Shown one piece after another: positions 1-37,008 of a DNA stretch of 37,008 nucleotides (the first letter of the stretch is position 1; each line of letters starts with the position of its first letter). The DNA comes from a candidate division WOR-3 bacterium (GTDB taxonomy: Bacteria; Hydrothermota; UBA3072; B12-G15), in the NCBI GenBank assembly GCA_965649055.1, contig CBFGJG010000018.1:1-37008 (forward strand), in the 5' to 3' direction. The notes under the pieces were generated by a model. It was not told the DNA's origin and did no database searches. It saw only the letters and a list, made by a program, of their open reading frames with translations. The translations under genes and the position numbers were made by a program.

Positions 1-249
1 CAATGACGACAGAGAAGAAGAAAGGATGGGATTGCCACGCATTCCTGCGGAATGCTCGCAATGACAAATAAGAGGAAGCGGAATGCTCGCAATGACGAGT
101 AAAGGGAATCAAAAGGCTCGCAATGACAAAAGACAAAAGGATGAGATTCTTACAGGTTAGAAAAGAGAAGCAAGAAGCGTGCTAACCTTCGGAATGACAA
201 AAGAGAAGAAGGGAAAGGATGGAATTTGCAGGCTTAAGCCTGCGGCTAC
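1..249. repeat. Cluster of REP-like palindromic repeats: CGTC/TGTC-type units ending in (C/G)AATGAC plus one GTAG-type palindrome
   Basis: Units end in CAATGAC/GAATGAC at 7, 65, 96, 127 and 198. Full unit 21-68 has the hairpin GCATTCC-TGC-GGAATGC. Perfect palindrome GCAGGCTTAAGCCTGC at 228-243 is followed by GGCTAC (GTAGCC on the minus strand). Confidence 0.8.
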
Positions 250-287
250 GAAGTAATTTTTTAACAAAAAATTTTTTTCATTTTTTA

Positions 288-315
288 TTGACAAAAATAT
301 TGTCTTGCATAAAAT
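288..315 (+). promoter_or_regulatory. Sigma70-type promoter, probably leaderless, for the ORF starting at 323
   Basis: TTGACA(288-293)-16 bp-TAAAAT(310-315), then 7 nt to ATG at 323. Confidence 0.5.
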
Positions 316-322
316 CTTGAAA

Positions 323-559
323 ATGGAAATAAAATTAAAAGATAAAGATATAAGAAATGAGATAGTGAAGAAGATAGAAGAACTTAATAATACGAATGTC
401 TTTCTTAACTTTCTGGGAATGTTTATTTCCTGGATTCTGCATTCTGAGGCCATAATAATGAAATTAGGGTTTGTCGTTATTATATCATCCGAATACTGGT
501 TTCTTCCTAAATTCTGTATTATAAGCTCCGATATAACTAATAATTTTTTAACATGTTAA
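323..559 (+). CDS. Small hypothetical protein (MEIKLKDKD...), possibly a fragment
   Basis: ORF track 305..559. ATG at 323 sits at the leaderless position behind a promoter. No family recognised. Confidence 0.3.
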   Translation: MEIKLKDKDIRNEIVKKIEELNNTNVFLNFLGMFISWILHSEAIIMKLGFVVIISSEYWFLPKFCIISSDITNNFLTC

Positions 560-573
560 CAGGAGGTTTAAAA

Positions 574-1161
574 ATGAGAAAAGCAGTCTGGAGGATTACC
601 CCGCGTTGGGAGTGGGATAAAACTAATAAGGTAGTAGTGTTTGCGGTAGATGATATTCTGGACAATTTAAAGAACAACGTTATTAACTATATTAAAGAAC
701 TGCTTAGTGAATTTGGAATACCCTTAGAGGTTATAGACGGAAATTTAGAATATTCCGAGGATTTGTTGATAATCAAAGAAATTTTTTCTAAGTCATTAAA
801 AAATAATAAAATTGATTTTAATGAATTTTATAAACAGTTAAGTGACCATAGAAATATCGGAAAATTACCTTACGGAGTAGTGGTTTTAATCGACAAGAGT
901 AGGTTCGAGTTTCTTGAAGAAAGAGCTATTTACGGAGTAGGCTTTGATGATGGTTTGGTAATCTTGCGGTTTACTCATAAAGAATCAGTAAGACATGAGT
1001 TTGCTCATATGTTGGGATTATTCCATCACGATCCCCCCACTCGAGATTGTATAATGAATTGGGAATGTCCAACATCAGAATTTTGTGTCGAATGTAAAAA
1101 AGAAATACAGGAAATATGGAAATCGGGAAGATTATGGCCAGGGCGGTACAATTTATTATAA
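574..1161 (+). CDS. Zinc metalloprotease, archaemetzincin/M54 (metzincin)-like
   Basis: AGGAGG RBS at 561 before ATG 574; HEFAHMLGLFH zincin motif, CIM Met-turn, C-terminal FCVEC. Confidence 0.75.
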   Translation: MRKAVWRITPRWEWDKTNKVVVFAVDDILDNLKNNVINYIKELLSEFGIPLEVIDGNLEYSEDLLIIKEIFSKSLKNNKIDFNEFYKQLSDHRNIGKLPYGVVVLIDKSRFEFLEERAIYGVGFDDGLVILRFTHKESVRHEFAHMLGLFHHDPPTRDCIMNWECPTSEFCVECKKEIQEIWKSGRLWPGRYNLL

Positions 1162-1226
1162 TTAACATTTAAGTTTTGTCTAAAAATTTTATCATAAATC
1201 TCATCAATTATTATTAAAATTTAAAT

Positions 1227-1559
1227 GTGTCAGGTCTTGACATTTGACAAAAAATCGGGGTCAGTCATAAACTTTCAACTTTTCTTGTAGAAAAGGATGG
1301 GATTGCCACGCATTCCTGCGGAATGCTCGCAATGACAAAAAATGATAATAAAGGTGGCAGGCGTCTATAAAATCGTAACAGAATTTACAGGAAAAATAAA
1401 GTAAGTATTCCAGACATCATAATAACAAATAAAATAAGTCATTGGTATTACCAAAAACATCTTCTTCACCTTAAATTCTTTTATTTAACTTAATTTAAAT
1501 GAGTAAGATAAAACATATATAGGTAAGGCCTATTTTTGTCACATGTCAAGACCTGACAC
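1227..1559. mobile_element. Non-autonomous MITE/REPIN-like element with 27-bp terminal inverted repeats
   Basis: GTGTCAGGTCTTGACATTTGACAAAAA (1227-1253) matches the reverse complement of 1533-1559 at 26/27 positions; no transposase inside. Confidence 0.65.
1292..1339 (+). repeat. Second copy of the REP-like palindrome unit
   Basis: 48 bp identical to 21-68: AAAGGATGGGATTGCCACGCATTCCTGCGGAATGCTCGCAATGACAAA. Confidence 0.9.
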
Positions 1560-1717
1560 CGTTTATTTTTCAAAAACTACTCCACTCTTAATTAGCGCAA
1601 ATTCATAATAAATATTGTATCCACCACCGATATCAAAAAAAGAAAGATTATACAGGTTTTTTGCATTAACAACACAAAAAATAAAAAGGAAAAAATATAA
1701 TTTCCTCATAATATCTC

Positions 1718-2635
1718 CTATTTTAACAATCCATTCCTTGAAAAACTGTAAAAATCTTCAACATTCCTACCGATTATTATATGGTCCAAAACCCTTATTC
1801 CTGCAATCTCAAGGATTTCTTTTATTCTATGCGTGAGATTGATATCATCTTCTGATGGTATTGGTTCTCCTGAAGGATGATTGTGTATTAATATTACTGA
1901 TGATGCTGTCTTCAAGGATGCCAACTTTAGTATCTCTTTTGGATCAACTATTGTTCCATAAACAGAACCTTTGCTTATCTCTATCTTATCCAGAATTTTA
2001 TTCTTTATATCAAGAAGGATAACATAGAAAAATTCTTTATCCTCGTCCCTTAAATAAGGATAAAATACATCTTTAACGAACAAAATAACATCCTCGGGTT
2101 TCCTTATCTTTACTTCTTTTTTTAATTCTTCCCGTATAAATCTTCTTCCAATTTCAAATGCAGCCTTAATCTGTGCAATTTTGGCAATTCCAAGTCCTTC
2201 AATCTTCAAAAGTTCTTCAACAGGTGCTTTGTCTATCTCCCTTAAATTCTTATATTTCCCCATTATTTGTGCTGCTAAACCCTGGGCACTCTTTGAACGT
2301 GTTCCTGTCCTTAACAGTATTGAAAGAAGTTGAATATTTGTTAAATTCTCAGCTCCTTCTTGAATAAGTCTTTCCCTTGGTCTTTCTTCTTTAGACCACT
2401 CTTTGATAGGTTTTTTACCTTTACTCTTTCTATTCTGATTTATCTCATCCTTTACCCTTTTTACATCTTCCTCATTTTTTATATTTAAAATATTAATAAT
2501 TTCACTTTCAATACTATCACTTAACAAATTCTTCTTTTTTCCTATAAGATAAATCTTTTTATTTTTGTTTATTGCGGGATATATTGAATTATCTGATAAA
2601 AATTCAATTGTCTCATTGTAATCTTTAAACGCCAT
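1718..2635 (-). CDS. radC: RadC family (JAB/MPN domain) protein with an N-terminal extension
   Basis: ERPRERL, LLRTG, HhH IEGLGIAK, HNHPSG..PSEDD and LDHIII motifs. Confidence 0.93.
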   Translation of the reverse strand: MAFKDYNETIEFLSDNSIYPAINKNKKIYLIGKKKNLLSDSIESEIINILNIKNEEDVKRVKDEINQNRKSKGKKPIKEWSKEERPRERLIQEGAENLTNIQLLSILLRTGTRSKSAQGLAAQIMGKYKNLREIDKAPVEELLKIEGLGIAKIAQIKAAFEIGRRFIREELKKEVKIRKPEDVILFVKDVFYPYLRDEDKEFFYVILLDIKNKILDKIEISKGSVYGTIVDPKEILKLASLKTASSVILIHNHPSGEPIPSEDDINLTHRIKEILEIAGIRVLDHIIIGRNVEDFYSFSRNGLLK

Positions 2636-2641
2636 ATTTTT

Positions 2642-2670
2642 ATTTTAAAAAAACATAGATTCATTGTCAA
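2642..2670 (-). promoter_or_regulatory. Leaderless sigma70-type promoter of radC
   Basis: Minus strand TTGACA-17-TAAAAT, then 6 nt to ATG. Confidence 0.55.
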
Positions 2671-2698
2671 GCAATTAAATTACTCTATATTTTATGTC

Positions 2699-2726
2699 TT
2701 GACAATCTCAATAAGGGAACTATTAT
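2699..2726 (+). promoter_or_regulatory. Sigma70-type promoter of the alpha-2-macroglobulin gene
   Basis: TTGACA-16-TATTAT, followed by an AAGGAGG RBS before ATG 2749. Confidence 0.55.
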
Positions 2727-2748
2727 AAATGGATAAAAAGGAGGAAGT

Positions 2749-5700
2749 ATGCTTATATTCTTTTTATTAAATTTACAGGAATTAAGATTGACTATTCCTG
2801 TGTCAAAAACAGATGGTGATTCTGGAAGTTTAATTGTGAAAGTTTTAGATGAGAATGATAATGTTGTTGGTAATTTTTCAAAATTCGTAAGGATTTCCAA
2901 AGATATAGAATACATAAATTTTAACATCAAGATAAAAGATAGAGATGTTGATCTTTTAAGGGTAAAGGTTTTATTCAACAAAAAGGAGAAGATTTATTCT
3001 GTCTATAAACTTATTGATAAGATGATTGTGAATATCTTAGGACAGGATGAATTTATAAAAGGAACTGATATCAGACACAGGATTATTGTAAAAAATATGA
3101 GAAATGACGCACCTTTAAATAATGCAAATGTCAAAGTTCTTTTAGATGGAAAGATTGTATTTCAGGGTTTCACAAATTCTCAAGGAATAGTTAATTCTTC
3201 ATTTAAGGTTAACGAAAATATAAAAGAAGGTGAATTAAAATTTGAAATATCTTCTATATTCGGGAATGAAACATTCACAAGGAAGATTAAGATTTTTTCA
3301 GGTTATACAACATACCTTATAACAGATAAACCTATCTATCAACCTGAGCAGGTTATACATATTCGTTCATTGACATTAAAAAAACCGGATCTTAAAGCGG
3401 TTTCAGATGAAGAGGTTATTTTTGAAGTAGAAGATAGCAAAGGAAATAAAGTATTCAAAAAAAGAATGAAGACCGATAAATTTGGGGTTGCAAGCACTGA
3501 TTTTACATTGGCAGATGAAGTAAATCTTGGAGATTATACTATCAGGGTAATAATTGGTGATGAAACTGTTGAAAAAACAGTTAAAGTTTCAAGATATGTT
3601 CTTCCAAAATTCAAGGTTGAATTGAAAACCGATAAGGAATATTATCTTCCTGGTGAAGAGCTCGAAGGAACAATAACTGCTGAATACTTCTTTGGGAAGC
3701 CTGTAACAGATGGAAATGTCAAGATTAATGTGTATAAATTTGATATAGGATTTACTTTGATAGAAGAGATAAAAGGAAAACTTGATAAAAATGGCCTATT
3801 TAATTTCAGATACAAACTACCGGATTATTTTGTTGGTGAACCTCTTGATAAAGGTGATGCGTTTGTTCGTTTTGAAGTAGAGGTAGAAGATAATGCAAAA
3901 CATACAGAAAAAATAGATGTAAAAAAGATTATCAAAAGAAACAACATAGATATATATGTGATACCTGAAGGTGGAGAATTTAAAAAGAATCTGCAAAACA
4001 GTTTTTATGTCCTTGTAACATATCCGGATGGAAAACCCTGTCTTTCAAGTGTTTCAGTTTACCTGAAAGACAGAAAATTTGAAAAAAATACAGATTCACT
4101 TGGTATTGCAAAATTCCAGTTCACACCAAAGGAAGACACCCTTGAAATGAGGATTGAAATAAAAGATAAAAAGGGGAATGTTGCCAAGATTCAAAAGAAA
4201 TTCGGAACAGGTAAAGATGAACAGGTTATGATGATTCTTGATAAAGGTGTTTATAAGGTAGGTAATATTCTGAACGTTAGATTCATTTCAACAAAAAAAT
4301 CTGGAAGATTATATTTTGATGTAGTTAAGGATAATCAGACACAACTTTTAAAAACCCTGGATTTGGTTGATGGAAAATCACAGGTTTCTTTAAATCTTAC
4401 AAGTGAACTTTCAGGTTCAATCTGGTTACATTCTTACATTGTAACAAAAGAAGGTTTTATCTTAAGGGATTCAAGGTTTATATTTGTTGAACCACAGAAT
4501 GAATTGAATATAACGATGGATAAAGATAAAAAAGAGTATCTTCCAGGTGAAAATGGTGTGCTAACCTTTAATGTCAGGGACAAAAGAGGTTTACCTGTTA
4601 TTTCTTCACTATGTATTGCAATAGTTGATGAAGCAGTATTTGCAGTATCAGAATTAAGGCCTGGGCTTGAAAAGATTTACTTTTTACTTGAAGAAGAAAT
4701 CCTAAAACCAAGATACGAAATACATAACTTCAAGATGGAAAGAGTAGTTCAGGAAGAGATAAAACCAGAGATTCAGAAGATAATGTTTTCAACACTTTCA
4801 CCGAAAGAACCATTCAAGATAAATTACAGAACAAAAATAGACCTAACAAAATTGAAAGAAACATATATTACAAGGTTGTATCAATTGAACGACAAAATTT
4901 ATACTGCTATAAACAAATATTATGATAAATATAGAGAATATCCAAAATCAAAAGATATTGTCAAAACATTTTTAAAAGAAGGATTCTTGAAGGAAAAAGA
5001 TTTAAAAGACCCGTGGGGAAATAATTACAAGATCTTTAATGAAGATGAATATTTCACATATGTTGGGAATATAATTTCTGCAGGACCTGATGGCATCTTT
5101 GATACTGATGATGATATTAATTTGAACCTTTACGAAAGGGAAAGATTCAAAGAAGAAGGTATTATGATGTTTAAAACTATGGGTGCAATGGAAAAAGAAA
5201 TGATAATCCCGGGGCCTGTTGATAAAATGAGGAATGGTGGGAAAGAAGAACCAAGGATAAGGGAATACTTTCCTGAAACATTCATATTTGAACCTGCTTT
5301 AATAACAGATAAAAATGGCACAGCAAGGATAGAAGTAAAGATGCCTGATGCTATAACAACATGGAGGGTTACTGGATTTGGTTCAACAACCACAGGTAGT
5401 CTTGGTTCTTTCACTTCGAGTATCCGTGTCTTCCAGGATTTCTTCGTTGATATAGACCTCCCAATATACCTAACAGATGGCGATGAGATATCAATACCTG
5501 TTGCCATTTACAATTATCTACCAAGAGAACAGAAGATTAAAATAGTCTTTGAAAAAGATGATTGGTTTGAATTTCTTGAAAACAACATAATAGAAAGAAC
5601 ACTGAAGAAAGATGAGGTTTCTGTTGAATACTTCCCTATAAAGATAAAAAAGATTGGATATTTTCCCCTTCTTGTAAAGGCTTATGGAGAAGTTAAATCA

Positions 5701-7344
5701 GACGCAATTAAAAGATTTATAAGGGTTTTACCTGATGGAAAGAGATTCGAAAATATAATATCCGAAAGACTTACTGGTGATGTAACAAAAAAGATAGTTT
5801 TTCCGAAGGATGCAATAAAAGATGGAAATACATTAATACTAAAAATATATCCCGGAATTTTTTCCCAGGTTGTTGATGGTCTTGATAAGATGTTAAGGAT
5901 GCCTTTTGGCTGTTTTGAACAGACATCTTCTGTTACATACCCGAATATCTTAATCCTAAAATATCTAAGGGATACAAAGCAGATAAAAACTGATATTGAG
6001 ATGAAGGCGGAAGAATATATAAGCATAGGTTATCAGAGACTCATTTCTTATGAAGTAAAATCAGGTGGTTTTTCTTGGTTCGGGAACGAACCTGCAAATA
6101 AAATTTTGACTGCTTATGGTCTTATGGAATTTTTTGATATGAGCAAGGTTTTTGATGTTGATATGAGTGTGATTGAAAGGACCAAAGATTGGCTAAAATC
6201 AAAACAGAATAATGATGGTTCCTGGTCAAAGGATGAAGAATACCTTCATGCTGAATCCTGGGGAAGGATACAGAAAACAAATATCCTACCTACTGCATAC
6301 ATTGTCTGGGCTCTATCTGAAATTGGTGATAAATCAGATGCAGTAAAGAAAGGACTAAATTATATTTATAATAACTTAAAAGATGTAAAAGACCCTTATA
6401 CCTTATCCATCATTGCAAATGCACTTGTTTCAGCAGACCCGAAGAATGAGAAAACAGCTGAAGTCTTGAAAACACTTATATCTCTTGGGAAGGAAAGTAA
6501 GGATGAAATATACTGGGAATCCGAAATGCCAACTATAACATATTCAAAAGGGAATGGCGCTGATATAGAGGCAACAGGACTTGCAATATACGCCTTAATA
6601 AAATCAGGGAAATACGGAAATATAATAACAAAGGGATTAAATTATCTTATAAAAAGCAAGGATACAAATGGTATGTGGTTAACAACACAGGGGACAATTA
6701 TTGCATTGAAATGCTTTGTTGCATCATTGGGGAACAGTGTTGAAGATGCAAATGCAACAATAATTGTAAATCTTAATGGAAAGAAGGTAAAAGAAATAAA
6801 TATCAATAAAGATAATATAGATATTGTTCAGCAGATAAACTTTGATAACATAAAGGAAGAGAACGATGTTGAGATAAAACTAAAAGGGGAAGGTAATTTC
6901 TTATACGAATTAACTTCTTATTATTATATCCCTTGGAAACTAATTCCAAAACCACCTTTACCTTTGTTTGATATAAAGGTAGAATACGATAAGACCGAAC
7001 TTGAAATGAACGACCTCGTTAAGGTGAATGTGAATTGCATATTGAAAAAAGAAGGAAAAGCACAGATGGTTATTATTGACCTTGGAATACCACCTGGTTT
7101 CAGTGTCCTTACACCTTCACTTGATGAGATTGTTGGAAAGAAGATACAGAAATACAATCTTACACCAAGACAGATAATTGTGTATGTGGATGAGATTGAT
7201 TCAAAAAAGCCACTTGAATTCTCTTATATGATGAAGGCAAAATATCCTATTAAAGCAAAAAGCCCAACTTCAAGGGTCTATGAATATTACAATACCGAAC
7301 AGGAATGTATTATCGAACCAGTTGAATTGAAAGTAAGAAAATAG
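2749..7344 (+). CDS. Alpha-2-macroglobulin/thioester-containing protein with an inserted GspG-like domain
   Basis: MG2 signature TDKPIYQP, YVLPKF, REYFPET, MPDAITTW, thioester GCFEQ (5908-5922), GGFSWFG, C-terminal receptor-binding-type YEYY. Confidence 0.93.
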   Translation: MLIFFLLNLQELRLTIPVSKTDGDSGSLIVKVLDENDNVVGNFSKFVRISKDIEYINFNIKIKDRDVDLLRVKVLFNKKEKIYSVYKLIDKMIVNILGQDEFIKGTDIRHRIIVKNMRNDAPLNNANVKVLLDGKIVFQGFTNSQGIVNSSFKVNENIKEGELKFEISSIFGNETFTRKIKIFSGYTTYLITDKPIYQPEQVIHIRSLTLKKPDLKAVSDEEVIFEVEDSKGNKVFKKRMKTDKFGVASTDFTLADEVNLGDYTIRVIIGDETVEKTVKVSRYVLPKFKVELKTDKEYYLPGEELEGTITAEYFFGKPVTDGNVKINVYKFDIGFTLIEEIKGKLDKNGLFNFRYKLPDYFVGEPLDKGDAFVRFEVEVEDNAKHTEKIDVKKIIKRNNIDIYVIPEGGEFKKNLQNSFYVLVTYPDGKPCLSSVSVYLKDRKFEKNTDSLGIAKFQFTPKEDTLEMRIEIKDKKGNVAKIQKKFGTGKDEQVMMILDKGVYKVGNILNVRFISTKKSGRLYFDVVKDNQTQLLKTLDLVDGKSQVSLNLTSELSGSIWLHSYIVTKEGFILRDSRFIFVEPQNELNITMDKDKKEYLPGENGVLTFNVRDKRGLPVISSLCIAIVDEAVFAVSELRPGLEKIYFLLEEEILKPRYEIHNFKMERVVQEEIKPEIQKIMFSTLSPKEPFKINYRTKIDLTKLKETYITRLYQLNDKIYTAINKYYDKYREYPKSKDIVKTFLKEGFLKEKDLKDPWGNNYKIFNEDEYFTYVGNIISAGPDGIFDTDDDINLNLYERERFKEEGIMMFKTMGAMEKEMIIPGPVDKMRNGGKEEPRIREYFPETFIFEPALITDKNGTARIEVKMPDAITTWRVTGFGSTTTGSLGSFTSSIRVFQDFFVDIDLPIYLTDGDEISIPVAIYNYLPREQKIKIVFEKDDWFEFLENNIIERTLKKDEVSVEYFPIKIKKIGYFPLLVKAYGEVKSDAIKRFIRVLPDGKRFENIISERLTGDVTKKIVFPKDAIKDGNTLILKIYPGIFSQVVDGLDKMLRMPFGCFEQTSSVTYPNILILKYLRDTKQIKTDIEMKAEEYISIGYQRLISYEVKSGGFSWFGNEPANKILTAYGLMEFFDMSKVFDVDMSVIERTKDWLKSKQNNDGSWSKDEEYLHAESWGRIQKTNILPTAYIVWALSEIGDKSDAVKKGLNYIYNNLKDVKDPYTLSIIANALVSADPKNEKTAEVLKTLISLGKESKDEIYWESEMPTITYSKGNGADIEATGLAIYALIKSGKYGNIITKGLNYLIKSKDTNGMWLTTQGTIIALKCFVASLGNSVEDANATIIVNLNGKKVKEININKDNIDIVQQINFDNIKEENDVEIKLKGEGNFLYELTSYYYIPWKLIPKPPLPLFDIKVEYDKTELEMNDLVKVNVNCILKKEGKAQMVIIDLGIPPGFSVLTPSLDEIVGKKIQKYNLTPRQIIVYVDEIDSKKPLEFSYMMKAKYPIKAKSPTSRVYEYYNTEQECIIEPVELKVRK

Positions 7345-8292
7345 GGGTCAGCCTTCTCATTTCTCACATATAAATTTATCAAATTCCTTTAATATTTTCT
7401 CTGATTTAGTTGATTTATAAATTCTGTGTGCTGTCTTTAAATTCAAACCTGTTAAATCTTCTATTTCTTTAAATGTCATATGAAGTCTATCTCTTAAAAT
7501 TATTATTGCTTTATCTCTTACTCCTTTATCTTTTATGGGTGAATCAAAAATCCTTTTGAAGTATTCTTCAACATCCTTAACAGTTATTTTATTCCTTGAT
7601 GAACCATTTCCCCTTTTCTGTAAGCCTATTTTTTCCAAAACACTATTGACAAAATTATCATCACCATAAAATGATATAGCACCATACCTTTTTGATACCA
7701 AATTTTCTTTTAACTCTATCATTTCATCGGAAAATATTTGATTACCGAATTCATTTATCAACACCTCATAATCTAAAATACCTCTATCTTTAGAATTATA
7801 TTCAATATAACTGCTCCATAAATATTCTCTTGGATTTTTACATATTCCTGCCTTGACAGGATTTAAATGGATATATCTAATCAGTGTCACCAGATAATTA
7901 TCTTTATCAACCAGAATACTTTTATACCTGTCTTGTAATAGATGACCTACCAGACCCCATCTCTTATTAAAATACTGAACATAATTAGTAAGTAGTTGCG
8001 CCATAAATCTGCTTATATGAATTTCTCCTGATTCAACAAGAAGATGACAATGATTCTTCATCAGACAATAGGCATATATCCTGATCTTCTTTTTTTCTTT
8101 ATTTCTTTTCAACAATTCAAGAAATTTTAAATAATCCTTTTTATCTCTAAATATTGCTTGCTTTCTATTACCTCTGAATATTATATGATGTATTGCACCA
8201 GGATAATCTACCCTTAATGGCCTTGCCATAATTTTATTATAATAATTTTCATATAAAAATCAAGAAATATGAGAAATGAGAAGGCTGACCCC
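7344..8292. mobile_element. TIR-flanked Y1/HUH transposase element (TIRtron-like)
   Basis: Perfect 23-bp inverted repeats GGGGTCAGCCTTCTCATTTCTCA at 7344-7366 and 8270-8292 enclose a single transposase gene. Confidence 0.85.
7357..8229 (-). CDS. REP-associated tyrosine transposase-like (Y1_Tnp, HUH) protein with a C-terminal HTH
   Basis: MARPLR..YPGA.HH...RGN, AYCLMKNHCHLL (HUH), catalytic YIHLNPVKAG, WSSY, and HTH-like MTFKEIEDLTGLNLKTAHRIY. Confidence 0.92.
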   Translation of the reverse strand: MARPLRVDYPGAIHHIIFRGNRKQAIFRDKKDYLKFLELLKRNKEKKKIRIYAYCLMKNHCHLLVESGEIHISRFMAQLLTNYVQYFNKRWGLVGHLLQDRYKSILVDKDNYLVTLIRYIHLNPVKAGICKNPREYLWSSYIEYNSKDRGILDYEVLINEFGNQIFSDEMIELKENLVSKRYGAISFYGDDNFVNSVLEKIGLQKRGNGSSRNKITVKDVEEYFKRIFDSPIKDKGVRDKAIIILRDRLHMTFKEIEDLTGLNLKTAHRIYKSTKSEKILKEFDKFICEK

Positions 8293-8301
8293 AATATTTA
8301 C

Positions 8302-8329
8302 TTGAAAAAAATAAGAATGCTTATATAAT
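8302..8329 (+). promoter_or_regulatory. Leaderless promoter of the rtcB operon
   Basis: TTGAAA-16-TATAAT, then 6 nt to ATG 8336; no SD. Confidence 0.55.
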
Positions 8330-8335
8330 TATATT

Positions 8336-9763
8336 ATGAAGAAGATAGATAATTATAAATATCTCATACCCAAAGAAGGAAATATGAATGTTCCTGGACT
8401 TATTTTTGCATCTGAAAAGATGATAAAACATATTGAAGAAGAAAGAACTTATGAACAGGTGAAGAATGTTGCTCACCTAAAAGGTATACAGAAATATTCG
8501 CTCGCTATGCCTGATATACATTGGGGATATGGTTTCCCAATAGGTGGTGTTGCTGCTATGGATGTTGAAGAGGGTGTTGTTAGCCCTGGCGGTGTCGGTT
8601 ATGATATAAACTGCGGCGTCCGCTCTGTCAGGACTGATTTAACAATAGATGATGTTAAGGATAAAATCCCTCAACTTTTAGATAAAATATATGTGAACGT
8701 TCCCTGTGGTGTAGGTTCGGAAGGAAAGGTCAAACTTTCTGAAAAGGATATAAAAGAGGTGATGATAAAAGGTGCTAAATGGGCTGTTAAAAATGGATAT
8801 GGATGGAATGAAGATATTGAAAGGATTGAGGATTATGGCTCAATGGAAGGTGCTTCAACTGAATTTATTTCTGAAAAGGCAATTGAAAGAGGAATGCCTC
8901 AACTTGGTTCTCTCGGTGCAGGGAATCATTTTCTTGAGATACAGGTCGTTGAAGATGTGTATGATGAAGAGATAGCAAAAAAATGGAAGTTGTTCAAAGG
9001 ACAAATTCTTATAATGATACATTCAGGTTCAAGAGGTTTTGGACATCAGATATGCTCTGATTATATCCACATAATACTTAATGCTATGAGGAAATACGGG
9101 ATTTCTGTTCCTGATAAGGAACTTGCCTGTGTTCCAATAAAATCAGATGAAGGTAAAAGATATATTGCATCTATGAAGTCAGCTGCAAACTTTGCATGGG
9201 CAAATAGACAGATGATAATGCACTGGGTAAGGGAATCTTTCCAGCAGGTTTTCAAGAAATCCTCTGAGAGTATGGGTATGGAATTAATATATGATGTTGC
9301 ACATAATATAGCAAAATTTGAGAAACATATAATAGATGATAAGGAAAAACTATTATGTGTCCACAGGAAAGGTGCAACAAGGGCATTCCCTAAAGGTCAT
9401 CCTGATTTACCAAATATATACAGAGATACAGGTCAGCCTGTAATTATTCCTGGTGATATGGGAACACACTCATATATACTCGTAGGAACTGAAATAGCAA
9501 TGAAGGAAAGTTTTGGTTCTACATGCCATGGTGCAGGAAGGCTTCTTTCAAGACACGAGGCTATTAGAATAACATCTAATAGAAGGATACAGGATGAACT
9601 TAAATCAAAAGGGATTTTAACAAGGGCAAAATCAATAATGACATTAAGGGAAGAAGTCCCTGATGCATACAAAGATATAGATGATGTGATTGAAGTTGTC
9701 GTGAATGCCGGGCTTTCAAAAAAGGTTATAAAGGCAAGACCTATAGGAGTTGTTAAAGGATAG
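8336..9763 (+). CDS. rtcB: RNA 2',3'-cyclic phosphate/5'-OH ligase RtcB (long, archaeal/eukaryotic-like type)
   Basis: PDIHWGYGFPIG, GYDINCG, GNHFLE, HSGSRG, YDVAHN, HRKGAT and CHGAGR motifs. Confidence 0.96.
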   Translation: MKKIDNYKYLIPKEGNMNVPGLIFASEKMIKHIEEERTYEQVKNVAHLKGIQKYSLAMPDIHWGYGFPIGGVAAMDVEEGVVSPGGVGYDINCGVRSVRTDLTIDDVKDKIPQLLDKIYVNVPCGVGSEGKVKLSEKDIKEVMIKGAKWAVKNGYGWNEDIERIEDYGSMEGASTEFISEKAIERGMPQLGSLGAGNHFLEIQVVEDVYDEEIAKKWKLFKGQILIMIHSGSRGFGHQICSDYIHIILNAMRKYGISVPDKELACVPIKSDEGKRYIASMKSAANFAWANRQMIMHWVRESFQQVFKKSSESMGMELIYDVAHNIAKFEKHIIDDKEKLLCVHRKGATRAFPKGHPDLPNIYRDTGQPVIIPGDMGTHSYILVGTEIAMKESFGSTCHGAGRLLSRHEAIRITSNRRIQDELKSKGILTRAKSIMTLREEVPDAYKDIDDVIEVVVNAGLSKKVIKARPIGVVKG

Positions 9764-10530
9764 TGAAGATAATATTCCTTGGAACTGGTGGCGGAAGATA
9801 TGTTGTTTTCAGACAACTAAGGGCAACTGGTGGAATATGGATAGAAGTAGATAATAAACATATTCTTATCGACCCTGGTCCTTCAAGCCTTTTAAGAATC
9901 CTTAAAAGTAAAAGGAAACTTGACCCTTCCAGGATTGACTTTATATTTATCACTCACAGACATCTTGACCATTGCGCTGATTTAAACACCATTATAGAGG
10001 CAAGAACAGAAGGTGGTTTTAAGAAAGGATGTAATTTATTCATCCCAAAAGATGGTATTGATGAAGACCCTGTTTTATTAAAATATCTAAGACCATTTCT
10101 TGAGAAGATTGATATAATGGAAGAAAATAAAAGATATGTAATATCTGAAAATTGTTATGTTGAAACACCAAAAAAATTAATCCATTCTGTTGAGTGTTTT
10201 GGTCTTAATTTTTTTTACAAAGATAGAAAAATACTTTCTTTCATTTCAGATACAGAATACTTTGACGAATTATCCGGATATTATAATGGTAATAATGTGA
10301 TTATGAATGTTGTCTTATTCAAAAAAACTGATCTGAAACATCTTTCATTTGAAGATATCCCGGATTTTATAAAAAGGCATAAACCGGAAAGACTTATAAT
10401 AACACATTTTGGTATGGGTATGTTAAAACAGAAACCATGGGAACTTGCAGAAAGATTTTCAAAAGAGAATAAAATTAATATGATTGCTGCAAGGGATGGA
10501 ATGGAGATAGATTTAGATGGGAAAGGTTAA
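9763..10530 (+). CDS. MBL-fold metallo-hydrolase (RNase Z/PhnP-like)
   Basis: FLGTGG, DPGP, THRHLDH (HxHxDH), SDT, THF; GTG start overlaps the rtcB stop (TAGTG). Confidence 0.88.
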   Translation: MKIIFLGTGGGRYVVFRQLRATGGIWIEVDNKHILIDPGPSSLLRILKSKRKLDPSRIDFIFITHRHLDHCADLNTIIEARTEGGFKKGCNLFIPKDGIDEDPVLLKYLRPFLEKIDIMEENKRYVISENCYVETPKKLIHSVECFGLNFFYKDRKILSFISDTEYFDELSGYYNGNNVIMNVVLFKKTDLKHLSFEDIPDFIKRHKPERLIITHFGMGMLKQKPWELAERFSKENKINMIAARDGMEIDLDGKG

Positions 10531-12085
10531 ATTGCTTCCCGAAGAAGTGAGAAAAAAGATTTCAGCAGGAGAGGTTATAGAAAGACCTTCTTCTGTTATA
10601 AAAGAACTTGTTGAGAACTCAATAGATGCAGGTTCAACGAAGATTATTATTGAGATTGAAGAAGGTGGAAAGAAATTAATCCGCGTTTCAGATAACGGTG
10701 AAGGTATTCTTAAAGAAGATTTGCCATTGGTTATACACAGATACACAACAAGCAAGATTTATACAAGTAATGATATAAATAATATAAAAACACTTGGCTT
10801 CAGGGGTGAAGCACTCGCAAGTATTGCTTCTGTTTCTTTACTTGAAATCCTTTCAAGGAGTAAATTCGAAGAGACAGGAAAGTTGATAAAATCACTTGGA
10901 GGAGAGATAACAGAAGAAAAGGAATATCAAAGACAGGTAGGAACAACTGTGGTTGTTAAAAATCTGTTCTATAATTATCCATCAAGGAGAAGATTTCTTA
11001 AATCCCAGAGTGCAGAAACAAGGAGTATTTTATCAGAACTTATACCAAGATTCATTGCACATCCGGATGTTTCATTTGAATTTATAAGTGATGGTGAAAG
11101 GCTATATCAGTTTTTCCCTTCAACCCTTGAAGAAAGAATAACAAATATCTTCGGGCTCAACTTCCTTGATTACTTTGAATTCACTGAAGAAGGTGATAGT
11201 AACTTCAAAATTTATGGATATTTCCAGAAACCAAATGCAATCTCACAGAAGAAAAATTTCTTGTTTGTAAACAAAAGAAGCGTATGGAATAACCAGATAA
11301 ATAGTTTTATCCAATCCATGTATAATCTACCAGCAGGTGAAAGACCTTCTTTTTTCCTATTCCTTGATATTCCACCTGAATTTGTTGATGTAAATATCCA
11401 TCCACAGAAAAAGGAAGTCCTTTTCAGAAACGAAAAATTTCTCTTTGAAATTATTGCAAAAGCAGTTGAGAAGATAATCTTAGGGAAAGATGGTTATAAA
11501 ATCGCTCTTGATTCACTGACGCAGCTTGACCTTTTTAAAGACAGAAAGACAAAGTTCTGGCAGTTTCACAATTCTTATATTGTTGCACAAACAAGGAATG
11601 GTATTGTAATAATAGACCAGCATGCTGCACATGAAAGAATAATATTTGAAAAACTAAAAAACAAAACTGATTCATCTATAAATCTACTTAACCCTGTTGA
11701 GATAGAATTTTCTCCATTTGAGATTGAAAACATAAAAAGCGCTGAAAAATCATTGAATGAACTTGGTTTCAGATTTAAGATATTCAGTAATAACACGATA
11801 CTTGTGGAAGCCTTACCATCTCTGATAGAAGATTTAAGTACAGAAAATCTCACAAATCTTTTCAGGGAAATATCTTCAAGAAATGTAAATCCCCTTGATA
11901 AAATCATTGAATCAATTGCATGTCATTCTGCTGTAAAACAGGGTGAATCTCTCACTGAAGATGAAATTACCTATCTTATCAATGAACTATTTACAACTGA
12001 AAAACCTTATACCTGTCCACATGGAAGACCAACATTGTTTGAAATAAGCATTGAGGAACTTGAAAGAAGGTTTAAAAGAAGATAA
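10517..12085 (+). CDS. mutL: DNA mismatch repair endonuclease MutL
   Basis: AGEVIERP, ELVENSIDAG, GFRGEAL, endonuclease motif DQHAAHER, CPHGRP. Confidence 0.97.
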   Translation: MGKVKLLPEEVRKKISAGEVIERPSSVIKELVENSIDAGSTKIIIEIEEGGKKLIRVSDNGEGILKEDLPLVIHRYTTSKIYTSNDINNIKTLGFRGEALASIASVSLLEILSRSKFEETGKLIKSLGGEITEEKEYQRQVGTTVVVKNLFYNYPSRRRFLKSQSAETRSILSELIPRFIAHPDVSFEFISDGERLYQFFPSTLEERITNIFGLNFLDYFEFTEEGDSNFKIYGYFQKPNAISQKKNFLFVNKRSVWNNQINSFIQSMYNLPAGERPSFFLFLDIPPEFVDVNIHPQKKEVLFRNEKFLFEIIAKAVEKIILGKDGYKIALDSLTQLDLFKDRKTKFWQFHNSYIVAQTRNGIVIIDQHAAHERIIFEKLKNKTDSSINLLNPVEIEFSPFEIENIKSAEKSLNELGFRFKIFSNNTILVEALPSLIEDLSTENLTNLFREISSRNVNPLDKIIESIACHSAVKQGESLTEDEITYLINELFTTEKPYTCPHGRPTLFEISIEELERRFKRR

Positions 12086-12995
12086 AATAATCGTCCTTAC
12101 AGGTTGCACCGCATCAGGGAAAACAGAACTGGTAAAGAAAATTGCCGAATATTATCCAGTAGAAGTCGTTTCCTGTGATTCAAGACAGGTTTATAAATAT
12201 ATGGATATTGGGACTGCAAAACCGGATAAAGAAACACTTAAAAAAATAAAACATCATTTAATAGATATAAAATTACCTAATGAATACTTCTCGGCATTTG
12301 AATTCTATGAAAATGTTAAGATATTGAATGAAGAGATAAAAAGAAGAAATAAGATACCTGTTGTTGTAGGTGGAACGATTCTATATATTCTTTCTTTGCA
12401 GAATGGATTATTCAAGATACCGAAGATACCAGAATCAATAAGGAAAGAAATAATTGATGAACTTGAAAATTATGGTATAGAAAGACTATATCTTGAGCTT
12501 AAAGAAAAAGACCCTGAAAGGGCTTCTATGCTTCATCCGAATGATAAACAGAGGATAACAAGGTCTCTTGAAATCATAAGGGCTACCGGAATAAAACATT
12601 CTGAATGGATAAAAAAAGAGCATTATAAAGGTATGGCGCTTAAAGTATTCTATCTTTATTCAGAAAAGGAAGAACTAAATAAAAGGATTGAATACAGGAC
12701 TAATTTAATGATTGAAAAAGGTTTTAAAGAAGAAGTTATGAAACTTCTTGAAATGGGATATACTCAGAATGATTATGGATTATCATCACTTGGATATAAA
12801 GAAATGATAAAACACATAAATGGTGAATATACAATTGATGAGACTATTAAAAAAATAATTCAAAAGACCAAAGAATATGCTAAAAGGCAGAGGACTTTTA
12901 TTAAAAAAATAAAATTATATTCAAAAATAACCCTTGATAATTTTGAAATATTCTGTAAAATTTTAAATGATGAAGAAAAAAATAAGGATTGGTAA
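12051..12995 (+). CDS. miaA: tRNA dimethylallyltransferase (exact start uncertain)
   Basis: GCTASGKT P-loop, DSRQVYKYMDIGTAKP, VGGT, YAKRQ; follows mutL. Confidence 0.95.
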   Translation: MRNLKEGLKEDKIIVLTGCTASGKTELVKKIAEYYPVEVVSCDSRQVYKYMDIGTAKPDKETLKKIKHHLIDIKLPNEYFSAFEFYENVKILNEEIKRRNKIPVVVGGTILYILSLQNGLFKIPKIPESIRKEIIDELENYGIERLYLELKEKDPERASMLHPNDKQRITRSLEIIRATGIKHSEWIKKEHYKGMALKVFYLYSEKEELNKRIEYRTNLMIEKGFKEEVMKLLEMGYTQNDYGLSSLGYKEMIKHINGEYTIDETIKKIIQKTKEYAKRQRTFIKKIKLYSKITLDNFEIFCKILNDEEKNKDW

Positions 12996-14010
12996 TATAT
13001 TTATAGGTGGTAATGAGGAAATCAAAGTCCAATCTATGACTAAATCAAGGACTGAAGATATAAGAAAAACAATAGAGGAGATAAAAAGGCTTGAGGATGC
13101 AGGTTGTGAAATAGTCCGTGTTGCTGTTCCCAATGAAGAATCTGCAAAGGCTATAAAGAAAATTAAAAAAGAGATAAGCATACCACTGGTTGCTGATATA
13201 CATTTCGATTATAAACTTGCAATAGAATCTGTAAATAATGGTGCAGATAAGATAAGGATTAACCCGGGGAATATCGGTTCTGAATGGAAGGTAAAGGAGG
13301 TTGTAAAGGTTTGTAAAGAGAAAGATATTCCAATAAGGGTTGGTGTAAATTCTGGCTCTATCAGGAAAGATATACTTAGAAAATATGGCGGGGTTAATAT
13401 AAATTCAATACTTGAAGGTCTGAATGAAGAGGTTAAGATTCTTGAAGAAAATGGATTTGACAGGATTGTTTTATCAGTAAAAGCAACAGATTTGAAACTT
13501 TTTATAGATGCAAATGAAAAAATAAATGAAAAATACAATTATCCTATGCATATCGGTGTAACAGAAGCAGGTCCAGTCCCTGATGGTATAGTAAAATCAT
13601 CAATAGGTATTGGTTATCTTCTTCTTAAAAATATTGGTGATACAATAAGGGTTTCTTTAACCGAAAGTTCCCTGAAAGAGGTTGAAATTGCATACCTGAT
13701 TCTTTCTTCCACAGGAAAGAGAAAAATCTTTCCTGAAATAATTTCCTGTCCAACCTGTGGTAGAACCGAGGTAAATACAGTAAAACTTGTAAGGAAACTA
13801 TTACCAGATTTAAGAAAGATAAAAAAACCCTTAAAGATAGCAATTATGGGATGTTCCGTGAATGGTCCCGGTGAGGCAAAAGAGGCGGATATAGGAATTG
13901 CGGGTGGAAAAGGATTTTACCTGCTATTTAAAAAAGGGAAAATAATAAAAGAGATAAAAGAAGAAAAAATAATGTCAGAATTCTTAAAAGAAATTAAAAA
14001 AGGAGTGTAA
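12967..14010 (+). CDS. ispG: (E)-4-hydroxy-3-methylbut-2-enyl-diphosphate synthase
   Basis: VQSMT, LVADIHF, RINPGN, GDTIRVSL, SCPTCGR, MGCSVNGPGEA. Confidence 0.97.
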   Translation: MMKKKIRIGNIFIGGNEEIKVQSMTKSRTEDIRKTIEEIKRLEDAGCEIVRVAVPNEESAKAIKKIKKEISIPLVADIHFDYKLAIESVNNGADKIRINPGNIGSEWKVKEVVKVCKEKDIPIRVGVNSGSIRKDILRKYGGVNINSILEGLNEEVKILEENGFDRIVLSVKATDLKLFIDANEKINEKYNYPMHIGVTEAGPVPDGIVKSSIGIGYLLLKNIGDTIRVSLTESSLKEVEIAYLILSSTGKRKIFPEIISCPTCGRTEVNTVKLVRKLLPDLRKIKKPLKIAIMGCSVNGPGEAKEADIGIAGGKGFYLLFKKGKIIKEIKEEKIMSEFLKEIKKGV

Positions 14011-14011
14011 T

Positions 14012-14278
14012 ATGCAATTAAAGGTTGAAAAAGACAGGATTAAGGTTCTTGTTTATCTTAAAGATTACAGGATAAGGGGAACACTTCATATTATCCCAAA
14101 TTCAAGGCTTTCTGATAATCTGTCATTCACATCAAAAAAAACCGACTTTCTACCTCTTACTGATTGCGAAATCACATTTAATGATGGAAGTGTGAAAAAA
14201 GTGGATTTTGTCCTAATCCAGATATCTTCTGTGATAATGATCCATGAGGATAAAGAGGAGAAAAAAGGAGTGAAATAA
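14012..14278 (+). CDS. Small conserved hypothetical protein (DUF6812-like)
   Basis: AGGAG RBS; RIRGTLH...RLSD.L...FLPLTD pattern. Confidence 0.6.
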   Translation: MQLKVEKDRIKVLVYLKDYRIRGTLHIIPNSRLSDNLSFTSKKTDFLPLTDCEITFNDGSVKKVDFVLIQISSVIMIHEDKEEKKGVK

Positions 14279-15585
14279 TGGAACGCTTCTTCAAGTTGAA
14301 AGAGAGAAATACAAATGTTAAAACAGAAATTATCGCTGGTATAGCAACATTTATGGCCATGTCTTATATCATTGCTGCAAATCCTTTGATACTTGAAGCA
14401 GCTGGAATGGATAGAGGTGCAACAACACTTGCAACCTGTCTTGTTTCAGGGATAATAACAATCCTTATGGGATTATTATCTAATTATCCAATCGCACTTG
14501 CACCCGGAATGGGAATTAATGCATTCTTTGCATATACGATCTGTAAAAGTATGGGTGTTGACTGGAGGATTGGACTTGGTTTCTATTTTATTGAAGGTGT
14601 TATAATACTTATTGTAACATTTACAAAGTTAAGGGAGATTGTTGTTAATGCAATACCATATTCATTAAAATGTGCTATAAGTGTTGGAATAGGTTTATTC
14701 CTTGCATTCATTGGTTTCGAGAACGCAGGGCTTATAACAAAAGACCCTGTTACATTTGTCCGCATTTCAAATTTTCACGACCCGAATGTATTAAAAATGG
14801 TTATTCTATCTTCAATTGGAATATTCCTTATCACTTTTTTACTCCATAAAAAGATAAAAGGTGCAATACTTATAGGAATATTGGTAGCAACTATCTTGAA
14901 TTTTCTTCCTTTCTTTAAAATTAAGGGTGCAGAACTTTCTTTCCTGAAAGTGAGCCTTGCACCAACATTCTTAAAACTTGATATAATAGGTGCATTGAAG
15001 TTAAGTTTTATACCGCTTATATTTACACTACTTTTTGTTGATTTCTTTGATACACTCGGGACAATCATTGGTGTTTCAACAAAGGCAGGTTTTATTGATA
15101 AGGATGGAAAGATACCAAATGTTGGAAGAATTCTTATCGTAGATTCACTCGGTCCAGTTACTGCATCTTTATTTGGAACATCAACTGTTACATCTTATAT
15201 AGAAAGTGCGGCAGGTATTGAAGAAGGAGGAAGGACCGGTTTAACATCTATAGTTACAGGTCTCTTATTCCTTATCGCAATCCCTCTAACACCACTTGTA
15301 GGTTTTATAGTTGCACCTGCAGTTGCACCAGCCCTAATTATTGTAGGGATTATGATGATGGAACCTGTTTTAAAGATAAATCTTAATGACTACACCGAAT
15401 CAGTTCCTGCATTTATAACAATAATATCCATGCCTTTTACATACAGCATATCAAATGGTATAACACTGGGATTCCTTTCATATGTTATTATAAAATTAAT
15501 AAGTGGAAAATATAAAGATGTTTCTATTGTGATGTATGTTTTATCCGTTTTCTTTGTATTATTTTTTATATTTAGTAAGATGTAG
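14278..15585 (+). CDS. NCS2/AzgA-family purine permease
   Basis: TEIIAG.ATFMAMSYI, APGMG.NAFF, FFDTLGT, YIES.AG..EGGRTG; many TM helices. Confidence 0.92.
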   Translation: MERFFKLKERNTNVKTEIIAGIATFMAMSYIIAANPLILEAAGMDRGATTLATCLVSGIITILMGLLSNYPIALAPGMGINAFFAYTICKSMGVDWRIGLGFYFIEGVIILIVTFTKLREIVVNAIPYSLKCAISVGIGLFLAFIGFENAGLITKDPVTFVRISNFHDPNVLKMVILSSIGIFLITFLLHKKIKGAILIGILVATILNFLPFFKIKGAELSFLKVSLAPTFLKLDIIGALKLSFIPLIFTLLFVDFFDTLGTIIGVSTKAGFIDKDGKIPNVGRILIVDSLGPVTASLFGTSTVTSYIESAAGIEEGGRTGLTSIVTGLLFLIAIPLTPLVGFIVAPAVAPALIIVGIMMMEPVLKINLNDYTESVPAFITIISMPFTYSISNGITLGFLSYVIIKLISGKYKDVSIVMYVLSVFFVLFFIFSKM

Positions 15586-15586
15586 T

Positions 15587-16489
15587 TTAAAGGAACCTTA
15601 AATACTCTAAAATAGCATTTATTTTAAATTCCTGCAGGACATATGTTTCAACTGCTGGTGTACAACCACATTCTTTACATACCTCTTCGTTATAAATCCC
15701 TTCCCTGCAACAACAAGGGCTTAATCTTCCATTGTTAACAACTATTCCACCCCATACAGGTCTCTCCCAATTACCTTTTTTCAATGTGATTATACCTTCA
15801 AAAGTATTGGATATCTTTAAAGGAAATCTCTTCTTCAATCTCCGCATCTTTTGTATTGCAATTATTTTTTCTTCTTTTGATAATCTCAAATCGCTATTTT
15901 CAAGACCAATGTATGGTGTAAAAAGATGGAAGAGTATACCTTTAACATTTTTAAATTTTAAAATAAAACCTGTAAATTCTTCTATTGATTTTAAGTTTTT
16001 ACTTGTTATTGTGTAATTAATAAATATTTTTTTATGTTCGCTTTTCATTATATTATCCAATATAATCTTAAAAATCTTTGAGTTTCTCATTTCGTCATTC
16101 TCTTCAGGGAATCCATCGAGACTTACCCATAGGTAATCTGCATTTGAAACCAATGGGAAAGTTCCGTTTGTGCATACAACAACCCTGAAAAATCCAATAT
16201 TTTTTGCATAATCGATAACATCATTAAGATTGTAAAGATTATCCTTCCATAGAAACGGTTCTCCACCTGTTATAACAAGCATCCTTGAGCCTGAGTCGTA
16301 AAGCATTTTTAAATCCCTTTTAATATCATCAAAACTTAAATCTTTATATCCAAGATTGGAGACAATACAATGTTTACATTTTAGATTACATTTATCCGTT
16401 ATTATCAGGGTTGATGTAATAGGAATTTTTCTTTTCAAAATCTTACATCTAAATCCATAAAAAATATAATAAATTATTTTATTAATCAT
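15587..16489 (-). CDS. Radical SAM protein with a Cys-rich C-terminal extension
   Basis: CNLKCKHC, TGGEP, TNG, SLDG; C-terminal PCCC...CKECGC. Confidence 0.88.
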   Translation of the reverse strand: MINKIIYYIFYGFRCKILKRKIPITSTLIITDKCNLKCKHCIVSNLGYKDLSFDDIKRDLKMLYDSGSRMLVITGGEPFLWKDNLYNLNDVIDYAKNIGFFRVVVCTNGTFPLVSNADYLWVSLDGFPEENDEMRNSKIFKIILDNIMKSEHKKIFINYTITSKNLKSIEEFTGFILKFKNVKGILFHLFTPYIGLENSDLRLSKEEKIIAIQKMRRLKKRFPLKISNTFEGIITLKKGNWERPVWGGIVVNNGRLSPCCCREGIYNEEVCKECGCTPAVETYVLQEFKINAILEYLRFL

Positions 16490-16977
16490 TTAAGGATCTT
16501 TTCAAGTTCTTTATAGAAATTCTTCATTCCATTCTTATATAGATTCAAATAAAAAAAATCAGGTTTTCTTTCAAAATAAGTCTCCTGATAGTAATGGACA
16601 AGAATACCCTGCAAGGTATCTTTTATTTCATAGTATCCTGATTCTGCCAGAACATCAGGGAAGATTTTATTATCACCATTGTATTCAATTAGTGAAAACC
16701 TGACAATCTTATTCACCATATCTTTTTCCCTTTTATAGATTGCAACAGGTTTAAACAAAAAATAATTGTATTCAAATCGAACAATCTGATAGTTCAATCC
16801 ACTATCTATAAGAAAAACCTTCATTGCATCATTTATATGGGATTTCATTATTGAGAAATCAAATAATCTTTCAATGATAGAATCTTTATCCAGATTTGTA
16901 ATAAAACTATGTTCAAAAATATATTTCTCTCCTGTTGAACTATTCAACAAATATATTATAAGTATCAAGTTTATCAT
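16486..16977 (-). CDS. Hypothetical exported protein, possibly START/SRPBCC-like
   Basis: Hydrophobic N-terminus and a 4-bp overlap with the radical SAM gene; the fold is a guess from the secondary-structure pattern. Confidence 0.55.
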   Translation of the reverse strand: MINLILIIYLLNSSTGEKYIFEHSFITNLDKDSIIERLFDFSIMKSHINDAMKVFLIDSGLNYQIVRFEYNYFLFKPVAIYKREKDMVNKIVRFSLIEYNGDNKIFPDVLAESGYYEIKDTLQGILVHYYQETYFERKPDFFYLNLYKNGMKNFYKELEKILK

Positions 16978-17026
16978 AAAAAAATAAAACCCTCTCCCCT
17001 ACTATTATTTGTAAAGGAGAGGGTTT
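16978..17026 (-). terminator. Rho-independent terminator after the aminotransferase gene
   Basis: Minus strand AAACCCTCTCCTTTAC-loop-GTAGGGGAGAGGGTTT (with G-U pairs), then a T-tract. Confidence 0.8.
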
Positions 17027-17031
17027 AAAAA

Positions 17032-18111
17032 TTACATCTTCTTCAAGATATCGTCAATCTCGCCAAGGACCCATTTTATATCTTCAACAGTCAAATCTCC
17101 CATATGTGCAATCCTAAATGTCTTTTCTTTGAGGTCTCCGTATCCATTTGATATTGCAGCGCCCCTCTTACCAAGTTCCTGATTCAGGTTTGCAACACTT
17201 ATTCCTCTCGTATTTTCTATTGTTGTTAGTGTGATTGATTCGTATCCCTCTTCTGGGAATATCTTGAAGTTTGCCTTTGCCCATTCCCTTGTTATCTTTG
17301 CCATTTCAATATGTCTTTTGAATCTATTTTCAAGCCCTTCAACATTTAGGATCTTATCGAGTTCTTTATTCAAAGCAAATATATGGGAAATCGATGGTGT
17401 CGTGTGTGTCTGATGGTTCTTTGTATCCCAGTATTTCTTGAACTGCAATATATCAAAGTAGTATCCTCTGTTTTTAACTGTTTCGGCCTTTTTCAATGCC
17501 TTCTCACTCACTGTTACAATTGCAAGTCCTGGTGGTAATGCAAAGCATTTCTGCGAACTTGTAACAAGTATATCTATTCCTAACTTATCAACCTCAATCT
17601 TTACTCCACCTGCTGATGAAACTGCGTCAACACAGAAAATAACATCTGGATATTTCTTTAACATCTCAGCATAAGGTTCAAGTGGATGCATAACACCTGT
17701 TGCAGTTTCATTATGCGTGATAAATAAAGCATCATATTGACCTGTCTTTAGTTTTTCTTCAACCATCTCAGGTTTTATTGCCTTACCAAGCGGAACTTCG
17801 ATAACATCATATTCTTTACCATTAAGTTTGGAGATATCAGCCCATCTCTTACTGAATGCACCACAAACAGTATGCAATGCCTTCTTTCCCACAACAGACC
17901 TTACAGCACCCTCCATCATACCTGTTCCGGAAGAAGTTGAAAGGATAATGAAGTTATTTGTATAGAAGACCTTTTGGACCTTGGGGACAACCTCATCCAT
18001 AAGTGCTGTGAATTCCTTCATTCTATGTCCAATCATAGGTGTTCCCATTGCCTCAAGTATATCAGGCATTACTTCTGTTGGTCCTGGAATAAAAAGTTTT
18101 TTATGCATCAT
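17032..18111 (-). CDS. Class V PLP aminotransferase (alanine/serine-glyoxylate type)
   Basis: [36 protein letters not shown]. Confidence 0.92.
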
Positions 18112-19382
18112 TCCTCCTTTTTAAATTTTTTATGTTTTTCTTGAAGTTCTTTATATAAAGGGAAGGCATCTGTCAAAATCTTCACTTCCCCTTTTACCTC
18201 CTCATAAACCTTTTCATTATCAATGTTTGTTAAAATCTTATCAATCAATCTCACAATCTTTTTCATCTCTTCTTCTTTCATTCCTCTTGTTGTCAAAGCA
18301 GGTGTTCCAACCCTTATTCCACTTGCTACAAATGGTTTTTCCTTATCGAAAGGAATTGTGTTTTTGTTCACTGTGATATTTGCCTTATCAAGTGCCTCTT
18401 CTGCCTGCTTACCTGTAATACCTTTACTTTTAACATCAACAAGTAAAAGATGTGTATCTGTTCCGCCTGCAACAAGCCTCCATCCAAGCCTTTTGAATTC
18501 TTCTTCCATTGCCTTTGCATTTCTTATTATCTGCTTCTGATATTCCTTAAATTCATCACTCATAGCCTCTTTAAAAGCAACTGCCTTTGCAGCAATTATG
18601 TGCATGTGTGGGCCTCCTTGAAGACCCGGGAATACAGCCTTGTCAATTGCCTTTGCATGTTTTTCCTTACAAAGTATTATTGCGCCCCTTGGACCTCTTA
18701 AAGTCTTATGTGTTGTAGTAGTAACAGCATCTGCAAGTGGAACTGGATTTGGGTGAAGACCTGCTACAATAAGCCCTGCAATATGTGCAACATCTGCAAC
18801 GAAGAAAGCACCAATATCATCTGCTATCTCCCTGAATCTATCCCAACGTAATGTTCTTGGATAAGCACTTGCACCTGTCATAATAAGTTTCGGTTTATGT
18901 TCCTTTGCAAGCTTCCAGAGTTCATCATAATTTATCTGTTCTGTATTCGGATCAACTGTATACTGGAATGCATCGTATAATTGTCCTGTTATACTCACAG
19001 AATATCCATGTGAAAGATGTCCACCATGAGATAAAGAAAGTCCAAAGATTTTATCCCCTGGTTTTATAAATGCTGTATAAACAGCAAGATTTGCCGGAAC
19101 ACCGGATAATGGCTGAACATTCGCATGCTCTGCATTGAATAATTTCTTAGCTCTTTCAATCGCAAGTGCCTCAGCAACATCAACCCATTCGCATCCACCA
19201 TAGTATCTCTTTGCAGGATAACCTTCAGCATATTTATTTGTCATAACAGAACCCATTGCTTCCATTACAGCATAGGAAACAAAGTTTTCAGATGCAATAA
19301 GTTCAAGCTTTGAATTCTGTCTTTCTGCCTCCTTTATTATTGCTTCAGCTATTTCCTTATCTATCTTAAAAATATGTTCCAT
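18108..19382 (-). CDS. glyA: Serine hydroxymethyltransferase
   Basis: [48 protein letters not shown]. Confidence 0.98.
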
Positions 19383-19390
19383 TTATCCTC

Positions 19391-19585
19391 CTATTTCCAT
19401 AAAATTCCTATTGGAATAAGAACAAGGTATCCTAAAACAAGAAGTATAGGTGAAAGTGTGATAGAACCTTTTGCAAGTGTTATATAACCAAGGATAATTG
19501 ATATTAAACCTGCACCAAGAAAATAAAAGTTCTTTGATTTAAAATACAATTGTTCTATCTTCTTTATTTCCTTCTTTTTTCCCAT
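19391..19585 (-). CDS. Small two-TM membrane protein (DUF3098-like)
   Basis: GGAGG RBS; F.SKNF...G.GLI..GY...SITLSPILLVLGY pattern. Confidence 0.7.
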   Translation of the reverse strand: MGKKKEIKKIEQLYFKSKNFYFLGAGLISIILGYITLAKGSITLSPILLVLGYLVLIPIGILWK

Positions 19586-19593
19586 AATACCTC

Positions 19594-21078
19594 CTATTTT
19601 TCTTTTAAGTTTTGGAATCTGCCATTTTTTATTATAAAAACACTCACACTTGAAATATCATTTTTTGCATCAATAGAACCTGCATAAAGATTAATACTCG
19701 AAAGATTTATTCCACCAAAACCTTTTGATGCATCTGATGATAGGACTAAATCAATCAATTTTGCAGCATCATATCCAAGCTGCTTTAATCTCAATTCCTC
19801 CGGACTATTATTGTCTTTGAATATCCCGTCTGATTTTACTTCTTTTTCAAAGACAAAAACACCTTCAAAGTAATCCTTACCTATTTTATTTATTAACTCA
19901 TAAGATTTCCACCCACTATTCCCAAGTATATGAGCCCGGACATTATAGAATTTTATCTGAGGGACTAATAATATAAGGTCTTCTGAATTACCTGGAACAA
20001 AAAGAACATCAGCATCGCTTCTTGAAACTTCTTTAAGTATATCTTTGAAATCACTCTGATTTTTTAAAAAACTAGTTGAGTAAACGACCTTACCACCAAG
20101 CGATTCAAAATATTCTTTAAAATCATTGTAGGACTTCCTTCCAAACTCAGTTTCTGGAAACAGTATTGCTGCTTTTCTACCACTAAGTAAATTATAGGCG
20201 TATTGTGCAGCTGCATAACATTCAAGGGTTGATGATTTGTTTATACATAAATAATAATTACCGAATGATTCAGGAATATTTGAAGAAGCAGTTGGTGAAA
20301 CCATAGGTATTTCATAAAGATTTGAAAATATTGAAGCAATAACTGAATTAGTTGAAAGAACAGGTCCTATAGCACCATCAAATTTCTTAGTTACAATATC
20401 TTTCATAATATTATATGTTTTTGAATAATCCTCCATATTATCATAGAAAAAAAATGTGAATTTTGAAGAAGAATATCTTTCTATTCCTTCTTTAACAAGT
20501 TTACCTATTTCTGAATATTCCCCTGATAAAGGCAGGATAACCGCAATCTTATAAACCTTTTCACCTTTTAAGAAATTTCTTGCTTCATATACTAATGGAT
20601 GATTCGGATAATTGTTCAAAAAAATCCTGTATACCCTTCCAGCAGATTTAATATCACCGTCTCTAATATAATTCTTCGCAATAATAACAAGGACATCTGG
20701 TTTGATCTGTTCAGGAATTCCTTTTAATTCCTTTTCTACTATTGAAGGCTGGACCTTCCTTATAAATTCAAGGAATTTATCTTTATCACCGTATCCGAAA
20801 TTAAAAGCAAAAGAATAATACACTATTGCATCTCTTAACCTATTATTAATCTCGGCTATCTTTCCACAATAATAATATGATTTACCCAGTATCTCTTTTT
20901 CCTTTGTATTAGCAATGATTAATTTAAACAATGAATCTGCCTCTTGATACCTTTTTTGAGTAAAATATTCTACACCTTTCTGATATAAAACATTATAATT
21001 TACCTCTTCTTTTATAACAGGTTTTTTAATACAACCTAAGCTCATTAATATAAAAAACAAAATTACGAATTTTTTCAT
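19594..21078 (-). CDS. Lipoprotein with TPRs and a type I periplasmic-binding domain (LpoA/PBP-activator-like)
   Basis: Lipobox SLGC, TPR-like N-terminal half, IAVILPLSG, IGPVLS, GYDA. Confidence 0.8.
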   Translation of the reverse strand: MKKFVILFFILMSLGCIKKPVIKEEVNYNVLYQKGVEYFTQKRYQEADSLFKLIIANTKEKEILGKSYYYCGKIAEINNRLRDAIVYYSFAFNFGYGDKDKFLEFIRKVQPSIVEKELKGIPEQIKPDVLVIIAKNYIRDGDIKSAGRVYRIFLNNYPNHPLVYEARNFLKGEKVYKIAVILPLSGEYSEIGKLVKEGIERYSSSKFTFFFYDNMEDYSKTYNIMKDIVTKKFDGAIGPVLSTNSVIASIFSNLYEIPMVSPTASSNIPESFGNYYLCINKSSTLECYAAAQYAYNLLSGRKAAILFPETEFGRKSYNDFKEYFESLGGKVVYSTSFLKNQSDFKDILKEVSRSDADVLFVPGNSEDLILLVPQIKFYNVRAHILGNSGWKSYELINKIGKDYFEGVFVFEKEVKSDGIFKDNNSPEELRLKQLGYDAAKLIDLVLSSDASKGFGGINLSSINLYAGSIDAKNDISSVSVFIIKNGRFQNLKEK

Positions 21079-21157
21079 AAATTTATAATAACTTTTAAAA
21101 CAAATTTGTCAAATAAATTTGGTTGACATTTAATTATCTACTTTTAGATTTCTATTT
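21079..21157. promoter_or_regulatory. Divergent pair of leaderless promoters
   Basis: Minus: TTGACA-16-TATTAT-6 nt-ATG(21078). Plus: TTGACA(21123)-16-TAGATT-7 nt-ATG(21158). Confidence 0.55.
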
Positions 21158-21646
21158 ATGGAAGTTTATATAACTGGATTGGTAATATTTTTATTAACGC
21201 TTTCTATATATATTTATCTTTTTATTAAGGATAAAAAAAGAATAAAAAGTGCTTCAAGGCTTGGAATTAAAGTTCTTTTTAAGAATTCTATAAGGATATT
21301 CTCTATCTTCATAATAATAGGAATTCTACAGAATTTTCTTACAAAAGAAAACGTTTCTGCATTTCTCCTGAAGTTTTCAGGTTTAAAAGGGATCCTCGCA
21401 GGATTTCTGGCAGGAAGTATTATGATGGGTCCGGTTGCTTCAGGTTACCCCATAGCAGAATATGTAAGAAATAATGGAGGAACTATTGGCCTTGTGAGTT
21501 CCTTTCTTACTTCATGGGTTCTTATTGGAATTATTTCTATATCAATGGAATTTAAGAATCTTGGAACGAAATTTGCAGTTTTAAAGAATATCTTCTCTTT
21601 GATTATAATAATGTTAATATCAATTATTATGGAGTTATTACTATGA
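21158..21646 (+). CDS. Predicted permease subunit (DUF318/ArsP-like half)
   Basis: Hydrophobic; GSIMMGP..GYP motif. Confidence 0.75.
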   Translation: MEVYITGLVIFLLTLSIYIYLFIKDKKRIKSASRLGIKVLFKNSIRIFSIFIIIGILQNFLTKENVSAFLLKFSGLKGILAGFLAGSIMMGPVASGYPIAEYVRNNGGTIGLVSSFLTSWVLIGIISISMEFKNLGTKFAVLKNIFSLIIIMLISIIMELLL

Positions 21647-22128
21647 AGGATAAGATTAAAGATTATATTGTAGAGATAATTATAGTTATAATAGCGATAA
21701 TACTAATGATTTTTAATCTAAAAAAAGTCTCGTTCGGAATCTTTTATGCTATTAGAATGTATTTAAGATTTTTTCCTGTAATTATATCTATCGCATTTAT
21801 CAATGGAATTATCTCTGTGTTTGTCCCTAAAGATGTTATATCAAAACTTCTTGGGACTGAAAGCGGAATTAAAGGTATACTTGTTGGTTCTATTTTCGGA
21901 ACTGTTATGGTTGGTCCTGCTTATGTTTTTTATCCCTTTTTTAAAGAACTTATTGAAAAAGGTGCATCTTATGGAGTTATTGCAACAACTATTTTTGCCT
22001 GGGGTATAAAATTACAATGGATTCCTTTTGGTGGTGCTATTTTGGGATGGAAATTTATAATTTTACTTAATACACTCATATTTATTTTTTCAATATTATC
22101 AGGTCTTATATTCAATAGAATTTTTTAA
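21643..22128 (+). CDS. Predicted permease subunit (paralogous half)
   Basis: LG..SG.KG, GTVMVGP.YVFYP, KGAS motifs; ATGA overlap with its partner. Confidence 0.75.
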   Translation: MKDKIKDYIVEIIIVIIAIILMIFNLKKVSFGIFYAIRMYLRFFPVIISIAFINGIISVFVPKDVISKLLGTESGIKGILVGSIFGTVMVGPAYVFYPFFKELIEKGASYGVIATTIFAWGIKLQWIPFGGAILGWKFIILLNTLIFIFSILSGLIFNRIF

Positions 22129-22264
22129 AAGAGTAAAAATTTTCAGAAAGCTCAGAGACATGATGTAACAATTTATTATAGTAATTATTTAAATTTTGTA
22201 TATTAAATATTCTATGTATGAATTCTTCCTCATAAAATTAAAATACAGATAATATGTGGTTACT

Positions 22265-22555
22265 TTATTTATGAAATCTTCTCTTGAATCTATCTTCTAA
22301 TCTCATTGCTCCAAATCCAATTAATGCCACAATGTCTTTGTCTTCTACTTCAGTTATTTTATCAGGTATTCTCTAAGGCTTTCTCTTCAAATCCATAAGT
22401 CCAGATGATCCTTTAAGTTTGTATCTTTTTACCCATTTAACTACCCTCTTTATATTCACTTCAAATTCTTTTGCAGTCTTCCTATAAGACCTTTATCCAT
22501 AATAATAGTCAACCATCTTTTTCCTAACTTAAAAAATTATTTTTTGTAAGTTCAT
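22265..22555 (-). pseudogene. Degraded IS481-like transposase N-terminal HTH remnant
   Basis: One frame with three internal stops: ...RSYRKTAKEFEVNIKRVVKWVKRYKLKGSSGLMDLKRKP*RIPDK...GFGAMRL. Confidence 0.7.
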
Positions 22556-22670
22556 AACCCCTATCTTTACTATCAAAACTTTCCACCATGTGCATGATCT
22601 TTTCCAAACAATAAAAATTTTTTCCTTGACAAAATAAATTTATATATTTTAATGGGAAAAAGGAGGTTAT

Positions 22671-23213
22671 ATGAAAAAGTTTGTGTTAATTGCGTTGTTT
22701 TGTTTAGTTTTGAGTGGTTATGGACTCACACTAAGCATTGGTGGCGCATACGAAAATCTTGCAACGGGCGACACACTTGACAAAGCTTATTTTGCTCTAA
22801 AAGGACAATTATCGGTTGACATCCTTCCACTTCTTACATGGCGTGCAGGAATTCTAAATGTTGAATTCCCCGAAGGTGTAACATCTTTTAGATTGGGAAC
22901 CGGATTATCTTCTGACATACTCATAAACCTTCCTCTTCCACTTCCGTTGAAATTATACGGAGTAACCGGTTTTGTTTTTGCATTAAAAAGTGCATCTGAC
23001 TCAACTGCTATGGATGTAACTTATTACACATTGAAAGCAGGTCTTGGGGCAAAAATGACAATAATTCCTATGGTTGGAGTATATGTTGAAGGTGGTGTTG
23101 ATTACTATTCAACAAATGTTAAGATTCCTGCTATTGACTATGACAACACCACAACATCACATCCTGTTTATATAACAGGTGGTGTTTGTATACCAATCCC
23201 ACTTGGGAAATAA
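22671..23213 (+). CDS. Secreted protein, probably a small outer-membrane beta-barrel
   Basis: AGGAGG RBS, signal peptide MKKFVLIALF..., alternating amphipathic beta strands. Confidence 0.7.
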   Translation: MKKFVLIALFCLVLSGYGLTLSIGGAYENLATGDTLDKAYFALKGQLSVDILPLLTWRAGILNVEFPEGVTSFRLGTGLSSDILINLPLPLPLKLYGVTGFVFALKSASDSTAMDVTYYTLKAGLGAKMTIIPMVGVYVEGGVDYYSTNVKIPAIDYDNTTTSHPVYITGGVCIPIPLGK

Positions 23214-23220
23214 TGTAATT

Positions 23221-23250
23221 ATAAAGGGGGTTTTTCGCCCCCTTTATTTT
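23221..23250 (+). terminator. Rho-independent terminator
   Basis: ATAAAGGGGG-TTTTTCG-CCCCCTTTAT followed by TTT. Confidence 0.8.
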
Positions 23251-23296
23251 AAAAAAATACTTGACAAGATTTAAAATTTATTTTAATAATTAATTA

Positions 23297-23758
23297 ATGA
23301 AAATTAAAGATATCTTCAAAAATACTATAGTTGTTCTTGATGTTGAAGCAAAATCAAAAAATGAATTATTTAAAAAATTAATTGATTATCTTCCAATTGA
23401 TAAGGAGAAAAAAAATTTCGTTTACGATACATTGATTAAGAGGGAGAGTTTCGGCTCTACAGGTATTGGTGATGGAATTGCAATTCCCCATGCAAGGGTC
23501 TTATTACTTAAAGACCTTATGATAGTAATAGGCAGGCTTAAAAAACCAGTTGATTTTGATGCTATTGACGGAAAACCTGTAAGGATAGTTTTTCTTATAG
23601 TCGCACCCCCAAATGATACTAAAAACAGATATTTAATAACACTTGGTAAAATAGCAGAACTTGCAAGGGAATTAAATAAGAATAAAAAGATATTCGAGAT
23701 AGACGATAAAAATCAATTCCTTGAAGAACTGATTAAATTGCTTGAAAAAAAGAAATGA
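23297..23758 (+). CDS. PTS EIIA (fructose/Ntr type) domain protein
   Basis: RES.GSTGIG.GIAIPHAR, FDAIDGKPV. Confidence 0.9.
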   Translation: MKIKDIFKNTIVVLDVEAKSKNELFKKLIDYLPIDKEKKNFVYDTLIKRESFGSTGIGDGIAIPHARVLLLKDLMIVIGRLKKPVDFDAIDGKPVRIVFLIVAPPNDTKNRYLITLGKIAELARELNKNKKIFEIDDKNQFLEELIKLLEKKK

Positions 23759-24087
23759 ACAAATCACTTGAATATCTTTTACAACTACAGCAAATTGATA
23801 TTCTTTTGAAAGAAAAAGATGTTGAGGAAAAAACAGGTTTTAAAATAAGCAACCTCGAATCTCTAAAAGATGCCAGGCAAAAGATTGTAGAAAAATTAGG
23901 ACAGCAATTATACAACAAATATGAAAGGATAAAGGCAGCTTATGGAAACAGTGTTGTTTCAGTTGTAGATGGTATATGTCTAGGTTGTTTTTCTGTTTTG
24001 CCTACTGCACTTGTCTCTCAAAAAGATAAAAATGAAAGGATAATAAATTGTCCTAATTGTGGTAGGTTTTTAATCTGGCTTGAATAA
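23755..24087 (+). CDS. Short C4 zinc-ribbon protein (DUF164-type)
   Basis: LLQLQQID, YERI, CLGC...CPNCGRFL. Confidence 0.85.
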   Translation: MNKSLEYLLQLQQIDILLKEKDVEEKTGFKISNLESLKDARQKIVEKLGQQLYNKYERIKAAYGNSVVSVVDGICLGCFSVLPTALVSQKDKNERIINCPNCGRFLIWLE

Positions 24088-24088
24088 A

Positions 24089-25081
24089 TCATTTCAAATG
24101 TCCTTCAGAGAATATTATAAAAGAATTTATTTTATGTTTTTTTAATATGTCAATTTCCTCCTGTATTTCATAATTTGAACAAAGGAATGCACCTATTGTT
24201 GGTATTATATTATAATTTGAAAGCTTTTTTACCCTTCTTTCATAATCATTAAAATTGGATGTATATATCATTGGTGATACACCATCAACATACCCTTCTT
24301 TTAGCCAGCTTTCCCAATCCTGGAAGTAATCTTTCTTTGCATAAATAGGATCTGGAAAAACAAACGCAAATAGTTTTAAACCTGTGTTTGATTTTATTCT
24401 TTTTACAGTTTTGGTAATCTGTGATACTTTTAAATATTTTATTATATCCTTTTCAGTAAAATCTAAGAAATATCTTAAAGGGTCATTAATATCAATATAA
24501 AATTCTCGCATTAAACTATCATACATAAAATTCTCAAAACCATATGAAGGACCTGGATATCTAATATAATCAAGAAATAAACCTTTTAGATTATACTTGC
24601 TCTCTATATATTTTATAAAATTAATCAGAGTATCAATATAAATCTGGATAAAAGGAGAAATAAAATAACCTGTTAGATTTCTTTCTTTCAATTCATCAAC
24701 ACTCATATTAATATTTTTAAAACCTTTATAATCCACAACAAACCATTCTTTATTTCTATGTGTAAGATGTTCTTTCTTGGGTGGAAAATCAGTCTGTGAC
24801 CAAACATAAAAAACATTTATTACACCATAAACATCGATTTTTCTGATTTTTGCCATTTCAATGAGATAACCTAATAAATCTTCATCTGTTCTTAACTCCT
24901 CAAATAATGGAAAATATGGATTTTTAACAAGAGATTCACCCCTTGCATATATTTGAACTAATATTGAATTTAGATTGAATCTACTACATTTTTCAATAAT
25001 TCTATTAACATCGCCTTTGTTAGTTATTTCCCACCTTATAACAAATAAACCTGCTATATTTGATAAGATGCAAAAAATCAC
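24089..25081 (-). CDS. Glycosyl hydrolase-like 10 (GHL10) family protein
   Basis: LVQI..RG, GLFLDYIRYP, QDW..WL..G.VD.V.PMIY. Confidence 0.8.
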   Translation of the reverse strand: MIFCILSNIAGLFVIRWEITNKGDVNRIIEKCSRFNLNSILVQIYARGESLVKNPYFPLFEELRTDEDLLGYLIEMAKIRKIDVYGVINVFYVWSQTDFPPKKEHLTHRNKEWFVVDYKGFKNINMSVDELKERNLTGYFISPFIQIYIDTLINFIKYIESKYNLKGLFLDYIRYPGPSYGFENFMYDSLMREFYIDINDPLRYFLDFTEKDIIKYLKVSQITKTVKRIKSNTGLKLFAFVFPDPIYAKKDYFQDWESWLKEGYVDGVSPMIYTSNFNDYERRVKKLSNYNIIPTIGAFLCSNYEIQEEIDILKKHKINSFIIFSEGHLK

Positions 25082-26391
25082 ATCCTGAAACCTAACCTGT
25101 AAACATTCTTTGCCTTTATATCCTTTGTTCCGTTCCTCGTGTCGTAAACCAGCTTTGAATTCTTCACTATGAATTTATAATCATAACAGGAATGTGCTGC
25201 TGTTATCACTACAATATCAAATTTTTTAAGAATCTTTTCATCTATTTTTAAAGATTTAAATTTTTTATTCATAATCTCTATTTCATCATTATACGGGTCA
25301 TTATAACAAACCTCTTTTGCAATCGAGTATAAAAGTTCAAATACTTTCAATGCAGGAGAATGTCTTAAATCACTTATATTCTCTTTGAATGCCATACCTA
25401 AAAGTAGAATCTTTGCATTCTTCATAGGTATTTCATTTTCGTTTAAAATATCCTGAATCCTTTTCACCACATAATATGGCATCTCCTCATTCACCCTTGC
25501 TGAAAGCTCTATGAATGTTGTATGGAAATCGTATTCCCTTGCCTTCCAGGAAAGATAATACGGATCTATTGGTATACAATGTCCGCCTATTCCAGGGCCT
25601 GGATAGAAAGGCATAAATCCATAAGGTTTTGTGCTTGCTGCCTTTATAACTTCCCATACATCAATTCCACCCATCCTCTCACATAACAATGCAATCTCAT
25701 TAACAAGTGCTATGTTGACATTCCTAAAGGTATTTTCAAGAAGCTTAGTCATTTCAGCCACCTTTGCATTTGAAACAGGAACAACAAGGTCTAATATTTC
25801 TCTGTAAATAGCACAAGTAATCTCGGTGCATTGTTTTGTAATTCCACCAACAACACTTGGTATTTCATGAGGTTTGAATTTTTTATTTCCCGGGTCTACC
25901 CTTTCAGGAACGAAAGACAGATAAAAATCTTTTCCAACTTTTAGACCTGATTTTTCAAGTATTGGTAAGACAATTTTCTCAGTAGTCTCAGGAAAAGTTG
26001 TGCTTTTAAGTATAATAATATGATTCTTTCTTAATAGTTTTGATATCTTTTCGGAAGCATCTATAATATAACTAACATCAGGGTCTTTTGTTATAGTGAA
26101 TGGTGTTGGAACGCATATATTTATTGCATCTGCATCTTTCAAAACTGAATAATCATCGTATACCTTGAATTTTCCGTTTCTAATATAATCTTTAAAGTCC
26201 TCATCAGAAACATCATCGATATAACTCTTTCCCTTCTTTAAAGAATCTATTTTCCCTTTGTCATAATCAACGCCTATTACAGTGAAATCTTTCTGTAAGA
26301 AACTTACTGCAAGTGGTAAACCAACATAACCAAGACCTACAACACCAATCACCAGCCTTCTTTCCTTCAAATCTCTTTCAATATTATTCAT
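25078..26391 (-). CDS. UDP-N-acetylhexosamine 6-dehydrogenase (WbpA/WecC-like nucleotide sugar dehydrogenase)
   Basis: GLGYVGLP, CVPTP, PERVDPG, KLLENTFR, GGHCIP.DP, DLRHSP. Confidence 0.92.
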   Translation of the reverse strand: MNNIERDLKERRLVIGVVGLGYVGLPLAVSFLQKDFTVIGVDYDKGKIDSLKKGKSYIDDVSDEDFKDYIRNGKFKVYDDYSVLKDADAINICVPTPFTITKDPDVSYIIDASEKISKLLRKNHIIILKSTTFPETTEKIVLPILEKSGLKVGKDFYLSFVPERVDPGNKKFKPHEIPSVVGGITKQCTEITCAIYREILDLVVPVSNAKVAEMTKLLENTFRNVNIALVNEIALLCERMGGIDVWEVIKAASTKPYGFMPFYPGPGIGGHCIPIDPYYLSWKAREYDFHTTFIELSARVNEEMPYYVVKRIQDILNENEIPMKNAKILLLGMAFKENISDLRHSPALKVFELLYSIAKEVCYNDPYNDEIEIMNKKFKSLKIDEKILKKFDIVVITAAHSCYDYKFIVKNSKLVYDTRNGTKDIKAKNVYRLGFRM

Positions 26392-27724
26392 AATTACTCC
26401 TTTTTTTATAATCCTTTAAAAATTTTATAGCTTCTTTCTTGTTCTTTACAATACCTTCAATATAGGCTGCCTGAGCAATTCTTATTAATCTCCCGATCTC
26501 CGGTCCTTCTTTCAATTTAAGATGTTTAATAATATCTCTTCCCATAATCACTGGTTTTATCTGTTTTCTCTTTGTATAATAATAATTCAATATTTTTTCA
26601 GATGTTTCCAGAACTCTTTTAATATTTTCTCCTCCTGAAGCCATCTCGTCAGCAAATGTAAAAAGTATCAAGCCTATAATATCCTCTCCCATCTTAAAAA
26701 TTATTCTTCTAATTGCCTTCTCGGTGATTTGAGTTGCTGATAGAAGATGTAACCACATATGATTTTTTAATATGTTATATATATAATCAATTTCTCTATT
26801 AGAAAATCTCAAAGCCTTTCCAGTCCTTTTAAACCATTCTGCTGCTTCCTTATCATGTCCGTAGAAATGTATTTTATCATCAATAATCATTGTATCCGGT
26901 TTCTTTATATCGTGTAATAATGTTGCAATTCTTAAAAGGTAAACCTTGTCTTTGACATATCTTTTTATATGTTTCCTGAAATTTTTTAACAATTCTTCAT
27001 CTTTTATTATATTCTCAAGATATTTCAGGGAAAAAATAGAATGCTCAAGCAATGAATACTCTGAGTTTATAGAACCTTTAATCTCTTTCATTTTTAAGAA
27101 CCCGGGGAAAATAATATCATAAATTTCTGGTATTATAGATTTATACGAGTCAGAAGATGAAAAAATAAAAACAAGTTCCTGATGTATCCTCTCAGGTGCT
27201 GAATTTTTAATAAGATTTGCATATTCTTTAAATATTTTCAATGTATTATCTTCTATTGTAAAGCCAAGTTCACACATCATTCTTAAACCACGTAGAATCC
27301 TTACAGGGTCTTCTTTTATATTCTCTGCTGAGTTAGCCTTTATGATTCCTGATTTTAAATCCCTGATACCATCAAACGGATCAAAAAAATCAAGACTTTT
27401 TATATTCATAGCCATACTATTTATTGTGAAATCCCTTCTTTTCAAATCATAAATAATATCTTTTTCAAGACCAAGAACATCAATTATTCCTCCGTTAACA
27501 ATAACACGCCATTCATCAAATTCTTCCTTTAATTTAAAAGGATTCCCGAATAAAGAAGCAAATTTTTTAGCATCTCCATAAACAGCAATATCAAGATCCC
27601 TTGATTTCCTACCTAATAAAAAATCTCTGAGATAACCACCTACAATAAATATCTCGTATTCCTTAATTTCTTTTAATTTCTGAATTATCCCGTCCCTATA
27701 AATTCTATCAAATCGAAATATCAA
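26384..27724 (-). CDS. cca: Class II tRNA nucleotidyltransferase with HD domain (probably CC-adding)
   Basis: VGGYLRD..L...DLD, DLKRRDFTINSMA, EDPVRILR, ERI, LLHD. Confidence 0.85.
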   Translation of the reverse strand: MIFRFDRIYRDGIIQKLKEIKEYEIFIVGGYLRDFLLGRKSRDLDIAVYGDAKKFASLFGNPFKLKEEFDEWRVIVNGGIIDVLGLEKDIIYDLKRRDFTINSMAMNIKSLDFFDPFDGIRDLKSGIIKANSAENIKEDPVRILRGLRMMCELGFTIEDNTLKIFKEYANLIKNSAPERIHQELVFIFSSSDSYKSIIPEIYDIIFPGFLKMKEIKGSINSEYSLLEHSIFSLKYLENIIKDEELLKNFRKHIKRYVKDKVYLLRIATLLHDIKKPDTMIIDDKIHFYGHDKEAAEWFKRTGKALRFSNREIDYIYNILKNHMWLHLLSATQITEKAIRRIIFKMGEDIIGLILFTFADEMASGGENIKRVLETSEKILNYYYTKRKQIKPVIMGRDIIKHLKLKEGPEIGRLIRIAQAAYIEGIVKNKKEAIKFLKDYKKRSNYE

Positions 27725-29705
27725 CTTTTTCTCCGTGTTTTTCGTATTTTCTACCGCAAGAGCAGATGGCCTTATTATTTTTGAAATTCAGTTTATTACC
27801 GCAGACACATATGTATCCACATTTTTTAGCAGGATTACCACAAACAATTGTATATGCAGGAACATCTTTTGTTACAACACTTCCAGCACCAATCATTGCC
27901 CATTTTCCTATTTTTAAATCACAAAGGATTGTTGAATTTGCACCAATAGTAGCACCTTCCTCAACTATTGTCTTTAACCATTCTTTATGTTTTGGGTAAG
28001 GAGCCCTTGGATATTTATTATGCATAAAAGTTACTTCGGGTCCTATGAAACAATTATCACCAATCTCAACCATTGTGTATATATTTACACCATTCTGTAT
28101 CTTCACATTATTACCAACTTTTGCATTTTTACCAATAAAAACATTCTGTCCTATATTACAATTTTTACCCACATTACCCATAATATGTGAAAAATGCCAG
28201 ATCTTTGTCCCTTCACCTATATTCGCATATTTTTCAACGATTGCTGTTTTATGCTTGAAATATCTTCTTCTTGAACTAATGATTATTGTAAAAACCACAA
28301 CTGATAAAAACAGCCAACCGAAAAAATCACCAATGACTGTATATATAGTTTTCCTATCGTATACAGACACATTGTTTTTTATTATATCACTTTCAAATAA
28401 TTTAGTTTTTCTAACTATTTTTCCTGTTGGGTCTATGTATGCACTAATTCCAGAGTTTGCACACCTTAAAACTGGTTTTTTATATTCAACAGCCCTTAAG
28501 ATAGAATTCTCAAAATGCTGATATGGGCCAAGTGTTCTACCAAACCAGGCATCTTCAGTAATATTTATCACCAAATCTGCACCCATTCTTACGAATCTTC
28601 TAACAAGCCTTGGGAATATCTGTTCGAAACATATAAGTGCGCAGAATTTAATATCTTTTATCTCAAATATTGTATAAGATTTTCCGGGATTAAAAGAACC
28701 CTGACCGAATTCTATTTTGTTCAAAACAGGAAGGACGTCGTTATAAGGCAATCTTTCAACAAACGGAACAAGATATTTTTTTCTATGGACACCTTTAAGA
28801 ATCCCATCATAAAATAGAGCAGCGGAATTGTAATATTTAAATCTTTGACCTCTTTCAAACTCAATTGTTCCAACAAGTATTCCTGCATTAAGAGAATCAG
28901 AAATATTCTTAAATATCTGTGAACAACTTTCATAGTTTATAGCGTTACAGGGAGATGATGATTCAGGAAGTATATATAATTCCGAACCTTCTTTTACCAT
29001 TTCTTTAATCGTATTAAGCCTTGTTTCATATTCATTGTATCTTTTGTCGTCAGGAGAAATATTTAATTGTATAATCTCAGCAGAAATTCCCCTATCAGAG
29101 CTTTTCAAGGTAACAATATCAACTATAGAGTATAAAAAGAGGAAAATAAATATAGAAACTATAATGAAACCATATTTAAATTTTTTCTCTTTTATCAATC
29201 TGTAAATCAAATAATTTATTAAGACAATTATAAAAGTAAGCATAGGAACACCTCCTATATCAGCAATTTGTATTAAGAATCTGTAATATGATTGTGTATA
29301 TGCAAGACTTCCCCATGGGAAACCAAATGAACTTGAGAGAGACCTGAAGAATTCTAATCCAGAAAAAACAAATGGTAAAATAATTTTATATTTAGTCTTT
29401 TTGTAAAGATAAAATGTCAGGCCAAAATAAGAAGAAAGATAAGCAATCATAAGAAAGAAACCAAGGACAACCCATGGTCTTGTTTCACTTTCAACATTTG
29501 AAAATGGCACCCAATATAAATGAAGAATATAAAAAAATAAACCAAAAAGGTAACCTGTTAAAAAAGGTTTTTTATCATCTTCTATAGAAATTAAAATCGG
29601 AATAAAAGAAAAATATGCAAGAAAACCAAAAGAGAAAGAACCTATTTTTAGAAATGAGATAAATAAAATTATAGAGGAAAGAAGTATTGGTAATATCCTC
29701 TTCAA
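27708..29705 (-). CDS. lnt: Apolipoprotein N-acyltransferase fused to a hexapeptide-repeat (WbpD-like) acetyltransferase
   Basis: GFPW, catalytic triad LPE / K..LVPF.E / ICFEQ, DAWFG, RAVE; C-terminal IGEGTKIWHFSH...GATIGANSTI...GNPA and a CxC..CxC tail. Confidence 0.9.
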   Translation of the reverse strand: MKRILPILLSSIILFISFLKIGSFSFGFLAYFSFIPILISIEDDKKPFLTGYLFGLFFYILHLYWVPFSNVESETRPWVVLGFFLMIAYLSSYFGLTFYLYKKTKYKIILPFVFSGLEFFRSLSSSFGFPWGSLAYTQSYYRFLIQIADIGGVPMLTFIIVLINYLIYRLIKEKKFKYGFIIVSIFIFLFLYSIVDIVTLKSSDRGISAEIIQLNISPDDKRYNEYETRLNTIKEMVKEGSELYILPESSSPCNAINYESCSQIFKNISDSLNAGILVGTIEFERGQRFKYYNSAALFYDGILKGVHRKKYLVPFVERLPYNDVLPVLNKIEFGQGSFNPGKSYTIFEIKDIKFCALICFEQIFPRLVRRFVRMGADLVINITEDAWFGRTLGPYQHFENSILRAVEYKKPVLRCANSGISAYIDPTGKIVRKTKLFESDIIKNNVSVYDRKTIYTVIGDFFGWLFLSVVVFTIIISSRRRYFKHKTAIVEKYANIGEGTKIWHFSHIMGNVGKNCNIGQNVFIGKNAKVGNNVKIQNGVNIYTMVEIGDNCFIGPEVTFMHNKYPRAPYPKHKEWLKTIVEEGATIGANSTILCDLKIGKWAMIGAGSVVTKDVPAYTIVCGNPAKKCGYICVCGNKLNFKNNKAICSCGRKYEKHGEKVDISI

Positions 29706-30694
29706 TCTAATTTAACCTCGCATTTCTTCTCAAAAGATTCATAACAGGCTGATATTATCCTCAGTATATAATTTGCGTCATCAATATTATATAACAATTT
29801 GGTTCTTCCCTTATAAACATCTACAAAATGTTTCAGCATTGCATGGTAAGAATCGTAGTAAGGAACCCTTTGTATATCTGTGGGTGTTATATCTATAAGT
29901 TCATTCTGGTATAATTTTTCTATCTTAAAAGGATTCATTATTGCGGTTCCCTTTTCACAATATACATTAAAATAAGTGAAATCCCTGTCAAAAAGTATTG
30001 TCCAGCTAACCTCAAAAACTCCAAATGTTCCATCCTTAAACCTGAGAAAAACAATCCCGGAATCTTCAACCTCTTCTTTTCTGTGAAGAAGTGCATAAAC
30101 TGTCAGGACCTCCTTACCGAGTGCCCATATATAATAATCAAGGACATTCAAACCAAGAATCATAATAACACCACCACCTGCTTCTATCTTGCTATCTTTC
30201 CAAGATTTTTCTCTTGTTTTCAAACTTTTTAACCATCCTGCCTTTGAGTATACTATTGGTCCGAGTTCTCCAGATGTTATTATACTATGGATATATTTAG
30301 TATCCTTTCTAAATCTTCCACTCAATGCGGGCATCACAATTTTATTCTTCTCTTCCATCTTTTTCTTCAATTCTTTATATTCACTCTGCGTAAAACATAA
30401 AGGCATTTCAGATATTACATTCTTACCATATTCAAGACTCGCCATAATCATAGGGAAATGAAGATAATTAGGTGTATTTATTACAATAACATCCGCATCA
30501 GAACTCTTCAAGAGTTGTTCATAATCTTCAAAGATATTCTTTACATTATATTTTTGAGCAACCCCCTTACATTTCAAAATATCTTCATCACAGATTGACA
30601 CAATTGAAAAATCTTCCATTGATGATAAAACTGGTAAGTAAGCAAGCTGTGATATTGCACCCAATCCAACAATTCCAATCTTTATCTTTTCCAT
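29702..30694 (-). CDS. Gfo/Idh/MocA family oxidoreductase-like protein
   Basis: GIVGLGAI, TPNYLH, RF, GELG, GGG, EVED; EKP motif altered to EMP. Confidence 0.85.
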   Translation of the reverse strand: MEKIKIGIVGLGAISQLAYLPVLSSMEDFSIVSICDEDILKCKGVAQKYNVKNIFEDYEQLLKSSDADVIVINTPNYLHFPMIMASLEYGKNVISEMPLCFTQSEYKELKKKMEEKNKIVMPALSGRFRKDTKYIHSIITSGELGPIVYSKAGWLKSLKTREKSWKDSKIEAGGGVIMILGLNVLDYYIWALGKEVLTVYALLHRKEEVEDSGIVFLRFKDGTFGVFEVSWTILFDRDFTYFNVYCEKGTAIMNPFKIEKLYQNELIDITPTDIQRVPYYDSYHAMLKHFVDVYKGRTKLLYNIDDANYILRIISACYESFEKKCEVKLD

Positions 30695-30695
30695 A

Positions 30696-31310
30696 CTATT
30701 CCTCCTTAATGATTACTTTTCTACCTTCTATCTTTAATCTATTTTTTGCAAAAAGATTTATTGCTTCAATATAAATCCTGTGTTCCTGTTTCAATATCCT
30801 TTCACTTAAAGATTCAACTGTATCATCTTGAAAGACAGGAACTACTGCTTGCTGAATTATTGGCCCCCCATCAACACTTTCATCTACAAAATGAACAGTG
30901 CATCCTGAAAATCTAACTCCATATTCAATTGCCTTTTGCTGAACATTAAGACCAGGAAACGCGGGAAGCAAAGAAGGATGAATATTCATTATTCTGCCAG
31001 AAAACTCATTAATAAATCTACTTTTGAGAATCCTCATAAATCCAGCAAGACAGACAAGGTCTGTTTTTTTCTCCCTTAAAAGATTAATATAATTTTCTTC
31101 AGCATCACCAAAAAGTGATTTTTTTTCTGTCAAAGGGTCAAGATATACAGCTTCAACTCCATATTTTCTTGCCTTATCTAATGCCTGTGCATCTTTATTA
31201 TCAGATATGACAATCACAACCTTACCATCTATCCTTCCATCCAGTGTCGCTTTTATAATCTCTTCCATATTTGTTCCTCTTCCAGAGACAAGAATTCCTA
31301 TATTAATCAA
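30696..31310 (-). CDS. purN: Phosphoribosylglycinamide formyltransferase
   Basis: SGRGTN, LAGFMRIL, NIHPSLLP.F.G, GCTVHFV...DGGPII.Q, EH. Confidence 0.97.
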   Translation of the reverse strand: MINIGILVSGRGTNMEEIIKATLDGRIDGKVVIVISDNKDAQALDKARKYGVEAVYLDPLTEKKSLFGDAEENYINLLREKKTDLVCLAGFMRILKSRFINEFSGRIMNIHPSLLPAFPGLNVQQKAIEYGVRFSGCTVHFVDESVDGGPIIQQAVVPVFQDDTVESLSERILKQEHRIYIEAINLFAKNRLKIEGRKVIIKEE

Positions 31311-32020
31311 TATGCCTCCGAAGTTATTTTAAAATAAAGTTCCTCAACATTATTGTAACCTTCATCTTTAATATTCTTAACATCAAAGAGCCCTATAATT
31401 TTACCATTATTAATGAGACATATCCTGTCTGATAATTCTTCAGCAAGATGAAGGGAATGGGTAGAAAGAACAATTGTAGCTCCATTCCTTGCTTTCTCAA
31501 TCATAATATCATTCACAATCTTTGATCCCTTCGGGTCAAGTCCAACATGTGGTTCATCTATAATAAGAACTTGAGGATTATGTATCAAAGCCTGGATAAA
31601 AACAACCCTCTGTTTCATTCCATGAGAATAAGAAGATGATGGCATATTTATCCATTCGTCTATTTCAAATAAAGAACATAGCTCTTGAAATCTTTTTTCA
31701 ATCTCTTTTTTCTCCATTTTATATATCCTTCCAACAAAATAAACAAATTCCCTTCCTGAAAGTTCCGGATATATGAATGGTTCATCAGGAATATATCCAA
31801 GAATATTTCTAAAATCTTCTTTATTTTTTAAGTTATAATTATATATAATTTCACCACTATCGGGTATCAATAATCCAGCCATAAGTTTCATAGTGGTCGT
31901 TTTTCCTGCACCATTTGGTCCAAGAAATGTGAAAATTTCACCTTTTCTAATATTAAAAGTAATACTATTTACCGCTATTTTCTCTCCAAATCTTTTAACA
32001 ACATTTTTGAATTCAATCAT
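31307..32020 (-). CDS. ABC transporter ATP-binding protein (likely start MIEF at 32020)
   Basis: GPNGAGKTT, YSHGMKQR, IIDEP..GLDP, STH. Confidence 0.92.
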   Translation of the reverse strand: MIEFKNVVKRFGEKIAVNSITFNIRKGEIFTFLGPNGAGKTTTMKLMAGLLIPDSGEIIYNYNLKNKEDFRNILGYIPDEPFIYPELSGREFVYFVGRIYKMEKKEIEKRFQELCSLFEIDEWINMPSSSYSHGMKQRVVFIQALIHNPQVLIIDEPHVGLDPKGSKIVNDIMIEKARNGATIVLSTHSLHLAEELSDRICLINNGKIIGLFDVKNIKDEGYNNVEELYFKITSEAY

Positions 32021-33404
32021 ATTCAAGGATATCAATCTTTAATTTATTTATTACCTTATAAAGTTTTACCTGATTCTCAAAACCACCTTCTTCAAGTTTA
32101 ATATGCGCCGCATCTGCAATATTCTGACCAAAAGTAGGGTCAAGAGAGACCCATTTACCAAGCCAAACAGAAGCCCAAGCATGATAATAAAAAGCATTAT
32201 CAAAATAAACAATCCCGACTTCAACCTTTGCTGGTATCCCTATAGCCCTTGTTAAAGCAACAAATAATGCTGCGTGTTCATTGCAATCACCTTCAAGTGA
32301 TGAAAGGACTTCAACAGGGTCTGGAATAGTGAAACTTGGTTTCTTTTTAAGGTTCCTGAAAACCCATTCATTTATCGCCTTAACTTTTTCCCACTCACTT
32401 TTATAACCTTGTGTAATCTCATTTGCTTTTTTTATTATTTTTTCATCATTAGAAGGGATAAAATCTTCTGGAGATAAGAATTTTTTTATAGAATCAGGTA
32501 TCTCATTAAATTTTGAAGGTTCAGTCCTTACAATCTCAAGAACATCATTTACCAATCTCTGTCTTGAATCATTTATTTTTAAACCTGAAAGATCTACATC
32601 TTTTAATCTAACTTTTAGTCTTTTAATATCCCTTGGATTGTCAAGTCTTATGTTAGTCTTCACAGAATAACTATCATAAAGACCTTCCTGAATACCCGTA
32701 ATTTCCATTGCGCTCTTCCTCTCTTCTCTTACAAGTGTTAATCCAATCGGTGATTCTTCTTTTAAAAGTCTTCCTTCTTCATCAAGAATAAATGCAATTT
32801 CAATGCCGACCATACTTACTGAATATCTCTTTACCCTAATCCCATTATAATATTCATCACCTTTATATTCTATATTTATTTTCATCAGGGATTGTGTTGT
32901 TGGATCAAAATATTCAAATTCACCAGTCCTACCGGTAGAGACTATTGCTTCAAGCGTAGCAGGTATCTCATCAATCGTTAAATCTTTTTCTATTATATTC
33001 TTCTTTCCACCGGAAGTATATTCAATAAAAAGTTTCTTACCTTCTTTCTTCCCCTCTGCATAGAATCTGTATTTTTCTGAAATCATTTTGAAAGAAAAAC
33101 TTCTTAAATTCTGTAAAGAGTCTGTCTTTGCTATAATCTCATAACTTACATCCTTATTCATTCCTGATACCGGATTTATCCTCATATATGTAAAAGAACG
33201 AACAATATAACCATCTCTAATTGTATCAATATTACTAACATTGTATCCGACTTTATTGTTTTTTAGATAAATACCAAACCATTCTGAATCCTTCTTTTCT
33301 ATGTAATCAGGAAGAACATCATGTTCACCCGGAATTCTTATGATAAAAAAAATTGCAGCAAAAAGAACTAAAACAAGTATTGAAAGAATTATATATTTTT
33401 TCAC
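32013..33404 (-). CDS. Membrane-anchored transglutaminase-like (Cys-His-Asp) protein
   Basis: N-terminal TM helix, GDCNEHA, GIPA, YHAW, LDPT; GTG start with AGGAGG RBS. Confidence 0.88.
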   Translation of the reverse strand: MKKYIILSILVLVLFAAIFFIIRIPGEHDVLPDYIEKKDSEWFGIYLKNNKVGYNVSNIDTIRDGYIVRSFTYMRINPVSGMNKDVSYEIIAKTDSLQNLRSFSFKMISEKYRFYAEGKKEGKKLFIEYTSGGKKNIIEKDLTIDEIPATLEAIVSTGRTGEFEYFDPTTQSLMKINIEYKGDEYYNGIRVKRYSVSMVGIEIAFILDEEGRLLKEESPIGLTLVREERKSAMEITGIQEGLYDSYSVKTNIRLDNPRDIKRLKVRLKDVDLSGLKINDSRQRLVNDVLEIVRTEPSKFNEIPDSIKKFLSPEDFIPSNDEKIIKKANEITQGYKSEWEKVKAINEWVFRNLKKKPSFTIPDPVEVLSSLEGDCNEHAALFVALTRAIGIPAKVEVGIVYFDNAFYYHAWASVWLGKWVSLDPTFGQNIADAAHIKLEEGGFENQVKLYKVINKLKIDILEYD

Positions 33405-33422
33405 AATACCTCCTGCTAAAAA

Positions 33423-33511
33423 CGGAGAGGCAGGGATTCGAACCCTGGGACCCGGTCTCCCAGGTCAACCGATTAGCAATCGGTTGCCTTCAGCCTCTCG
33501 GCCACCTCTCC
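33423..33511 (-). tRNA. tRNA-Ser(GCT), CCA not encoded
   Basis: GGAGAGG/CCTCTCC acceptor stem, anticodon arm ACCGA-TTGCTAA-TCGGT, long variable arm, GGTTCGAATCC. Confidence 0.95.
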
Positions 33512-33517
33512 AAGAAA

Positions 33518-33604
33518 CGGAGGGTGAGGGACTCGAACCCCCAAGGGTGGCTATCACCCAGCGGATTTCAAATCCGCCGCCTTACCAGTTAGGTCTAACC
33601 CTCC
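33518..33604 (-). tRNA. tRNA-Ser(TGA), CCA not encoded
   Basis: GGAGGGT/ACCCTCC acceptor stem, anticodon arm GCGGA-TTTGAAA-TCCGC, long variable arm, GGTTCGAGTCC. Confidence 0.95.
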
Positions 33605-33644
33605 GGGTTTATATAATATTATAAATTTTAGGGGTTATGTCAAT

Positions 33645-33800
33645 AAAAAATTACATGCTCACTTAAAAATAAAACGATAAAATATGTTCTGTTCATTAAT
33701 CTTTAGTATCATAAGATAAAGTTTTAAAATCCGAAGTCTCTCCATTAAATATTTGAGAAACAATTCTTCCTTTAATATCAAAAATCTTTACTTTCCACAT
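33645..33800 (-). pseudogene. Remnant of a T9SS type A sorting/FlgD-Ig-like C-terminal domain
   Basis: KVKIFDIKGRIVSQIFNG...YDTKD, then a frameshift to L.N.TYFIVL; upstream DNA to about 34250 has no intact ORF. Confidence 0.5.
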
Positions 33801-34362
33801 CAGGTATTGCAAGAAAGTTTATCAAATTTGAACTCTGGTTTAATATTACTGATAAACCTGATATAGACATTAATTCCAGAGCCAATTTTTTATCCGTTAT
33901 CATAAATAATAACTATACGATTTACCATTATATTTCCATATCTGCACAAATTAGCATCAGGCGTTATTTCATAAAGAAAATCGCGAGTTGTTAATATTGA
34001 AAATTCTTGTCTGAATGATTGCCATAAAAAGGTCATGGGATTCAGGTCCCGGTCTTACAGGGTCTCAATATTCAAATGGAATATAAATCTCAAACATTTA
34101 TAACGTCTATCCATGATTTATTCCGTAAATAACAATCAAAGGAATTTATGTCCTAAAAGCCAAATAAACAAAAACGTTACCAAGAATTTATGAATAAATT
34201 CATAATTAGTATCCATACTCTGGTTAGCAACAAGGGAATTCCCATCTTTAAAAAATATATTAATATTTAAGAAGTAAATATCTAAATGTAAATTTTGTTA
34301 ATAATCCCCATTATATACTTGACAATTTACAAGTTTACCTTTATTTTATAAAAAAGGAGGTA

Positions 34363-34659
34363 ATGATGTCCGTAAAATTTAATGTTGAGTATCCTGAAAA
34401 ACTTTCAAGAGGTATTCTGCTACTTAAGACATTCCTGGGTTGGATCTATGTTGGTATACCCCATGGGATAATCCTTTTTTTCTATGGTATTGCAGTTGCA
34501 GTAGTTACATTCATAGCATGGTGGGTGATACTTTTCACTGGTAAATATCCTAAGGGAATGTTCACATTTGTTGAAAAATTCTATAGATGGCAATTGAGGG
34601 TAATGACCTACACAATGCTTATGTCAGACAAATACCCACCTTTCTCAGGAGAAGAATAG
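34363..34659 (+). CDS. DUF4389-like membrane protein
   Basis: YPEKLSR, IPH.I.L, W..ILFTGKYP, RW..RV..Y..L.SD.YPPF. Confidence 0.85.
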   Translation: MMSVKFNVEYPEKLSRGILLLKTFLGWIYVGIPHGIILFFYGIAVAVVTFIAWWVILFTGKYPKGMFTFVEKFYRWQLRVMTYTMLMSDKYPPFSGEE

Positions 34660-34775
34660 AAAGATAAGACTATTTTAGTAATAAGATTACATATAATTAA
34701 AAAGTAACTTAAATTTTTTTGCAATTATATTTTTTATTTTATTGACAATTCTTAAAATAAATTTAAATTCAAGAT

Positions 34776-35435
34776 ATGAAAGAAGAAATAAAAAAATACA
34801 TCTTTGATTTAGGTGTTGAAATTTTTGGTGTTGCAGATTTAAGTAAATATCAAGGTGATTTAATAAGTTCTCTTATTAAGAAAGGAATAAATAAAGGGAT
34901 TGTTATTGGTGTAAGATTATCAAAAGCAATCCTTGATGAGATAACTGACCATCCAACACCGGAATATTATCATCATTACAGACAGATAAATATTTTCTTA
35001 GACCAGATTGCAATAAAAATAACAAATTTTATACAGAAAAAAGGGTTTAAAGCATTTCCTGTTCCAGCTTCTCAGATTGTGGATTGGGAAAAACAAAAGG
35101 CTTCTGTATCTCATAAACATCTTGGGATCCTTGCCGGAATTGGATTTATTGGGAGAAACAACCTTCTTGTAAATCCAGAATTTGGTTCACAATTCAGGCT
35201 TGTATCAATTTTAACTGATTTACCTATAGAACCTGATAAACCTCTAAATATTGATTGTGGAGATTGTGTAAGATGCATTTCTTCCTGTCCTGCAAATGCA
35301 ATCTCAATTAAAAAGGAAGAATTTAATCATCTTGCATGTTTTGAAAAACTTAAAGAATTTGTGAAGAAAAAATATACAGGTCAATATATCTGTGGTATAT
35401 GCGTAAAGGCTTGTGATGGTTCAAACTTTAAATGA
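34776..35435 (+). CDS. QueG/reductive-dehalogenase-like 2x[4Fe-4S] protein
   Basis: SHKH...LAGIG.IGRNNL...FG...RL..ILTD, CGDCVRCISSCP, CGICVKAC; leaderless promoter TTGACA-16-TAAATT upstream. Confidence 0.8.
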   Translation: MKEEIKKYIFDLGVEIFGVADLSKYQGDLISSLIKKGINKGIVIGVRLSKAILDEITDHPTPEYYHHYRQINIFLDQIAIKITNFIQKKGFKAFPVPASQIVDWEKQKASVSHKHLGILAGIGFIGRNNLLVNPEFGSQFRLVSILTDLPIEPDKPLNIDCGDCVRCISSCPANAISIKKEEFNHLACFEKLKEFVKKKYTGQYICGICVKACDGSNFK

Positions 35436-36384
35436 ATCAATATCCTTTCAATGGCATATAACTGATTTCTGTAATCTTAGATGTAAACATTGTTATCAGG
35501 ATAATTTTACAGATGAAAATGATTTATCAATAGATAAGATAAATTTAATACTTGAAAACCTTTCAGTGCAGTTTAGAAAAATATCAATAAATATAACTGG
35601 TGGAGAACCATTTTTAAGAAAAGATTTTTACGAGATATTAAATATAATTGAAAAATCAGTAAATGTTTCTATTTTTAATATAATAACAAATGGAACTCTT
35701 TTAAATTATGCTAATATTGAGAAACTTAAATCCTTCAAAAAACTGAATGAATTAAAGATTTCAATTGATGGAATATTAAAAAACGATCTTATAAGGGGAA
35801 AAGGTATCTTAGAGATTGTTAAAAAAAATATCCTGAAGATATACGATTTAAAAAAAGTTATTATGTTCACAGCAGGTAGTTTCAACTATCTTGATATTGA
35901 AGATGTATTTGAATTTGCAAGGGAATATGCAAATGGTCTAATAATAGAAAGGTTTGTTCCTCTTGGTAATGGATTAAATCTTAAAAATTGTTATCTTAAG
36001 AAAAATGAATGGAAATACATAGTGGAATACATAAAAGATTGTTTTATGATAGATGATATTAATGAACTTGCCAAATACAGGGCATTCTATATAGATTTTG
36101 ACAACAATGAATTCCTTGGTGCTCTGTGTAATCTCGGTGAATCTTTTGCAATTATGTCTGATGGAACAATCTATCCCTGCAGAAGGCTTCCGATCAATTT
36201 AGGTAATGCTTTAACTGAAACACAAATATTACAAAAAATAATTATGTTTAGAAATATGCTGGAAGAAAAATTAGAGATTAAATGCAAAGAATGTATTTAT
36301 TTTAATGAATGTATAGGCTGTCGTGCAGGTGTTTATGCTACAAAAAATGACTTATTTGCTTTTGATGAACAATGTATTATTTAA
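35413..36384 (+). CDS. Radical SAM/SPASM domain protein
   Basis: CNLRCKHCY, TGGEP, TNG, SIDG; SPASM C..DG.IYPC...CKEC....C.GCR..D.QC. Confidence 0.9.
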   Translation: MMVQTLNESISFQWHITDFCNLRCKHCYQDNFTDENDLSIDKINLILENLSVQFRKISINITGGEPFLRKDFYEILNIIEKSVNVSIFNIITNGTLLNYANIEKLKSFKKLNELKISIDGILKNDLIRGKGILEIVKKNILKIYDLKKVIMFTAGSFNYLDIEDVFEFAREYANGLIIERFVPLGNGLNLKNCYLKKNEWKYIVEYIKDCFMIDDINELAKYRAFYIDFDNNEFLGALCNLGESFAIMSDGTIYPCRRLPINLGNALTETQILQKIIMFRNMLEEKLEIKCKECIYFNECIGCRAGVYATKNDLFAFDEQCII

Positions 36385-36566
36385 TCCTTTGTCTCAAATA
36401 TCCTTCCTAATCTTATCTCTTCTAATCCTAATGATTTTTCTGGAATAAGTTTTAAAACACTATCAATGCCTATTTCCCTTAGAAAGACTAATACATCAGA
36501 AGAAAACAATTGAATAGGTAATGATAGATAGATAGATAGATAGAGAATAAATTTTAAGTTTTTCAT
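36381..36566 (-). CDS. Short, possibly truncated exported protein containing a (TATC)5 tract
   Basis: AGGAGG RBS, signal-peptide-like N-terminus, GATA x5 at 36523-36542. Confidence 0.45.
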   Translation of the reverse strand: MKNLKFILYLSIYLSLPIQLFSSDVLVFLREIGIDSVLKLIPEKSLGLEEIRLGRIFETKD

Positions 36567-36568
36567 AT

Positions 36569-36997
36569 TTACCTCCTGTTATAGGTTGAGTTTATCTGAT
36601 AACCAATGGTTCCACCAATATGAATTAGACCCAAACAAACATAAAAACTATTTAATAAATCATTATTTCTTGCAACTGGTGCTAATAATAACTCTACTCC
36701 AGCCATTCCTAATGAACCTAACAATGAAAGGAAAAAAGAACCTTTATGGTTTAACTTCCTCCCAACAAGAGTTATGCCACAAGATGTTCCAACAAAATAT
36801 GCAGGAACACCAATCCAGGTTGCAAGTGTCATCCTTGAAAGTAAATTTACATCTGAATATTCATAATCACTCGTAATCGCAAGGGCAAGCAATACACCAC
36901 ACAATCCACCTATTGCCCCACCTAACACTCCACCACCAAACTCTGCCAATGGAACATACCAAGGTGGGGCTTCTCCTCTATAAGGAAAACTTCTCAT
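36569..36997 (-). CDS. Hypothetical membrane protein with glycine-zipper helices (may start outside the window)
   Basis: GGVLGGAIGG and GSFFLSLLGSLG hydrophobic Gly-rich helices. Confidence 0.6.
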   Translation of the reverse strand: MRSFPYRGEAPPWYVPLAEFGGGVLGGAIGGLCGVLLALAITSDYEYSDVNLLSRMTLATWIGVPAYFVGTSCGITLVGRKLNHKGSFFLSLLGSLGMAGVELLLAPVARNNDLLNSFYVCLGLIHIGGTIGYQINSTYNRR

Positions 36998-37008
36998 AAG
37001 ATAGTTCT

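Follow-up and report, generated by a model that had tools for sequence, protein, structure and literature searches.

A GspG-type pseudopilin head ahead of the bait region of a bacterial thioester protein resembling CD109 and A2ML1

Introduction

Proteins of the α2-macroglobulin (A2M) superfamily act by an established cleave-and-trap mechanism, in which proteolytic cleavage is followed by retraction of a plug and covalent capture of the attacker, and A2M, A2ML1 and CD109 do so with no folded block ahead of the bait region. In the available part of the structural literature, the Arg730–Pro734 stretch of A2ML1 is described as threading a central channel (PMC9156758), and plug retraction after bait cleavage as triggering the conformational change in A2ML1, A2M and C3 (PMC9156758, PMC9352918); the same sources place, in the complement proteins, an anaphylatoxin domain in the slot that separates LNK from the channel plug.

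Bacterial macroglobulins are divided, in the published accounts as far as their text was accessible, into two classes that are structurally distinct from the animal proteins and are supposed to have been acquired from animal hosts. Class I is characterised by a lipobox signal peptide and an adjacent pbpC gene, and class II (MagD/YfaS) by the lack of the thioester cysteine and a six-gene operon (both from the accessible text of PMC3735191); reviews from 2026 mention, in their available portions, only E. coli-type bacterial macroglobulins (PMC13069473, PMC12939704). No paper on a pseudopilin head within a macroglobulin, and no relevant paper on a macroglobulin with an anti-sigma or ECF link, was found in literature searches that had most subscription papers outside their reach. 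The protein described here appears to be an undescribed variant of the thioester-protein superfamily, real and conserved, in which a GspG-type head lies directly ahead of the bait.

The gene and its surroundings

The window is a stretch of 37,008 nucleotides from a candidate division WOR-3 bacterium (GenBank assembly GCA_965649055.1, contig CBFGJG010000018.1, forward strand); all features below lie on its plus strand unless stated otherwise. An in-frame open reading frame at 2749..7344 encodes a CD109/A2ML1/TEP1-like thioester protein of 1531 aa, along which Pfam domains follow in the order MG2, MG3, MG4, A2M_BRD, T2SSG, A2M, TED_complement and A2M_recep; no NCBIfam model matches the protein as a whole (E limit 0.01). 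Ahead of the frame stand AGGAGG (2739–2744) and a sigma-70-like promoter consensus, TTGACA-16-TATTAT (2699..2726), agreeing at 11 of 12 positions, which is a consensus match only, with seven such sites seen against 1.9 in shuffled sequence. A divergent sigma-70-like consensus on the minus strand faces the radC-like gene.

The very short hydrophobic N-terminus (2749..2775), which has no lipobox cysteine, is a probable signal peptide of a lineage-specific type, common to the two nearest homologues and to 47 of 1003 long open reading frames of the same genome; more distant homologues carry ordinary signal peptides, and the protein is probably exported. A lipobox-like motif occurs in none of 112 full-length homologues, the window protein included. 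The gene is neighboured by a RadC-like gene and an IS200-like transposase on the opposite strand, and then by rtcB, with no pbpC among these neighbours, in agreement with the original prediction, which had noted the absence of both lipobox and adjoining pbpC; no gsp genes lie anywhere in the window.

Across 12 same-phylum loci no recurrent neighbour was seen (N-termini compared by eye), and a conserved operon or linkage to pilus genes was sought and not seen either in these or in the best 80 of at least 503 loci taken from a wider genome scan, where most large neighbour clusters proved to be shadow frames over the thioester gene itself. Nor was any defence-island context seen at the window gene, the 12 same-phylum loci or the best 80 wider loci.

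Scaffold and thioester domain

Whole-protein searches match CD109 (E 6.7e-76), A2ML1 (1.4e-61), TEP1 (6.5e-57), C3 (2.9e-41) and also A2M; E. coli YfhM is absent from the best 60 of 74 matches, and is matched, at E 3e-5, by a search restricted to part of the thioester domain. Fold searches with the whole-protein model give animal chains at Z 30–37 (CD109, A2ML1 and TEP1 at 31–37) and Salmonella and E. coli chains at Z 21.7–22.1, and the top Foldseek rows are animal chains of the CD109/A2ML1/TEP1 type. On these search scores, the scaffold resembles animal CD109, A2ML1 and TEP1 more than it does E. coli YfhM, a kinship missed by the original prediction, which had correctly set the protein apart from YfhM for want of a lipobox and pbpC.

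The traits of the A2M superfamily are present in order, comprising MG domains, LNK, a cleavable region, CUB, TED and MG8, together with a C-x-E-Q thioester and a flexible bait followed by an R-x-[YF]-F-P plug. The LNK linker (residues 636–694; 4654..4830) follows the first half of MG6, with borders set from Pfam and the model layout, and the chain ends at MG8 (A2M_recep, 7057..7311; Pfam E 2.4e-15), no anaphylatoxin or C345C match being found in the protein at E up to 1.

The thioester domain (residues 1038–1322; 5860..6714; TED_complement E 1.7e-49) contains the motif C1055-F-E-Q1058 (5911..5922) within GCFEQ (residues 1054–1058), which is intact, as originally claimed, and is kept in 117 of 120 homologue rows, the other three being gaps. 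H1167-x-E1169 (6247..6255) aligns with the His-x-Glu/Asp of CD109 and TEP1; the position of H1167, taken here to be that of the catalytic histidine of thioester proteins, is likewise His in 117 of 120 rows, with three gaps. By a crude pattern, the thioester histidine is recovered in a minority of members, 22 of the 80 wider loci and 4 of 92 thioester-bearing representatives. According to the accessible part of PMC9156758, such a histidine lets the thioesters of A2ML1, C3 and C4B react with hydroxyls.

A pseudopilin head in the slot

Residues 695–790 (4831..5118) match a GspG-type pseudopilin head, lacking the hydrophobic N-terminal helix, well beyond chance. Pfam T2SSG scores 22.4 bits in the whole protein against a cut-off of 21 (residues 695–788, nt 4831–5112) and 27.3 bits (E 3.9e-6) for the isolated segment; among PDB sequences this segment has 11 matches up to E 10, of which the best eight are GspG/PulG/EpsG-type chains (best E 8.9e-7), and a profile of 13 orthologous segments finds eight under E 0.001, all GspG chains (best E 2.4e-10). 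The head is laid out as a long helix (699–728), YP, DPW, two strands and a calcium loop, and its motifs run in frame as TAINKYYDKYREYP, LKDPWGNNY and IISAGPDGIFDTDDDI, followed by a Met-rich stretch and REYFPET. A GspG-type head beside an A2M bait had been proposed from these motifs at 4860..5270, and the proposal, including its expectation of a T2SSG match for residues ~700–800, is borne out, with the motifs in frame (R838 at nt 5260) and the start of the head lying about 30 nt earlier than thought. A chance motif or an assembly chimera is ruled out by 119 other proteins that align across the region (best 78%) with the motifs invariant.

The calcium ligands of PulG and OutG are given, in the available text of PMC13081927, as D117, S/T122, D124 and D125, and D781, T786, D788 and D789 of the predicted calcium-binding loop (5077..5118) align with them gap-free, bearing out the Ca-loop hallmark of the original prediction; the loop probably binds calcium, to judge from its residues. 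Of 8000 sequences scored, 2403 proved to be homologues, and in the best 120 D754, P755, W756, G779, D781, D788 and D789 are invariant; these are the residues common to free pseudopilins, namely the fold core and the calcium loop. Mean pairwise identity is 0.47 for the head, similar to MG1 (0.46) and MG4 (0.49), with the core domains at 0.62–0.70. Helix residues R714, Y718, N722 and Y725, not shared with free pseudopilins, are kept in 85–97 of 120 WOR-3-type copies and may form a binding face.

An AlphaFold2 model of residues 283–1482 built from 108 sequences gives pLDDT 82–91 over the head, in keeping with the folded module originally claimed, with a low-confidence hinge just ahead of it (residues 687–697); the arrangement of domains in this large model is uncertain (pTM 0.60; rmsd over 24 Å to whole solved chains). 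A single-sequence model of the head has low confidence (pLDDT 60): Foldseek returned no match under E 0.001 for it, pilins being the weak top rows, and a wide fold search placed pilins on top at Z 5.2–5.5 only. Whole-protein fold searches are uninformative on the head because one large domain fills their lists, an atlas search with the head alone gave no usable match, and complex prediction of the head (696–800) with MG3 and MG7–MG8 scored 0.00, a result that weighs neither way. The nearest short proteins are largely prepilin-type and GspG-like (40 hits among 289 candidates). TIGR01710 (GspG) scores 16.4 bits on the head against a cut-off of 88.85 and covers model positions 39–130 only, the class III signal peptide and hydrophobic N-terminal helix being absent.

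Bait and plug

The head leads into a short helix and then a disordered, variable, Met/Ala/Glu/Gly/Pro-rich bait (residues 791–833; 5119..5247). The original suggestion of a module next to the bait agrees with the model, in which the folded head stands directly ahead of the disordered segment. Residues 805–831 fall under pLDDT 50, and the bait is the least conserved segment across 120 homologues (0.43), ranging from 43 to 69 aa in 119 homologues, with 7.2% Met against 2.0% overall. The R-E-Y-F-P plug that follows (residues 838–842; 5260..5274) matches the Arg730–Pro734 stretch of A2ML1, and R838, F841 and P842 are kept in 120 of 120 homologues. Between linker and bait, the head thus occupies the position of the C3 anaphylatoxin domain.

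Distribution and copy number

The close homologues with names are mostly from WOR-3, and an orthologue with at least 53% identity is present in 13 of 121 genomes of the same phylum, each with its only T2SSG match in a frame of 1535–1667 aa. A search of 1.84 billion representatives with the head profile yields 2327 at E up to 0.001; of 147 new proteins among the best 150 profile matches, a ranking that sums scores and so favours proteins with many copies, 119 carry macroglobulin segments. In the 92 representatives with both slot borders, three have one head, one has two, 52 have three and 36 have four, and every copy in all 92 lies between the MG5/LNK part and MG6b, with none outside the slot. 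Many relatives add a CarboxypepD_reg beta-sandwich ahead of the bait, and in one representative (P0122) the slot copies lack the long helix. The best 80 wider loci come from Acidobacteriota, Armatimonadota, Planctomycetota, Chloroflexota, Verrucomicrobiota, Hydrogenedentota and other phyla; the cultured Chthonomonas calidirosea (L026) is one of the carriers. This spread, the phylogenetic check that had been proposed, makes the layout widespread across many phyla at one to four copies per protein, and a one-off insertion in the window genome is ruled out by the orthologues, the wide profile matches and the wider loci.

The remaining 28 of the 147 proteins include fragments and unrelated proteins. 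Sixteen of them were scanned, and among these are small secreted proteins consisting of three heads alone, as well as proteins in which the head is fused to Kelch or LRR domains. In such proteins the head is repeated, or joined to other domains, with no pilin N-terminus. Public databases already carry T2SSG labels on such proteins, some of which are named 'GspG', a name that the layout of this family explains.

Membrane helices as alternative slot content

Ten of the best 80 loci were dropped as cut or split, leaving 70 with both borders, whose slot holds the head in 58 (57 by profile, one by motif) and predicted membrane helices in 12, and in none both. The 12 comprise seven Chloroflexota loci (5–7 helices), three from Planctomycetota (1–2), one from Verrucomicrobiota and one titled Rickettsiales; no membrane helix occurs in the slot of the 92 representatives, so that a member with both contents was seen neither there nor in the 70 loci. 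In two loci, L084 and L094, the last slot helix matches the start of the pilin-like DUF1559 over cut-off, and a prepilin-helix profile built from 27 helices scores L092 at 16.5 bits and L084 at 14.8 bits, with no score for L094, L064 or the other eight helix-slot loci; in the window genome its best four open reading frames, all pilin-like, score 15.0–28.7 bits and the next 10.9. A pilin-like helix is the last element of three helix slots (L084, L092 and L094).

A tree of the C-terminal core (102 rows, being 66 of the 80 loci with 17 single-copy-clade and 19 tandem-clade proteins; quick method, unrooted; animal and YfhM-type sequences left out) has the head on both sides of its deepest split and requires two changes for the membrane forms, which fall in two groups. 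The exclusivity of head and helix consequently rests on about two events rather than 12, and gain and loss between the two forms are indistinguishable in an unrooted tree; an ancestral membrane-plus-pilin cassette losing either part would explain both.

A rival reading makes the head, or a row of heads, a tether or targeting module that binds a cell surface non-covalently (the cell's own type IV pili, an envelope protein or a polysaccharide) and takes over the task of the membrane helices found in this slot in other members; the trap would then guard or tag that surface. The mutual exclusion of 58 heads and 12 slots with 1–7 helices, the DUF1559 start and the prepilin-profile scores within or just under the pilin range of the window genome, the absence of a lipobox from all 112 head-type members, and the pilins, secretins and PilB/PilT-type ATPases encoded in the window genome all speak for a surface role; against it are set the small number of events behind the exclusivity and the lack of any recurrent pilus neighbour in the 12 same-phylum and 80 wider loci. 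Tethering is judged doubtful on balance, though likelier than the other rivals. The targeting part of the original inference may still hold, since type IV pilins are found in carrier genomes and a pilin-like helix ends some membrane-type slots.

Linkage to sigma factors

Sigma-factor genes, found close upstream in 17 of the 80 wider loci, are the only true neighbours to recur there. Eleven loci have a sigma-like gene with a zinc-finger anti-sigma-like gene just upstream (in three pairs scanned, Sigma70_r4 in three of three and zf-HC2 in two of three), and six have an ECF-type sigma gene upstream (six of six by Pfam). In L064, L084, L094 and P0122, an anti-sigma-type zinc finger lies at the N-terminus of the thioester protein itself, with Pfam zf-HC2 over cut-off for P0122 only, L064 and L084 below it, and L094 recognised by motif alone. 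The window gene and its 12 same-phylum orthologues have neither sigma-factor neighbour nor finger.

These associations raise the idea that proteolytic attack is reported to the cell, cleavage setting free either a C3a-like fragment consisting of the head or, where the relative is membrane-bound, an ECF sigma factor. The upstream sigma genes, the four fused fingers and the low-confidence hinge before the head (residues 687–697) would suit such signalling; however, the window gene and its 12 orthologues lack both neighbour and finger, only one of the fingers passes its cut-off, no conserved second cleavage site lies ahead of the head, and the sigma linkage may mean only that the thioester gene is an ECF target. 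A signalling role of this kind is regarded as improbable.

Pilus and type II secretion genes in carrier genomes

The window genome (93.8% complete) encodes pilins, three secretin matches and nine T2SSE-family ATPases over cut-off, PilB/PilT-type enzymes among the latter. With TIGR01710, neither this genome nor any of 13 same-phylum genomes carrying the protein or a paralogue yielded a GspG over cut-off (0 of 14; 87–99% complete), and the only PF08334 match in the window genome is the thioester gene itself; among carrier genomes from other phyla, four of five have a GspG over cut-off.

The original prediction had proposed a pilin mimic, acting as a decoy that draws phage or predator proteins binding or processing pili beside the bait, where they are trapped. 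The fold is that of a true pseudopilin head, the variability of its surface is what selection on a decoy might produce, and avidity would increase with copies in tandem. Yet the head is of GspG type while no GspG was found in any of the 14 same-phylum carriers, which leaves no cognate filament to imitate; type II pseudopili are, in the accessible text of PMC13081927, periplasmic; pilin-processing enzymes would lack a substrate, as prepilin cleavage site and hydrophobic helix are both absent; and binding alone would not trigger a trap that needs bait cleavage. The examined loci offered no defence-island context either, and a decoy is considered quite unlikely.

The further proposal, that the head serves to attach the protein to the type II secretion pseudopilus of its own cell, whether as a cargo signal or a co-assembled subunit, draws on the prepilin-type GspG-like proteins as closest free relatives and on the GspG genes of the four carriers from other phyla. 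It is very hard to reconcile with the 0 of 14 same-phylum carriers, with a window genome whose sole PF08334 match is the thioester gene, and with a head that has lost the hydrophobic helix needed for assembly and has a shortened specificity loop, and is thought highly improbable. Both proposals, mimicry and docking, hence come out weakly supported, as only fold and calcium residues are invariant, the loop is about 12 residues short, and the slot holds repeats or membrane helices elsewhere.

A proposed protease trap with a calcium-stabilised stopper

The reading preferred here, held with about even confidence, is that the protein is secreted and works as a monomeric trap for proteases in the manner of A2ML1 and CD109, with its GspG-derived head serving as a calcium-stabilised stopper or spacer ahead of the bait and not acting as a pilin. 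A protease would cut the floppy bait (about residues 805–833), the R-x-[YF]-F-P plug would then withdraw from the central channel, and the exposed thioester would bond to the protease or a nearby surface, and should, with His1167, accept hydroxyl as well as amine groups. The head would be a co-opted folded block that adjoins the bait on its N-terminal side, in the anaphylatoxin position of C3, holding the bait out and keeping the plug seated until the bait is cut.

The stopper role is suggested by position and order, because every slot copy lies between MG5/LNK and MG6b (92 of 92), because the head is predicted to be ordered (pLDDT 82–91) and the bait disordered (under 50), and because the plug motif is invariant and the plug is the trigger in A2ML1, A2M and C3. 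It is favoured over a pilin function because the invariant residues are those of the fold core and calcium loop, with identity like that of the peripheral MG1 and MG4, because the specificity loop is shortened, because the head repeats in small secreted proteins and other fusions without a pilin N-terminus, and because it is kept in genomes where GspG was not found. The slot also tolerates one to four copies, a beta-sandwich, the helix-less copies of P0122 and membrane helices, which points the same way. Against a stopper, A2M, A2ML1 and CD109 have no such block, so that none is needed in principle; three or four copies exceed what a stopper needs, which suggests avidity or reach; and the presence of two pilin-derived elements, head and membrane helix, in the same slot hints at a link to pilus biology.

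A broader interpretation, thought unlikely as a whole, would see in environmental bacteria a third class of thioester protein, CD109/C3-like rather than YfhM-like, with a swappable pilin-derived module in the anaphylatoxin position: either heads in an array that directs the protein to a surface, or a membrane hairpin whose last helix is pilin-like. Where members carry a fused anti-sigma zinc finger, proteolytic attack would have two effects, covalent tagging of the attacker and activation of an ECF response. Bacteria would then possess a small complement-like system for sensing and tagging, possibly near the ancestor of the animal family.

Comparison with known systems

The free pseudopilins GspG, PulG and OutG (PDB 1t92, 5wda, 3g20) share with the window head the helix, YP, DPW, two strands and the calcium loop in register. 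The window head differs from them in having no class III signal peptide and no hydrophobic helix, in being embedded in a 1531-aa protein, and in a YP-to-DPW loop about 12 residues shorter; in true pseudopilins this loop determines the specificity of secretion, according to the available text of PMC13081927. The pseudopilin head is here found in use as a free repeat module.

Class I bacterial macroglobulins (E. coli YfhM/ECAM and Salmonella SaA2M) are alike in being bacterial, with a thioester motif, a bait and the overall A2M fold, whereas the window protein matches them much more weakly and in the TED only, has no lipobox or adjoining pbpC, and carries the animal-type Pfam domains MG3, MG4 and A2M_recep, with no bMG models at E up to 1. 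As regards class II, the thioester of the window protein is intact and its gene stands alone. Neither bacterial class fits, because no lipobox is found in any of the 112 homologues and the gene stands alone.

Closest in layout are CD109 (PDB 8s3o, 9fx2), A2ML1 (7q1y) and Anopheles TEP1 (2pn5), with the same MG ring, LNK, bait, plug, CUB–TED and MG8 and, for CD109 and TEP1, a thioester with histidine at the aligned position. In contrast to these, the window protein has a folded pseudopilin head ahead of the bait, an extra N-terminal domain of ~80 residues, GCFEQ in place of GCGEQ, and only two cysteines, hence no disulfide frame, and it has no GPI tail. Complement C3 and C4 share the folded domain between LNK and plug and, putatively, the His-type thioester; unlike them, the window protein has a pilin head rather than an anaphylatoxin in the slot, keeps a long disordered bait, and lacks the tetra-basic processing site and the C-terminal C345C. 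The head-bearing family is, by search scores, nearer the animal proteins, spread across many free-living phyla and equipped with a folded domain at the anaphylatoxin position of C3, and offers a handle on the origin of animal thioester proteins and on the role of a folded block ahead of the bait in the trigger.

Slot contents and upstream genes in related macroglobulins

In related thioester macroglobulins, the slot between the MG5/LNK part and MG6b, which in the window's protein holds a GspG-type pseudopilin head ahead of the bait, is occupied by membrane helices in loci L064 (7789-8235), L084 (7828-8340), L092 (7879-8892) and L094 (7774-8301), the final helix in L084, L092 and L094 resembling the pilin N-terminal helix and running directly into the bait. 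Five to seven predicted membrane helices replace the head in Chloroflexota members (L029, L031, L035, L048, L050, L068 and L078), where the slot spans ∼260-290 aa and the helical segments matched no Pfam family over cut-off; these members are predicted integral-membrane thioester proteins. One divergent head followed by a very long low-complexity bait characterises L044 (7852-9012), L060 (7888-9105) and L070 (7825-8802), with slots of 325-405 aa, in loci whose upstream region includes an ECF sigma gene.

Three loci encode a thioester protein with an N-terminal anti-sigma-type zinc finger (L064:4264-6303; L084:5103-6309; L094:5104-6306), each immediately downstream of an ECF-type sigma gene, and such a finger begins the thioester protein P0122. 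A conserved gene pair upstream in Acidobacteriota (L052, L053, L057, L073, L075, L080, L083, L089, L091, L093 and L095; about 2600-5500) comprises a sigma-like gene and a zinc-finger/CarboxypepD_reg gene. Outside macroglobulins, small secreted proteins of ∼275 aa (P0151, P0162 and P0175) consist solely of three tandem GspG-like heads, and lack the pilin N-terminus.

The window and its genome

The macroglobulin stop codon is separated by 13 bases from the end of an IS200-like transposase gene (7357-8229, -), and upstream of the macroglobulin gene a divergent RadC-like gene (1718-2635, -) shares the promoter region with it. Elsewhere in the window, apolipoprotein N-acyltransferase (Lnt) and hexapeptide-repeat acyltransferase motifs apparently occupy a single 665-aa ORF (27708-29705, -), adjoined by UDP-sugar dehydrogenase and Gfo/Idh/MocA genes. 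Ultrashort hydrophobic N-termini, comprising Met and 5-8 apolar residues without a basic region, begin 47 of 1003 long ORFs in this genome, including the macroglobulin (C18:2749) and others on contigs C11, C13, C20 and C27, and are possibly a lineage-specific minimal signal peptide.

Macroglobulins within the phylum

Some macroglobulin match was found in 47/121 genomes of the window's phylum. In five other macroglobulins from this phylum (L097, L098, L099, L100 and L101), featuring GCVEQ, GCLEQ or no thioester motif, the head was not detected. A paralogue with 36% identity (L096:4603-7740, G093:C29; a 1046-aa frame preceded by one of 559 aa) carries a divergent head (DPFG) and a beta-sandwich, the same slot make-up as Acidobacteriota members.
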